A DNA stretch of 64,000 nt from an uncultured Dehalococcoidia bacterium. Lineage in GTDB: Bacteria > Chloroflexota > Dehalococcoidia > Dehalococcoidales > Fen-1064. The translations under genes and the position numbers were made by a program. The stretch covers positions 3,506 through 67,505 of the forward strand of contig CAIWXV010000102.1 of NCBI GenBank assembly GCA_903916765.1, written 5' to 3'. This document shows positions 1-64,000 of the stretch, one piece after another (position 1 is the first letter of the stretch; each line of letters opens with the position of its first letter). The notes beneath the pieces were generated by a model, which saw only the letters and a program-made list of their open reading frames with translations, had not been told where the DNA came from and made no database searches.

Positions 1-24
1 TACCGGCGAATCACATGTTTTTGA

Positions 25-55
25 GGAGCGGATGAAAGTCCACTCCTTTGTTTTT
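25..55 (+). terminator. Rho-independent terminator of a + strand gene that lies upstream of the window
   Basis: Hairpin GGAGCGGA-TGAAAG-TCCACTCC (25-46, one C.A mismatch, GAAA-type loop) is followed directly by TTTGTTTTT (47-55). Confidence 0.45.
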
Positions 56-57
56 CT

Positions 58-165
58 ATACCGACGAAAGTCGGGATACAGCAGACATTTGTCAGGATAG
101 GAGATCCCGGAGAGGAAGGGTGAAACCCTTCCTCTCGTATACTTCCTCGCCCTATTAGTGCGAGG
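58..165 (+). other. Cluster of three further stable hairpins in the radA upstream region, class unknown
   Basis: ATACCGAC-GAAA-GTCGGGAT (58-77). GAGAGGAAGGG-TGAAA-CCCTTCCTCTC (110-136, 11 perfect bp). CCTCGC-N9-GCGAGG (145-165). None is followed by a T-run. Confidence 0.3.
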
Positions 166-288
166 TCAGGATTGAGTAGTTGCTCAGTCAAAAGTTTGGG
201 ATTCATAATTGGACTTTCAATTTAATACAAGTAGTACCAATGACAGTGTCCTCTTGCTTAATTCCCCAAAATCCAGTAAAGTCAAACC

Positions 289-1647
289 ATGGGAAAATCC
301 AGAACGGTTTACATCTGCCAGCAGTGTGGTAAGGAAAGCCTGAAATGGTTGGGGCGCTGTCCCAATTGTCAGGAGTGGAATAGCTTTCTCGAACAGGTGG
401 TTGTGGATAAGGTAAGCCACTCCCATGCAACTATGAGTAATAGCCGACCGGCGGAACTATCTCAGGTGACAATCGAAACCACGGAGCGATTTCCTATTCC
501 GATTGATGAATTTAATCGCGTGCTGGGTGGTGGAATTGTCCCCGGTTCGCTCGTATTAATCGGCGGTGAACCCGGTATCGGCAAATCGACCTTGTTATTG
601 CAAGCCTCTGCTCTCTTGGCAAAATTGCACGGTAAAGTTGTCTACGTTTCCGGTGAGGAAACTCCGAATCAAATCAAAATCAGAGCAAAGCGACTCGGCA
701 TCGAGGGGGATGGGCTGTATCTGCTCGCCGAGACGGATATCGATGCCATTCTGAGTCATGCCGAGGAATTACAACCCTCTTTGCTGGTCATCGATTCCAT
801 CCAGACGGCTCATGTGCCAGAAGACGATGGTATTCCGGGCAGTATTACTCAGGTGCGGCAGTCGGCACAGCGATTAATGAGTTGGGCAAAATCCAGTGGT
901 GTGCCGGTTTTCATTACCGGACATGTTACTAAAGATGGTGCTATTGCCGGACCACGCGTGCTGGAGCATATTGTCGATGTTGTTTTGTATCTGGAAGGCG
1001 AACAGTTCAGCGCTTACCGCCTGCTCCGTTGTGTTAAAAATCGTTTCGGTAGCACCAATGAAATCGGTGTTTTTGAGATGAAAGGGAAGGGTTTGATCGA
1101 AGTTGAGAACCCGTCGCTGGCATTTCTTTCGCAGAGGCAAGACGAAGCGGTCGGTTCGGTGGTAGTGCCGGTGATTGAGGGTAGCCGACCTCTACTAGTG
1201 GAGATTCAGGCATTGACCAATGCTACCAGCTTCGGTATGCCGCGACGCACTGCCAACGGTGTCGATTTCAATCGATTGTTAATGATTACGGCAGTGCTGA
1301 CACGCAGGTTAGGTTTGAAATTAGGTAATCAGGATATTATGGTCAATGTCACCGGCGGTCTGAAAATCGACGAACCGGCGGCTGATTTAGGGATTGCCTT
1401 GGCGATTGCCTCCAGTTTCCGTGATATCAGTGCCGACCGCGGACTGACAGCAGTGGGTGAAATCGGCTTGAGCGGTGAGCTTCGTTCCGTGCCTCAGCTG
1501 GAACGTCGTGTGGCAGAAGCTGCACGGTTGGGCTTCAAACGCATTCTAACGCCAAAAGCGGGCGGTATAATCACCCCGTCGAAAGATATAGTGGTTCTGG
1601 CTTTCGGCAGTCTTCGAGAGGCAGTGGAGAGGGGGTTGCAACCTTAA
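289..1647 (+). CDS. radA: DNA repair protein RadA/Sms
   Basis: 452 aa. N-terminal zinc finger CQQCGKESLKWLGRCPNC, Walker A GEPGIGKST, KNRFG motif and a Lon-protease-like C-terminal domain. Confidence 0.95.
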   Translation: MGKSRTVYICQQCGKESLKWLGRCPNCQEWNSFLEQVVVDKVSHSHATMSNSRPAELSQVTIETTERFPIPIDEFNRVLGGGIVPGSLVLIGGEPGIGKSTLLLQASALLAKLHGKVVYVSGEETPNQIKIRAKRLGIEGDGLYLLAETDIDAILSHAEELQPSLLVIDSIQTAHVPEDDGIPGSITQVRQSAQRLMSWAKSSGVPVFITGHVTKDGAIAGPRVLEHIVDVVLYLEGEQFSAYRLLRCVKNRFGSTNEIGVFEMKGKGLIEVENPSLAFLSQRQDEAVGSVVVPVIEGSRPLLVEIQALTNATSFGMPRRTANGVDFNRLLMITAVLTRRLGLKLGNQDIMVNVTGGLKIDEPAADLGIALAIASSFRDISADRGLTAVGEIGLSGELRSVPQLERRVAEAARLGFKRILTPKAGGIITPSKDIVVLAFGSLREAVERGLQP

Positions 1648-1668
1648 AGGCGGGTGGGGTGGCAGAGT

Positions 1669-1851
1669 ATGAAATTAAAAATCGTAATCGGAATAGGTGC
1701 TCTTATTGTTGGATTAGTCGGCGGGTATGGCATCGGTTATTTTCAATATACCCCTAAAATCAATGACCTGACGGCACAGGTTGTCGGACTCACTGAGGAT
1801 GTTACGGAACTTACAACGCAGGTAACAAACCTCACCGATGAGAATTCGTAA
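1669..1851 (+). CDS. Membrane-anchored coiled-coil protein. The reading frame continues in phase past its TAA to 1992.
   Basis: ATG 1669 lies after GGTGGGG. One TM helix (IVIGIGALIVGLVGGYGIGYF) is followed by T/Q/N/L-rich heptad-like sequence. The 47 in-frame codons after the TAA (1849-1851) have the same character. Confidence 0.55.
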   Translation: MKLKIVIGIGALIVGLVGGYGIGYFQYTPKINDLTAQVVGLTEDVTELTTQVTNLTDENS

Positions 1852-2057
1852 TTAAACGATACAATTACAAATCAAACCAACCAAATCTCGAATCTGGAAT
1901 TGGAAAAGGCGGACTTGCAGTCGGACCTTGTTGCGGCTCAGGAAAGTATTGTCTCTTACAAATCACAGGTAGCCAGTTTAACGCAACAGTAGTTCAGGTG
2001 CTTATCAACCCGGTAGGGATGGAGGAGAGAGGGATTGGGGTAAAAATCACCCCTGGG

Positions 2058-2459
2058 TTATTTTATCCCGTGACTAGCGATTGCCCAACTCTTAATCCCG
2101 CCCCTTTCTCTGTATTCCGCTTCTACGGTCATTGAAAGTGGTTTTACCAGCTTCACAAGGTCTTTCAGAATGCGGTTGACGGCATGCTCCTGAATGATAC
2201 CGACGTTGCGGTAAGAGGTCAAGTAGTATTTCAGCGATTTCAATTCTATTAAGGACTCTTTAGGGATATAGCGAACGGTCAGCTTGCCGAAATCCGGTAA
2301 GCCTGTCCATGGGCAGACACAGGTAAATTCTTCAGTTTCATAGACTACTTCAGTCGCCGTACCGGCATAATCGAAGGAAATTTTCTCCAATACGGCAACA
2401 TCGATGGATGATTCCTTCTGGATGTCAAATCTTTTTTCAGTATATTTATCCTTTTTCAT
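2058..2459 (-). CDS. queF: NADPH-dependent 7-cyano-7-deazaguanine (preQ0) reductase, unimodular type
   Basis: Catalytic Cys context TCVCPWTGLPDF and QueF motif ELKSLKYYL. ATG 2459 is preferred over TTG 2489 because 2474-2489 belongs to a repeated intergenic element. Confidence 0.85.
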   Translation of the reverse strand: MKKDKYTEKRFDIQKESSIDVAVLEKISFDYAGTATEVVYETEEFTCVCPWTGLPDFGKLTVRYIPKESLIELKSLKYYLTSYRNVGIIQEHAVNRILKDLVKLVKPLSMTVEAEYRERGGIKSWAIASHGIK

Positions 2460-2473
2460 AGCAACATCATAAC

Positions 2474-2549
2474 GGAAATAGAGACTCAAGACAACTGTCG
2501 TCCTGAACCCCGATGGAATCGGGGTGAATGGATATCGGAGGGGTGTGGG
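2474..2549 (-). repeat. Copy X of a roughly 70-nt intergenic element, carrying an inserted 19-nt hairpin at 2507-2525
   Basis: Read on the minus strand: CCGATATCC ... GTTCAGGACGACA ... TCTATTTCC, colinear with the copy at 3955-4026. Confidence 0.5.
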
Positions 2550-2620
2550 ACTCTGGATTCCGTATCAAGTACGGAATGGTAATACAATCACAAATATCCC
2601 AAATTGGAACACGGCAATTT

Positions 2621-3901
2621 TTAGACTTGTTTCTCGATATAGTGTTCCCTCAGGGTATTCAACGCAGCGAAGAATTCCTTCTGCATAACGCACACCGTAT
2701 ACATACCCTTCGGAGTTACCTCAATCTGCTCGTTATCCTTGTTGGACTTGACCAGTCCGAAAGTCTTGAAGAATTTTAGCTCCCACCATAATTTGTGATT
2801 GGCATCCTCATTAAAGCGCTGGCGGAATTTCTGTGGGTCGAGAGACATACCAAAGAGCTTGGTCAGCATGTAATATCTCAGGTGCTCACGCTCCGAGAGG
2901 TGACGCCAGCTGACAATCGGTAATTTACCTGCTGATATTAGCTCATCATACTTTTCCAGTGAAAAAGTATTGACGTAAAAATCGCCGTTCAGAAATCCCA
3001 CAGAACCCGCCCCCACACCGACATAATCGTCATAATCAATGATATATTCGTCGATGAGACGGCTACCGCGAGAGAAGCACCAGGCGGTAGAGGCTTTATA
3101 ACCACCTCTGTAAAGTTCTCGTAAAATAACTTCATAAAAATCTTTCTCGCGGGAGGTCTCCACTTCGCCGAATCGCCTTTCCAAACGGCTTTTCTTATGT
3201 GGCGAGGGCATCAATGGATAAAAGGTTGCCTGGTCTATCCCCAGCTCTTGGAAGGTAGCGACGTCTTTTTCGAATTGTGCAACCGTTTGCATCGGGAAAT
3301 TGAAGATGAAATCGGCGTTAACGGTATCGAATTGACCCTGTGCCATTTTTAGCTTTTCTTTGGCTTCCTCACCGCTACCGACTAATCTGCCCATTGCCTT
3401 CAAAAGGTCATTATCAAAACTCTGTACTCCGATGGATAGGCGGTTGACTCCGGCTTTTTTCAAGGCGGCAATCACCTCCGGAGTGATTTCACGGTGTGTG
3501 GTTTCCATCGAGATTTGTCTGACATTAAAATTCTTCTTCAGGAAATCGATAAATCCCAGTAATTCGTCCATTAGGACAGTCGGTGTGCCACCGCCGAAAT
3601 AGAAATCGGAGAAGCGAAAGCCCCGCTGAATATAAAACTCCACTTCTTTTCTCAGGTTGATAAAATAGTGTCGCGCTTTAGCTTCATCCAGAAGATAGCG
3701 ATTAAAACAGCAGAAAGGGCATAGTGTCCGGCAAAACGGAATATGAATATACAGGGATGCCCAGTCGTCACGTCCAACTTTAGCCTGCGGTACTGCCGGT
3801 TCGGAGAATTGGGGATTGAGTTGCAGAAATTTTCTGCCTTCCCGGCGTGTTACCCAACAGGCAAAACGAGCGGCACTTGTGGAGAATGTGTTATCAGTCA
3901 T
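2621..3901 (-). CDS. Radical SAM protein, HemN/HemW-like (oxygen-independent coproporphyrinogen oxidase family)
   Basis: 426 aa. CxxxCxxC cluster motif in IPFCRTLCPFCCF. Length and layout are HemN-like. Confidence 0.8.
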   Translation of the reverse strand: MTDNTFSTSAARFACWVTRREGRKFLQLNPQFSEPAVPQAKVGRDDWASLYIHIPFCRTLCPFCCFNRYLLDEAKARHYFINLRKEVEFYIQRGFRFSDFYFGGGTPTVLMDELLGFIDFLKKNFNVRQISMETTHREITPEVIAALKKAGVNRLSIGVQSFDNDLLKAMGRLVGSGEEAKEKLKMAQGQFDTVNADFIFNFPMQTVAQFEKDVATFQELGIDQATFYPLMPSPHKKSRLERRFGEVETSREKDFYEVILRELYRGGYKASTAWCFSRGSRLIDEYIIDYDDYVGVGAGSVGFLNGDFYVNTFSLEKYDELISAGKLPIVSWRHLSEREHLRYYMLTKLFGMSLDPQKFRQRFNEDANHKLWWELKFFKTFGLVKSNKDNEQIEVTPKGMYTVCVMQKEFFAALNTLREHYIEKQV

Positions 3902-3954
3902 ATTTCAGTTCTTTTGAGTCATTGCAAGGTTACGAAGTACCCGAAGCAATCTCA

Positions 3955-4026
3955 GGGAGGTGGGGGTGTTCTCCTCACCCCGATATCCTTCACTCACGTT
4001 CAGGATGACATTCTACTATCTATTTC
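3955..4026 (+). repeat. Copy Y of the same roughly 70-nt element, inverted relative to copy X
   Basis: Plus strand reads CCCGATATCC (3979-3988) ... GTTCAGGATGACA (3998-4010) ... TCTATTTCT (4019-4027). Confidence 0.5.
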
Positions 4027-5669
4027 TTCCACTTCCAGATTGCCCCTTGCGGAGTATCCTCAAGCACTATGCCCATTTCAAATAGCTTATTACGGATTTC
4101 ATCGGCAATTTTAAATTGTCTATTTTGACGTATTTCTTTCCTAATGTTTACCAAGGATTCAGTGCTTGCGGTTGATGATTTAGCATAATTTTCTAAATTC
4201 TCGACGATGTCACTGTAATTCTTGTTATTTAAATGAGCGATAATAGCGTTTAGCGAAGCTGTATTACTTATAGTTGCATTTTTAAATTGAATAATAGTGA
4301 CGGATTCATTATCTTTTAACACCGAGTCGAATGATTTTAACAAATCATTTCGTATAAAACTATTTGTTTGCAATTGTGGTAACACAGATTCAATTCTCTT
4401 CGCCATTTCTACGTACTTTTTTTCCGAAACTAGGTGTTTAGCTTCTTCAAGTAGCTCTTGCTCAGAAGAATTCCCATCTTCTTTGAGTGTTAACCCCAGC
4501 ACTCCTGCTAGTTCCTGAAGTGTCTGTCTTGCATCACTAGCATTAGCTCCCTTCTCGGCAGCTTTATTGATTTCTTTTGCCAGGTCGAAAAGTACGGCGA
4601 TTGCCTGTGGAGTATTAAAATCATCGTCCATTACTTCGGTGAATTTCTGACGGAAGGGTTGTGCATCGAGTTTTCCATTAGTTTTTCCTTGAGCAGTTCC
4701 ATTTTTTAGTGCCTGAGTCAATCTCTCCGCACCGCGCTCCGCCGCTTCGATTGCCTCTTCGGACAGAGTCAGCGGATTACGATAGTGCGAGCCCAGTATA
4801 AAGAGACGGAAGCCGTCAGCACTGTGTTTTTCGAATACCTGTTTAATGCTGATGAAAGTGCCCGATGACTTACTCATCTTTGCCTCGCCGAGTTGAAAAA
4901 GTCCATTATGCATCCAGAAGCGGGCAAAAGGTTTTTTACCGGTAAAACATTCGGATTGAGCGATTTCGTTTTCATGGTGTGGGAAAATCAAGTCCTGTCC
5001 GCCACCATGAATATCGATGGTTTCCCCGAGGTATTTCAATGACATCGCACTACACTCGATATGCCAGCCGGGTCTGCCTTTTCCCCAGGGACTATCCCAT
5101 GCAGGCTCACCGGGTTTTGCCGCTTTCCACAGGGCAAAGTCCATCGGGTCCTCTTTTTCTTCAACTGGTTCGATACGTGCGCCTGCCATCATCGAATCTA
5201 ATGTACGCTTCGATAGTTTGCCATAGTCGGGCATGCTACGAACACGGAAATAAACGCTCCCTTTGGCAGGGTAAGCATGTTCCTTCTTTACTAATCCTTG
5301 GATAACCTCGAGCATTTTCGGGATTTCCTCAGTGGCGTACGGCACGATGTCCGGTCGGAGTACATTCAAAACTACCATATCTTCGAAGTAGCGGTTGGTG
5401 TATTTCTCTGCCAGTTCGCGAGGAGTGATACCCAGTTTATTTGCGCGGTCGATGATTTTATCTTCGATGTCGGTGATATTCTGCACATATTTGACTTTGT
5501 AACCGCGGAAGATGAGGTAACGTCTTACCGTATCGAAAACGACAGCGTTCATGGCATGTCCCAAATGCGATTCATCGTAAGGTGTCACACCGCAGACATA
5601 TATCTTTACCTCATCACTGAAGGGCTTAAACTCTTCTTTTTGGGCGGAAAGGGTGTTGTAGATTTTCAT
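4020..5669 (-). CDS. cysS: Cysteine--tRNA ligase with an unusually long insertion before the C-terminal helix
   Basis: Class I signatures HLGHA and KMSKS. C-terminal ...FKIADEIRNKLFEMGIVLEDTPQG. It is 549 aa versus about 460-480 aa typical. Confidence 0.95.
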   Translation of the reverse strand: MKIYNTLSAQKEEFKPFSDEVKIYVCGVTPYDESHLGHAMNAVVFDTVRRYLIFRGYKVKYVQNITDIEDKIIDRANKLGITPRELAEKYTNRYFEDMVVLNVLRPDIVPYATEEIPKMLEVIQGLVKKEHAYPAKGSVYFRVRSMPDYGKLSKRTLDSMMAGARIEPVEEKEDPMDFALWKAAKPGEPAWDSPWGKGRPGWHIECSAMSLKYLGETIDIHGGGQDLIFPHHENEIAQSECFTGKKPFARFWMHNGLFQLGEAKMSKSSGTFISIKQVFEKHSADGFRLFILGSHYRNPLTLSEEAIEAAERGAERLTQALKNGTAQGKTNGKLDAQPFRQKFTEVMDDDFNTPQAIAVLFDLAKEINKAAEKGANASDARQTLQELAGVLGLTLKEDGNSSEQELLEEAKHLVSEKKYVEMAKRIESVLPQLQTNSFIRNDLLKSFDSVLKDNESVTIIQFKNATISNTASLNAIIAHLNNKNYSDIVENLENYAKSSTASTESLVNIRKEIRQNRQFKIADEIRNKLFEMGIVLEDTPQGAIWKWKK

Positions 5670-5681
5670 GCATTGGATCCT

Positions 5682-6158
5682 TTAATTCACCTTTTGAACT
5701 GAGGCGATGGCGAGTGTGGCGATTGCCTCTTCATTACCGAGAGCACCTACCTGATTCGCAGTACTCGCCTTGACACTCACCTGACCGATTGGGATTCCGA
5801 GGGTTTGATGTAATTGCTCCCGCATCCGGTCGATGTATTCCCTCAATTTAGGCTTTTCTGCAATAACCGTAGCGTCGATATTATTTATCTGCCAACCATT
5901 TGCGGTCAGTTTGTTTTTTATTTCACTCAATAGCTTCAAACTACTAATGTTCTTGTATTCCGGTTTGCCGGTTGGGAAGTGCATTCCGATATCTCCCATT
6001 GCCGTAGCGCCGAGTAGCGCATCGATGATGGCGTGGGTCAGGGCGTCGGCATCGCTCCAGCCGTCCAGCCCGCGCTCGAATGGTATCTCAACGCCGCCAA
6101 GCACTAATTTACGCCCCTTGGCAAGCGGGTGAATGTCGAACCCAATACCAAACTGCAT
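5682..6158 (-). CDS. ispF: 2-C-methyl-D-erythritol 2,4-cyclodiphosphate synthase
   Basis: 158 aa. FGIGFDIH, SDADALTHAIIDALLGA and GDIGMHFP motifs. Confidence 0.95.
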   Translation of the reverse strand: MQFGIGFDIHPLAKGRKLVLGGVEIPFERGLDGWSDADALTHAIIDALLGATAMGDIGMHFPTGKPEYKNISSLKLLSEIKNKLTANGWQINNIDATVIAEKPKLREYIDRMREQLHQTLGIPIGQVSVKASTANQVGALGNEEAIATLAIASVQKVN

Positions 6159-6848
6159 CTATGCCTTTTGCCTCTTCAAGAGCGTCTCAGCTATTGCCAT
6201 ATCGGCAGGCGTGGTTATCTTAATATTATCATAAGCACCTGTATAGAGCTTAACTTTCCCGCCGATCAGTTCTATTAACTGAGCATCATCCGTAACGTCT
6301 TCATTTTCTTCCTGATAAGCTTTCATTAATAGGTCGTATTGAAAGAACTGTGGGGTCTGTACCATCCACAGGCTTTCTCGGGGGAGTGTCCATAGAGTGA
6401 TCATTTCTTTGTGAGCCAGTTTAATGGTATCCGTAGCGGGAATAGCAGCGATGGCGGCGCCGGTTTCTTTAACCGCTTTCAATCCTCTTTCGATTAAATC
6501 TTCGGTTACCAGAGGGCGGGCGCCATCGTGAATTACTACGTAGTCGCAAACGCCGAGTTGTTTTAACCCCTTCAGTACTGAATCCTGGCGGCGTCTCCCG
6601 CCGATGCAGACGGCTACTTCTTTTTCCCAATTCTGAGCGACGATTAGTTCTTTCCCTTCATCGTAATTTCGTCCGTTAAGCACTACAACGATACGGTCGA
6701 TAGACGGACATTCCACAAAAGGTTGTAGGACTCGCAAAAGAACAGGTTGACCCGCCAGAGGGGCAAAGATTTTATCGACATTCCCCATTCTCTGACTTCT
6801 GCCGGCCCCGACAATAACTGCCCCGACTTCTTGTTCTACATCTGTCAT
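6159..6848 (-). CDS. ispD: 2-C-methyl-D-erythritol 4-phosphate cytidylyltransferase
   Basis: VIVGAGRSQRMG and VVIHDGARPLV motifs. ATG 6848 has a GGAG 9 nt upstream, while ATG 6884 has no SD. It abuts ispF with no gap. Confidence 0.9.
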   Translation of the reverse strand: MTDVEQEVGAVIVGAGRSQRMGNVDKIFAPLAGQPVLLRVLQPFVECPSIDRIVVVLNGRNYDEGKELIVAQNWEKEVAVCIGGRRRQDSVLKGLKQLGVCDYVVIHDGARPLVTEDLIERGLKAVKETGAAIAAIPATDTIKLAHKEMITLWTLPRESLWMVQTPQFFQYDLLMKAYQEENEDVTDDAQLIELIGGKVKLYTGAYDNIKITTPADMAIAETLLKRQKA

Positions 6849-6928
6849 TTGGATACTCCGGATTGACTGCCTTGAGTTTAGCATATTTGGACGTGATTGA
6901 AAAATCTATCCGATATGGGATAGACCTT

Positions 6929-7642
6929 CTACTTCACCACCGTATGAATCGCCGTCGCCCCGAAAAGAAACCTCTTCGCAGAGAATTTACTGAACCCCGT
7001 TTTTATCAATAAATCGCCCAGTTCTTCTACATCATAAAATCTCCGCGTGGATTCTGATAGATAAGTATAAGCAGGCTTATTCCCTGAGAGTAGAGAACCT
7101 GTCCAGCGGACGATTGTGCGTAAATAAAGATGGTCCAGTTTGCGAATTAATGGATTCGGTGGTTGACTGGATTCCACGATAACGAACCGGCCACCCGGTT
7201 TAAGCACTCGTAATATCTCTGCGAGATAGCGTTGTGTTAACGGATTTTTATAGGTCAGATTGCGAAAAGCAAACGAAATACCGATGCAATCGAAATCTCC
7301 ATCGGGGAAGGGTAAATCATTTACGTCACCTTGTATAAAGGTGAGTCGCTCTTTAAGTTGGAGATGACGAGCCTTTTCTTTGGCTTTCTCCAGCATGGGC
7401 TGACTATAATCCAGTCCTATAACTGTTGTGTCATGAGCAGCAAGATTTGCCAATTTGATTGTCAGGTCGCCGGTACCGCAACACAGGTCTAAAATCTTCA
7501 GCGGATGTGTTTTAAGACAGGTTCGAGCGGCTTCGAGACGCCACTTTCTATCCAATCCCCATGTGAAAATGCAATTAATAAGGTCGTACGTACCGGGGAC
7601 GGCAGTAAAGATATCGTAAAGCGGTTTTTTCTCAGTAACCAA
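6929..7642 (-). CDS. Class I SAM-dependent methyltransferase, UbiE/MenG (demethylmenaquinone methyltransferase) family
   Basis: 237 aa. SAM-binding motif ILDLCCGTGD and UbiE-like overall pattern. TTG start. Confidence 0.8.
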   Translation of the reverse strand: MVTEKKPLYDIFTAVPGTYDLINCIFTWGLDRKWRLEAARTCLKTHPLKILDLCCGTGDLTIKLANLAAHDTTVIGLDYSQPMLEKAKEKARHLQLKERLTFIQGDVNDLPFPDGDFDCIGISFAFRNLTYKNPLTQRYLAEILRVLKPGGRFVIVESSQPPNPLIRKLDHLYLRTIVRWTGSLLSGNKPAYTYLSESTRRFYDVEELGDLLIKTGFSKFSAKRFLFGATAIHTVVK

Positions 7643-7656
7643 AAGCCGGTACCTGC

Positions 7657-8565
7657 CTAAAATACTCCTCCGAGTATGAACCCTATGCCAATCAGCAATT
7701 GTGTCAGCAGAACTACAAAAACGTTTTTTGCTTGTGCTGGCACGAATTTGCTGATATCGTCGTATTTAAACGCACCTTCAATTGCGCTGAATGCTAGAGG
7801 GAATGTCAGCAATCCGAGCAGGGTGAAAACAGGCATATCCCCGCTGAGTACTGTGGCAATAATCCACAGGTAAACGACTGCCATCATTACCGAGTAGAAA
7901 ATAGCGGTTTTTTTCTTGCCGATGGTCATAGGTAAAGTATGGCGGTTAGCTGTGCGGTCGGCTTCGACATCCGGAAACTCGTTTAATAATAACAAATTAT
8001 GTACCAGAATTCCCGAAGGAATTGAGGCAATCAAAGCTGAAATCGTATATTCGCTAGTGTGAATGAAATAAGCCCCTAGAATTGGCAAAATTCCCAGACC
8101 CAATCCTGCCGCCGACTCCGGATATCCCATCTTGAGAATAAAAGGTGTGTAGAGCATGATGCAACCGATTGCAACTACCAATAACGGCAGGAGAAGCCAG
8201 CCTGTGACAACTGTAAAGAATACACCGATAGGTATGATGATTATTAAATTTATAATTCCAAGCCATAAAGCCTGTTTGGGAGTGACCATCCCGGAAGGAA
8301 GCGCTCCGCTACCACCGCTGAAAGGCGTTTTCTGCGTTTTTAAGTCTATTTTACTCCGATAATCGAAGTATTCATTCCAGACATTGACACTGATATGAGC
8401 GACAATCAATCCGAACCCAGCCAGAAATGCATAACCCAGATTGAAATTGCCTCCGAATTCACGCGATTCGTACCAGGCAATACTGGCACCTAAAAATCCC
8501 AGTATTAATGCCAGAAGCAAAAAAGGTGCTCTGACTATCATCATAAAGCCTTTAAACTTCATCAT
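7657..8565 (-). CDS. UbiA-family aromatic prenyltransferase (MenA-like)
   Basis: 302 aa, polytopic. Asp-rich motifs NEYFDYRSKID and NEFPDVEADR. Confidence 0.8.
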   Translation of the reverse strand: MMKFKGFMMIVRAPFLLLALILGFLGASIAWYESREFGGNFNLGYAFLAGFGLIVAHISVNVWNEYFDYRSKIDLKTQKTPFSGGSGALPSGMVTPKQALWLGIINLIIIIPIGVFFTVVTGWLLLPLLVVAIGCIMLYTPFILKMGYPESAAGLGLGILPILGAYFIHTSEYTISALIASIPSGILVHNLLLLNEFPDVEADRTANRHTLPMTIGKKKTAIFYSVMMAVVYLWIIATVLSGDMPVFTLLGLLTFPLAFSAIEGAFKYDDISKFVPAQAKNVFVVLLTQLLIGIGFILGGVF

Positions 8566-8660
8566 TTATCTCCTGCTTGACCGAATAACGAATGTCAGGT
8601 TTTTAATCACAGCAATATCGTCATCGGCCGGGTCAAAAGCGGTAGTCGAGATATTACATG

Positions 8661-8885
8661 CTATAAATTGGGGACTAGCATGTTCACTATGGAAAGAACA
8701 ACGAAAATGACTACCAGGATAATAGTTCCCAGAAATAGCCATCTTTCTACGCCGCGTCTGGTTCGGAAGACTGACTCCGCTTGTCCGAAGATGCCTCCGA
8801 TACCGCCGCCTTTAACCTGAAGCAATATTGCCAGTATCAAAATTACGGACACTACAATCTGCACGATATTCAAAGCGGTTTGCAT
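8661..8885 (-). CDS. secG: Preprotein translocase subunit SecG
   Basis: 74 aa with two TM helices flanking the Gly-rich loop QVKGGGIGGIFG. Confidence 0.85.
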   Translation of the reverse strand: MQTALNIVQIVVSVILILAILLQVKGGGIGGIFGQAESVFRTRRGVERWLFLGTIILVVIFVVLSIVNMLVPNL

Positions 8886-8886
8886 T

Positions 8887-10377
8887 TTACTTTACCCCTA
8901 AATTATTTTTTAATAATTGATTTGCCTTTTGTGGATTGGCACGACCTCTAGTTGCTTTCATTAATTGCCCTACGAGAAACTTAAGAGCGGTCTCCTTCCC
9001 AGCCTTAAAATCAGCGACTGCCTGAGGATTTTCTGCAATTACTTTCTTTGCCATCTCTTCGATCTCACTGCTATCGCTTATCTGATTGAGTCCTTTCTGG
9101 GTAATAATCTCACTGGCAGACTTGCCAGTATTAAACATTTCCTCCAAAATCTGTTTAGCGGAAGGGCCACTAACTACACCCTTTTGCGTTAAATTGATAA
9201 CTTCACAAATATTGGCAGGAGTAATTTTGATATCCTGTATTTCTGTATTGGTAGCATTACAGAGACGGCTAATTTCACCCAAGCACGAGTTACTTATTTG
9301 TTTTTCTAGATTGGTTATGGCCAAGTTTTTTTGTTTGCCTATATTAACACATCTTTCGAAGTAATCTGCCATTGGCTTTGAATTAGTCAGTAGATTGGCA
9401 TCATAGATCGGCAACCCGTATTCGGAAACAAAACGGTCACGTCGGGCTTCGGGTAATTCCGGCAATTTTGTTTTTACTTCCGCTACCCATTCACGACTGA
9501 TGAGAAGCGGAGGCAGGTCGGGCTCCGGGAAATAGCGGTAGTCATGAGCATATTCTTTACTGCGTTGTGAGACAGTTTTGCCTTCTTCTTCTACCCACCC
9601 CCTGGTTTCCTGCACCAGACGTACACCTTCTTCCATTGCTTTTCTCTGACGCTGAGCTTCATACTCCAGCGCCCTGAAAACCGCCCGGAAGCTGTTCATA
9701 TTCTTAACTTCAACTTTAGCGAGTAACTTATCACTACCTTCGGGACGGATACTGATATTGGCATCGCAACGGAAACTGCCCTCTTCCATATTAGCAGTGG
9801 AAACCCCGATATACTGGAGGATGCTGTGCAATTTTACGAGGTATTGTCTGGCTTCCTCAGGTGAGCGTAAATCAGGCTCCCCGACAATCTCCATTAGTGG
9901 AACACCACTGCGATTGACATCCATCAGGCTATAAGCCTTGCCATCGAATGAAGAGCGGTGTATAAGCTTGGCAACATCCTCTTCGAGATGGACTCGGGTA
10001 ATCCCGATATTTCTCTTTTGTCTGTCGACCTCGATGGTGAGAATACCGTTCTTCCCGATAGGCGCATCGTATTGTGAGATTTGATAGCCTTTCATCAGGT
10101 CGGGGTAAGGATAATTTTTACGGTCGAATTTGGTATATTCAGAGATAGTGCAATTCAAAGCCAGTGCTGTCATCATGGTGTATTCTACTGCGAGTTTGTT
10201 AATGACCGGCAAAACACCCGGCATGCCGAGGCATACCGGACATACATGAGTGTTAGGCGAGGTATTTGCATAGTCGGCACTGCAATTGCAGAACATCTTG
10301 CTTTTGGTATTGAGTTGGACGTGTACTTCTAACCCGATGATAGTCTCGTATTTTGTAGCTGTTGCTGTAGCGGTCAT
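8887..10377 (-). CDS. gatB: Asp/Glu-tRNA(Asn/Gln) amidotransferase subunit B
   Basis: 496 aa. N-terminal ETIIGLEVHVQL, CPVCLGMPG, and a YqeY-like C-terminal tail. Confidence 0.95.
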   Translation of the reverse strand: MTATATATKYETIIGLEVHVQLNTKSKMFCNCSADYANTSPNTHVCPVCLGMPGVLPVINKLAVEYTMMTALALNCTISEYTKFDRKNYPYPDLMKGYQISQYDAPIGKNGILTIEVDRQKRNIGITRVHLEEDVAKLIHRSSFDGKAYSLMDVNRSGVPLMEIVGEPDLRSPEEARQYLVKLHSILQYIGVSTANMEEGSFRCDANISIRPEGSDKLLAKVEVKNMNSFRAVFRALEYEAQRQRKAMEEGVRLVQETRGWVEEEGKTVSQRSKEYAHDYRYFPEPDLPPLLISREWVAEVKTKLPELPEARRDRFVSEYGLPIYDANLLTNSKPMADYFERCVNIGKQKNLAITNLEKQISNSCLGEISRLCNATNTEIQDIKITPANICEVINLTQKGVVSGPSAKQILEEMFNTGKSASEIITQKGLNQISDSSEIEEMAKKVIAENPQAVADFKAGKETALKFLVGQLMKATRGRANPQKANQLLKNNLGVK

Positions 10378-10427
10378 CGGGTTTAGTATATCAGTAAATG
10401 CGGGTAACTGACAAGAAAAAAGGGTTA

Positions 10428-11171
10428 TTATAAAGATAAGACTTTACTCAGGAAGAGCTTGGTACGCTCATGGCGGGGCGAGGTAAATAGCTCTTCGGGC
10501 GGAGCTTCTTCGATAATCTGACCTTCGTCCATAAAGATAACGTTTCTGGCGGCGGCGCGGGCAAATCCCATCTCGTGAGACACTACCACCATCGTCATTC
10601 CTTCTTTTGCGAGGGTAAGCATCACATCTAGCACCTCTTTTATCATTTCCGGGTCGAGGGCGCTGGTCGGTTCATCGAACAACATAATCTTCGGGTTCAT
10701 CGCAAGGGCACGCGCAATTGCCACTCGCTGTTGTTGTCCGCCGGAAATTTGCGATGGGTAGGCATTGGTTTTCTCAGGAATCCCCACCTTTTTCAGGAGG
10801 CTCATAGCGATATCTTTTGCCTCGTTTCGGGAACGTTTACGTACCACACGTTGTGACAGTATCAAATTATCAAGTACAGTCAGATGGGCAAAAAGATTGA
10901 ATGATTGAAAAACCATGCCTACTTCACGGCGAACGGCGTTAATGTTTTCGGCGCTATCGAGATGAATACCATCCACCACAATCTTGCCGGTTTCATATTC
11001 TTCCAAACGGTTGATACAACGGAGCAGAGTTGACTTGCCTGACCCAGATGGCCCCACAATAACCAATACCTCGCCTTTCTGCACGTCCAGACTCACACCG
11101 CGGAGAGCGTGGACTCTTCCAAAGCGTTTATGAACATCACTGATATGAATCATTAGTTCTGAACTACTCAT
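10428..11171 (-). CDS. Polar amino-acid ABC transporter, ATP-binding protein
   Basis: Walker [10 protein letters not shown], signature ISGGQQQRV, Walker [12 protein letters not shown]. There is a 4-nt overlap with the permease gene. Confidence 0.95.
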
Positions 11172-12001
11172 CTTTCAAACTCGGTTTTTCTTTCCAGCCA
11201 GGATACTATCCGTGCGGAAAATAATGTCAGCACTAAATATAACAGGGCTATCATTGTCCAGACTTCGATGGGGTTAAAATGTGTGGACATAAACTCACGA
11301 CCTCTTCTCGTCATATCTGCTACTGCCACTACGCTTACCAGGGAAGAGTCTTTCAGCAGAGAGATAAATTCATTGCCTACCGGTGGGAGGATTACACGGA
11401 TTGCTTGCGGAAGTATGATATGACGCATTGCCTGCACGTAGGACATACCCAAACTGCGAGCGGCTTCCATCTGCCCTTTGGGAATACTTTGAATACCGGC
11501 TCGGTATATCTCACTCATATAAGCCCCGTAGCAAAAGACCAGTCCGAAAATTGCCAGGACAATTGCATTTGATTGATAATTAGCGAGTATTGAAATATGG
11601 AGCCATTTTCCTATTTGCTGGATAACTACCGGAAAGGCAAAATACCACCAGATTAATTGCACCAGCAGTGGCACGCCACGGACAAGCTCTACATAGAGTG
11701 TGGCGATGCCGTGCACAAACCAGTTTTTTGATAACCTGCCGAGACCTCCCAACATCCCTAATATCAGGATGAAGACGAAGGCTACGACGGTCAAAAATAC
11801 GGTAATCCCTAGACCGTCACGTACAAAGAGGATTATTCGCCAGTATGGGTCCGGACTGATGACCGACAGGAGAATTACTACCCCGACTACCAGTGCCACC
11901 AGCCACCACCAGACATCGATGCGGGAATAGTTTTCTGCGCCCGGTATCCGAGCTAATTCCTGTTCGGCTATTTCAGGTTTTCTTCTTGTAAACATCAGCA
12001 A
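11168..12001 (-). CDS. Polar amino-acid ABC transporter permease
   Basis: Polytopic. EAA-type loop [22 protein letters not shown]. The start is uncertain (TTG 12001 or ATG 11995). Confidence 0.9.
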
Positions 12002-12055
12002 ACTCGAATCTGGAATGAGGAAAGGGAGAGGGATTTTGTATCCCTCTCCCGAGTT
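12001..12055 (-). promoter_or_regulatory. Intercistronic stem-loop between the binding-protein and permease genes
   Basis: GGGAGAGGGAT-TTTGT-ATCCCTCTCCC (12024-12050, 11 perfect bp), extended by AACTC/GAGTT. On the transcribed strand it is followed by TTTCCTCATT. Confidence 0.5.
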
Positions 12056-12102
12056 CTCTAGAGTTTATATAGCAGGAGGGTTAAGGAAAATGTATTTACA
12101 GG

Positions 12103-12846
12103 TTATTTCTCAAGCCATTTTTGGGACAGAGTTTCGATTATACCTTCGGCTTTAACTTGCTTCAAAGCGATGTTGATTTTTTTGAGGAGGTCTTCTTTGC
12201 CTTTGGCAACTGCAATGCCGTAATTCTCGGCACTGAAAACTTCACCCACAGTCTTTAGTTTGGTAGAATTCTTGCCGACATAGCTCAAGACCAGCGGATT
12301 ATCCGCGACAACAGCGTCGATCTGCCCGTTCATTAAGTCTTGGAAAGCCAGTCCGATATCATCATATGGTCTGGCAGTAGCCCCGGTAATGTTATTGACC
12401 TCGATATTACCCGTTGTGCCTAGTTGAACGCCGACCGTCTTACCACTCAAGCTCGATTTGCCTGTAATTGTGGTGTTATCTATACGGACAGCGACGAGTT
12501 GACCGGCTGCAAAGTATGGGTCGGAGAAGAGCATAACCGCCTGTCGTTCTGGGAGGATGCTGATAGAAGAAATGGCGGCATCGTAGGTGCCCTGAGCCAT
12601 TCCTGCCAGCAATGGGTCCCAGGCAACATTAATGAATTCGACTTCAATATTTGCTTTTTCAGCAATGGCTTTGAACAGGTCGATGTCAAAGCCTTCAATC
12701 TCTTTGGTCTGTTCATTGACAGATTCAAATGGGGGCCAGGTAGCATCAGTCGCAACACGAATCTTGGTCGTTGTTTGAGTACAGGACGTCAGCGTCATGC
12801 TGACTATCAGGAGACTGATCAGGAGCACGCAAAGCCATCGTTTCAC
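12103..12846 (-). CDS. Amino-acid ABC transporter substrate-binding lipoprotein (family 3)
   Basis: Signal peptide with lipobox LTSC. GTG start 6 nt after AGGAGG. Periplasmic-binding fold sequence pattern. Confidence 0.9.
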   Translation of the reverse strand: MKRWLCVLLISLLIVSMTLTSCTQTTTKIRVATDATWPPFESVNEQTKEIEGFDIDLFKAIAEKANIEVEFINVAWDPLLAGMAQGTYDAAISSISILPERQAVMLFSDPYFAAGQLVAVRIDNTTITGKSSLSGKTVGVQLGTTGNIEVNNITGATARPYDDIGLAFQDLMNGQIDAVVADNPLVLSYVGKNSTKLKTVGEVFSAENYGIAVAKGKEDLLKKINIALKQVKAEGIIETLSQKWLEK

Positions 12847-12880
12847 TTTTTCCTCCTATAACGACTGCAATGTTTACACA

Positions 12881-12908
12881 ATAATAGCAGAGCGAAACAG
12901 TTTTGCAA
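12881..12908 (-). promoter_or_regulatory. Candidate sigma70-type promoter of the ABC transporter operon
   Basis: On the minus strand: TTGCAA (12903-12908), 16 nt, TATTAT (12881-12886). Confidence 0.45.
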
Positions 12909-12936
12909 AGTAAACTGCAAAAGATATTTTCTAGCC

Positions 12937-12966
12937 AAGACTGCTATTTTTGCCTTATGCTATAAT
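12937..12966 (+). promoter_or_regulatory. Candidate extended -10 promoter of folK-queD
   Basis: TGCTATAAT (12958-12966) with a weak -35 AAGACT 18 nt upstream. Confidence 0.45.
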
Positions 12967-12989
12967 ATTCACACGTAAAGAGGCGGACA

Positions 12990-13493
12990 ATGGTAGATTC
13001 GCAATTCGTTAAGATATACCTTGGATTAGGCTCGAACATCGAGGACCGTATAGGGAATTTGCGGCAGGCGTTATCTTTACTTTCTCAGAAGATGAAAGTG
13101 AATCAGGTTTCACCTGTTTACGATACCGCACCGGTAGGTAATACGGAACAACCGCGCTTCCTAAATCTTGTTTGTGAGACGACTACTTCTCTAACTCCGA
13201 TGGAGCTTCTGACTCTGTTAAAAGGCATTGAAACCAGTATGGGCAGAAAATCGGGGCCAATCAATAGCCCACGCCTGATTGATATCGATATCCTGTTTTA
13301 TAACGACCGGATTATTAACACCACCAAGCTGACTATCCCGCATTCGAGGTTGACAGAAAGAGCTTTTGTGCTGGTACCTTTAGCGGATATTGCTCCGAAT
13401 CTGCTACACCCGGTAAACGGGAAGAGTATCAAGCAGTTATTAGGGGTTTTGCAAACTAGCTCAAATGATGTCGTCAGATTGGGAAAGATTTGA
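12990..13493 (+). CDS. folK: 2-amino-4-hydroxy-6-hydroxymethyldihydropteridine pyrophosphokinase (HPPK)
   Basis: 167 aa. LGLGSNI, RFLNLV, PRLIDIDILF and ERAFVLVPL motifs. Confidence 0.9.
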   Translation: MVDSQFVKIYLGLGSNIEDRIGNLRQALSLLSQKMKVNQVSPVYDTAPVGNTEQPRFLNLVCETTTSLTPMELLTLLKGIETSMGRKSGPINSPRLIDIDILFYNDRIINTTKLTIPHSRLTERAFVLVPLADIAPNLLHPVNGKSIKQLLGVLQTSSNDVVRLGKI

Positions 13494-13502
13494 GGTGAAA
13501 CT

Positions 13503-13874
13503 ATGTATGAAATATCTGTAGAAATGGATTTCGATGCCGCTCACTTTCTCAGGGGTTATCGTGGTAAATGTGATGCTTTACACGGACACCGTTTTAAGGT
13601 GGTCGCTACACTCAAAGGGAATAAGCTCGATGAAATTGGGCTTGCTTATGATTTCACCTTACTAAAGCAGCATTTAAGAGAAATTCTGGCGAAATACGAC
13701 CATACATGTCTTAATGATGTTCCGCCGTTTAACCGTATCAATCCCTCATCGGAAAATATTGCCTACACAAGCTACAAAGCATTAAAGAAAAAACTGGCAA
13801 AAGCACCTGTTGTTCTTGCCAGCATCGAGGTATGGGAATCACCCCAAAGTCGGGTAATCTATTATCCTGATTAA
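13503..13874 (+). CDS. queD: 6-carboxytetrahydropterin synthase / 6-pyruvoyl-tetrahydropterin synthase family
   Basis: 123 aa. CxxxHGH motif (KCDALHGH) and FDAAHFL N-terminus. Confidence 0.85.
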   Translation: MYEISVEMDFDAAHFLRGYRGKCDALHGHRFKVVATLKGNKLDEIGLAYDFTLLKQHLREILAKYDHTCLNDVPPFNRINPSSENIAYTSYKALKKKLAKAPVVLASIEVWESPQSRVIYYPD

Positions 13875-14053
13875 GCTTTTTTCTCCGGTGGCAGAAGCTT
13901 AGGAATAGTGTCTTCAATCGGGTAATTCACTTTGCACTTACTGCAATATAGATTACCGCTGACAATCTCCTTTTCGTTTTCCTTTGCTATAGTGAGTGTC
14001 AGCTTCCCTTTACACACCGGGCAAACCAGAATATTCAGCAAATCTTTTTTCAT
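13871..14053 (-). CDS. Trm112/YbaR-family zinc-ribbon protein
   Basis: 60 aa. CPVCKG ... CSKCKVNYPIEDTIP. Confidence 0.8.
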   Translation of the reverse strand: MKKDLLNILVCPVCKGKLTLTIAKENEKEIVSGNLYCSKCKVNYPIEDTIPKLLPPEKKA

Positions 14054-14102
14054 AAGTAATTAAAAAGTATAGCACAAAAGTAATTACGGATGCAGGTAGA
14101 AT

Positions 14103-14140
14103 TCCTTTCCCTGACAAATGAGGGCGACTTTGATTATAAT
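14103..14140 (+). promoter_or_regulatory. Candidate promoter placed only 8 nt upstream of the transporter ATG
   Basis: CTGACA (14103-14108), 18 nt (sic: 14109-14134 is 26 nt, see finding), TATAAT (14135-14140). The ATG is at 14149. Confidence 0.25.
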
Positions 14141-14148
14141 GATAAGAA

Positions 14149-15387
14149 ATGATTCCAATAATTGTTCTTGCGGTTGTCTTTATTTTGATTACCGTCCGGC
14201 GGATTGGAAAGTTCCGTTTCCAAATCTGGCAAATAATGTTACTGGGTGCCATAGCTGTATTGGCTACTCAGCAGATTTCCCTCTTGAAAGCCCTCCAATC
14301 TATCAATCTGGATGTAATTGTCTTTCTCTTCGGAATGTTTATCGTCGGCGAGACGTTGGAAGCCAGCGGATATCTTTCCTATCTTTCCTACCGTCTTTTC
14401 CATAAAGCCCACTCTCTTGATAGTCTGGTACTCCTTATTCTTTTTGGTATGGGTATTCTGTCCGCCTTTTTGATGAATGATACGATGGCAATTATCGGAA
14501 CACCGGTAGTGCTTTTGTTGTCGAAAAAGGCAGATACCTCGCCGAAGATTCTACTGCTGGCACTGGCATTTGCCGTAACTATCGGTAGTGTTACCAGCCC
14601 AATCGGGAACCCTCAGAATTTACTAATTGCGGTTAATGGCAATATTGCTAATCCCTTCGTTACCTTCTTCTGTTATCTTTTGCTCCCGACGTTAATCAAT
14701 CTATTTCTGGCTTACCTACTCTTGAGATTATTCTATCGCAAGCAATTCGACCATAAAGATATTATCGACCACCCCGAACCAATCAAAGACCAAAAACTGG
14801 CGAGGCTCTCCCAGATTTCACTCATTCTGTTGGTAGTGCTGGTATTGGCGAAGATTATCATCGTATTCACAGGATTGCAGATTGATTTCAGGCTGACTTA
14901 TATTGCATTAGGGGCGGCATTACCTATCGTTGTTTTTAGTCCGAAAAGGTTCAGTGTTATTCGAAAAATCGATTGGTCCACACTCATCTTTTTTGCGGCG
15001 ATGTTCATTCTGATGGCGAGTGTCTGGGATTCTGGTATTTTCCAGAAGGTCATTAACTCTGCGGATTTGAATTTGACTTCCGTAGCGGTGATTATGGGTA
15101 TTAGCATCGTTCTGAGTCAATTTATTTCCAATGTTCCGCTTGTCGCACTTTATCTGCCGATGCTGATGCAATTGGGAGTTAACGGAAAGGAACTGGTGGC
15201 CCTGGCGGCAGGTAGTACTATCGCCGGCAATCTTTCGATTCTCGGAGCAGCCAGCAATGTCATCATCATTCAGAACGCCGAGCAAAAATCAGGGGAAACA
15301 TTGACCTTCTGGGAGTTTGTCAGAATCGGAATACCTCTAACCATAGTGAATCTGCTTGTTTACTGGGTTTTTCTTACCGTTTTCTGA
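14149..15387 (+). CDS. ArsB/NhaD/SLC13-type anion permease
   Basis: 412 aa, about 10-12 hydrophobic segments, with the internal duplication pattern typical of this permease superfamily. Confidence 0.7.
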   Translation: MIPIIVLAVVFILITVRRIGKFRFQIWQIMLLGAIAVLATQQISLLKALQSINLDVIVFLFGMFIVGETLEASGYLSYLSYRLFHKAHSLDSLVLLILFGMGILSAFLMNDTMAIIGTPVVLLLSKKADTSPKILLLALAFAVTIGSVTSPIGNPQNLLIAVNGNIANPFVTFFCYLLLPTLINLFLAYLLLRLFYRKQFDHKDIIDHPEPIKDQKLARLSQISLILLVVLVLAKIIIVFTGLQIDFRLTYIALGAALPIVVFSPKRFSVIRKIDWSTLIFFAAMFILMASVWDSGIFQKVINSADLNLTSVAVIMGISIVLSQFISNVPLVALYLPMLMQLGVNGKELVALAAGSTIAGNLSILGAASNVIIIQNAEQKSGETLTFWEFVRIGIPLTIVNLLVYWVFLTVF

Positions 15388-15409
15388 GACAGTTAGAGTA
15401 GATAACAAT

Positions 15410-17521
15410 TTAAACTGTGGATAGCGAGGTTTTGATACGTTTTGTTGTCTGATCGTAAAGCGTAACCGGGACTCGTCGGGTTGATGGTTCGCGTTGTTTC
15501 GGTTTCTTAAATGTGCCCTGCCGTGTAAAAGTACTGCCGAGCGCTGATTTTCTGCCGATGCGGACCACTGCTGGGTCGATAAATCTGTTCCATTCCTCCG
15601 GATGATAGAGTAAGGGTTGCCTGTTCACCATGGCACTGGTTTTGATAGTAAACTCTCTGGATGAAACCGTCTGTTTTTTATACTGCGACCACATTTCCGG
15701 ATGATAGAAGACAGGCTGTCTGACCGGTGAAAATTCTCCACTGATTCGGGGTGTTGTCGCATTTAGAACTAAAGATTGTTTGAGGTAATCACCCCATCTA
15801 TCTGTATCGTAGAAAAGCCCTGTTCGGGCGGATTTCTGATTTCTAATTGTCATGTTCCCGGCAGTCGCTGTCTGCTGGGCAAATTGCGACCAGGACTCGG
15901 GGTTGTGGAACAGTCCTTCTCTGCTTTGTCTTCCTTCTGCATCGAAAGCTTCCAGCCGATTGGCAGAAGTTTGCTCCATATATTCTGACCAGGCTTTCTT
16001 ATTATAATAAAGACCATCTTTGTCTATGTTATTAGCTGCTTGCACCATAGCTGGTTGCAGTCCACCCATATAATCTGCCCATTTTTGCGGATTGTGGTAA
16101 AGGTCCGACGGTCGTGGCATCGTTAGCTTGTTTACGGTTTTTCCGATGATAGTGCCGAAAGCTGTTACCGGTTTAACAAATCGGGTCCATGCTTCAGGAT
16201 GGTAGTAAAGCCCTTCGCGATTTGCTATGGTCAGTTTTGCCAGCTCGACAGCCAGCTCTTCATGGACGATAGCATCTGGGATGGCACCAGGTTGAAGCCG
16301 CGGTAACATGGTTCTTGCGACAACTAATCGTAAAATACCTGAAACAAGGAAAATGCCTAATATCTGGCTTCCGAAGACCGGGAAGATATTGTTTAGCAGA
16401 AGAGCTCCTGATATTGCACCCACTGCCACGGATAATGTTGTCAAACTTCGCTGGTATGAAATATATTTCAGCCTCTGGTTCTGTGGAGTTGCTTTATAGA
16501 GGAAAGCCTGAGCACTCAGGTCAAATGCTGCCCAGACTACTCCCGAGAACAGCTGCACAGTACCGAGATAGAAGATATTCCTGGAAAACATCCACAGGAT
16601 AGGAACTAATGGAATGAGGTAGGCAACTTTTACCATCACACTCAAACTACCAGACTTATCAATCTGCTTTCCCCAGTAGGAAAGGCTAATGATACGTGCA
16701 ATATATTCGCAGGAAATCATAGCAAAGTAAGACATATAGCTGAACTTTAGACTGGTTATCATATAAGCTGCTAGGAGGGGACTACTCAAGTTGACCGCAA
16801 AAGTAAAGAGTGACATAAAAATGATGAAGGTACCGAGGTGGCTACTTCTTGTTTTTTTCAAGAAATCGATGAATCCGAAAGTTTCTTGCTTTGCTGTAGG
16901 GGGTGGTGATTGAGTTTGACGCATTTTAGTATAGAACCCCGTACTCGCTAAGGATGCAATGAGAGCGATGGCTGTAACGATAGCATAACCATGGAGGCTA
17001 TTGCGCCCAGATTTATCTAGGATGAATGCCATCAAATATGAAATACCCAGATATAAGGCACTGGCAATAGCAGAACGCCAGCTAAGGTACTGCCCCATTT
17101 TTTCAGACGGAATGAGATTAGCCATCCAGTTGTCCCTGAGAGGCCCGACAAGGATAGAAGGCACCATGTTCAGTACCCAAAGGCCAATGAGTATGTACGG
17201 ATTTAATTTACTAAATAGTAATAATGCCAGAACTACAGGAAGCCATGTCAGGATATTGACAACGGCAATAGTAATGGTGGTTCTTTTCAAATTGTTTTGT
17301 CTTTCAGCTAGAGTAGGTACTTTAATAAGTAACACTGAAAGACAAAGATTTAACGCGGCGGTGAGTAGTGCAACACTTCCTGCATCGGCTCCGGCAGCAA
17401 TAATAGAAGGGCCTTGAAAAGCCGCTCCCGCATTTTCTATGGATGAAGTTGCCGATTCTCCATGGAAAAGAGCCAGACTCTTATCACCCTTATTTTTACC
17501 GATGTTGGGGAGTATCTTCAT
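15410..17521 (-). CDS. MFS-type transporter fused to a C-terminal repeat domain of roughly 270 aa
   Basis: 703 aa. About 12 TM segments in aa 40-405, then seven repeats of G-L-[FY]-[YH]-x-P-E-x-W-x-x-[FY]. Confidence 0.8.
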   Translation of the reverse strand: MKILPNIGKNKGDKSLALFHGESATSSIENAGAAFQGPSIIAAGADAGSVALLTAALNLCLSVLLIKVPTLAERQNNLKRTTITIAVVNILTWLPVVLALLLFSKLNPYILIGLWVLNMVPSILVGPLRDNWMANLIPSEKMGQYLSWRSAIASALYLGISYLMAFILDKSGRNSLHGYAIVTAIALIASLASTGFYTKMRQTQSPPPTAKQETFGFIDFLKKTRSSHLGTFIIFMSLFTFAVNLSSPLLAAYMITSLKFSYMSYFAMISCEYIARIISLSYWGKQIDKSGSLSVMVKVAYLIPLVPILWMFSRNIFYLGTVQLFSGVVWAAFDLSAQAFLYKATPQNQRLKYISYQRSLTTLSVAVGAISGALLLNNIFPVFGSQILGIFLVSGILRLVVARTMLPRLQPGAIPDAIVHEELAVELAKLTIANREGLYYHPEAWTRFVKPVTAFGTIIGKTVNKLTMPRPSDLYHNPQKWADYMGGLQPAMVQAANNIDKDGLYYNKKAWSEYMEQTSANRLEAFDAEGRQSREGLFHNPESWSQFAQQTATAGNMTIRNQKSARTGLFYDTDRWGDYLKQSLVLNATTPRISGEFSPVRQPVFYHPEMWSQYKKQTVSSREFTIKTSAMVNRQPLLYHPEEWNRFIDPAVVRIGRKSALGSTFTRQGTFKKPKQREPSTRRVPVTLYDQTTKRIKTSLSTV
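15557..16219 (-). repeat. Seven tandem protein-level repeats (30-36 aa period) inside the MFS gene
   Basis: Trp at aa 445, 481, 511, 544, 576, 611 and 644. The last two units also match at DNA level (CCGGATGATAGAG 15598-15610 versus CCGGATGATAGAA 15697-15709, 99 nt apart). Confidence 0.8.
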
Positions 17522-17982
17522 AACATCACTTTCTCAGGTTTGTTAGTAGCTAGTACTGAAACTAAAATCGGAGTTTATTGTTCGAGGTGAGGTCGATCAA
17601 AAAGTGATGTTGATTTGATGGGCAATCGAGATATATAGCCCATCTCCCTATGAGGATGAAAATGTCATACCCATAGGAACTTCTAATTTCATAAAGTCTT
17701 ATTGAGGATTTTTATATCAAGCGAATCGAATGCCTAAGAAGATTCTAAAATCAGTCTGGAAAACTGCAATCGATTCACTATTGGCTGCCGACTGAGCAGT
17801 AAGAGAATATCAAAAAACGGGATTTGAAAACTACACCCGTGTATATTCCACTTAATATATGCTCAGAGACAAGCCATTAATCATTTTTTGATCAACCACT
17901 TGCCTCCTTCTATCTATTATTATACTCAACATTATGACAAATTGCAATACCGCTGAAGCTAAATATTTATCTAATTTGATGA

Positions 17983-18011
17983 TTGACATCAGTGCCTAAC
18001 AGAGATAGGAT
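17983..18011 (+). promoter_or_regulatory. Candidate promoter of xth
   Basis: TTGACA (17983-17988), 17 nt, TAGGAT (18006-18011). Confidence 0.4.
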
Positions 18012-18056
18012 GCTAGTTAAAGATTACTTCGATGCATCTCCGGTGTGACAGTTTTT

Positions 18057-18842
18057 ATGACGGAAATAAAGATATTAAGCTGGAACGTTAACGGCATTAG
18101 AGCAGTAGCCAGAAAAGGTTTTTTAGAATGGCTGGCCAAGGAATCGCCGGATATACTATGTTTGCAGGAAACTAAAGCCAACCCTGAAGTTCTTACTGGT
18201 GATTTGCTCGCCCCGCCCGGCTATCAAGTTTACTGGAACTACCCCGAAAGGAAAGGCTATTCCGGAGTCGCTATATTCACAAAAATTAAACCGCTAAAGG
18301 TTCAAAATGGCTTCGGTGTGCCGGTATTCGATGCGGAAGGTAGAGTCATCATTTCGGAATACCCCGGATTTACTCTCCTCAATGTTTATTTCCCGAATGG
18401 TAAACAGAATGCCGAGAGGTTGAAATATAAACTGGACTTCTACGAAACTTTCCTTGAGTTTTCAGAAGCTTTGAGGCGGGGAGGGAAAAAACTTATCATC
18501 TGCGGCGATGTTAATACCGCTCATAAAGAATTGGACCTCACCCGTCCGAAAGAGAATGAAAAAATATCCGGGTTTTTGCCTGTCGAAAGGGCATGGTTGG
18601 ATAAACTGATTGCTGCTGGTTACATTGATATCTTCCGTTGTTTCCATAAAGAGTCGGGACAATATACTTGGTGGGATATGAAATCGAGGGCACGAGAAAG
18701 AAATGTGGGGTGGAGGATTGATTATTTCTTCATAGCAGAAAACTTGTTTAGCCGCGTTACGGATGCCTACATTTTGCCTGAGGTGATTGGGTCTGACCAT
18801 TGTCCAATCGGGTTAAAATTGGAGTTTAATCACCAACCTTGA
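18057..18842 (+). CDS. xth: Exodeoxyribonuclease III / AP endonuclease
   Basis: LSWNVNG, LCLQETK, GDVNTAH and SDHCP motifs. Confidence 0.95.
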   Translation: MTEIKILSWNVNGIRAVARKGFLEWLAKESPDILCLQETKANPEVLTGDLLAPPGYQVYWNYPERKGYSGVAIFTKIKPLKVQNGFGVPVFDAEGRVIISEYPGFTLLNVYFPNGKQNAERLKYKLDFYETFLEFSEALRRGGKKLIICGDVNTAHKELDLTRPKENEKISGFLPVERAWLDKLIAAGYIDIFRCFHKESGQYTWWDMKSRARERNVGWRIDYFFIAENLFSRVTDAYILPEVIGSDHCPIGLKLEFNHQP

Positions 18843-18996
18843 CATAAAAAGTCAAGTGTCCTATAGTAAGTCTTAACAATTTATTGCCCCTCCAGACTAC
18901 CCGATGGTGAATATTATTCTATATTACCAACCTCTATACTGGAAGATTTGATACAGGGTCCTATACCCAATATTGAGTCTAACAGGAGACTTTCTG

Positions 18997-19080
18997 ATGA
19001 CTCTTCGTAAGAGTACATTAATTGCTATCAGCATTGTAATAGTTGTCACGCTAGCTGTTTCTTATGTCATGCCGGAATAG
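18997..19080 (+). CDS. Unannotated 27-aa single-TM miniprotein (MTLRKSTLIAISIVIVVTLAVSYVMPE)
   Basis: ATG lies 8 nt after AGGAG (18984-18988). One hydrophobic helix. TAG at 19078-19080. It sits 50 nt upstream of mscL. Confidence 0.4.
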   Translation: MTLRKSTLIAISIVIVVTLAVSYVMPE

Positions 19081-19129
19081 CCGTGATGATACCCTTCTGA
19101 AAAAGGTTATGAAAAAGGAAGGTGGTAGT

Positions 19130-19585
19130 ATGCTCAAAGACTTCAAAGTGTTCATAATGAGGGGTAGCGTGGTTGATATGGCGGTGGGTATCATTATCGG
19201 TGCCGCCTTCGGGACGATTGTCTCTTCTTTCGTCAAAGATGTCATTATGCCCCCGATCGGTTTGGCTCTCGGCAAAATAGATTTCGCAAATCTGCTTGTC
19301 GTTTTGAAGCAAGGTTCACCCGTGGGGCCCTATGATTCTCTGGCGGCAGCCCAAGCAGCCGGAGCTGTGACAATCAATTATGGCTTCTTCATAAACACAA
19401 TGATTACCTTCCTGATAATAGCATTAGTTGTTTTCTTCTTTATTGTTCGCCCGATAGCCAAGATGCAAGATCGAAAGAAAGTAGGATCTCCCGTCGCACC
19501 GATAACCAAAGATTGCCCTCGATGCTTCTCAAAGATAAACATCAATGCTACGCGGTGTCCGAACTGTACCTCTGAACTTAAATGA
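19130..19585 (+). CDS. mscL: Large-conductance mechanosensitive channel with a C-terminal zinc ribbon
   Basis: MRGSVVDMAVGIIIGAAFG ... IMPPIG. ATG 19130 follows AAGGAAGGTGG. The C-terminus reads CPRC-x11-CPNC. Confidence 0.9.
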   Translation: MLKDFKVFIMRGSVVDMAVGIIIGAAFGTIVSSFVKDVIMPPIGLALGKIDFANLLVVLKQGSPVGPYDSLAAAQAAGAVTINYGFFINTMITFLIIALVVFFFIVRPIAKMQDRKKVGSPVAPITKDCPRCFSKININATRCPNCTSELK

Positions 19586-19638
19586 GCTGGCTGCTATGAT
19601 TGGATTACTTTCCTGAGCGATGTTATGTAGCCGCTTAG

Positions 19639-19998
19639 CTATTTAGCACGGCCATAATCGTCTTGCACTCTAACCACATCGTTAAGTTGTGGTGTGGAAA
19701 CCTCGATAATAGTAGCGTCTTCCAGTGCCTCGATTCGGTGTGTCGTCATCGACGGGAGATGGATACAGAAACCCGGTTCAGCTATTGTTTCCGTAGGCTT
19801 GCCGTTTTGGGGCTGAACGGTGAAAAGGGTTTTTCCTTGCAGTAAGTAAATGCTTTCATCTTTTTCTTTATGATACTGGAGACTGAGACGCGAGCCTTTT
19901 TTCACGAAAATTACTTTACCGGCATATTTAGGGTTCAGGGCAAATAATAGCTCATATCCCCATGGTTTTTCTGTTTTTCGCGGTAGTTTTTCTTCCAT
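19639..19998 (-). CDS. Cupin-domain protein (type II phosphomannose-isomerase-like C-terminal barrel)
   Basis: 119 aa. SLQYHKEKDESIYLLQG and HRIEA cupin motifs. Confidence 0.7.
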   Translation of the reverse strand: MEEKLPRKTEKPWGYELLFALNPKYAGKVIFVKKGSRLSLQYHKEKDESIYLLQGKTLFTVQPQNGKPTETIAEPGFCIHLPSMTTHRIEALEDATIIEVSTPQLNDVVRVQDDYGRAK

Positions 19999-20101
19999 AT
20001 CTCTCCTATCGGATTCAATGTTACAGCCGTACCATAATCCCTGTCAATTTCATGTAAGGCTTATGACTAAATCAGAACAATATCTTTCCTGACTGGTCTT
20101 T

Positions 20102-20851
20102 GTGATTCAAAACCTCTATACTAAAAACGTGTCAACTAATACTTTACTTAAAGCTCTTACCGAAGCTGGTTTGGGTAGTCGTCGAAAAATGGCAGATGCT
20201 ATTAAAAATGGCAGAGTCAATGTTAATGGGACGATTGCCGAGAATTTCCGCCAGCCTGTAAATGTCAATACTGACCGTATCTTATTAGATGGGAAACCGC
20301 TCAAATTAAAAGCAGAGCAGGTTATTTATCTAATGTTAAACAAACCGGAAGGTCTACTCTGTACTACCAGCGATGAAAGAGGCCGAAATACCATTCTGGG
20401 CATTCTGCCTGAGAACTACCGTCATCTGCGGCTCTATCCGGTAGGACGGTTGGATATGGATAGTACGGGATTGCTAATTTTGACTAACGACGGTTCGCTT
20501 ACCTATCAGCTAACGCACCCCAGATTCGAGCATGAAAAAGAGTATTTGGTGCAGATAGAAGGCAGGCTTCAGCCTCAGGAAAAGCAAAAACTCGAACGTG
20601 GTGTGAAACTTGAGGAGGGGATTACAGCTCCTGCCTTGGTGAAAGAGGTGCGTAACCCACCATCCTACAATTACAGTATCACCATACACGAAGGCAAAAA
20701 ACGTCAAATCCGCCGTATGTTTGCCCATTTGGGATACCGTGTCATCGCGTTAAAGCGCATCAGGATGGGGAGTTTAATACTCGGCAAGCTTGAAGAGGGC
20801 AAGACTAGGCAATTGACTGTACGTGAAGTTAAGGCTTTATTGAGCGACTAA
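20102..20851 (+). CDS. Pseudouridine synthase, RsuA/RluB family
   Basis: N-terminal S4-like segment and the catalytic motif GRLDMDSTGLLILTND. Confidence 0.9.
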   Translation: MIQNLYTKNVSTNTLLKALTEAGLGSRRKMADAIKNGRVNVNGTIAENFRQPVNVNTDRILLDGKPLKLKAEQVIYLMLNKPEGLLCTTSDERGRNTILGILPENYRHLRLYPVGRLDMDSTGLLILTNDGSLTYQLTHPRFEHEKEYLVQIEGRLQPQEKQKLERGVKLEEGITAPALVKEVRNPPSYNYSITIHEGKKRQIRRMFAHLGYRVIALKRIRMGSLILGKLEEGKTRQLTVREVKALLSD

Positions 20852-20859
20852 AATTGAGT

Positions 20860-22287
20860 TTAAACCCCAGCCAATTCTCTACCGAACTGGAGTAGTCTCT
20901 GTACTCGTTCCGGACTATCGGTCTCTGTGTATATGCGTATGATTGGTTCAGTACCGGAAAATCTGATGAGTAACCACGAATTATCTGCCAGTATAAATTT
21001 GAAACCGTCGCGAGTGTCTATTTTTATCACTTTGACATTTCCGATACTTCTAGGGGAGTTTTCGCAAATGCGGGTAATGATGTTCTGCCTTTGTTCTGGA
21101 GGAAAATGCAGATCAATCCGGTGGTAATAGTGCTCTCCAACTTTACTGTAGAGGTAATCCAGTAATTGAGATGGCGTTTTACCTGTTTTCATCATGAAAT
21201 CAATGAAATAGAGACCGGCGGGGAATGCATCCCTCTCAGGCATATGACCTCGGAATCCGTAGCCGCCACTCTCCTCTCCTCCGATGAGAGCATTCTGCTT
21301 CAGTATTACAGGAGCGATATATTTGAATCCGACAGGAGTTTCAAAGACGGGCACTTTATAAATTTCGCCAAGACGGTCAATCATACTGGTGCTGCTAATG
21401 GCTCGGACAAGAGTCCCACGCTCGCCGCGGATTTCCAGGAGATACAAAGCTAGTATTGCAAATACTTGCAATTGGGTAAGGAACTGCCCTTTTTCATCTA
21501 TTATGCCGATACGGTCGGCATCGCCATCGGTTGCCAGCCCTATATTTGCCCTTTGTTCTACAACCAGTGATGAAAGTTTTTTCAGGTTGATTGCGATAGG
21601 TTCAGGATTAATTCCGGGGAAAGCAGGATTAAGTTCACCATTAATTTCCATTATTTGATTTGTACCGCCACCAAGCAGTGTTTTGAAGTAACCCGCCCCG
21701 ACTCCAAACATGGGGTCAACCGCTATCTTCAAACCGGCGTGACGCAGCTTATCGAGTTCAACCAGTTTACTGACACTATTCAGATAATCCGGGGTAAGGT
21801 CCAGGTATTCTGCCAGCTTTTTTTCGAGGGCTTGAGTCAGAGGTATGGTTTTTATCTTATTTGTACTGATTGCGTGGTCGATATGTTTTTCGATTTCGAG
21901 GGCGGTTTCCGAAGAGACACTTGTGCCGGTTTCCTCACGGAATTTAAACCCATTCCACTTTGCCGGATTATGACTGGCAGTGATGGCAATTCCCCCACCA
22001 GCTTTTTTGTTTATAACCCCAAAAGAAACGAGTGGTGTGGGAATAGCCTTAGGGGAAAGAGCAACTTTGATATCGTTGCCGGCGATGACTTCTGCGGCAG
22101 CAGCGGCGAAATCTTCAGAAGCAAACCGGCGGTCATAGCCAATATATACTCCACGATTGGCTAGTCCCTTTTGCTTGAGATAATCAGCCACACCTTGAGC
22201 ACAGAAACGCACATTGTCAAAGGTGAAGTCCTCTGCAATGACTCCCCGCCATCCATCGGTCCCGAATCTGATGGGATTATTTTCCAT
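20860..22287 (-). CDS. Phosphoglucomutase/phosphomannomutase family
   Basis: Phosphoserine loop TASHNPAKWNG, Mg loop ATDGDADR, sugar loop GGEESGG. Confidence 0.9.
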   Translation of the reverse strand: MENNPIRFGTDGWRGVIAEDFTFDNVRFCAQGVADYLKQKGLANRGVYIGYDRRFASEDFAAAAAEVIAGNDIKVALSPKAIPTPLVSFGVINKKAGGGIAITASHNPAKWNGFKFREETGTSVSSETALEIEKHIDHAISTNKIKTIPLTQALEKKLAEYLDLTPDYLNSVSKLVELDKLRHAGLKIAVDPMFGVGAGYFKTLLGGGTNQIMEINGELNPAFPGINPEPIAINLKKLSSLVVEQRANIGLATDGDADRIGIIDEKGQFLTQLQVFAILALYLLEIRGERGTLVRAISSTSMIDRLGEIYKVPVFETPVGFKYIAPVILKQNALIGGEESGGYGFRGHMPERDAFPAGLYFIDFMMKTGKTPSQLLDYLYSKVGEHYYHRIDLHFPPEQRQNIITRICENSPRSIGNVKVIKIDTRDGFKFILADNSWLLIRFSGTEPIIRIYTETDSPERVQRLLQFGRELAGV

Positions 22288-22338
22288 ATTTTTCCTTAAG
22301 GTTAAACCAATATGTCTAGGATTTCAAGACCATGAGCC

Positions 22339-22372
22339 GAAAACTCAAGAGGGGGGGTGTTTAGCCCCTTCT
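22339..22372 (-). terminator. Candidate terminator after metK
   Basis: On the minus strand: AGAAGGGG-N9-CCCCCTCT followed by TGAGTTTTC. Confidence 0.4.
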
Positions 22373-22388
22373 GAACAATAGTCTTTTA

Positions 22389-23600
22389 TTATTTCCCGAA
22401 AGCTTCTTTTCTCAGGATTAAGGCTTTATCTGTCTTTTCCCAGGGGAGATCGATGTCAGTTCTTCCGAAGTGGCCGTAAGCAGCAGTTTGCCGATAAATT
22501 GGTCGGCGCAGGTCAAGATATTGGATAATTGCTGCCGGTCTGAGGTCGAAGTGCTTATCAATCAATTTCAAAATGACTTCATTGCTCACTTTACCGGTAT
22601 CGAAAGTTTCTACGGAGACAGATAGCGGTTTTGCCTTACCGATGACATAAGATACTTGAATTTCCAATCTGTCTGCCACTCCGGCTGCTACCAGGTTCTT
22701 GGCGATGTAGCGTCCCATATAAGCGGCACTGCGGTCAACTTTAGTGGGGTCCTTACCTGAGAAAGAGCCTCCGCCGTGACGAGCAACACCGCCGTAGGTA
22801 TCTACCAGAATCTTACGACCGGTAAAGCCCGTATCGGAAGCGGGGCCGCCGATAACAAATCTGCCGGTACCATTGATATAGTATTTTGTATCCTTGTCAA
22901 TCAATTTGGCGGGGATAACTTGCTTGATTACTTTTTCGATGATATCTTTTTGAATCTGTTCATTAGTGACATCATCATCGTGTTGTGCCGCAATAACGAC
23001 GCTGGTAACACACTTCGGTTTGCCCTTGCAATATTCAACGGTTACCTGTGATTTACCGTCCGGTCTGAGGTAAGGGATAATTTTCTTCTTTCTCGCTTCG
23101 GCGAGTCTCAAACAGAGTTTTTGGGCTAAAGAAATCGTTAAAGGCATCAATTCGGGGGTTTCATTGCAGGCGAATCCAAACATCATACCCTGGTCGCCAG
23201 CGCCTTCCTTATCGAACTCATCGACTTTCTTCTTTTCTCGTGCTTCTATCGATTTGCTGACTCCTTGAGAAATATCTGGAGACTGTTCCTTGATGCCTGA
23301 AAGCACACCACAGGATTGATAGTCGAAGTTGTAGCGAGGGTCGGTATAACCGATACTTCTAACGACCTCGCGGACAACCTTTTGAATATCGACATAACAT
23401 TTTGTCGTGACTTCTCCTAGCACTACTACCAGTCCGGTAGTAACAGCAGTCTCGCAGGCGACTCTGCCGTAAGGGTCTTCTTTCATAATTGCATCCAATA
23501 TTGCATCGGATATCTGGTCACAGACCTTATCGGGATGGCCCTCTGTTACCGATTCCGAAGTAAGCAAATATTTAGATGATTCTGTAAAACTGTTTGCCAT
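22389..23600 (-). CDS. metK: S-adenosylmethionine synthetase
   Basis: [17 protein letters not shown] and [16 protein letters not shown] motifs. Confidence 0.97.
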
Positions 23601-23613
23601 TAATTTCTCCTTT

Positions 23614-24897
<1,284 letters not shown>

Positions 24898-25761
24898 TTA
24901 GTGCTGGAAATGCCGGGCAACTTCAGCCGGTATTGCTACTGTGCCCATGATAATGGGTTTCTGGTGACAATCGCTACCGCCGGTTGCAATGAGCTGGTAC
25001 CTGCGGGTAAATTCGAGGTAGTGTGCCACCGTTTTACTATCGTGTCGGGGGTGCCAGCATTCCACACCGTTGATATATTCTAGCATATTTTCGTAGATAA
25101 TTTGTGTCTGTTGTCCTAAGTCCTTTGTGATAGTTACCAGTGATGTTCCGCCGGGGTCATTTCCATGGGCGAGGACTAAGATTCCACCGGCATCATGGAT
25201 GAGTTTAGATGCCTCAGTGAGTGACAGCGGGTATTTGGGAACATCGCATTTTACCAGATATCGATCGAAGGCTTCCTGTATATCCCTGACGATACCTTTC
25301 TTGACCATATACGCGGCAATATGCGGCCTTCCGAAAGAACCGTCAACGCTATCCCTGATATTCTGCATATCCTGTACGGTGAACTGTGCAATGCTTTCCT
25401 TGATAAATTCAGTGTTAATCTTTTTCAGAATTTCACTTGCCCTTTTCTCTCGATATGCTCTCATCAGGCTGAGCTTTTCCCTCAGGTTTTTGTTGTCGAT
25501 ATCGAAGTTGTAGCCAAGAAAATCCAGTGAAATAGGTTTACCTGCATGCGGTTGAAAAGTAACATTCAATTCTACACCGGTAACGTATGAGATGCCGCAT
25601 GCTTTCGTCAATGAAATAGCTTGGCTTTGAGCCTCTAGAGAATCATGGTCAGTGATCGACAGAAAACCGATATTCCGTCGCTGGGCTTCTTTGATGACCT
25701 CTTCTACGGGCAGAGCGCCATCCGAGCCTGTGCTGGTGTGAATGTGCAGATCGATCTTCAT
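24898..25761 (-). CDS. PHP-domain metal-dependent phosphoesterase
   Basis: DLHIHTSTGSDG and ITDHD motifs. Its ATG overlaps the upstream TAA (TAATG at 25759-25763). Confidence 0.8.
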   Translation of the reverse strand: MKIDLHIHTSTGSDGALPVEEVIKEAQRRNIGFLSITDHDSLEAQSQAISLTKACGISYVTGVELNVTFQPHAGKPISLDFLGYNFDIDNKNLREKLSLMRAYREKRASEILKKINTEFIKESIAQFTVQDMQNIRDSVDGSFGRPHIAAYMVKKGIVRDIQEAFDRYLVKCDVPKYPLSLTEASKLIHDAGGILVLAHGNDPGGTSLVTITKDLGQQTQIIYENMLEYINGVECWHPRHDSKTVAHYLEFTRRYQLIATGGSDCHQKPIIMGTVAIPAEVARHFQH

Positions 25762-26366
25762 TATGCTCTCTTATCGATAGCCTTTAGATACAAACCCTCT
25801 GCTTCACCGGTGGTAGTATCGACGGTGAGATGCATGATTTTCAGATTCGGGAATAACTTCTTGATATCATTGAGATCGACTTTCTCGAATTTGGTTTTGT
25901 TATTGAGGTATGCTTGTTCGGTGAGCGCGTTGGACTCGTATTTCTCTTTGGTACGTTTCAAAATGCGCTGGATGGATACTTCTTGAGGGCAGTCGGTTTG
26001 TACGATTATCAAGGTCTTGTTGTTTTTGTTAGCAATTTCGGCAGCACATTTCCTGAGTTCCTGTGTGATGAAAGTGGCGTCGAGAATCACGCTACCGATC
26101 TTTTGTAGAGTTTCATCGGCGCGACGGAATACTTCGTCATAGACAGAAAGGCGGTTATTCATATTTCCAGCGACTTTTTCGTCGAAAATATCTTTTCCTT
26201 TCAGAACTTCTAGGCGGACAATGTCCGACCTGATCATCGGAGTACCTTTGATTTTGACGACTTCCTCACTGGTTTCGGTTTTCCAGGTAGCAGGCAAGCC
26301 GGTAGTAATCATCAGAAAATTATCACCCAATTCTTCCTTCACAAACTCCAAAAACGGTTTTCCCAT
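25761..26366 (-). CDS. P-loop kinase-like (AAA_33-type) protein with a degenerate Walker A
   Basis: 201 aa from ATG 26366 (GGAG 10 nt upstream). The Walker A position reads GLPATWKT, with Trp in place of the second Gly. Confidence 0.65.
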   Translation of the reverse strand: MGKPFLEFVKEELGDNFLMITTGLPATWKTETSEEVVKIKGTPMIRSDIVRLEVLKGKDIFDEKVAGNMNNRLSVYDEVFRRADETLQKIGSVILDATFITQELRKCAAEIANKNNKTLIIVQTDCPQEVSIQRILKRTKEKYESNALTEQAYLNNKTKFEKVDLNDIKKLFPNLKIMHLTVDTTTGEAEGLYLKAIDKRA

Positions 26367-26379
26367 AGTCAATCTCCGT

Positions 26380-27384
26380 CTATTTTGTGTATGATTCCGC
26401 CAGTGCAAAATACTGTTTTGCGTCTTTCAATGCCTTCTCTTTATCCTCGGTTGATATCAGTGAATCCTCGAGCTTGAAACCATAGACCTTGCCGCGTACA
26501 TAGGCATAGTAACACTTGTAGAAATTAACTAACTTCGACACTTCTTTGTCACTGCTGCTGGTAACATAAGCGGTAACGAATTGGCGTGATAGTTCAGAAT
26601 GTCCCCACCGGTCCAAATCCATCGCCAGGAAAGCAACGTCTGCCGCCACATCAAAATAACGGAAGCGTTCGTTGAATTCGATACAGTCATAAATGCAGAT
26701 ACCATCGGTAAAACAGATGTGTTGAGCATGGAGGTCGCCATGACAATCCTTGATTTTGCCGTCGGCGACACGTTTGCGGAGTAGTGGTGCACTCTTTTCT
26801 AGAAAGTCCCGTGTGTATTTACTGATATGCTGGTACTGCGGCAGGGATATTGTTCTGCCGACATAACTTTCTGTCTGGTTGAAATTCTCCTCGGTATTGA
26901 AGGTGATTGTCTCGATAGTCCCGAACTTACCGATATCCGGATTATTTTCGGCTTTGGCATGAAATTCGGCGACTTTTTCTGCTACCCGCGCAATCATTTC
27001 GGGAGTAACCTGGTTTTTTGCCAGTAAAACATCCATCATACGGTCGGCGGGGAGTTTGCGCATTTTGACGGCATACTCGATGACTTTGCCTTTCCCGCCA
27101 AGAACAATTCTACCGCATTCTAAGTTGATTGGCACTACACCTAGATAAGTATCTTCGCACAGACGGCGGTTCAGGCTTACTTCCTGTTCACAGAAGTGCT
27201 TACGGTTTGCCAGAGTGGTGTAATCGAGAAAACCCTGATTGACCGCCTTTTTGATTTTGTAAACATAACTATCGGTTAAGAAGATAATGGATATCTGAGT
27301 CTGTGTCGTCTCCACCTGATTGGTCGATTCCGGATAGACTTGTGGGTCGGAGAGCGCTTTCACGATATCTGCCAGTTGTGTCAT
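26380..27384 (-). CDS. Aminoglycoside-phosphotransferase/choline-kinase-fold kinase, substrate unknown
   Basis: 334 aa. Catalytic loop CHGDLHAQHI and metal-binding region IYDCIEFNERF. RBS GGAAGGAG. Confidence 0.7.
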   Translation of the reverse strand: MTQLADIVKALSDPQVYPESTNQVETTQTQISIIFLTDSYVYKIKKAVNQGFLDYTTLANRKHFCEQEVSLNRRLCEDTYLGVVPINLECGRIVLGGKGKVIEYAVKMRKLPADRMMDVLLAKNQVTPEMIARVAEKVAEFHAKAENNPDIGKFGTIETITFNTEENFNQTESYVGRTISLPQYQHISKYTRDFLEKSAPLLRKRVADGKIKDCHGDLHAQHICFTDGICIYDCIEFNERFRYFDVAADVAFLAMDLDRWGHSELSRQFVTAYVTSSSDKEVSKLVNFYKCYYAYVRGKVYGFKLEDSLISTEDKEKALKDAKQYFALAESYTK

Positions 27385-27444
27385 CTATCTCCTTCCGGTG
27401 AGCAAAATCATACTACCCCGATATTTTTCTGATAATACAGAACT

Positions 27445-27466
27445 GATGCTGACGGATGTCAGCATC
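27445..27466 (-). promoter_or_regulatory. Perfect 9-bp hairpin in the leader of the kinase-PHP-ahcY-metK transcript
   Basis: GATGCTGAC-GGAT-GTCAGCATC. There is no T-run on either strand. Confidence 0.35.
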
Positions 27467-27502
27467 TAACGGATGGTTTTTCTAAAATCACTCTGGGTGG
27501 AG

Positions 27503-27601
27503 CTATTTTTTGGATTGGGTTTTTTCGGCTTTTCGCTTGTCTTCAGCTTTTTTCTGTTTATGACGGTGCTCGCGAAGCGCCATTTTCTTACCTTTGTTCA
27601 T
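27503..27601 (-). CDS. Unannotated 32-aa highly basic miniprotein (MNKGKKMALREHRHKQKKAEDKRKAEKTQSKK)
   Basis: ATG 27601 lies 20 nt after the stop of the Cys-rich gene. 99 nt in frame to TAG 27503-27505. It falls below the ORF-track cutoff. Confidence 0.35.
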   Translation of the reverse strand: MNKGKKMALREHRHKQKKAEDKRKAEKTQSKK

Positions 27602-27621
27602 ACCTATTAATTTACCCTAAA

Positions 27622-27834
27622 TCAATTCTTTTTGCCACTTTTATCTTGAAAAACCTTAACGAACCGGGCAAAACTGCGGTTATAGGTTTTCTCTACTTCA
27701 GGCGGAAAGGCACAGGCAGGCAACTCTTCCATCTCAAAATGGTAAGTTAAGCATTCACAGCATTTACCTTTTCTTCCACATGGTTCATAGGTGCAGGAGC
27801 ATTTGGCATTGTTGGCTTCGAAATTACATTCCAT
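27622..27834 (-). CDS. Small Cys-rich protein (8 Cys in the first 41 aa), possibly a DUF6485-type metal binder
   Basis: 70 aa. Pattern C-x8-CxC-x4-C-x5-CCxC-x12-C. The family name is from memory, not searched. Confidence 0.6.
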   Translation of the reverse strand: MECNFEANNAKCSCTYEPCGRKGKCCECLTYHFEMEELPACAFPPEVEKTYNRSFARFVKVFQDKSGKKN

Positions 27835-27875
27835 ATAGTTACACCAGACAACCTGATTCCTGTTTAGTATTTAGC

Positions 27876-28904
27876 TTAGAGGTACTTCTTTCGAATCGTG
27901 GCAGACAGGTCTGCCAGCAATTGTAAAGCTCGTTCTGCCGCAGGCTCACTGCCGATTGGCCCCAGTCCGCAGGCAGGCAGTAATAATCCTTGCTCAATCA
28001 GTTGATTGAATGGAATACCTTTGCGGGTGAAAGGTGACATCGCCGATTCAAGGCGGTCTTTCAGGCTGGCAGTCGTTTCTTTATTGACCGATTCGGCATC
28101 GGTAGGAATAATGCCCCAGCCGATACAGCCCCCTCTGCTCAAAAACTTTTTAACTTCTGTCGGATAGAGGGCAAGCGAATCGGCGTATTTGTAGGCGTCA
28201 AAATGGATAATATTTGTACTAGTCTGGAGCAAAATTGACCAATCAGTGTTGCCACAACAGTGAACGCCCTTGATTCCTTTGATACCGGTGAAAGTTTCTT
28301 CCAGCATACTAACTACTTGCTCCCGAGACAACTGCATTGCAATCGACCCGAAAGCTGTCATATACGGCTCGTCGACAAAGATGATGGTATTTTTATTCAG
28401 TTTGCTCAATGCCTGTTCTTGCCAGCTTGCTTTGAGGCGTAAAAATTTAGGTACCACATCACCAAGCGTTTCATCGTAAATAATGCCCTTGCCTGTTTCG
28501 TCAGTAATCGTTAAACCCCAGCTGACAGGACCGGTAACATGTCCTTTAACGGCGCGCGGGTTCAATTTCTCCATCGCCAGAAAAGTATAAAATCCTGCTG
28601 CGTATTCGGGACTGAGGGTGTATCTGGAGAAATCATTTGCCATATAGTCGGTATAGAATTGCTCCAGTTGCTTGGTTAAGTCCTGATTGCGGTCGACGTA
28701 AATCTTATTGTCTTTAATGACAACACCGGGGAAGCCCTCGCTGTACTGGGCATACATGTTTTCCAGAAACGACCGTTTGGGTAATTGCGGCCATGCGGGA
28801 ATGTCACGCAAATAATGAGTTACTTGCGCGCAGGCATTCGCCGCATCTTTGTGCGGCAGGCTGCCGATAATTGTCGGTAAGCACCCGAATCTAGTATTTA
28901 ACAC
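27876..28904 (-). CDS. Short MetE-like (cobalamin-independent methionine synthase catalytic-domain-only) protein
   Basis: 342 aa, about the size of the MetE C-terminal barrel. It contains HCCGNTDW and a C-terminal LPACGLG Cys. GTG start follows GAGGAG. Confidence 0.65.
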   Translation of the reverse strand: MLNTRFGCLPTIIGSLPHKDAANACAQVTHYLRDIPAWPQLPKRSFLENMYAQYSEGFPGVVIKDNKIYVDRNQDLTKQLEQFYTDYMANDFSRYTLSPEYAAGFYTFLAMEKLNPRAVKGHVTGPVSWGLTITDETGKGIIYDETLGDVVPKFLRLKASWQEQALSKLNKNTIIFVDEPYMTAFGSIAMQLSREQVVSMLEETFTGIKGIKGVHCCGNTDWSILLQTSTNIIHFDAYKYADSLALYPTEVKKFLSRGGCIGWGIIPTDAESVNKETTASLKDRLESAMSPFTRKGIPFNQLIEQGLLLPACGLGPIGSEPAAERALQLLADLSATIRKKYL

Positions 28905-28923
28905 TTACTCCTCACAAAGACAG

Positions 28924-29796
28924 CTATTGTATATATTTTCCTATCAATAATTCCAGTTTCTTTTTCTGTACGGCGGGAATTTTCTCCGGTGCTGTCACAA
29001 TAGCCCCACTCAGCGCATTAGCACAACGGCACTCACGCTTTTTAGGAATCTTTTTGATTGCCAGTTTAATAATGAGCCGTGCCGTACCCATGTTAGCCCG
29101 CAGAATTTTAAGGACTGTCTCCACCGTGACTGCTTCTACCGGCTCCCACCAGCTATCGTAATCTGTGACGCAGGCAATAACGGCGTAGCAGATTTCCGCT
29201 TCACGTGCCAGCTTCGCTTCCGGTAGCGCCGTCATACCGATGACATCCGCTTCCCAACTACGGTACAGCTTCGATTCCGCCCTTGTGGAGAAAGCGGGAC
29301 CTTCCATACAAACATAAGTACCTTTGTGATAAACGATAGCGTCTGCTTCTTTTGCCGATTCGTAGAGTATTTTGCTCAATTCGTTGCAGAAGGGCTCGGC
29401 GAAAGAGATGTGAGCGACGATACCATCGGTGAAAAAGGTACTGATGCGATTGCGTGTGCGGTCGATGAGTTGGTCGGGGATTAAAAGATTCCCGGGTGCA
29501 TATTCCTGCTTAAAACTACCGCAACTGCACACGGCGATGATTTGCTCCACGCCGAGTGATTTCAGGGCGTAGATATTGGCGAGGGCAGGTAGCTCTGTGG
29601 GGGAGATGAAATGCCCGCGGCCGTGCCTCGGCAGAAAGGCAATGCCGATGCCATCCAATTTGCCGATGGTGATGGCATCACTCGGTTTGCCGAAGGGCGT
29701 GTCTATTTCAACCTGCGTAACATCCGTCATCCCCTCGATATTTTCCAATCCCGTCCCCCCGATGACGGCGATCTTAACCTGCGGTTTGGTGGGCAT
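28924..29796 (-). CDS. mtnP: S-methyl-5'-thioadenosine phosphorylase
   Basis: AVIGGTG and FLPRHGRGH motifs, with PNP/MTAP family layout. Confidence 0.9.
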   Translation of the reverse strand: MPTKPQVKIAVIGGTGLENIEGMTDVTQVEIDTPFGKPSDAITIGKLDGIGIAFLPRHGRGHFISPTELPALANIYALKSLGVEQIIAVCSCGSFKQEYAPGNLLIPDQLIDRTRNRISTFFTDGIVAHISFAEPFCNELSKILYESAKEADAIVYHKGTYVCMEGPAFSTRAESKLYRSWEADVIGMTALPEAKLAREAEICYAVIACVTDYDSWWEPVEAVTVETVLKILRANMGTARLIIKLAIKKIPKKRECRCANALSGAIVTAPEKIPAVQKKKLELLIGKYIQ

Positions 29797-29869
29797 TAGC
29801 TTCTCCTTTAATAGTCCTTGGAATTTGTTTTCTTAATATGTCCCTTATAACCGTTTACATTTGGGTTAA

Positions 29870-32615
<2,746 letters not shown>

Positions 32616-32725
32616 TCAATACTGCCATATTGAGCCCTTCCCTTTCCGGAACTTTACCTTAAACGAATTGAAAAGGGCTGTGCCACACTCGACTATTGCG
32701 CTATCGGCGTAAGCATTATTCGTAA

Positions 32726-32754
32726 TTGACAACTCATAACAGGACTAGCATAAT
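32726..32754 (+). promoter_or_regulatory. Candidate promoter of hppA
   Basis: TTGACA (32726-32731), 17 nt, CATAAT (32749-32754). This leaves a roughly 75-nt leader ending in AAAGGAG. Confidence 0.55.
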
Positions 32755-32833
32755 ATTAAGAAGTGTGTATTTTGCACCTCTAGGGCTTGGTGTGCCTGAA
32801 AGGTTGCTTAAAAGTCTTACAAAAGGAGTATAA

Positions 32834-35257
32834 ATGGACTGGAACATTCTTGGACTTGCGCGACATGGGCTCAATAATTTTGAGCAAATTGCCATTATCT
32901 GTGTAGTAATCGTGGCGTTCATCAGTTTAATCTATGCATGGTTACTGCGCGGTACCGTGATGAAGAAGGACAAGGGAACTGCCAAGATGCAGGAGGTATG
33001 GAATGCCATCCGCGTCGGAGCAGATAGCTACCTCGCACGCCAATTGAAAACCATCTTGCCGATAATTGGTGGTTTGACGGTTGTTCTTTTCTTCAGTGTC
33101 TATGTTGTTACACCAACTAACGAGGCAGTGTCGGAGTTCCCGAACAATACCCAACTCATTATTGCAATCGGGCGCTCTCTGGCATTTGTCGTTGGTGCCA
33201 TCTTCTCTCTACTCGTGGGGCAACTCGGTATGCGTATGGCGATTCAAGCTAACGTGCGTGCTGCTTCAGCATCAAGACGCAGTTTGAACGAATCGCTATC
33301 CATCGCCTACTATTCCGGCACCGTCACCGGTATGCTGACCGATGGTCTCGGTCTCCTCGGTGGCACGGTCATCTTCATCATCTTCGGTAAGGCGGCACCT
33401 GAAGCCCTACTCGGTTTCGGTTTGGGCGGCACCTTACTGGCACTCTTCATGCGCGTCGGCGGCGGTATCTTCACCAAAGCCGCAGATGTCGGTGCTGACC
33501 TGGTGGGTAAAGTCGAGAAAGATATCCCGGAAGATGACCCGCGTAATGCAGCTGTCATCGCTGACTTGGTTGGTGATAATGTTGGCGACTGCGCAGGTAT
33601 GGCGGCAGATATCTTCGAAAGTTATGAGGTCACCATCGTTTCCGCTTTGATTCTCGGTCTGACGCTGGTGGCGTTAACCGGTGAGCTGAAATGGATTGTC
33701 TATCCGCTTATCATACGCGCCATCGGTGTTATCAGCTCAATACTGGGAACCTTCACCGTGCCCATCTGGCAAAACTTCCCTATCAAATTCCTGCGGGCAC
33801 ATGATGCCGAAGAGGCAATGTTCCGCTCTTACGAAGTATCCAGTGTAAATACAATTCTGTGGGCATTCCTCCTTGCCATTTTTTATGCACATGACTGGAA
33901 GCTGGCAATGCTGACGACCATCGGTGTCGCTTTGGCTGTTGTCTTCAATCCTCTCACCTCCTTCTTCACATCTACCAAGCGCAACCCCGTCAAAAACATC
34001 GTCAAAGCTACCAGTACGGGACCCGCCACAACTATTCTCTCCGGTTTGTCGGTCGGTATGGAATCCAGTGTTTGGGCACTGCTTGTCATTGCCATCAGCT
34101 TCGTTTTCGCCCTGTTGCTCTATAGTGGCACAGGTGTCGTTTATGTGTTATACGCTGTAGCAATGATTGGTATCGGGATGCTTAGCCACACCGGCAATAA
34201 CGTAGCTATGGACTCCTATGGACCAATTTCCGATAACGCTAATGGAATTGCCGAAATGGCATGGCATGACCAGAATGATGTCGAGACCAAGAAAGCCCGC
34301 CAGATCATGGCTGACCTCGATGCCGTTGGCAATACGACTAAAGCTATTACTAAAGGTGTCGCAATTGCTTCAGCAGTCATTGCGGCTGTCAGTCTTTTTG
34401 CATCGTTCATCACTGATGTCGGTAAAGTTCAGACAGCGTTGAATCTGACACTACCGCTAACGCAGCAAATAAAAGTGTTAAGCGGTATCGACATCTCTAG
34501 TACGCGGGTATTTGTCGGTTTGCTCATAGGCGGTGCTCTCCCGTGGTTATTCAGTTCTCTCTCCATTAATGCTGTAAGCCGCGCTGCCGGACGTATCGTA
34601 GAAGAAGTACGCCGTCAGTTCCGTATACCGGGCGTAATGGAAGGAACCACCAAGCCCGATTACGCAAAAGTGGTTGGTATCTCCACCCAATCGGCACAGA
34701 AAGAATTGATTCCTCTGGCAATTATCGCAGTCATTACCCCCCTTGTCATTGGTTTGGTTCTACACGTAGAAGCCCTTGGCGGCTTCCTAGCCGGCATCAT
34801 TCTCAGTGGGCAATTGCTGGCAGTGTTTATGGCTAATGCCGGCGGCGCCTGGGATAATGCCAAGAAGTCTGTTGAAGATGAACCTCGTGACCTGAAAGCC
34901 AATACTGGTAAGGGTAGTGAACGTCATAAAGCTAGCGTTGTCGGTGATACAGTCGGTGACCCTCTCAAAGATACGGCTGGCCCCGCATTGAACCCGATGA
35001 TTAAGGTTGTCAACCTCGTCAGTTTGATTGCCGCTCCTATCATCGTTAAATACAGCACTAACCTCAATTGGATAGTAATTGTTATCGCAGTTGCCCTGTT
35101 AGGGTTAGTCGGTTGGGCAATTATGCAGAGTAAGCGCGAAGCACCGGCACTGGTACCTGTTGTAGAAGCTGTCAAGATATCCGGTGGAGCTGCTGCGCCG
35201 GCTAAAGAGACTAAGAGTGCCCCTGCGAACAAAAATACCACTCCCAAAAAGCAATAA
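32834..35257 (+). CDS. hppA: Membrane-bound proton-translocating pyrophosphatase, K+-independent type
   Basis: 807 aa, polytopic. Contains GNTTKAITKG, where Lys at the A/K position marks K+-independent enzymes. It has an extra C-terminal TM helix and an A/P/K-rich tail. Confidence 0.95.
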   Translation: MDWNILGLARHGLNNFEQIAIICVVIVAFISLIYAWLLRGTVMKKDKGTAKMQEVWNAIRVGADSYLARQLKTILPIIGGLTVVLFFSVYVVTPTNEAVSEFPNNTQLIIAIGRSLAFVVGAIFSLLVGQLGMRMAIQANVRAASASRRSLNESLSIAYYSGTVTGMLTDGLGLLGGTVIFIIFGKAAPEALLGFGLGGTLLALFMRVGGGIFTKAADVGADLVGKVEKDIPEDDPRNAAVIADLVGDNVGDCAGMAADIFESYEVTIVSALILGLTLVALTGELKWIVYPLIIRAIGVISSILGTFTVPIWQNFPIKFLRAHDAEEAMFRSYEVSSVNTILWAFLLAIFYAHDWKLAMLTTIGVALAVVFNPLTSFFTSTKRNPVKNIVKATSTGPATTILSGLSVGMESSVWALLVIAISFVFALLLYSGTGVVYVLYAVAMIGIGMLSHTGNNVAMDSYGPISDNANGIAEMAWHDQNDVETKKARQIMADLDAVGNTTKAITKGVAIASAVIAAVSLFASFITDVGKVQTALNLTLPLTQQIKVLSGIDISSTRVFVGLLIGGALPWLFSSLSINAVSRAAGRIVEEVRRQFRIPGVMEGTTKPDYAKVVGISTQSAQKELIPLAIIAVITPLVIGLVLHVEALGGFLAGIILSGQLLAVFMANAGGAWDNAKKSVEDEPRDLKANTGKGSERHKASVVGDTVGDPLKDTAGPALNPMIKVVNLVSLIAAPIIVKYSTNLNWIVIVIAVALLGLVGWAIMQSKREAPALVPVVEAVKISGGAAAPAKETKSAPANKNTTPKKQ

Positions 35258-35274
35258 ATAATTCCTTTCAATAG

Positions 35275-35315
35275 AAAAGGCGACCGGCTGAAAAGTCGGT
35301 CGCCTTTTGTTTTTT
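35275..35315. terminator. Bidirectional Rho-independent terminator between convergent hppA and epmA
   Basis: AAAA-GGCGACCGGC-TGAAAA-GTCGGTCGCC-TTTTGTTTTTT. Confidence 0.8.
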
Positions 35316-35327
35316 ACCTGATAATAC

Positions 35328-36257
35328 TTATGCTTCGTCTGTGGTAAAGGGGATAACCTCATCGATGGAAGCAGCATCACAGAAAAGCATTACCAACCTA
35401 TCCATCCCCAGCGCAATACCTGCACACTCCGGCAGATTCGACATTACGGCAAGAAATTTCTCAGGCATCGGGGCAGTTCTATTTTGTTCCTGTTCAATTT
35501 GTCTGGCTTCTTCCAGAAAACGCTTCTTTTGTTCCTGCCTATCGGTAAGTTCGCTGTAAGCGTTTGCCAATTCCAATCCGCCGATAAAGACCTCAGCGCG
35601 TTCTGCAACATCTTTCCTGTCGGGCTTCAATCTCGCCAGCGATGCCATCGGTGCCGGGTAGTCCATCAACACGGTGGGACGGTTAGGATTCAAGTCGGGA
35701 ATGACCTTCAGAATGGTGTCTTCATCGAAACGTTGCGCTACCGGCTCAGCTACTGGGTCCCAGCCAGCCGACTTTTTGAAAGCCTCAGATATCGTCAGTC
35801 TCAGCCATGGAGGTCTGAGGTCAATCTTTTTGCCGCGATAACGGAGTGTGGTTCCCATACCGAGCTTACCGGCAATTGTAGTGACCAAGCCCTCGGTGTC
35901 TTTCGTCATTTGTTCATAGTCGGCATCGGTACGATACCATTCCAATAAGGTAAATTCGGGATTGTGATAACGTCCTCGCTCACCTTTACGAAAACAGCGA
36001 CTGAACTGGTAGATTTTATCATAGCCGGCGGCGAGCAGCCGCTTCATATAAAGCTCAGGGGAGGTGGATAAAAACCAGCCTTCACTGCCGATCGGGATAA
36101 TTTCCTTTTCCGGAGCAATTGCCGGCGAACGGACGGGTGTTTCTACTTCCAGAAAACCCCGTTTATTGAAAAAATCGCGGGTAGTATTATAAATCAATGC
36201 CCGTCGTTGCAGATTAATCGACAGGTGCGCCAGACGCTGACGTTCGTCTTCCACCAT
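35328..36257 (-). CDS. epmA: EF-P lysine aminoacylase (truncated class II LysRS paralog, GenX/PoxA)
   Basis: 309 aa. Class II motif 2 FRKGERGRYHNPEFTLLEWY and motif 3 GIALGMDRLVML. No anticodon-binding domain. It starts 1 nt after the efp stop. Confidence 0.85.
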   Translation of the reverse strand: MVEDERQRLAHLSINLQRRALIYNTTRDFFNKRGFLEVETPVRSPAIAPEKEIIPIGSEGWFLSTSPELYMKRLLAAGYDKIYQFSRCFRKGERGRYHNPEFTLLEWYRTDADYEQMTKDTEGLVTTIAGKLGMGTTLRYRGKKIDLRPPWLRLTISEAFKKSAGWDPVAEPVAQRFDEDTILKVIPDLNPNRPTVLMDYPAPMASLARLKPDRKDVAERAEVFIGGLELANAYSELTDRQEQKKRFLEEARQIEQEQNRTAPMPEKFLAVMSNLPECAGIALGMDRLVMLFCDAASIDEVIPFTTDEA

Positions 36258-36258
36258 T

Positions 36259-36825
36259 TTATTTCTTGGTAACGACTCGCTCTACGTACGACCCGGTACG
36301 AGTGTCAACCTTAATATAGTCACCCTCTTTAATGAAATTGGGAACATCTATTTCGTGGCCCGTTTCCAGCGTGGCTGACTTCATTTGTGCGGTAACGGTA
36401 TCAGTTTTGGTAGCAATATCGCTTTTCATTACTTTCAGTTCCACAAAAATGGGGAGGGTAATATCCAGAGGTTTCTCTTCTAGCATCACCGTGGTAACAA
36501 TTGTGCCTTCTTTTAAGAAATGGCTTTTCTCGCCGAGTAATGTTTCATCGATACTGTATTGCTCATAATTATCGGTGGACATAAAGATAAAATGATTACC
36601 GTCGCGATATAGAAATTGTCCTTCGCGAGTGGAGACATTCGCACCGGTGAATTTTTCGCTGGAACGATAGGTGCGATTTAGGTTACTACCGTCGACGAGG
36701 TTGCGCAACTTGAAACGGTAGATGGCACTCCCTTTGCCGGGTTTCATAAATTCCGCCTCTTCGACATTATAAGGAACATTATCTATCATCAGTTTGGTGC
36801 CTTTGTGCACATCAGAAATATCCAT
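36259..36825 (-). CDS. efp: Elongation factor P
   Basis: 188 aa. The loop MKPGKGSAIYR carries the modifiable Lys. Confidence 0.95.
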   Translation of the reverse strand: MDISDVHKGTKLMIDNVPYNVEEAEFMKPGKGSAIYRFKLRNLVDGSNLNRTYRSSEKFTGANVSTREGQFLYRDGNHFIFMSTDNYEQYSIDETLLGEKSHFLKEGTIVTTVMLEEKPLDITLPIFVELKVMKSDIATKTDTVTAQMKSATLETGHEIDVPNFIKEGDYIKVDTRTGSYVERVVTKK

Positions 36826-36903
36826 TCTTAGTTCACACTCCTATCGGTTCGAGAATTACCACCGTGTATTATTTTATAAAATATCCGATTACAATACAAA
36901 TCA

Positions 36904-38019
36904 TCACAGGAAATAGAAAGCCGTAGCAATCAAAAGATAGACCGCAATCAATTGTGCGCCTTCTACCCAATGGCAAATGCCGTCGGAACCGATATAGTTA
37001 GCAATCATACCCGTCACTACTACTGCCACCAACTCGAACGGTGTAAACACCAGGTCCAACCCGCCCCCGATGAAAAGCGGACTAATCAGCACCAGGACAG
37101 GCACGACAAATAGGGCTATCTGCAATGCCGAACTCATACCGATTTCGAGGGATAAAGTCATATTGTTCTTGCGGGCAAAAGCCATAGCGGTGGAGATTTC
37201 AGGGATATTGGTCAGAAGAGCCACGAACACCAGACCCATAAAAGCCTCGGTGAAACCCGACTGACTGATCAATGGTTCAATTGTCTTGACCAAAAATGAA
37301 GATTCGAAAGTTGCCAATATCGTTGCTATCAACAAAACGGTAATAGCAGCACTTTCGGGCCAGCGGTCGTGGACTTCCTCTGGCGCCTGCCTTTCCACGA
37401 CAAAAAGGTGTTTGTGTGTTACCAGAGTATAGATGAGACTGAGCAGATAGACAACGCCGAGAATGATGGATACTACCAGACTCATCGGACGGGTAGGAGA
37501 ACCCACCGATAGGTTGTAAATCGAAGGCATCCCCAGCCCCACCACAGCAACGATGAGCATTGTGGAGGATAGACCGGCAGATTCTTTATTGAATTTTTGC
37601 TCTTTATATTTCAGACCGCCGGCGATCATCGAAAAACCGATTAACAGTAATACATTAAGAATGATAGAGCCGGTGATAGAAGCCTTGACCAGATTTACCA
37701 GCCCAGCCCTCAAAGAGAAAATGGCGATAAAAAGCTCGATAGCATTGCCGAAAGTGGCATTAATGAGTGCCGAGATAGTATTCGAAACTTTCCGTGCAAT
37801 AATACCAGTGGACTCTGCCATTAGATGAGCAATACCGACTAGTGACGCCGCTGTTACCAAAAAGGATGCAAGTGCACCGACATGAAGAAAGTAGAAAATT
37901 ATCGATACAGGCGCAAACAAAAGGAAAATATCGAGAAAGTGAAAATGCCACTGATTTTTATGCTTGGTCACAATCGAACTCTCGTTTCGGTAACGCTTAG
38001 ATTTAAGCTTATATGCCAC
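36904..38019 (-). CDS. Ca2+/H+ antiporter (CaCA family)
   Basis: 371 aa, about 11 TM helices. Alpha-repeat GNAIELF in the first half and a second repeat region in the second half. Confidence 0.8.
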   Translation of the reverse strand: MAYKLKSKRYRNESSIVTKHKNQWHFHFLDIFLLFAPVSIIFYFLHVGALASFLVTAASLVGIAHLMAESTGIIARKVSNTISALINATFGNAIELFIAIFSLRAGLVNLVKASITGSIILNVLLLIGFSMIAGGLKYKEQKFNKESAGLSSTMLIVAVVGLGMPSIYNLSVGSPTRPMSLVVSIILGVVYLLSLIYTLVTHKHLFVVERQAPEEVHDRWPESAAITVLLIATILATFESSFLVKTIEPLISQSGFTEAFMGLVFVALLTNIPEISTAMAFARKNNMTLSLEIGMSSALQIALFVVPVLVLISPLFIGGGLDLVFTPFELVAVVVTGMIANYIGSDGICHWVEGAQLIAVYLLIATAFYFL

Positions 38020-38417
38020 AGGTTATCTTGTCAAGGCTCAATTTAAAGCAATTTAGGATTTATCAAAAAACCGCACAAAACAATGGGATTATTATGTATT
38101 TTCTTGGAATGAGCCAGCCAGTTGCAAAATACTTTCAATGCCCGGTAATGATTTTGTTTCCCATTCTTACAAGTAAGAATAGCAAGATTATAGCACAGAT
38201 ATAAAAAAAGAAGACATAATAAATATTACATTTCCCCCCGAAAAACATGCGTTCCTTTTTATTTTGGTGGTATGATGCTCAATTGTAATAGTGAAACAAT
38301 TATTAAAAACCTTAATATATACATTTACCCATATTCGGATGGTTTTTAATTATTCGTTAATAGCAAAAGAATAACTATTACAATAAGGTTAGGTAAGAAA
38401 CATATGGAGAGATAAGG

Positions 38418-38567
38418 ATGGACGAAGCCATTTGGGAAGAGGTATTGAATAGTCTGAGGGAAATAGCGAATGCTCTTAGCGGTCAGGATACCACTGATGA
38501 GCGAGTGAAACTAGAAAACCACCCCGAGAAGCTGGAACAAAGGGATAGCAGCGATGACGACGATTAA
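38418..38567 (+). CDS. Unannotated 49-aa acidic miniprotein overlapping the start of the DUF45 gene
   Basis: ATG 38418 follows GGAGAGATAAGG. It ends ...RDSSDDDD. Its last 14 nt overlap ATG 38554 of the next gene. Confidence 0.4.
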   Translation: MDEAIWEEVLNSLREIANALSGQDTTDERVKLENHPEKLEQRDSSDDDD

Positions 38568-39231
38568 GATTGATAAATTAATACGGTCAAAAAGAAGAAC
38601 CCTGAATGTGGAAGTAGGCACAGACACTAAGGTGACTGTAAGAGTTCCCTTACGCTGTTCTAACAGGTCGATACAAAAATTCATAGAGAGCCACAAAGAC
38701 TGGATAGCAAGCAAGCAGAAGTATGCCCGAGAACACTGCAAACAGGTTTCTCCCAAAAAGTATGTAGCGGGAGAGGAGTTCCTCTATTTAGGCAAAGCGT
38801 ATAAACTTGTCACTGCCGAATCAGTGGATAGTACGTTAGCGTTTAATGGACATAACTTCCTGATAAGCGTAAATCAACTGAAAAATGCCCAGGAGCTTTT
38901 CATACAATGGTATAAACAAGAAGCCTCAAAGATAATTACGGAAAGAGCGAAATTGTACTCGTCAATATCGGGGATAGAATATCAAAAGGTAGGCATCACA
39001 AATGCTCACCAACGCTGGGGCTCATGCAGTTACAAGGGAGATCTGAGCTTTACCTGGCGTATTGTTATGGCTCCATTAAAAGTAATTGATTGTGTTGTCG
39101 TGCACGAGCTGGTCCATATGAAAATAAAAGGCCACTCCAAGGTATTCTGGGATGGTGTAAAAATTATGATACCAGAAGTAGATTATTGCCGAAACTGGCT
39201 GAAAGAAAATCAGAATCTATTGTCTATATAG
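38554..39231 (+). CDS. YgjP-like (DUF45/WLM-type) zinc metallopeptidase-fold protein
   Basis: 225 aa. HExxH in VVHELVHMKIKGHS. Confidence 0.75.
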   Translation: MTTIKIDKLIRSKRRTLNVEVGTDTKVTVRVPLRCSNRSIQKFIESHKDWIASKQKYAREHCKQVSPKKYVAGEEFLYLGKAYKLVTAESVDSTLAFNGHNFLISVNQLKNAQELFIQWYKQEASKIITERAKLYSSISGIEYQKVGITNAHQRWGSCSYKGDLSFTWRIVMAPLKVIDCVVVHELVHMKIKGHSKVFWDGVKIMIPEVDYCRNWLKENQNLLSI

Positions 39232-39497
39232 AATTTGTGTTAATTTGATAACTTCAATATCATTGGTTTGGACGAGTACATATCTTTGAAGTGATAGAGA
39301 AAATTCTTAGTAATTTTCAAGATAGTTTGAAGTTATTTAAAGCACCCTTATCTTAGATTTAGTGCTGGGTTGCATACCCCTAGTTGACATAGGATATCAT
39401 TTTATTTTAATATGCCTAGCATATCTCTATGTACTATAATGGGTCAATTCTACAGATAGAGGTAGCAGTAAGTTGTACTAAGATAAAGGAGGAATGT

Positions 39498-39887
39498 ATG
39501 AAACGATTTCTTGGAATGGCTATCGCAGTCATAGGGGTGGTAAGTCTTGTTTTTGGTATCCTCTTCATTATCCAGTCTAACACCGGAAAGCAAACAGTTG
39601 CCGATGAAATAAATCCTATAGCGTTGTCAGACCTGAATACTAAGTATGACTCCGTGAAGGCAAGTCAAATCAAAGTAATGGCTGCCGAGGAACCCCAGAT
39701 ACAAGCCGGGAAAGCAGCCCCAACTGTAATGTATGATTATCTTTCAGCGCAAAGAGCATTACTGGCGGAGGCCAAGTCTAATGTCGCTTTAGCTGGGTTC
39801 GTAATGATGAGTGGCGTTGTGGATATCATCCTAGGACTCGGTTTGATAATTGTGGGTGCGGCATTCTATCAGAAACAAACCGCATAA
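39498..39887 (+). CDS. Hypothetical membrane protein (TM helices at both ends)
   Basis: 129 aa from ATG 39498, which follows AAAGGAGG. No motif recognised. Confidence 0.6.
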   Translation: MKRFLGMAIAVIGVVSLVFGILFIIQSNTGKQTVADEINPIALSDLNTKYDSVKASQIKVMAAEEPQIQAGKAAPTVMYDYLSAQRALLAEAKSNVALAGFVMMSGVVDIILGLGLIIVGAAFYQKQTA

Positions 39888-40031
39888 CCAAGCGATTTAT
39901 TCCCCAATGGTTGCTGGATAAAGTTACCTGATTCTTGGAAACTCTTGTGATGGTACAAGGGTGTACTCGGTCTGATTACTTTTAGTTTGAGCCTAAAAGA
40001 ATATGGCCGATAGGTGATAAAGGAGTGAGCT

Positions 40032-40625
40032 ATGAAGGCATTAAAAATCATCGGGATAGTATTCGGTTCTATCGTGGTACTGGTATTAATCATTGTCGGG
40101 GTTGTCTGGTTTATGATGAGCCGACCCTCTAAACTAGCCGAAGATGTTACACCGGTCGTTTCAAACACTGCAGCTGCCCAGTCACTAGATAACAAGTGGC
40201 AAACTTTTCAGACTGAGGTTGCTCAATCCAAAGCGGGAACATCGATTACTGTTACTCTGACAGAGGAAGAAGTGGACTCCAAAATAAACGATGGCTTGAA
40301 AACTGTTAATCTCCCAGCTGGACTGACTGTAGGTAAGATGAACGTCAATCTAAAAGATGGTAAAATTCTATTGGCTGCCACTATCCAATACTCAGTTTTA
40401 TCGGGTAACGCAGGCATGGTAGCGACTGTAGATTTAGTTAACGGGCAACCCACCATTACAGTCACAGATATTGACATGGGGTCACTGCCATTCCCGCAAT
40501 CTTTGAAAGACCAGCTTAAAAGCTTAATCCCTCAGGACGCGCTGTTTCAAACGAACAGCTCATTCCAAGCCCAGAGTATTGATATTTCCAATGGGCTGTT
40601 GACTATAAAAGGTGTTACTAAGTAA
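40032..40625 (+). CDS. Hypothetical N-terminally anchored exported protein
   Basis: 197 aa. ATG follows AAAGGAG. One TM helix, then a T/V/N-rich, likely beta-rich, domain. Confidence 0.6.
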   Translation: MKALKIIGIVFGSIVVLVLIIVGVVWFMMSRPSKLAEDVTPVVSNTAAAQSLDNKWQTFQTEVAQSKAGTSITVTLTEEEVDSKINDGLKTVNLPAGLTVGKMNVNLKDGKILLAATIQYSVLSGNAGMVATVDLVNGQPTITVTDIDMGSLPFPQSLKDQLKSLIPQDALFQTNSSFQAQSIDISNGLLTIKGVTK

Positions 40626-40807
40626 GCTGTAAATCTAGCTTTTATTATATAAATAGTTAGAGTTTATTAATAGAGTACCACTCCCTGCAACAAACTTTCA
40701 GACTTTTGTTGGCAGAATGTTGGTATAAAACTATCTATGTGAAGTCTAGTTTAACGCTAAATTGCCGCTAAATCGTCAGCTAAGGGGCTAATTTAGATTC
40801 AATAAAG

Positions 40808-40883
40808 TGGTGAGCCGTCTGGGATTCGAACCCAGGACCACCTGATTAAAAGTCAGATGCTCTACCAACTGAGCTAACGGCCC
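40808..40883 (-). tRNA. tRNA-Lys (anticodon UUU), CCA encoded
   Basis: Cloverleaf GGGCCGT/ACGGCTC acceptor, anticodon loop CTTTTAA, T-loop TTCGAAT. 76 nt. Confidence 0.95.
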
Positions 40884-40960
40884 ATACTGTAAAAATACAA
40901 TGGCGCTCGGAAACGCCATTGTATACCGAATTGAATTATAGCCTGTTCAGCCTGTAACCG

Positions 40961-41851
40961 TCAAACGCCTTTGTGTGCCTGTATTGCCAGGGCAATCGCC
41001 CCTAAAATCCCCGCACGTTTGCCGAGTTTAGGCGGTACGATGTAACTATCGATATCCTTCAGAATTTCCTGTGACTGGACATAGCCATTCAGTAATTTTT
41101 GCACGTTTTGACGTATCATCGGGAAGAGTTGCGGTTGTTCCATAACGCCGCCGCCGAGAATCACTTTTTGTGGCGACAGAGTACAGACAAAATCGTTCAC
41201 TGCCAGCGACAGGTAGTGTGCTTCGAGTGCCCATCCGGGGTGGTTGTCAGGCAAAGTTTCCGCAAGCTGTCCCCACCGTTCCTGCAAAGCCGGGCCTGAC
41301 GCCAGACCCTCGAAACAGTCACCGTGGAAAGGACAGTGACCATGATACGGGTCGGCTTTTTTATCGTGAGGCAGGCGGATGTGCCCCATTTCCGGATGCA
41401 CCATACCGTGCATTAATTTCCCATTCACCATACCGCCGCCACCGATGCCGGTGCCAATCGTCAGATAAATGAAATTATCCAATCCTTGTGCCGCTCCCCA
41501 CTGGTTTTCACCCAAGCCGGCACCATTGACATCGGTATCGAAGCCGACAGGAACGTTTAAGGCTCGCCCGACGACTCCTGCGAGGTCGGCAAAAGCCCAG
41601 CCCGGTTTCGGTGTGGTGGTGATATAACCGTAGGTGGGCGAATTATGATTAAGGTCGACCGGCCCGAAAGTGGCAATACCGACAGCTGATAACCCCTTTT
41701 GCTCGCGGAAGAAATTGATTACCTGCCCGAGTGTCTCGGCAGGTGTAGTCGTAGGAATCCGTTTTACATTCCCCAAATCTTCAGGATTAGTCCCCACGGC
41801 ACAAACGAATTTAGTGCCGCCAGCTTCGATGCCACCGTATAATGCACACAT
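40961..41851 (-). CDS. ROK-family sugar kinase (fructokinase/glucokinase-like)
   Basis: [14 protein letters not shown] motif and zinc motif [17 protein letters not shown]. Confidence 0.85.
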
Positions 41852-41886
41852 TATTCTTACCTGCCATTATAAATATCTGGAGCCAG

Positions 41887-41961
41887 CGAAGAGAGTCGAA
41901 CTCTTGACCGACGGTTTACGAAACCGCTGCTCTACCACTGAGCTACGCTGGCAAGCCGAAT
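41887..41961 (-). tRNA. tRNA-Thr (anticodon CGU), CCA encoded
   Basis: GCCAGCG/CGCTGGC acceptor, anticodon loop TTCGTAA, T-loop TTCGACT. 75 nt. Confidence 0.95.
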
Positions 41962-42019
41962 CAACACAAATTATACCCGATTAAGGCATAAGTGAACAAC
42001 ACTACGCCGAATGGCTAAT

Positions 42020-42048
42020 TTGATTGGCTACTACCCTTATGATACTAT
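42020..42048 (+). promoter_or_regulatory. Candidate promoter of ribF-tyrS
   Basis: TTGATT (42020-42025), 17 nt, TACTAT (42043-42048). Confidence 0.45.
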
Positions 42049-42142
42049 AAATTCATCGAAACACCGACCGCCTGGAGAGCTTTTACAGACTCATTTCCCA
42101 TCTTAATATTACCAGGCAAATTCTCCGGTATTCAGGAAAACT

Positions 42143-43063
42143 ATGCGAGTTGAGGAAGAGCTGGCACGATTTTCACCTCGGGAGGATATGCTCCTGACCA
42201 TCGGGGTTTTTGACGGTGTCCACCTCGGTCATCGACACCTGATTTCCAACCTTGTAGAGCTGGCACACAAGCAGAATCTCCTGAGTGGTGTCATCACTTT
42301 CCGTCAACATCCGCGTGAATTGTTATCTCCACATAATATTCTTCCCTACTTGACAACGATTACCGAGAGAGAACAGCTCCTGAAAAAAGAGGGCATCGAT
42401 ACTGTCGTGGTCTTACCTTTTGACAGAGACTTAAGCCGTCTCAGCGCCCGTGATTTTGTCAGCCTTCTGAAAAAACATCTCAGGATGCGTGGCTTGGTCA
42501 TCGGACCTGATTTTGCTCTGGGTAAAAATCGGGAGGGGAATTTTACCGCTTTGAGTTCTCTCGGTAAGGAAATGGACTTTACGGTTACCATCGTCCCTCC
42601 GAAAATAATCAATGGCGAAACGGTAAGCAGCACCATCATCAGGAAGGCTCTGGCAGAAGGTGATATGGATAAAGTAACACGTTTGCTAGGAAGACCATTC
42701 AGCCTTCAGGACAAAGTAATTCCCGGTGAGCATCGCGGTGCCAAATTAGGCTTTCCGACAGCTAATATGAGCATCGACTCGAAGAGAGCTATCCCGCCGG
42801 ATGGTGTTTATGCTACTCTGGTCTACATCGACGGGAAAAGGTATCAAGCAATAACCAACATCGGAAAACGCCCCACCTTCGGTGAAGAAGATGAACGTAT
42901 CATCGAATCTCACATCCTGAATTATCATCAGAACCTGTATGGAAAAGAGTTTAAAATTGAAATCATTCAGCGGCTTCGTGCTGAGAAACGCTTCAACAAT
43001 ATCGAGGAACTCAAAAAACAAATCGCCGAAGATGTGAAACGCGGCTCGGAAATTCTAAATTAA
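42143..43063 (+). CDS. ribF: Bifunctional riboflavin kinase / FAD synthetase
   Basis: GVFDGVHLGH, GFPTAN and TNIGKRPTF motifs. Confidence 0.95.
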   Translation: MRVEEELARFSPREDMLLTIGVFDGVHLGHRHLISNLVELAHKQNLLSGVITFRQHPRELLSPHNILPYLTTITEREQLLKKEGIDTVVVLPFDRDLSRLSARDFVSLLKKHLRMRGLVIGPDFALGKNREGNFTALSSLGKEMDFTVTIVPPKIINGETVSSTIIRKALAEGDMDKVTRLLGRPFSLQDKVIPGEHRGAKLGFPTANMSIDSKRAIPPDGVYATLVYIDGKRYQAITNIGKRPTFGEEDERIIESHILNYHQNLYGKEFKIEIIQRLRAEKRFNNIEELKKQIAEDVKRGSEILN

Positions 43064-43076
43064 GTGAGAAACTAAA

Positions 43077-44270
43077 ATGAGCGCAAAAGTGGATATGAAC
43101 CGCCTTTTGAAAAGAGGAGTCTCGGAAATTATCTCGGAAGAGGAACTAGTCCGATTGCTTAACAGCGGCAAAAACCTGCGTTTGAAAGAAGGTTTCGACC
43201 CCAGTTCTTCAGATATACATATGGGGCATATGGTGGGACTTCGAAAACTGCGTCAATTCCAGGAGCTTGGGCATCAGGTTGTTCTGATTGTGGGGGACTG
43301 GACCGCACAAATCGGCGACCCTAGCGGCGCTTCCATCACGCGCCCAATGTTAACCGCTGAGCAAGTCAAAGCGAACGCCGAGACCTATATGAGGCAATTT
43401 TTCAAAGTGGTTGACCGTGAAAAGACAGAAGTGCGGTGGCAAAGCGAATGGTTCGGGAAATTTTCTCTGGCGGATGTCGTTAAATTGACCAGCAAATTCA
43501 CGGTAGCGCAATTCCTCGCTCGTGAGGATTTCAATAACCGTTTCAAAGCGGGTAAACCGATTGCCATTACGGAATTGCTTTATCCACTGCTCCAGGCTTA
43601 TGACTCCGTAATTGTAAACTCTGATGTCGAATTCGGCGGACAGGACCAGAAATTCAATTTCCTCGTCGGTAGAGAACTCCAAACAATGATGGGGCAACAC
43701 CCCCAGCAGTGTTTTATGACATCATTGTTGGTAGGCACTGACGGCGTGCAGAAGATGAGCAAGAGTTTAGGAAATTACATCGGTGTGGATGAACCGCCTA
43801 ACGAGATTTATGGCAAAGTGATGGCACTTGCCGATAATATGATAATCATGTACTTCGATTTGCTCACCGATGTGTCCGATAAGGAATTAGCGGAATTCCG
43901 CCGCCAACTCAGCGACAACTCTATCAATCCGATGATTCTGAAAAAACGCCTGGCGGTAGAATTGATTACCCAGCTATACAACAAGGAACAAGCCATTAAA
44001 GCCGATGAGAATTTCACTAAAGTATTCCAGAAGAGAGAGATGCCGGAGGAGATAGAGGAACTTAAAGTCAATGCGGATGAAGATATCCGTGATGTCATCA
44101 CACGAGCCAATTTCGCCAAAAGCCGCAGTGAGGCAAACCGGCTACTTCAACAAGGCGCCATCAGCATCGACGGCACAAAGATAACGAGTGGCAAAGTTTC
44201 TTATCAGAATGGTAATATTATTAAGGTGGGCAAACACCACTTTATCAAAGTGATTGTATCCAATAAATAA
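43077..44270 (+). CDS. tyrS: Tyrosine--tRNA ligase
   Basis: HIGH-like DIHMGHMV, KMSKS in QKMSKSLG, C-terminal S4-like domain. Confidence 0.95.
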   Translation: MSAKVDMNRLLKRGVSEIISEEELVRLLNSGKNLRLKEGFDPSSSDIHMGHMVGLRKLRQFQELGHQVVLIVGDWTAQIGDPSGASITRPMLTAEQVKANAETYMRQFFKVVDREKTEVRWQSEWFGKFSLADVVKLTSKFTVAQFLAREDFNNRFKAGKPIAITELLYPLLQAYDSVIVNSDVEFGGQDQKFNFLVGRELQTMMGQHPQQCFMTSLLVGTDGVQKMSKSLGNYIGVDEPPNEIYGKVMALADNMIIMYFDLLTDVSDKELAEFRRQLSDNSINPMILKKRLAVELITQLYNKEQAIKADENFTKVFQKREMPEEIEELKVNADEDIRDVITRANFAKSRSEANRLLQQGAISIDGTKITSGKVSYQNGNIIKVGKHHFIKVIVSNK

Positions 44271-44282
44271 TAAAGGAGAAAG

Positions 44283-44378
44283 ATGGAAAACCTACGTGTA
44301 TCCGGCCTAACCGCTTATCCCCAGAATGACCTTGTTCCTTTGACCGGCGCAGGTACGTGGGGCTGGAAACGGCCCTAG
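44283..44378 (+). CDS. Unannotated 31-aa ORF (MENLRVSGLTAYPQNDLVPLTGAGTWGWKRP)
   Basis: ATG 44283 lies 5 nt after AAAGGAGAAAG, immediately after the tyrS TAATAA. TAG at 44376-44378. Confidence 0.35.
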   Translation: MENLRVSGLTAYPQNDLVPLTGAGTWGWKRP

Positions 44379-44481
44379 TCAATCTATTCTCTTCTAAAAT
44401 ATTAGCTGTCAGAACAGTACTTAACCCGCTGTAATAAAATCGCAGCGAATCAACGAAGAAATTATATATGTGAGGAAATAA

Positions 44482-45567
44482 ATGGTAAAAAGAAATGTAA
44501 ATTTTAATCCCGGCCCGGCGGCGTTGCCGCTGGATGTCTTAAAAATTGTGCAAGAAGAACTTCTTGATTACCAGGGTAGCGGAATGTCAATCCTGGAGAG
44601 TTCCCATCGTGCTAAGGAATTCGAAGCCATCAATGACCAGGCAATCGCGCTGGTACATGAACTGTTCGGACTGGGCACTGATTACCAAGTATTATTCATG
44701 GGTGGTGGCGCATCTACCCAGTTCGCCCTGGTACCGATGAACTTCATCGGTGATGGCCAGATGGCCGCTTATGTGGACACCGGCGAATTTGCTTACAAAG
44801 CCATGAAGGAATGTCAGATCGTGGCTAAAGCACACGTGGCGTTCTCCTCCAAAGAGGAGAAATATCGTCGGATGCCGAAGATGAGCGAGATTAAGTATCC
44901 GGAGAATGTGGCTTATCTCCACATTTGCTCTAACAATACCATCGAAGGGACTCAGTACCAGGAGTTTCCGAATGCCGGCAATATTCCGCTGGTAGCCGAT
45001 ATGTCTTCGGATATTGCCTCGCGGCAAGTGGATTTTAGGAAGTTTTCCCTGATCTACGCCGGAGCGCAGAAGAACCTCGGCCCGGCAGGTGTGACGCTGG
45101 TGGTCATTCGTAATGATTTTCTGGCAAAAGCCAAAACAGGTCTGCCAACCATGTTCAGTTACAAGACCTTTGTGGATAATAAATCATTGTACAACACGCC
45201 TCCGGTATTCGGGGTTTATATCATGAAACTGGTGTTGGAGTGGATTAAGAGTAAGGGTGGTCTGGCAGGAGTGGAGAAAATCAATGCAGCCAAAAAGGAT
45301 TTGCTATACAGCACTATCGATGCCTCTCCGGATTTCTATAAAGGGGCTGCTGAGAAAGCCAGCCGGAGCTGGATGAATGTCACCATGCGACTGCCTACTG
45401 AAGAACTGGAGGCTAAATTCGTCGCCGATGCCAAGAAAGAAGGATTACTGGGTCTTAAGGGCCATCGCTCTGTCGGAGGCATTCGCTTCTCGATTTATAA
45501 CGCAGTGTCTCTTGAGGACATACAGAAGACGGTCGACTTCATGGGTAAGTTCCGCAAGTCTGCCTGA
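44482..45567 (+). CDS. serC: Phosphoserine aminotransferase
   Basis: 361 aa. NFNPGPAALP N-terminus and PLP-Lys region YAGAQKNLGPAG. Confidence 0.95.
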   Translation: MVKRNVNFNPGPAALPLDVLKIVQEELLDYQGSGMSILESSHRAKEFEAINDQAIALVHELFGLGTDYQVLFMGGGASTQFALVPMNFIGDGQMAAYVDTGEFAYKAMKECQIVAKAHVAFSSKEEKYRRMPKMSEIKYPENVAYLHICSNNTIEGTQYQEFPNAGNIPLVADMSSDIASRQVDFRKFSLIYAGAQKNLGPAGVTLVVIRNDFLAKAKTGLPTMFSYKTFVDNKSLYNTPPVFGVYIMKLVLEWIKSKGGLAGVEKINAAKKDLLYSTIDASPDFYKGAAEKASRSWMNVTMRLPTEELEAKFVADAKKEGLLGLKGHRSVGGIRFSIYNAVSLEDIQKTVDFMGKFRKSA

Positions 45568-45624
45568 AATTCGTGATACAAAAGCACACTAAATAATAAA
45601 TATTTTACAGGATGAGGAAATAAG

Positions 45625-47202
45625 ATGATGAAAGTTTTAGCTACCGATGGGGTTTCGGCGGAAGGGATTGCATGCATTCAGGACTGTGCCCAGATAGATA
45701 TCAAACCTACCCCTAAACCCGAAGAATTGATTGCTATGATCGGCGATTATGAAGCACTGATTGTGCGCAGTCAATCGCAGGTAACTGCCCAGGTGATTGA
45801 AGCCGGTAAGAAGCTGATGGTTATCGGCCGGGCTGGCGTGGGTATCGATAACATCGATGTCGCCGCAGCTACTCAGCGAGGTATCGTGGTGGTCAATGCC
45901 CCCACGGGTAATACTATTTCTGCCACTGAGCACACCATTGCCCTGATACTGTCACTTGCCCGCCATATCCCCCAGGCAAATGCCTCTCTGAAAAGCGGCA
46001 AGTGGGATAGAAACAAGTTCATGGGTACCGAGGTCAGAAACAAGACCCTCGGAATCGTCGGACTTGGTAATATCGGAAAAGAAGTTGCACGACGCGCTCA
46101 GGCATTCGAGATGAAAGTCATTGCCTTTGACCCGTTCATTTCGGCTGAGTATGCTGTTAAGTTACAGGTAACAATGGTTACCCTTGAGGAACTATTCAAG
46201 GCATCGGATTTTATTACTCTGCACGTACCGCTGAATGCCAATACTAAGGGAATTATCGGTGAAAAAGAAATAGCAACGATGAAACCTACGGTTCGCATTA
46301 TCAATTGTGCCCGTGGCGGCTTGATTGACGAGGAAGTATTAGCCAAAGCAGTCGCCGAAAAGAAAATCGCCGGCGCAGCAGTCGATGTCTATGCTAAAGA
46401 ACCCACTACACAAAGTCCGCTTTTCGACAAAGATGCCATCATCGTAACACCGCATCTGGGAGCTTCTACGGCTGAGGCACAGGTCACAGCGGCGAAAGAC
46501 GTCGCGGAACAAATCGTCGATGTCCTCAAGGGCAAGCCGGCCCGCTATGCCGTTAACATCCCCTTCGTCGCAGCGGAAACCTTTGCTGTACTGGCACCTT
46601 TTATGAAAGTAGCATCCTCGGCAGGCAATCTGTTATGCCAATTAGCTGGAGGCCAAATTAAATCGCTACGTATCAGGTACGAAGGAGAAATTGCCAACTA
46701 CGATACGGCTATCCTCAAAACTTCAGTGCTGGGCGGTCTACTGGAAACCGTCAGCGAAGAACGTGTGAATCTCGTTAATGCCAATCTGGTAGCTACCAAA
46801 CGCGGCATAAATGTAGTGGAGGAGAAAGTAGCTAACTGCGAGAATTATGCCAGTTTGATAACCCTCACTGCCACAACCACAGACGGGAGTACTACAGTTG
46901 CTGCAACCGTAATGCGCGGTGAACCGCAAATGGTTCGCGTCAATGACTATTGGATCGATATCGTACCTACAGGTGGCTATTTCCTGTTCAGCGACCACCT
47001 TGACCGACCGGGTACCATCGGTGCGGTGGGTAATATCACCGGCAAGGCTAATATCAATATCAATTCGATGCATGTAGGCAGACTGAAGCCCAAGGGACAA
47101 GCCCTAATGATATTGTCAATCGATGAACCTCTACCCGAAAAGGTACTGGAACAAATACGTGCAGTACCTAATATCAATACCGCCAAACTGGTAAGACTAT
47201 AA
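45625..47202 (+). CDS. serA: D-3-phosphoglycerate dehydrogenase (long form with ACT domain)
   Basis: 525 aa. GIVGLGNIGKEVA, NCARGGLIDE, TPHLGAST and a C-terminal ACT-like segment. Confidence 0.95.
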   Translation: MMKVLATDGVSAEGIACIQDCAQIDIKPTPKPEELIAMIGDYEALIVRSQSQVTAQVIEAGKKLMVIGRAGVGIDNIDVAAATQRGIVVVNAPTGNTISATEHTIALILSLARHIPQANASLKSGKWDRNKFMGTEVRNKTLGIVGLGNIGKEVARRAQAFEMKVIAFDPFISAEYAVKLQVTMVTLEELFKASDFITLHVPLNANTKGIIGEKEIATMKPTVRIINCARGGLIDEEVLAKAVAEKKIAGAAVDVYAKEPTTQSPLFDKDAIIVTPHLGASTAEAQVTAAKDVAEQIVDVLKGKPARYAVNIPFVAAETFAVLAPFMKVASSAGNLLCQLAGGQIKSLRIRYEGEIANYDTAILKTSVLGGLLETVSEERVNLVNANLVATKRGINVVEEKVANCENYASLITLTATTTDGSTTVAATVMRGEPQMVRVNDYWIDIVPTGGYFLFSDHLDRPGTIGAVGNITGKANININSMHVGRLKPKGQALMILSIDEPLPEKVLEQIRAVPNINTAKLVRL

Positions 47203-47211
47203 ATCAGTCGT

Positions 47212-47250
47212 AGGGCTCAAGAAAAACCTTCTTGAGCCCTATTTATTATC
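47212..47250 (+). terminator. Rho-independent terminator after serA
   Basis: AGGGCTCAAGAA-AAACC-TTCTTGAGCCCT followed by ATTTATTAT. Confidence 0.6.
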
Positions 47251-47271
47251 TGATAAGAGGAGATTAGGCAG

Positions 47272-48063
47272 ATGGAATATGAAGGCTTGTTGTTGGAAAA
47301 GAAAGGGTACGTTGCCGTCATCACGCTGAACATTCCCGAAAAGCTCAATCCTCTCACCAAGAAAACGATAATGAGTCTTGCACGGGTCACAAATGATATC
47401 GCCCTCGATGACGAAGTTAGAGTAGTTATAGTTACCGGTGCCGGACGAGGCTTTTGCTCCGGTGCTGATGTCTCCGCGATGACCAATCCCGAAAGCGTAT
47501 ATGCATCGCGCTTCGAACGGATTCAAGTGACAGGTTATCCCCACGCCGATGCTTTCCCGAGACTGAATAAGCCTGTCATCGCGGCTATCAATGGTCCCTG
47601 TGTGGGCGGGGGGTTCTCTTTAGCACTGAGTTGCGATATCAGGATTGCCGCTGATACTGCCAAATTCGGCCTGTCTCAGGTGGCCCGCGGATTAGTCCCG
47701 GATTACGGGATGACTCTCTATTTGCCTATCCTCATCGGCGTTTCCCGCACTTTCGAATTAATTTACACCGCTGAAATCATCGATGCCGAAGAAGCAAAGA
47801 AACTAGGTATTGTCAGCCGGGTTGTACCGGGTGAACAATTGATGACTGCCGCAATGGAATTGGCAAATAAGATTGCTCAACAACCGCCATTCTCATTAGA
47901 ATTGAGCAAAAAAATCATTTGGCGTAGTCTTCTGGATAATCTGAGTCGTCAACTCGACCTAGAATCGCTGGCATTCCAAATCTGCATCGGTACCGAAGAC
48001 CACCGTAAAAGCGTCCAAGCCTTCTTGAATAAACAACCGCCGCCCAAATTTACCGGAAAGTAA
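47272..48063 (+). CDS. Enoyl-CoA hydratase/isomerase (crotonase) family
   Basis: ITGAGRGFCSGADV and NGPCVGGGFSLAL motifs. Confidence 0.9.
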   Translation: MEYEGLLLEKKGYVAVITLNIPEKLNPLTKKTIMSLARVTNDIALDDEVRVVIVTGAGRGFCSGADVSAMTNPESVYASRFERIQVTGYPHADAFPRLNKPVIAAINGPCVGGGFSLALSCDIRIAADTAKFGLSQVARGLVPDYGMTLYLPILIGVSRTFELIYTAEIIDAEEAKKLGIVSRVVPGEQLMTAAMELANKIAQQPPFSLELSKKIIWRSLLDNLSRQLDLESLAFQICIGTEDHRKSVQAFLNKQPPPKFTGK

Positions 48064-48068
48064 TAAAC

Positions 48069-49379
48069 CTAGAATAACGGATTTACTACTAATCCTGCCG
48101 GTGCTTTGGGATAGAAATAGGTCGATTTCCGCGGCATCTTATCCTTGACATCAGAGATGGCTTTGATAAGCTCCGGTTTGACTGGTTTCAGCAAGAAAAC
48201 CACCTGTTGTTCGCCTTTGGCTACCTGCTTAACTGCCTCATCACGGTCATGGCTGAAACTAACCCTTTTCTCGTCGCCGCTACCAATACCGAGCTCCAGA
48301 GTTTTCTGCAATATTAGATGGTCGAGAATGCTAACATCCAGATTACGGTAAATTTCACTATGGTCAGGGAACATCGACTGTCCGACAGTTCCAGGGTCCT
48401 TTAATTTCAACACGAAGAATTTATCATTACCGCGAACAAACATCCCTATCCTTATTCCATCTGGTTTGGCAAGAATAGTATCGAGTTTATACCAGATATC
48501 GGGAGATTTAGGCAATTCGGTCACTTCGAACGAGTCCTTTAGTTTTTCTTCCAATCCGCTCAAGACCGATTTTGAGAGTCCGCAAACTACACGGTGCGGT
48601 GCCAGAATAATCAGTCCGGGGTCGGCGAAATCCACAAGTGTCGTCATCACAAAATTAAAAGCGGCATCCGGTGAAGTATTGAGTTTACCGGCTAGTTGCT
48701 CGTTTTTGTAGGCAAGAGCACTCGTGTAACGATGGTGACCGTCTGCAACATAGAGGGGCTGTCCGGAAATAAGTTCGGAAAGCTGACGGATAGCTTCGGG
48801 GTCGGTAATTGCCCATATCTCATGCTTATCACCTTCGGGAATAGCGGTATCGATAATCGATTTTGCCTTGGTTTGTTTCGCCAATATCGAAGCGATTTTA
48901 CGCTCCGGGTCCTGATACATCATCAATACTGGGCTGGTGTTTACTCGCAACGCCCTTAACAAATTATGGCGGTCTTCTTTAGGAGTGGAAAGAATATTTT
49001 CGTGGGGTCGGATAATCATTTTGTCCCATTCTTCCAACCTGACACGGGCAATAATGCCCCGCCGTACATGGTCTCTCCCCTGAAGATGGAAATAATGGTC
49101 GTGGAGATAAATTGCGGGCGATTGTTCCGGAACGAGGATTTTTCGCTCGAGCCATTGTTTTAGAGTTGCTGCAGAGCGGGTATATTTATTATTAGTAGGG
49201 GTATCATTACTGTTGCGGCGAGCATCTTCCAATCGGATAAAATTATGCTCATTGCGGGAGTGTAATTCCTCGTGAAACGAAGGGGAAATCACATCGTAGG
49301 GCGGACAAATAACTCCCGATAGGTCTTCTATAATCGATTGATTGTAGCGCAAGCCACGGAAAGGTTGAATTTCAGCCAT
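48069..49379 (-). CDS. DUF1015-family protein, function unknown
   Basis: 436 aa. Family-typical N-terminus PFRGLRYN ... ICPPYDVIS. Family assignment is from memory. Confidence 0.7.
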   Translation of the reverse strand: MAEIQPFRGLRYNQSIIEDLSGVICPPYDVISPSFHEELHSRNEHNFIRLEDARRNSNDTPTNNKYTRSAATLKQWLERKILVPEQSPAIYLHDHYFHLQGRDHVRRGIIARVRLEEWDKMIIRPHENILSTPKEDRHNLLRALRVNTSPVLMMYQDPERKIASILAKQTKAKSIIDTAIPEGDKHEIWAITDPEAIRQLSELISGQPLYVADGHHRYTSALAYKNEQLAGKLNTSPDAAFNFVMTTLVDFADPGLIILAPHRVVCGLSKSVLSGLEEKLKDSFEVTELPKSPDIWYKLDTILAKPDGIRIGMFVRGNDKFFVLKLKDPGTVGQSMFPDHSEIYRNLDVSILDHLILQKTLELGIGSGDEKRVSFSHDRDEAVKQVAKGEQQVVFLLKPVKPELIKAISDVKDKMPRKSTYFYPKAPAGLVVNPLF

Positions 49380-49446
49380 AATACTTCTCCCGGGTAAAGA
49401 GTCTACTAATTCAGTTTACTTTATATTTCGTTAACGGCACAAGTAG

Positions 49447-49570
49447 CAAATTATCATTGTAATTTGTTGAATCAGGGAAGTACTTTTGTAGATTTTTGCA
49501 CTCCCATAAATTGGAAAGTGCTAAAATAATGTATCATTGAGATGCGCCGTAACTAAAGATTTATCATTGA
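49447..49570. promoter_or_regulatory. Three TATCATTG boxes in the DUF1015/abfD divergent region (candidate operators)
   Basis: CAAATTA-TCATTG-TAATTTG palindrome (49447-49466). TATCATTGA at 49532-49540 and again at 49562-49570, 30 nt apart. Confidence 0.4.
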
Positions 49571-49603
49571 AGTCTTGACGAGTGGCATTTGGAGGGGAAA
49601 CAT

Positions 49604-51070
49604 ATGTTGAGAACGTCTAAAGAGTATATCGACAGTCTGCGCCGGCTTAATTTGAACCTCTACCTGTTAGGTGAAAAAGTGGAAAACTGGGTAGATCATC
49701 CTATTATCCGCCCTTCGATTAATGCCATTGCCATGACCTATAAATTAGCACATGAACCTGAATCTCAATCTCTGGCAGTCGCCGATTCACTGATAAAAGG
49801 AGAAAAGACTAATAAATTCAACTCGGTTTTTAAGAGTACCGATGACCTGGTGAAGAAAATCAAGCTACAGAGATTACTCGGGCAGAGAACAGCCTGTTGC
49901 TTTCAGCGATGTGTAGGTATGGATGCCATCAATGCGATTTTCAGTACCACTTATGAAATTGACCAGAAACACGGGACGGAATACCATGCCCGATTTAAAG
50001 AATGGCTGAAATACATTCAGAAGAACGACCTCTGTGTATCGGGTGCTATGACCGATGTGAAGGGAAATCGTGGTTTGGCACCAAGTGAGCAAGCCGACCC
50101 GGATTTGTTTGTTCACATCGTTGAGCGGAGGAAAGACGGTATCGTTATCAAAGGTGCCAAAGCCCACCAGACCGGGGTGGCTAACGCTCACTATATGCTG
50201 ATTATGCCCACCATGCGGATGCGGGAAGCGGATAAGGATTATGCGGTTAGTTGCGCTATCCCCACCGATGCCGAAGGAATTTCTCTCATTTATGGGAGAC
50301 AACCCTGTGATACTCGCAAACTGGAAGGCGGTGATATAGATGTCGGCAATTACGGTTTCGGCGGACAGGAGGTATTGGTCATTCTTGATAACGTCTTCGT
50401 TCCCTGGGAGCGGGTCTTTATGTACGGCGAGTTTGATTTCTCAGGTATGCTGGTAGAGCGATTCGCTACTTATCATCGTCAGAGCTATGGCGGTTGTAAA
50501 CCGGGTGTCGGTGATGTCCTTATCGGTGCGACGGCATCGATGGCTGATTATAACGGTGTCCGCAAAGCATCTCATATCAGGGATAAAATCAGCGAGATGG
50601 TTCATCTTGCTGAAACGCTGTATGGTTGCGGCCTGGCATGTTCTTATGAAGGTTTTAAGACGGCATCAGGGAATTATCAGCCCGATATCCTTCTTGCAAA
50701 CGTTTGCAAGTTGAATGTCACCAGATTCCCGTACGAGCTTTGTCGATTGGCTGAAGATATTGCCGGTGGTTTATTAGTAACCACCCCTTCGGAAAAAGAC
50801 TTCAGACACCCGTTGATAGGTAAATACATTGATAAATATCTGAAAGGTGTCCCCAATGTTCCTACTGAGACACGCTATCGTATGTTGACGCTTATCCATG
50901 CGATGACTATGGGGTTGGTATCTCCCAGTTATCGTACTGAGTCAATGCACGGCGCCGGTTCGCCGCAAGCTCAGAAGATTATGATTGAGCGGGAGACGAA
51001 CTTCGAGTATAAGCAAAAATTGGCTCGCAGTATCGCTGGTATTGACCCCAGAGAAGACGTCCTGACGTAA
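49604..51070 (+). CDS. 4-hydroxybutyryl-CoA dehydratase/vinylacetyl-CoA isomerase family (AbfD/HpaB fold)
   Basis: ATG 49604 follows GGAGGGG. FeS-ligand-like pattern CCFQRC plus H-x6-C (HRQSYGGC). Confidence 0.8.
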   Translation: MLRTSKEYIDSLRRLNLNLYLLGEKVENWVDHPIIRPSINAIAMTYKLAHEPESQSLAVADSLIKGEKTNKFNSVFKSTDDLVKKIKLQRLLGQRTACCFQRCVGMDAINAIFSTTYEIDQKHGTEYHARFKEWLKYIQKNDLCVSGAMTDVKGNRGLAPSEQADPDLFVHIVERRKDGIVIKGAKAHQTGVANAHYMLIMPTMRMREADKDYAVSCAIPTDAEGISLIYGRQPCDTRKLEGGDIDVGNYGFGGQEVLVILDNVFVPWERVFMYGEFDFSGMLVERFATYHRQSYGGCKPGVGDVLIGATASMADYNGVRKASHIRDKISEMVHLAETLYGCGLACSYEGFKTASGNYQPDILLANVCKLNVTRFPYELCRLAEDIAGGLLVTTPSEKDFRHPLIGKYIDKYLKGVPNVPTETRYRMLTLIHAMTMGLVSPSYRTESMHGAGSPQAQKIMIERETNFEYKQKLARSIAGIDPREDVLT

Positions 51071-51128
51071 AAACAGCGTATAAGGCTAAAGTTCTGAAAT
51101 TCCTAGAGTAAGCAGAATCCAATGTTGC

Positions 51129-51157
51129 TTGACATTAATATGTGGTGCCCTTAGACT
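51129..51157 (+). promoter_or_regulatory. Candidate promoter of hisH-hisF
   Basis: TTGACA (51129-51134), 17 nt, TAGACT (51152-51157). Confidence 0.4.
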
Positions 51158-51202
51158 TTGATTACAGGTAGGAATGCAAATAACCCGAGTTTTATTCGAA
51201 CG

Positions 51203-51850
51203 ATGATAACGATTGTAGATTACGGTGCCGGTAATATCGGAAGTGTACAAAGAGCTTGTATGGAGATTGGCGTCAAATCCGTTGTCGTCAATACCCCTGC
51301 AGGCATCCAAAATGCCGAAAAAATAATTTTCCCCGGAATCGGCGCAGCACCTCCTGCGATGGATACTCTGAAACGGACAGGATTAGCTGCGGCATTAAAG
51401 CAGTCGTTCGAATCAGGGATTCCGATACTGGGGATTTGCATTGGCGCGCAGGTTGTTCTCGATAGTTCTGAAGAAGGGAAGACGCCTTGTCTCAGTTTCA
51501 TCCCCGGGACGACAGTTCGGTTTAAACTGCGAGATAAATCACTGAAAATTCCGCATATTGGGTGGAATGTAGTAAAGGTGGTTCAGTCTCATCCCTTGCT
51601 CGAAGGTATCGGGAAAGAAGATGAGTTCTATTTTGTTCACTCGTATTATCTAAAGCCTGCCGATAGTGAGAATATCTATGCCGTTACTGACTACGGTGGA
51701 GAATTTTGCTCTGCTATTGGACAGAAGAACCTGTTTGCGGTTCAATTTCATCCGGAGAAAAGCGGTCGGTTAGGTTTGCAAATGCTTAATCGTTTTGTCG
51801 GATGGGATGGGCGAGTTCCCTCGAAATCAACAGAGAGTAGGAGCCGATAG
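51203..51850 (+). CDS. hisH: Imidazole glycerol phosphate synthase, glutaminase subunit
   Basis: [15 protein letters not shown], nucleophile GICIGAQ, and FHPEKS. Confidence 0.9.
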
Positions 51851-51852
51851 GG

Positions 51853-52632
51853 ATGCTCAGCAAGAGACTGATAGTATGTCTCGATGTTCGCGACGGCAAA
51901 CTTGCTAAAAGCATTAAATTCGTGAACACGAAGGACATTGGGGATCCGGTTCAAAAAGCCCGCCAGTATTATGAAGACGGAGTTGATGAACTGGTGTTCT
52001 ATGATATCACTGCATCGCAGAACAATCGGGATATTATGCTCGGTTTTGTCAAAGCAGTGGCTTCTCAAATCTTCATTCCTTTCTCAGTGGGTGGGGGTAT
52101 TCGTTCCGTAGAAGATGCTACGAAATTGAGATTGGCCGGTGCCGACAAGATAAACATCAATACAGCAGCAGTAAAACGAAAAGAACTCATCTCGGAAATT
52201 GCCGGTGCTATCGGTTCGCAGAGTACCATCCTTTCGATGGATGTCAGGAGAACGCAAAAGACTGCAGAGATTACTTCCGGTTATGAGATTGTCATAAATG
52301 ACGGCACTGCTCCGACTGGCATCGATGCTCTCAAATGGGCAAAATTGGGTGAAGAACTAGGAGCAGGGGAGTTAGTAATCAATTCCATCGACGCCGATGG
52401 CACTAAAGAAGGTTATGAGTTAATACTCACCCGGATGATTGCCGATAATGTGGGCATTCCGGTGATTGCCTCCGGTGGAGCCGGGAAACCGGAGCATGTT
52501 TACGAAGCGTTTACTGTCGGACATGCTGATGGGGCCCTGGTTGCTTCTATCGTCCATTACGGTGATTTTACCTGCCGACAATTGAAGGAATATCTCCATA
52601 ACCGTGGAATAAAGGTCAGAACCGGGTTTTAA
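51853..52632 (+). CDS. hisF: Imidazole glycerol phosphate synthase, cyclase subunit
   Basis: [18 protein letters not shown] and ASGGAG motifs. Confidence 0.93.
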
Positions 52633-52760
52633 TTCTTCCTCTCGGCTTTCACTATTATGTAGATTTTGATAAGATTGGTATTACCCTAACATGTGATGAG
52701 TTTTGTAGTTTTTATTGAACATGAAGTCAAGCGGTGCATTATTAAGGAGGTTTAATTATT

Positions 52761-54107
52761 ATGGCAGGTAAAGGCAAGAGCGCAAAGAGCAAAGAATATA
52801 TTCTCAAAGTGGCGAAAGAAAATAATGTTAGGTTTGCCCACTTGTGGTTTACCGATATTCTTGGTACCCTCAAGAGTTTCTCCATCACTATAGATGAGTT
52901 GGAGGGCGCTCTCGAAGAAGGAATGGGCTTCGACGGCTCATCCATCGAAGGCTTTGCGCGTATCGATGAAAGCGATATGGTGGCATTACCCGACCCGGAC
53001 ACTTTCCAGCTTCTGCCGCCGAGACCGAATGAAAATCACACTGTCGCTCGCATGTTTTGTGATATTCTGAAGCCAGGTGGTCGCCCCTTTGAAGGTGACC
53101 CCAGATATGTCCTCAAGAAGAATCTGAAGAAAGCATCGGATTTGGGCTTCACATTCTACGTCGGTCCGGAACTGGAATACTTCTATTTCAAGGATGCGAA
53201 GAGTACGGAAGGACTGGATGCCGGCGGTTATTTCGACCTGACACCTCTGGATGCCGCTAACGACTTGAGAAGAGAAACCGTTATCACACTGGAACAAATG
53301 GGTATCGGCATCGAATATTCTCACCATGAAGCTGCTCCCAGCCAGCACGAAATCGATATGCGTTATACCGATGCTCTGACGATGGCAGACAGTGTTATGA
53401 CCTACCGTCTGGTGGTCAAGCAGGTTGCCATCAACCAGGGTGTTTATGCCACTTTTATGCCTAAGCCTGTATTTGGTATCAATGGTAGTGGTATGCATGT
53501 GCACCAATCACTCTTCAAGGGCGATAGAAATGCCTTCTTCGATGCGAAGGGTAAATATTATCTCTCCAAACTTGCCCGAAGCTATGTTGCCGGTTTACTG
53601 AAATATGCCCCGGAAATCACCTCCATCAACAATCAGTGGATTAACTCCTATAAGAGACTGGTTCCCGGTTACGAAGCCCCTTGCTATATCTCCTGGGCAA
53701 AACGTAACCGCTCCGACCTGATCCGTGTTCCTGAGTACCGACCGGGCAGAGAAAAGGCTACAAGAATCGAGCTGCGATCTCCCGACCCTGCCTGCAATCC
53801 TTACCTGTGCTTCAGTGTCATGCTCGCTGCTGGATTGAAGGGTATTGAGGAAGGGATGGAGCCACCCGAGCCGGTTGAGGAAAATGTCTATGAAATGAGT
53901 GCCGAAGAGCGTAAAGCTCGCGGGATTGCAACTTTACCTTCCAGTCTGGATGATGCCATTCGGCTTACGGAAAAAAGTAAATTGGTGAAGGAAGCCCTCG
54001 GCGACCATGTTTTCAATGCCTTCATCAAGAATAAGAAAGTAGAGTGGGACCAGTACCGTATCCATGTAACCAAATATGAAATCGATAAGTACTTACCCAT
54101 TTTGTAA
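52761..54107 (+). CDS. glnA: Glutamine synthetase type I (alpha-like, no NLYDLP adenylylation motif)
   Basis: 448 aa. GSSIEGF and NGSGMHVHQSL motifs. The adenylylation-site region reads ENVYEMSAEERK. RBS AAGGAGG. Confidence 0.95.
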   Translation: MAGKGKSAKSKEYILKVAKENNVRFAHLWFTDILGTLKSFSITIDELEGALEEGMGFDGSSIEGFARIDESDMVALPDPDTFQLLPPRPNENHTVARMFCDILKPGGRPFEGDPRYVLKKNLKKASDLGFTFYVGPELEYFYFKDAKSTEGLDAGGYFDLTPLDAANDLRRETVITLEQMGIGIEYSHHEAAPSQHEIDMRYTDALTMADSVMTYRLVVKQVAINQGVYATFMPKPVFGINGSGMHVHQSLFKGDRNAFFDAKGKYYLSKLARSYVAGLLKYAPEITSINNQWINSYKRLVPGYEAPCYISWAKRNRSDLIRVPEYRPGREKATRIELRSPDPACNPYLCFSVMLAAGLKGIEEGMEPPEPVEENVYEMSAEERKARGIATLPSSLDDAIRLTEKSKLVKEALGDHVFNAFIKNKKVEWDQYRIHVTKYEIDKYLPIL

Positions 54108-54128
54108 ATCGAGACTAGTTTTTAAATT

Positions 54129-54168
54129 AAAAAGGCTGGTGGTCTTAAACTACCAGCCTTTTTGTTTG
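54129..54168. terminator. Bidirectional-looking terminator after glnA
   Basis: AAAAA-GGCTGGTGG-TCTTAAA-CTACCAGCC-TTTTTGTTTG. Confidence 0.7.
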
Positions 54169-54204
54169 TCGAGATTTCAGAGTATTAATGCAGGGCGTTC
54201 TGTC

Positions 54205-54400
54205 TTATGACGGAGTAAAGAACTGATAACTGCTGTTACCTTCAGGCGCTATGATTTTAGGAGGATTATCTCCTAGTTTGTCTCTCAGCCTTTTAACGTA
54301 TGATTCTATCAGACTGTTGTCAGAATAGTCTCGTTACCATACCTTTTTCGGTACTCTTTTTAGTAAGGGTTGTGCCTCTGGAAAAAGTTATGCATAGTCG
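54205..54400 (-). pseudogene. Decayed C-terminal fragment of an OmpR-family response regulator (winged helix)
   Basis: The minus strand reads ...LLKRVPKKVW*RDYSDNSLIESYVKRLRDKLGDNPPKIIAPEGNSSYQFFTPS*. There are in-frame stops at 54334-54336 and further upstream, and no receiver domain. Confidence 0.6.
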
Positions 54401-54484
54401 GTCAAGATAATATTCGGAGACTATCAAAAGACCTAATCTTTAAGTATAATTAGATGGTAAGCTGAGAATCGGGAGGATTTGTTC

Positions 54485-55795
54485 GTGTCAAAAATAAACC
54501 CGCAGGCAATGGAACTCAATAATGTTATCAAGACTCTCAGTCCAACAGTGTATGGGCTGTTATCTCAAAGAGGTAAAGGAATTTATTTTCCTAGGAAAGG
54601 TATCCTTGCACAGGGGATGGCGGCCAAAGGAAAGGAAATAAACGCTACGATAGGTACTGCCTACGAGGATGACGGTAAACCGATGGTTTTAGCCAGCATT
54701 GCCCGTCAGCTTGAACTCGATAGCAAAGATGCGTTTCCCTATGCTCCGAGTGAAGGTATCAAACCTTTGAGAGATAAATGGAAAGAACTGATAAGAGAGA
54801 AGAACCCTTCTCTCGGAACGACGGAAATCAGTTTACCGGTGGCTACTTGCGGAGTTACTCATGGATTAAGCATCGTGGGTTATATGTTTGTTGAGCCGGC
54901 GGATAGTGTTATCCTTGCCGATCTCTTCTGGGAAAATTACGAGCTGTTATTTACTAATGGATACGATGCTGAGCTGAAGTTCTTCAATTTCTTCAAAAAT
55001 AATTTGTTCGATATCGATTCATTCAGGGAAACGGTCAATGCAAAGCCCGCCGGGAAGAAAATCGTGCTGTTGAATTTCCCCAATAACCCTTCCGGTTATA
55101 CGCCCACCAAAGATATGGAGAAGACGATAGTTGAGGCACTGACGGAATCTGCAAAAGCCGGTAATAAATTAGTGGTTATTCTGGATGATTCTTATTTCGG
55201 GCTTGTTTTCGAAGAGGGAATATTTACCGAATCGCTATTCTCGCAGCTGTCTCAGGCTCATGAGAATTTGCTAGCGATAAAGCTCGATGGTATGACAAAG
55301 GAAGAATATGCCTGGGGTTTCCGTGTGGGATTCATAACCTACGGTATAAAGAACGGCAATGCCACATTATATAAGGCCCTGGAAGATAAGACAGCCGGGG
55401 CTGTCCGAGGAACTATTTCCAATGCTCCTCATTTGTCTCAGTCACTCGTTTTAAAGGCCTTACAGTCCGCAACCCATGAGAAGGAAAAAGAAAGCAATAA
55501 AGAGAAGATGAAGGGGCGGTATTTAAAGTTTAAGGCAGTTATTGCGGCGCATAAAGAATACAAGGAACAGTTTGAAGCGTTGCCGTTTAATTCCGGGTAT
55601 TTTATGTGTGTCAGGCTGAAGAATCTGAATGCAGATGAAGTCTGGGATTTGTTATTGAAGAAATACAGCACAGGAGTCATCTGTTACAGTGAAAAGAACT
55701 TGCTGCGTATTGCTTTTGCTTCGACCCCGCTCGATAAAATAGAGAAGTTATTTAATAATATCTATTCTGCTTGCAAAGATTGCACTGTGAACTAA
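54485..55795 (+). CDS. Class I/II PLP-dependent aminotransferase
   Basis: NFPNNPSGYTP motif. GTG 54485 lies 8 nt after GGAGG, whereas TTG 54479 is too close to the SD. Confidence 0.85.
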   Translation: MSKINPQAMELNNVIKTLSPTVYGLLSQRGKGIYFPRKGILAQGMAAKGKEINATIGTAYEDDGKPMVLASIARQLELDSKDAFPYAPSEGIKPLRDKWKELIREKNPSLGTTEISLPVATCGVTHGLSIVGYMFVEPADSVILADLFWENYELLFTNGYDAELKFFNFFKNNLFDIDSFRETVNAKPAGKKIVLLNFPNNPSGYTPTKDMEKTIVEALTESAKAGNKLVVILDDSYFGLVFEEGIFTESLFSQLSQAHENLLAIKLDGMTKEEYAWGFRVGFITYGIKNGNATLYKALEDKTAGAVRGTISNAPHLSQSLVLKALQSATHEKEKESNKEKMKGRYLKFKAVIAAHKEYKEQFEALPFNSGYFMCVRLKNLNADEVWDLLLKKYSTGVICYSEKNLLRIAFASTPLDKIEKLFNNIYSACKDCTVN

Positions 55796-55827
55796 AGGCG
55801 TGGCCATCCCAAGGGACAGGCGTTTTA

Positions 55828-55862
55828 AGAGATGGTATCTGAATGAGGCCATCTCTTTTCTA
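55828..55862 (+). terminator. Rho-independent terminator after the aminotransferase gene
   Basis: AGAGATGG-N13-CCATCTCT followed by TTTCTATT. Confidence 0.6.
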
Positions 55863-56097
55863 TTGTAATTCCTCTAAAATTCCCTTTGCTTTTTGAGTTA
55901 AAGCTGGGTCAGTGTTTAGTTCGATGACCATATTGAAGTCATTAAGAAATATGCAAGAGAAATTACCAGAATCGCCGCTATTATTCCGCCCTCTTGACAA
56001 GAACTCCTTTTTTATGTTACGAATAATACGTAATAATTTTAACCTTTATTATTCCGGATTCATTGTTTTTCTAGCCAGAGGTTTGTGTTATCCCGAT

Positions 56098-57735
56098 ATG
56101 TCAAAATACATTTTTGTGACTGGTGGTGTTGTTAGTTCTGTTGGTAAAGGCATCACTGTCGCTTCCATCGGCACCATTCTCAAAAGTCGTGGCTTGAGTG
56201 TTTCCGTTCAGAAACTTGATCCCTATTTGAATGTTGACCCTGGAACGATGTCTCCTTACCAGCATGGGGAAGTATTTGTCACTCAAGATGGGGCTGAAAC
56301 CGACCTCGACCTGGGGAATTACGAAAGATTTATCGATATCAATTTGACACAGGACTCGAATGTTACCTCAGGACAGATATATAGTTCTGTGATTTCTAAA
56401 GAAAGACATGGGGATTTTCTCGGCGGTACGATTCAGGTTGTGCCCCATGTTACCAATGAAATCAAAAGCCGCTTCAAAAAATTAGCAGAAAAATCGAAGG
56501 CGGATGTTATTCTGATTGAAGTCGGGGGTACGGTCGGGGATATCGAAGGTTTACCCTTCCTGGAAGCAATCCGACAGATGAGAAAGGATGCAGGACGTGA
56601 TAACGTCTTGTACATTCACGTAACTCTTCTCCCTTACCTCAAATCTAGCCAGGAACTCAAGACCAAACCCACCCAGCACAGCGTTAATGAATTACGCAGG
56701 ATAGGTATCCAGCCAGATGTAATTGTCTGCCGCAGTGATTATCCGATTGCGGATAATTTGAGAGATAAGATCTCGCTCTTCTGTGATGTCGAGAAGGAAG
56801 CGGTCATTCCTTTACCGACTGTTTCGACTGTCTATGAAGTACCCATTGTGCTTGAGCAGGAGAAGCTGGGGCAGTTGATTATCGATAGGCTGGGTCTTAA
56901 TGTAAACCAGACCGACCTGAAAGAGTGGCGTAGTTTAATCATACGTCTCAAAGAACCTCACGAGCCGGTTAGTATCGCTCTGGTCGGCAAGTATGTGGAG
57001 CTGGAAGATGCCTATTATTCGGTGAGAGAAGCGTTGAAACATGCTGCTATTTATCATAATCGGGATTTGAAGCTTATCTGGGTGCAATCCGAACATCTGG
57101 GGAAACAGGAAGATATCGATTCACTACTGAAATCAGCCCAGGGTATAATCATACCCGGTGGATTTGGTGTTAGAGGTATCGAAGGTATGGTTAAGGCAGC
57201 GAATTATGCCCGTGTTAATAAAATACCTTACCTGGGATTGTGTTTAGGAATGCAGGTGATGGTAATCGAGTTTGCCCGCCATGTTTTTAATTCCAGCAGC
57301 CCTAACTCTACTGAATTCGACCCTGCTACTTCTTATCCGGTCATCGACCTGATGCCCGACCAGAAAACCATTGCCAGCAAGGGACATACGATGCGGTTGG
57401 GTAATTATCCATGTCAATTGGTGAATGGTACACATGCTAGTGAGGCTTACGGACAGGAATTGGTTCAAGAACGGCACCGCCATCGCTATGAATTCAATAA
57501 TGATTTCCGGCAGATTTTGCAGGAAAAAGGTTTGGTTCTAAGCGGACTTTCACCGGATGGCAATCTGGTGGAGATATCTGAGGTAACAGACCATCCGTGG
57601 ATGGTAGCCTGTCAATTCCATCCCGAATTTGGTTCTCGTCCTAATCGCCCCCATCCGTTATTCCGTGATTTCATTGGGGTTGCTAAGGATGTTCTTAGAG
57701 AAGGCGCTCAGACGGTATTACCTTTGGCGCCCTAG
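56098..57735 (+). CDS. pyrG: CTP synthase
   Basis: ATG 56098 gives [18 protein letters not shown]. GATase GLCLGMQ and HRHRYE. The 62 codons upstream in the ORF track are AT-rich non-homologous leader. Confidence 0.95.
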
Positions 57736-57763
57736 ATTTTGAGAAGTGGAGTTAAGGTAAAAG

Positions 57764-58411
57764 ATGCGTATTTTTCTGGATACAGCGAACATCGAACAAA
57801 TCAGAAATGCCGTCAAACTCGGCGTTATCAGCGGTGTGACGACTAATCCCAGCCTTGTTTCTAAAGAAGGCACTAGTGACTACGAATCCGTCGTCAAAAC
57901 CATTTGCGGTATTGTCGAAGGTTCTGTTTCCGCTGAAGTTCTGGCAGAAGATGCTAAGGGGATGGTTGAAGAAGGTCGTGTAAAGGCTTCATGGGCGCCC
58001 AATGTCGTGGTTAAAATACCCATCACTACTGCCGGGTTGGAAGCCACCTCCATTCTCAGCAAGGAAGGCATCGGGGTTAATGTGACACTGTGCTTCTCTG
58101 CCAATCAGGCACTTTTGGCGGCACTTGCCGGTGCAACCTATATCAGTCCATTCGTCGGCAGGCTCGATGATATCGGACAAGACGGCATGCAGGTTGTAAA
58201 AGATATTGTGGAAGTATATAATCATTATAAATTACCCACACAGGTCATCGCTGCCAGTATTCGGCATCCTCTCCATTGTCTTGCCGCCGCTAAAGCGGGA
58301 GCACATATTGCGACGGTTCCTTACAATGTATTATTGCAGATGGTCAACCATCCGCTAACCGATATTGGCATCAGCCGTTTTCTCAGTGACTGGAAGCGTG
58401 TTTCTCGATGA
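57764..58411 (+). CDS. Short transaldolase / fructose-6-phosphate aldolase (TalC/Fsa type)
   Basis: 215 aa. FLDTAN, GVTTNPS and Schiff-base region VVKIP. Confidence 0.9.
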
Positions 58412-58565
58412 TTAGTAACTGAGATATTGAAGCCATCTTTAATGAGCATTGTTTTGCTCTATTATTTTCATATTTTTAATACAGACGATTATCGTCATTA
58501 TAAAAATTATCTTAAACAACAAATTTATAACATTCGAACATGGAAGTTCGGGCGGAGGTCAGGAA

Positions 58566-59831
58566 ATGGATATCAGTCAATTGGAAAGTAAAACTAAGGA
58601 AGAGCTGCTTGAGGTCGCTAAGGACATGGAATTACCCGACTGTTCAAGTCTGGAAAAGCCGGACCTTATCCGACGTTTGCTGCAGGCAGATGCCGGGCAA
58701 CAGGGTAATATCTTTTGTAGCGGCATCCTGGAAATAATGCCGGACGGTTATGGTTTTTTGAGACAGAGCAGTTTACTCCCCAGCCAAGCTGATATCTATG
58801 TTTCCCAGTCACAAATCAGACGCTTCGGATTGCGCAATGGCGATAAAGTTACCGGTCAGGGCAGACCGGCACGCGCCGGGGAAAAATACATCAGTCTGCT
58901 CAAAATCGAAGCCATTAATGACCTCAACGCAGAGAATGCCAGAACCCGTCCCAACTTCGCTTCTTTGACTCCTACCTTCCCGGATAGACTGATTAATCTG
59001 GAAATCCCGGGGAATAGTCTCTCGACCCGACTTCTCAATTTGATTGCACCTGTCGGTAGAGGACAGCGCGGCTTGATTGTTTCTCCGCCGAAAGCCGGTA
59101 AGACAATCTTGCTCAAGTCCATCGCCAATGCCATCACCACCAATTATGAAGATATTCACCTGCTTGTCTGTCTCATCGGTGAACGTCCTGAAGAGGTTAC
59201 GGATATGAAGCGCTCTGTCAGAGGTGAAGTTGTTGCCGCTACTTTCGATGAGCCGGTAGAGGATCATACCCGTGTGGCAGAATTAGCCTTGGAAAGAGCC
59301 AAGCGTATTGTGGAAAGCGGCAAAGATGTGGTTATCCTGCTGGATGGTATTACACGTTTAACACGCGCTTATAATCTGGCAATGCCGTCAAGCGGCCGTA
59401 CCCTTTCCGGTGGTATCGACCCCGCGGCACTGCACCCTGCCAAACGTTTCTTCGGTGCTGCCAGAAATACCGCCGAAGGCGGCAGTCTCACTATCCTTGC
59501 TACTTGTCTGGTAGATACCGGTAGCCGTATGGACGACTTAATTTATGAAGAGTTCAAAGGCACGGGTAATATGGAAGTGCATCTCGACCGCCGTCTTGCG
59601 CAACGCCGTATTTATCCTGCTATCAATATTGAACTTAGCGGTACCAGACGTGAGGAATTACTGCTCGATGAACAGACCTTGAAGCAGGTCTGGCTATTGC
59701 GCCGGATGGCGGCGATGATTTCCGCCGATTCCGTGAACTTTGTCGAGGCTACGGAAAGAGTGCTGGAACGCCTGCAAAAAGCAAAGACCAATGCAGAGTT
59801 CCTGATGAATCTTACTAAAGACGTAGATTAA
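58566..59831 (+). CDS. rho: Transcription termination factor Rho
   Basis: ATG 58566 follows GGAGG. GYGFLR RNA-binding motif and Walker A PPKAGKT. Confidence 0.95.
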
Positions 59832-59869
59832 TTCTTGCCGGCCTGATTCCGGACCCGTTGGAGAAAAAG

Positions 59870-61708
59870 GTGATAGGTAACCTGATAAACGAGCAGTTGA
59901 AACAGTTACCCACCAGCCCGGGTGTTTACCTGATGAAAGGCGCCGATGGCACAATCATCTATGTTGGTAAAGCCGCTGACCTGAATAACAGGGTTCGCTC
60001 TTATTTCCAGGCGTCCTCCAAGCTTACTCCGAAAATTCAGCAGTTGGTTGTCGAAGTCAATGAGCTGGAATTCTTTATTACCTCTTCCGAATACGAAGCG
60101 CTCATTCTGGAAAACAATCTTATCAAAAGGTACCGTCCGCACTACAATGTGCGCCTTAAGGATGATAAAACTTACCCCTACATCAGAATCGACATTAACG
60201 AAGATTGGCCCACGATTTCTTCTACACGGCGATTGAAAGATGATGGGGCTCGTTACTTCGGTCCATTTACCAATGCGTGGTCGGTCAAACAGACTTTGAA
60301 AGCATTGGAGAGTATTTTCCGTCTGCGTACCTGTAGCCGGAATATCACCGGAACAGATAAGCAACCTTGCCTCAAATATCACCTTGGACACTGTCTGGCT
60401 CCCTGCATCGGCGCTGTCAGTAAAGAGGAATATAAAGAGGCGATGAAGCAAACCATCCTCTTTCTCGAAGGTAAGGGGGAAAAGGTTGTCCATGAGCTCG
60501 AACAACAGATGAAATCGGCTGCGGAGGCTCTGGATTTTGAAAAAGCCACGAAGCTACGCGACCGGATTCGTGCCATCAGGAGTGTTATCGAAGGGCAGAA
60601 AATTGCCGCTAAAATCAGTGGCGAAGAAGACGCGATTGCCTTTGCTACCGATAAAGACCAGGCTTATGTTCAGGTATTCTTTGTTCGTGGCGGGAAACTC
60701 ATCGGGCGGGAGAGTTTTGTCTTGACCGGTACCAATGCCGAAGAACCATCGCAGATTATGACCAGTTTCGTGAAACAATTTTACGATTCTGCCACCCATA
60801 TCCCGCCGTTACTTTTGCTCCAGTACCCCATAGAAGATAAAGATGCCATTCAAGAATGGCTCAAGCAAAAAAGACAGGGGGCTGTCAAAATCGCCATACC
60901 CGGAAAAGGCAATAAGAAAAAGTTATTGCAAATTGTTGCAGAAAACGCCGAGCAGGGCTTACGGCAGATGAAAATCAAGCAACTTGCCGCCCCATCGACA
61001 CTTGATTCAGCCCTGAAAGAACTTCAGGAAAAACTCGGGTTACCGCGTTTACCTGTTCGATTGGAAGGTTATGATATCTCCAACATTCAGGGTAAAGAAG
61101 CGGTGGGGAGTATGGTTGTTTTTGAAAACGGCAAATCAAAACCTTCCCATTACCGGCGTTTCCGCATAAAAACAGTACCTGGAACTAATGATTACGCAAT
61201 GTTGCAGGAAGTGCTTAAGCGTCGTTTTAAGCACGTTGCATCGGATAGGGTTGCGACAGTTGCAGGGGAGAGTTGGGGAATTTTACCGGATCTTGTCCTG
61301 ATTGATGGCGGGAAGGGACAACTTAATATCGCCCTGTCAGCAATGAAAGAAGTCGGTGCTGATAAAATACCTGTCGCCAGCCTAGCAAAAGAGAATGAGG
61401 AGATTTTCATCCCGAATCGTAAGACTGCCATTGTCCTGCCGCGAAATTCTCATGGGCTTCAATTACTCCAGCGTCTACGCGATGAATCTCATCGTTTTGC
61501 CGTTGCCTATTATACGAAAGTGCACAAGAAGAAGACCTTCACATCAGCGCTCGATGGAGTTTCCGGCATCGGTCCCAAGCGTAAGCGTGCCTTGTTAAAG
61601 CAATTCGGTTCGGTGAAGGCTATCAAGGATGCCTCATTGGCAGACTTAAAAACTGTAAACGGCATAACATCTGCTCTGGCGGAAAGATTGAAAGAACAGT
61701 TGGGATAA
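59870..61708 (+). CDS. uvrC: Excinuclease ABC subunit C
   Basis: GIY-YIG (GVYLM ... IYVGKA), UVR domain (FEKATKLRDRI), and a C-terminal endonuclease with HhH. GTG 59870 lies 6 nt after GGAG. Confidence 0.95.
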   Translation: MIGNLINEQLKQLPTSPGVYLMKGADGTIIYVGKAADLNNRVRSYFQASSKLTPKIQQLVVEVNELEFFITSSEYEALILENNLIKRYRPHYNVRLKDDKTYPYIRIDINEDWPTISSTRRLKDDGARYFGPFTNAWSVKQTLKALESIFRLRTCSRNITGTDKQPCLKYHLGHCLAPCIGAVSKEEYKEAMKQTILFLEGKGEKVVHELEQQMKSAAEALDFEKATKLRDRIRAIRSVIEGQKIAAKISGEEDAIAFATDKDQAYVQVFFVRGGKLIGRESFVLTGTNAEEPSQIMTSFVKQFYDSATHIPPLLLLQYPIEDKDAIQEWLKQKRQGAVKIAIPGKGNKKKLLQIVAENAEQGLRQMKIKQLAAPSTLDSALKELQEKLGLPRLPVRLEGYDISNIQGKEAVGSMVVFENGKSKPSHYRRFRIKTVPGTNDYAMLQEVLKRRFKHVASDRVATVAGESWGILPDLVLIDGGKGQLNIALSAMKEVGADKIPVASLAKENEEIFIPNRKTAIVLPRNSHGLQLLQRLRDESHRFAVAYYTKVHKKKTFTSALDGVSGIGPKRKRALLKQFGSVKAIKDASLADLKTVNGITSALAERLKEQLG

Positions 61709-61813
61709 ACAGGTAACTTGTAGGATGGAGTGTCTTAACTATTTCTTTCTTGCTTTGTATCTTCCCAAGCCTCGGCGAAGGTTTTTATTCACGAAGATTC
61801 TTTATTGCTTTGT

Positions 61814-61842
61814 TTGACGATTCAGGCGTATTTTGTTATATT
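61814..61842 (+). promoter_or_regulatory. Candidate promoter of the CAU tRNA
   Basis: TTGACG (61814-61819), 17 nt, TATATT (61837-61842). The tRNA 5' end is 9 nt downstream. Confidence 0.55.
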
Positions 61843-61851
61843 GATTTGAGT

Positions 61852-61927
61852 GGCAGGATAGCTCAGTTGGAAGAGCAGAGGACTCATAAGCCTTTGGTCG
61901 TGGGTTCGACTCCCTCTCCTGCCACCA
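61852..61927 (+). tRNA. tRNA with CAU anticodon (elongator Met, or Ile2 needing lysidine), CCA encoded
   Basis: GGCAGGA/TCCTGCC acceptor (G1-C72, so not an initiator) and anticodon loop CTCATAA. There is an A31.G39 mismatch and a U50.U64 mismatch. Confidence 0.85.
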
Positions 61928-61965
61928 TTTTTTCTTCTACACCTAGAATACCACAAGACGAACAA

Positions 61966-62130
61966 GGGATTACTTTAAAATATGCAGTTGATAGTTTCTT
62001 GCTCAACTGTAAGGTGGAAGGTAAAGCACATACTGTTGTTAGAGCAATCGCTACAGCATCATTATTATCTGGCACTTTAGGGTTTTGGGTTTATATAATT
62101 ATGGCAATCGTTGTTCCCATAGAATCCTAA
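61966..62130 (+). pseudogene. Chimeric remnant: tyrosine-recombinase N-terminal fragment fused in frame to a PspC-domain-like C-terminal tail
   Basis: GITLKYAVDSFLLNCKVEGKAHTV resembles the integrase SAM-like N-terminal domain. VRAIATASLLSGTLGFWVYIIMAIVVPIES resembles the end of a PspC domain. There is no start codon after the tRNA, and the track ORF 61750-62130 reads through the tRNA gene. Confidence 0.45.
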
Positions 62131-62222
62131 CAGTCATAATTTGCCGCCGGAGGATTATTTAATGAGAAAGATGGTATCCTTACTGGGGTCGGGTTAATAT
62201 ATTCGGAAAGGGATGCTAATTT

Positions 62223-62570
62223 ATGGGAATTAATAATCATACAGATGCAAGCCTAGTGGCTAAAGCTGCCGATATAGCCGCTCTAGTTGACTACCAAAGA
62301 GGCGCGGTGGTTAGCCGGACGATAATCGAGCATAATACCGGCACGGTAACCCTTTTCGCTTTCGACCAAGGTCAGGGCTTAAGTGAACATACTGCATCAT
62401 TTGACGCTCTAGTTCACGTTATCGACGGTGATGCGGTCATTATTATTGACAACCATAGCATTAACCTGAAAAGTGGTGAAGCAACTATAATGCCAGCGAA
62501 CCGGCCACACGCACTGAAAGCTGATACCCGGTTCAAGATGATGCTGGTGATGATAAAAGATATCAAATAA
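62223..62570 (+). CDS. Small cupin-domain protein
   Basis: 115 aa. Cupin motifs GLSEHTASFDALVHVIDG and PANRPHAL. Confidence 0.7.
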   Translation: MGINNHTDASLVAKAADIAALVDYQRGAVVSRTIIEHNTGTVTLFAFDQGQGLSEHTASFDALVHVIDGDAVIIIDNHSINLKSGEATIMPANRPHALKADTRFKMMLVMIKDIK

Positions 62571-62642
62571 TCGTACGCATCGCTGGGTAATGCTCTCCAT
62601 GTTGGTTCAATGGTGATGCTAATCAGATAAAAAGCTTAGCAG

Positions 62643-62672
62643 AAGGGGAGTGTAAAGCCTCCTTTTTTGTTT
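62643..62672 (+). terminator. Candidate terminator after the cupin gene
   Basis: AAGGGGAG-N8-CTCCTTTT running into TTTTTTGTTTG. Confidence 0.4.
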
Positions 62673-62825
62673 GCGAATTTGTAACAGAGATAATATAATC
62701 AAATCCGACTGCGCAGCACGAGGAATTAACGATTACCGGCACCGAAGGCTATCTTAACTCTAGCAACAAGATAAGAAGTGGTGGTGCTATTGGAGGCAGG
62801 TCACTAACACGGAGGGGAAATTTAA

Positions 62826-63563
62826 ATGAGGTCGAAGTTAATAATTATCGCCGGATTTACAGCATTGCTAACTTCCAGTATCTTGTATTTGGTTGACTAT
62901 CTAATATTCAGGGATAGCCAGCAATTATTGATTCAGCTGGTCGATAATCTATCTTTCATTCCGATCAGTGCGTTCATCGTGGTTGTAGTACTAGAGCGCT
63001 TACTCGCTCGTCAAGAGAAGTTGCTAATACTGAGTAAGTTAAACATGGTAGTAGGTGCCTTCTTCAGTGAAGTCGGCAATAGTTTGATCCACAGACTTCT
63101 CAATTCTTATGAACGAAATGAAGAGATTGCAAAGAGTTTTTCAATTAGTAGTAGCTGGACTCGGGATCGTTTTAAGTCGGCAATAGCTTCTTCCGCTTCT
63201 ATCGCGTCTGAACCAAATGGACGCGTAATTAACTTTGAGGATTTGAAGGCCTTCTTGACGAGTAAACGGCAGTTTCTGTTGGCCCTCTTAGAGAATCCTA
63301 ATCTGATGGAGCACGACAAATTCAGTGATCTGCTTTGGGCTATTTTCCATCTCACTGAGGAACTTGAAGCTCGGTCTTCAGTTGCAGACCTATCCGGCCC
63401 TGATCTGAAGCACATAGAAGGAGATATTGGACGACTTTACGGTCAATTGATTAGTCAATGGCTATCACACGCAGAACATTTAAAGGATAAGTACCCGTAC
63501 CTATTTTCGCTTGTCGTCAGGATGAACCCTTTCTTAAGTCAACCATCGGCAATAATCATATAG
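62826..63563 (+). CDS. Hypothetical membrane protein (2 N-terminal TM helices plus a helical soluble domain)
   Basis: 245 aa. RBS GGAGGGG. No recognised motif. Confidence 0.6.
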   Translation: MRSKLIIIAGFTALLTSSILYLVDYLIFRDSQQLLIQLVDNLSFIPISAFIVVVVLERLLARQEKLLILSKLNMVVGAFFSEVGNSLIHRLLNSYERNEEIAKSFSISSSWTRDRFKSAIASSASIASEPNGRVINFEDLKAFLTSKRQFLLALLENPNLMEHDKFSDLLWAIFHLTEELEARSSVADLSGPDLKHIEGDIGRLYGQLISQWLSHAEHLKDKYPYLFSLVVRMNPFLSQPSAIII

Positions 63564-64000
63564 ATGACTTGATCTGGTGCCTTGAACTAGAGCTTTCTTG
63601 AAGAACAAAGTGGGGTGACGTGCCTCCCATAATGCTACCACCTCTTACGCGTTGCCATGGCTATTAAAATAGCTTCCGGTGCTGTGGTTGATCAATATTC
63701 CCATTGTGGTTGCTTTGTGATAGTAATGGTTACATAATCTCGGCAAGTGTCACTAATCAAATTTACGCAGGACTTAACGGGGATCCCGATGTTTGTGCAA
63801 TGGTGAATAACATCGGTTTGAGTGCCTGATGACTGCTTGCTGATAATATCGACAGGGATTAGGCAGTTAATCTCTATCTTTTCTGGTGTTGCTAGCACTC
63901 TTACGGCGAGAGCTTCAAAGGCGAGTCATTTCTCATCGTCAGTGCATTGCTCGGTGCTTGCCGTAGAAGGTTTACGCTCCGCTATTCAAAACTACGAGGA

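Follow-up and report, generated by a model that had tools for sequence, protein, structure and literature searches.

Dehalococcoides mccartyi possesses a short methionine synthase, MesB or core-MetE (cbdbA481/DET0516), whose gene was originally found through inspection of the metK/ahcY neighbourhood (Deobald 2020, PMC7005905). Membership in the MesB family implies methylcobalamin:homocysteine rather than methyl-THF:homocysteine methyltransferase activity and a genome that possesses CoFeSP (acsC/acsD) and lacks metF. The purified CBDB1 core-MetE is active alone in vitro with methylcobalamin (kcat ~60 per second; PMC7005905), and a score of at least 173 bits to DET0516 was used as the operational cut-off for MesB (Price 2021, PMC7857596). 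Descriptions of the synthase and of its SAM-cycle neighbourhood are in print (Deobald 2020, PMC7005905; Price 2021, PMC7857596).

Here we describe a locus of this kind from an uncultured Dehalococcoidia bacterium. In the window (the whole stretch of DNA that was analysed, 64 kb), mesB is followed by two small genes, one encoding a cysteine-rich miniprotein with a DUF6485 domain and the other a very basic protein of 32 aa (hereafter sORF). Our analysis adds nothing new to the enzyme and the SAM-cycle cluster themselves. It defines a conserved microprotein family by its motif, coding evidence and three gene contexts, which annotation either missed or left as 'hypothetical'.

A core methionine synthase in a methionine/SAM-cycle cluster

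The genes are arranged on the minus strand in the order mtnP, mesB/core-metE, DUF6485 gene, sORF, the genes for an APH-like kinase, an AAA_33 kinase and a PHP phosphoesterase, ahcY and metK (Table 1). An earlier note on this DNA had described mesB and the two small ORFs; all three are present where it had placed them, on the minus strand, and its gaps of 41 nt (mesB to the DUF6485 gene) and 20 nt (DUF6485 gene to the sORF) are exact. The flanks that it had proposed, mtnP on one side and the kinase-PHP-ahcY-metK genes on the other, are confirmed as well, mtnP by TIGR01694 (E 2e-93, 312 bits, cutoff 275) and ahcY and metK by the respective TIGR models. The first gene of the unit, mtnP, lies 19 nt upstream of mesB and keeps this position in relatives, and the part from the kinases to metK (22389..27384) has the same gene order in Dehalococcoidia loci. 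The locus is the conserved methionine-salvage/SAM-cycle cluster of Dehalococcoidia. Its methionine/SAM-cycle character had been recognised in the note, and such a cluster had already been published for core-metE (PMC7005905).

The APH-like kinase was also considered as MtnK, and this identity was rejected because there was no NCBIfam match. No riboswitch or other Rfam family was found in the cluster in an Rfam search. A terminator-like hairpin is located 37 nt past the sORF stop; it is a possible end of an mtnP-mesB-DUF6485-sORF transcription unit, and it is not conserved in the relatives examined. The gene for the APH-like kinase starts 118 nt downstream of the sORF and has a promoter-like site ahead of it.

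Table 1. Features of the mesB locus in the window
Feature	Position	Strand	Evidence or remark
mtnP, S-methyl-5'-thioadenosine phosphorylase	28924..29796	-	TIGR01694 MTAP, PF01048
mesB/core-metE, 342 aa	27876..28904	-	GTG start, GAGGAG Shine-Dalgarno
DUF6485 (PF20095) miniprotein gene, 70 aa, 8 Cys + 1 His	27622..27834	-	Pfam match
Spacer, 20 nt, DUF6485 stop to sORF ATG	27602..27621	-	nucleotide conservation in relatives
sORF, 32 aa, small basic protein, pI 10.6	27503..27601	-	family conserved as protein
Terminator-like hairpin, 9-bp stem GATGCTGAC/GTCAGCATC, weak T tail	27445..27466	-	terminator scan
Promoter-like TTATCA-17-TATGAT	27435..27407		ahead of APH-like kinase gene
APH-like kinase	26380-27384	-	PF01636
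AAA_33 kinase	25761-26408	-	PF13671
PHP phosphoesterase	24898-25761	-	PF02811
ahcY	23614-24879	-	TIGR00936, 639 bits
metK	22389-23600	-	TIGR01034, 573 bits

The MesB-like protein had no sequence match in Pfam, NCBIfam or PDB, a result that did not change when E values up to 10 were allowed or a profile of 49 sequences was used, and a fold comparison was required. The AF2 model (pLDDT 91.7) consists of one (beta/alpha) barrel. Its top Foldseek match is the MetE structure 1XDJ (E 5.6e-9), followed by 4L5Z and 3L7R (MetE, E up to 3e-8) and, after the MetE structures, by the MtaA-like 4AY7, 1YPX and UROD. The model aligns with a part of the 700-750-aa MetE chains, with TM values of 0.55-0.65 (query-normalised) or ~0.3 (target-normalised). 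Furthermore, S15, D178, H215, C217, D236 and C312 are all present in the window MesB. Among 49 homologues, D178 (in the DEP motif), H215, C217, D236 and C312 are invariant and S15 is nearly so. The homologues carry the name methionine synthase in Dehalococcoidales/Dehalococcoidia MAGs, the closest ones being from Dehalococcoidales.

These motifs, homologue names and the fold support the placement of the 342-aa protein, as proposed in the note, among the core (MesB-type) methionine synthases known from Dehalococcoides. Its label 'MetE-like' stands on the same grounds, although it is not recoverable by sequence search. As judged from sequence and model, we assign the protein as MesB/core-MetE, a predicted single-barrel folate-independent (corrinoid-dependent) methionine synthase. 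It would activate homocysteine at a Zn site formed by H215, C217, D236 and C312 and accept the methyl group not from methyl-folate but from a methyl-corrinoid, the donor probably being a corrinoid protein.

Two small genes downstream of mesB

The 70-aa protein has cysteines at positions 3, 12, 14, 19, 25, 26, 28 and 41, exactly in the pattern C-x8-CxC-x4-C-x5-CCxC-x12-C noticed earlier. Its residues 7-65 match Pfam PF20095 (DUF6485; E 1.9e-7, 31.9 bits, gathering cutoff 24). Among 69 homologues C3, C19, C25, C28, H32 and C41 are invariant and C12, C14 and C26 are at least 90% conserved; seven Cys and one His are nearly invariant, and the conserved set (C12, C14, C19, C25, C26, C28, H32, C41) is also found in distant members. 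The AF2 model (pLDDT 87.5) has four short helices, for which Foldseek revealed no structural match in PDB or BFVD. The family comprises 461 clusters at 50% identity, the best 150 of which span 41-132 aa. Its carriers are mostly uncultured genomes; the lineages concerned are largely anaerobic bacteria and archaea. A literature search revealed no mention of DUF6485 or of the neighbouring D. mccartyi locus tags. The conserved residues characterize DUF6485 as a stand-alone Cys7-His miniprotein with a putative metal-binding function, whose fold is most likely organised by two metal sites or by a cluster. Note that fusions of DUF6485 to a thioredoxin fragment and to a radical-SAM C-terminus were each found in a single sequence and look like gene-calling artefacts.

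The product of the sORF is MNKGKKMALREHRHKQKKAEDKRKAEKTQSKK. It contains 14 Lys and Arg residues out of 32, not 13 as counted previously. Of the 257 ORFs in the 64-kb window that start with ATG and encode 25-60 aa, it alone has a K+R fraction of at least 0.4. The sORF had been regarded as hidden, which is not wholly true, as gene calling elsewhere has yielded exactly the same 32-aa sequence under the name 'hypothetical protein'. All 393 protein-database matches to the family are 'hypothetical' too. The sORF is conserved as a protein in dozens of genomes. The first 25 residues of the family align without gaps, except for one single-residue deletion (locus L030). The diversity at the three codon positions is 0.27/0.31/0.57, i.e., at the third position about twice that at the first and second. 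Among codons differing by a single base, 3848 differences are synonymous and 1290 non-synonymous (75% synonymous, with 20% expected). This synonymous-substitution signature is strong, and amino acid conservation in relatives, which the note had left to be checked, is evident. Both small ORFs are real genes.

The 20-nt spacer before the sORF is conserved as well (TTTAGGnTATATTATTAnnn in relatives, TTTAGGGTAAATTAATAGGT in the window), with high per-column information in 19 loci of the same spacing. It contains a -10-like TATATT (TAAATT in the window) ending 7 nt before the ATG of the sORF, which may serve as a promoter element. The window sORF has no canonical Shine-Dalgarno sequence at normal distance; members of the family in other contexts possess one at the proper distance.

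The members of the sORF family are roughly 27-40 aa long, very basic and found in several lineages. They share the motif MNKxKRVAxxKHRxKxKK in an N-terminal module MNKxKRVAxxKHRxKxKKLxEKRKA, for which neither Pfam nor NCBIfam has a model. At least three gene contexts are conserved: (i) after mesB, with or without DUF6485; (ii) MiaB-TPR-sORF-PucR, with Ktedonobacteraceae as the one example that has a name; and (iii) in one lineage, between two tRNA(CAU) genes upstream of tilS, where the upstream tRNA(CAU) is of the initiator type in all five loci inspected. When a further 80 sORF loci were collected with a degenerate DNA pattern, 13 of these ORFs ran to 92-204 aa. Most of such long variants extend the 25-aa module with Lys/Ala/Pro-rich, histone-H1-like tails, some containing PKKRGRPKK AT-hook-like motifs, and one variant on a single 689-nt contig is fused to an HU domain (PF00216). 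Basic low-complexity tails as such are not specific for DNA.

Distribution of mesB, DUF6485 and the sORF

A library with a single representative genome for each species yielded at least 596 DUF6485 matches, and the best 80 loci were fetched. The gene mesB precedes DUF6485 in 31 of 39 Dehalococcoidia-labelled species loci, so that the cysteine-rich gene is indeed linked to MetE-like genes beyond the window within this class. Among the best 80 loci fetched, mesB was found before DUF6485 in none of the 33 non-Dehalococcoidia loci with room upstream. The neighbours of DUF6485 outside Dehalococcoidia vary, e.g. gcvPA/gcvPB, genes for radical SAM proteins, aconitase, MnmA, DAHP synthase, flavin reductase, and others. 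The adjacency of mesB and DUF6485 persists down to ~51% MesB identity, and 21 of 35 loci have the two genes separated by -2 to 40 nt. This degree of adjacency exceeds the neutral gene-order expectation, and the two genes may have a functional tie in this lineage. The linkage is a lineage-specific gene order that is compatible with such a tie and does not demonstrate one.

Of the 80 DUF6485 loci, 33 also carry the sORF, which is encoded on the same strand as DUF6485 and usually lies -4 to +39 nt behind it. The sORF also stays linked to mesB where DUF6485 is absent: mesB is directly followed by the sORF in about nine loci as well as in L087. Five Dehalococcoidia loci have mesB and DUF6485 without the sORF. 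Among 42 sORF loci that were found independently of DUF6485 and had at least 1.6 kb upstream, 19 contained mesB and 8 DUF6485.

Since all combinations of the three genes are found in one lineage or another, there is no support for a dedicated partnership, and the small genes are best read as independent proteins rather than dedicated MesB subunits. In the lineage of the window they belong to the mesB operon, and their co-transcription with mesB is probable. Taken together, we moderately favour the interpretation of the locus as a SAM-cycle cluster with MesB and two genuine, independently functioning small genes, whose products would bind metal (DUF6485) and nucleic acid (sORF).

Possible functions of the small proteins

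The sORF product most likely binds nucleic acid via its conserved basic N-terminal module, because of its pI of 10.6, the H1-like tails and the HU fusion of long family members, and the tRNA(CAU) context. As to the target, we incline to the translation apparatus or rRNA; nucleoid DNA is a close alternative.

Specifically, the sORF product could be a divergent homologue of the small-subunit ribosomal protein bS22/mS38 (AURKAIP1/COX24 family) and thus an unrecognised ribosomal protein, although we regard this identity as unlikely. The sORF family (27-40 aa) is in the same size class as bS22 (33 aa) and has a core in common with it, RKR[MV]-x3-KHR[KR], whose residues are spaced identically. In NCBIfam, ribo_bS22 is the best family obtained for any sORF member (E 0.057), the best PDB profile match is the 26-aa mitoribosomal protein mS161 (E 0.32), and the location between two tRNA(CAU) genes in one lineage, with an initiator-type gene upstream, fits translation. 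Since bS22 and mS38 themselves are linked to each other only at E 0.1-1 (phmmer), a weak signal is to be expected for such peptides. However, the family models (NF047430, PF08213) gave no Pfam match for 23 sORF members at E up to 10, and ribo_bS22 was matched in NCBIfam by one of 24 members (at the E value above) and by none of 73 others at E up to 1; a single member of the 97 scanned thus touches the bS22 model, far below its cutoff. The hhalign probability is 5.9%. With the sORF-family HMM, M. smegmatis bS22 scores 14.3 bits, a value that is reached by 20% of shuffles; the second bS22 variant (8crx) scores 21.9 bits, reached by 0.3% of shuffles. Tested in these five ways, the resemblance of the sequences does not appear statistically significant. 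Furthermore, DNA is suggested as the target by the HU fusion and by the H1-like or AT-hook-like tails of the long variants. Our literature searches on Chloroflexota bS22 and on Dehalococcoides small proteins gave nothing relevant. The proposal that the 32-aa ORF encodes an unrecognised translation component, a bS22-like microprotein of the small ribosomal subunit whose gene lies between two tRNA(CAU) genes in one lineage (the upstream one for the initiator tRNA) and in the methionine synthase operon in Dehalococcoidia, is equally doubtful in our estimation. If it were ribosomal, the list of lineage-specific bacterial ribosomal microproteins would become longer.

The same long variants suggest a nucleoid-associated DNA-binding peptide, a minimal version of histone-H1-like or HU-tail proteins. 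The mostly Lys/Ala/Pro-extended ORFs among the pattern-found loci, their AT-hook-like motifs and the variant fused to HU agree with such a role, as do the several unrelated gene contexts, which are expected for a general architectural protein. However, the window encodes the short form, in which such a tail is lacking, a single short contig is the source of the HU fusion, and the tRNA-operon context fits translation better. KAP-rich tails are not confined to DNA-binding proteins either, being found on ribosomal and RNA-binding proteins as well. We consider a nucleoid function improbable too, to about the same degree.

The earlier note had suggested that the cysteine-rich protein is a metal or redox partner of the core MetE. 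A partnership of this kind is not supported by the loci without mesB outside Dehalococcoidia, with their heterogeneous neighbours, by the many Dehalococcoidia-type clusters that contain mesB and the sORF without DUF6485, or by the activity of the enzyme alone (PMC7005905). DUF6485 is not a family-wide partner of MesB and can be down-weighted as a candidate in MesB methyl supply. In a more specific form of the idea, DUF6485, possibly together with the sORF, would be a dedicated MesB accessory in Dehalococcoidia, a small metal or iron-sulfur protein that could dock MesB to its corrinoid-protein donor or deliver electrons for the reactivation of oxidised corrinoid. The same-strand adjacency in most Dehalococcoidia species loci (31/39), with gaps mostly of 40 nt or less, is in its favour, and a corrinoid protein is the presumed physiological donor of the methyl group for core-MetE. 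A precedent exists in MesD, a core synthase that needs the adjacent partner MesX, and in WOR-3 DUF6485 adjoins another one-carbon enzyme, glycine decarboxylase (gcvPA/gcvPB). On the other hand, no other recurring partner is seen among the heterogeneous neighbours in the 33 non-Dehalococcoidia loci without nearby mesB, DUF6485 is missing altogether from many mesB clusters, and none of the best 150 of the 461 family clusters shows DUF6485 fused to a MetE-like or corrinoid domain. The purified enzyme works alone with methylcobalamin at ~60 per second (PMC7005905). Overall, we judge a dedicated accessory role to be quite improbable.

Finally, a non-functional 32-aa ORF, arisen by chance between genes or acting as a leader peptide/uORF for the kinase operon, would agree with its shortness, low complexity, missing canonical Shine-Dalgarno sequence at normal distance in the window and the kinase gene 118 nt downstream, but is largely refuted and hardly credible in view of the near gapless 25-residue alignment, the strong excess of synonymous change, the retention of the peptide where the downstream genes differ (PucR, tilS, NTPase_1) and the terminator-like hairpin and promoter-like site between the sORF and the kinase gene.

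Comparison with known systems

The sORF product and bS22/mS38 are alike in their size of ~30 aa, their very basic character and the RKR[MV]xxxKHR[KR] core at the same spacing, whereas the sORF family fails the family models, has an invariant MNK start and includes members with long tails; the similarity could be a compositional match. With histone-H1-like, AT-hook and HU-tail regions the long sORF members have Lys/Ala/Pro repeats, PKKRGRPKK and, in one case, an HU fusion in common. In contrast to these regions, the window sORF is the short form and has only the 25-aa N-terminal module, which is not a known DNA-binding motif.

The pair mesB-DUF6485 resembles MesD-MesX (DUF1852), as in both cases a core synthase is located beside an uncharacterised gene. 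However, MesD needs MesX and oxygen, whereas MesB is active alone in vitro and is found apart from DUF6485 in most lineages sampled.

The closest described system is the D. mccartyi MesB/core-MetE (cbdbA481/DET0516), of which the window MesB is an uncultured relative, known here from sequence and model. The two proteins are of nearly the same length (342 aa here, 343 aa there), and both consist of a single MetE-type barrel without the folate-binding half. The Zn ligands His215, Cys217, Asp236 and Cys312 have identical numbers in the window protein and the CBDB1 enzyme, and the homocysteine-binding residues Ser15 and Asp178 correspond to Ser15 and Asp177 in D. mccartyi 195 numbering. They also have an H122-x-x-G motif in common, of which H122 is not kept in the wider homologue set (consensus Q). 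Moreover, the location in an ahcY/metK cluster and the Dehalococcoidia origin are common to both genes.

Gene order around the short open reading frame

The genes for mtnP, mesB (342-aa MesB/core-MetE), DUF6485 (70-aa Cys-rich protein, PF20095), a 32-aa basic open reading frame (sORF), two kinases, a PHP phosphoesterase, ahcY and metK follow one another on the minus strand of the window. The earlier note described the ORFs, their strand and their gaps accurately, except that 14 rather than 13 of the 32 sORF residues are Lys or Arg. No Rfam families were found in the Met/SAM cluster, and the hairpin 3' of the window sORF is not conserved in relatives.

Coordinates of the features (window, unless another locus is named)
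Feature	Locus	Position	Strand	Remarks
pth (peptidyl-tRNA hydrolase)	window	29870-30517	minus	flanks cluster upstream
mtnP	window	28924-29796	minus	
mesB, 342-aa ORF	window	27876-28904	minus	GTG start, GAGGAG Shine-Dalgarno sequence
HxxG motif of MesB, residues 122-125	window	28539-28550	minus	
DUF6485, 70-aa ORF	window	27622-27834	minus	41 nt past mesB; Cys 3, 12, 14, 19, 25, 26, 28, 41
DUF6485-sORF spacer	window	27602-27621	minus	
sORF, 32 aa, MNKGKKMALREHRHKQKKAEDKRKAEKTQSKK	window	27503-27601	minus	20 nt past DUF6485
Terminator-like hairpin	window	27466..27445	minus	3' of sORF
Promoter-like site	window	27435..27407	minus	between hairpin and APH-like kinase
APH-like kinase, AAA_33 kinase, PHP phosphoesterase, ahcY, metK	window		minus	in this order after promoter-like site
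Kinase/PHP trio	window	24898-27384	minus	
Phosphoglucosamine/phosphoglucomutase-family gene	window	20860-22287	minus	flanks cluster downstream
Three tRNA genes	window	40811, 41881, 61852		elsewhere in window
NTPase_1 gene (PF03266 assignment)	L087	5384-5896		
tRNA, sORF, tRNA	L110	802-876, 923-1003, 1019-1094		Group C example

The trio of APH-like kinase, AAA_33 kinase and PHP phosphoesterase is conserved between sORF and ahcY-metK across Dehalococcoidia (same order in six fetched loci and others). The APH-like kinase was considered as MtnK and rejected, having no NCBIfam name; the PHP phosphoesterase is closest to 3',5'-nucleoside bisphosphate phosphatase, with a score below the cutoff of that model. 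In many relatives (14 fetched loci as well as L087), a P-loop NTPase gene (NTPase_1/THEP1-like) starts within or right past the 3' end of sORF and takes the place of the kinase as its next gene downstream.

Identity of the mesB product

The window mesB product had no matches in Pfam, NCBIfam or PDB sequence searches, even with a profile of 49 sequences. Its homologues number more than 6000; those nearest to it belong to Dehalococcoidales and Dehalococcoidia MAGs and are named methionine synthase by their sources. Residues S15, D178, H215, C217, D236 and C312 are present, and the protein carries the HCDC pattern given for MesB by Price et al. (PMC7857596); the numbering of the Zn ligands is identical to that in the characterised core-MetE of D. 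mccartyi CBDB1 (His215, Cys217, Asp236, Cys312; Deobald et al., PMC7005905). The four ligands and D178 are invariant among 49 MesB homologues, S15 nearly so. The first structural matches of an AlphaFold2 model (pLDDT 91.7) are MetE proteins (T. maritima 1XDJ, E 5.6e-9, then C. albicans and S. mutans), followed by a Methanosarcina corrinoid methyltransferase, the Listeria core-type protein 1YPX and UROD. As sequence searches were blank, it is homologue names, residues and fold that identify the product as MesB/core-MetE, bearing out the original proposal of a core-type MetE. His122 of the HxxG motif, proposed as the lower cobalamin ligand (Deobald et al., PMC7005905), is present in the window protein as well. 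The majority residue in this column of the 49 homologues is Gln, and the proposed ligand is therefore not family-wide.

DUF6485 and its linkage to mesB

The Cys-rich protein belongs to Pfam DUF6485 (31.9 bits, cutoff 24), a family that comprises 461 clusters at 50% identity. Homologues share seven Cys and one His that vary little or not at all, and close relatives conserve C3 as well. The best 150 of the 461 clusters have lengths of 41-132 aa and include no convincing domain fusion. In two database proteins (P0191, 128 aa; P0283, 114 aa), the whole Cys/His module is tandemly duplicated within one chain. The structure was predicted with good confidence (pLDDT 87.5) as four short helices, and neither PDB nor BFVD yielded a structural neighbour; no paper mentioning DUF6485 was found in the searched literature.

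When one genome per species was scanned, DUF6485 gave at least 596 matches, of which the best 80 loci were fetched. Among these, mesB lies upstream on the same strand in 31 of 39 Dehalococcoid*-labelled loci. Of the 35 mesB-positive loci, 21 have the two genes -2 to 40 nt apart and 28 no more than 250 nt apart; insertions of 0.7-2.7 kb separate them in the other seven. However, mesB is absent near DUF6485 in the 33 loci of other lineages with room upstream (Anaerolineae, WOR-3, Aminicenantes, Moorella, Syntrophales, Thermotogaceae, Hadesarchaea, Thermoplasmata, Bathyarchaeota, others). There the neighbours vary (e.g., aconitase, MnmA, DAHP synthase, flavin reductase, peptidases), with a radical SAM gene adjoining in three loci and gcvPA/gcvPB in five WOR-3-type loci. 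In the latter (WOR-3 and unclassified bacteria), DUF6485 is located between or directly before the glycine decarboxylase subunit genes, at distances of 0-31 nt; after mesB, this is the second enzyme of one-carbon metabolism to which DUF6485 has a lineage-specific link. The linkage to mesB, which the first reading expected in other genomes, is thus real within Dehalococcoidia and lineage-specific. The idea that the Cys-rich protein is a metal or redox partner of core MetE is weakened by this family distribution, but within Dehalococcoidia a partnership with MesB keeps a small probability.

The sORF encodes a conserved basic microprotein

Among the 80 best loci (of at least 596 matches), 33, all of Dehalococcoidia or other Chloroflexota, have a same-strand ORF starting with MNK after DUF6485, mostly at -4 to +39 nt, with several overlaps as ATGA. 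The first 25 residues (consensus MNKxKRVAxLKHRxKxKKLKEKRKA) align without gaps, except for a single-residue deletion in one locus, L030. For codon positions 1, 2 and 3, the mean pairwise nucleotide difference amounts to 0.27, 0.31 and 0.57, respectively; single-base codon differences are synonymous in 3848 cases and not in 1290, chance expectation being only 20% synonymous. Judged by this codon-position bias and synonymous excess, sORF is under purifying selection as a protein, contrary to the mere nucleotide drift that would have refuted the earlier note. The 393 database proteins retrieved by a profile search are all named 'hypothetical' and lack relevant Pfam domains; gene calls from metagenomes already include the exact window sequence, and no Pfam or NCBIfam model matches. 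The sORF represents a well-conserved, unnamed family of basic microproteins.

The 20-nt spacer between DUF6485 and sORF is conserved in nucleotides (TGA TTTAGGnTATATTATTAnnn ATG) across the window and 18 related loci. A -10-like TATATT ends 7 nt upstream of the ATG, and the spacer is possibly an internal promoter giving a leaderless mRNA; alternatively, it may be a translational coupling element. In its other contexts, the ORF has an ordinary Shine-Dalgarno sequence.

Genomic contexts of sORF

A degenerate DNA pattern of the sORF motif, independent of DUF6485, retrieved 80 metagenome loci. Group A (39 loci) is the Met/SAM cluster, with DUF6485 ~233 nt upstream of sORF in 14 loci but not in 25; in about nine, sORF directly follows mesB, an arrangement also seen in L087 (mtnA-mtnP-mesB-sORF(127 aa)-NTPase_1). 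In Group B (16 loci), genes for a MiaB-like and a TPR protein, sORF and a PucR-type regulator are arranged as in a Ktedonobacteraceae genome. In Group C (12 loci), two tRNA(CAU) genes enclose a 27-aa ORF directly upstream of tilS and ftsH; both tRNA genes are visible in nine loci of one high-GC lineage, on the same strand as the ORF. The upstream tRNA is of initiator type (C1xA72 mismatch, GGG/CCC anticodon stem) in 5/5 loci inspected, and the downstream one may be tRNA-Ile2. The remaining 13 loci have mostly varied contexts. Where at least 1.6 kb of upstream sequence was available, mesB was present in 19 and DUF6485 in 8 of 42 loci. As sORF occurs without DUF6485, and mesB and DUF6485 occur without sORF in five Dehalococcoidia loci, the three genes occur in every combination.

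Possible function of sORF

Thirteen of the 80 pattern-found ORFs are 92-204 aa long, and most of these combine the same N-terminal module with Lys/Ala/Pro-rich, histone-H1-like repeats, some with PKKRGRPKK motifs. The long variants (12 loci) keep the 25-aa module and are found in clusters without DUF6485. In one database protein, an HU domain is fused to the module. These tails, motifs and the HU fusion suggest that the module binds nucleic acid. The ribosome or translation apparatus is our tentative first candidate for the target; nucleoid DNA follows closely behind, and other targets take the rest. The sORF segment RKRMAALKHRR has the same spacing as RKRMSKKKHRK in ribosomal protein bS22 (sequence verified). 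However, bS22 was not listed among the PDB profile matches of sORF (best match, a 26-aa mitoribosomal protein, E 0.32), hhalign gave a probability of 5.9%, and one of 97 sORF members matched NCBIfam ribo_bS22 (E 0.057). In shuffle tests, the M. smegmatis bS22 score was reached by 20% of shuffles and that of a second variant (8crx) by 0.3%. The resemblance is not established, the hypothesis drawing on size, charge and tRNA-operon context only; as one form of the ribosomal reading, true homology to bS22 is unlikely.

Relation to known systems

The earlier note correctly described an enzyme and a cluster that were both known, together with two genuine small genes; of real interest is the sORF family rather than mesB or the SAM-cycle cluster. 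The methionine/SAM 'supercluster' is indeed present, and it is published knowledge, since core-metE was first found by inspecting the metK/ahcY neighbourhood, 'in the same operon' (PMC7005905). In L033, a locus labelled Dehalococcoidaceae and one of the five without sORF, mesB and ahcY are separated by three genes, as many as lie between cbdbA481 and cbdbA477 of D. mccartyi CBDB1 (PMC7005905).
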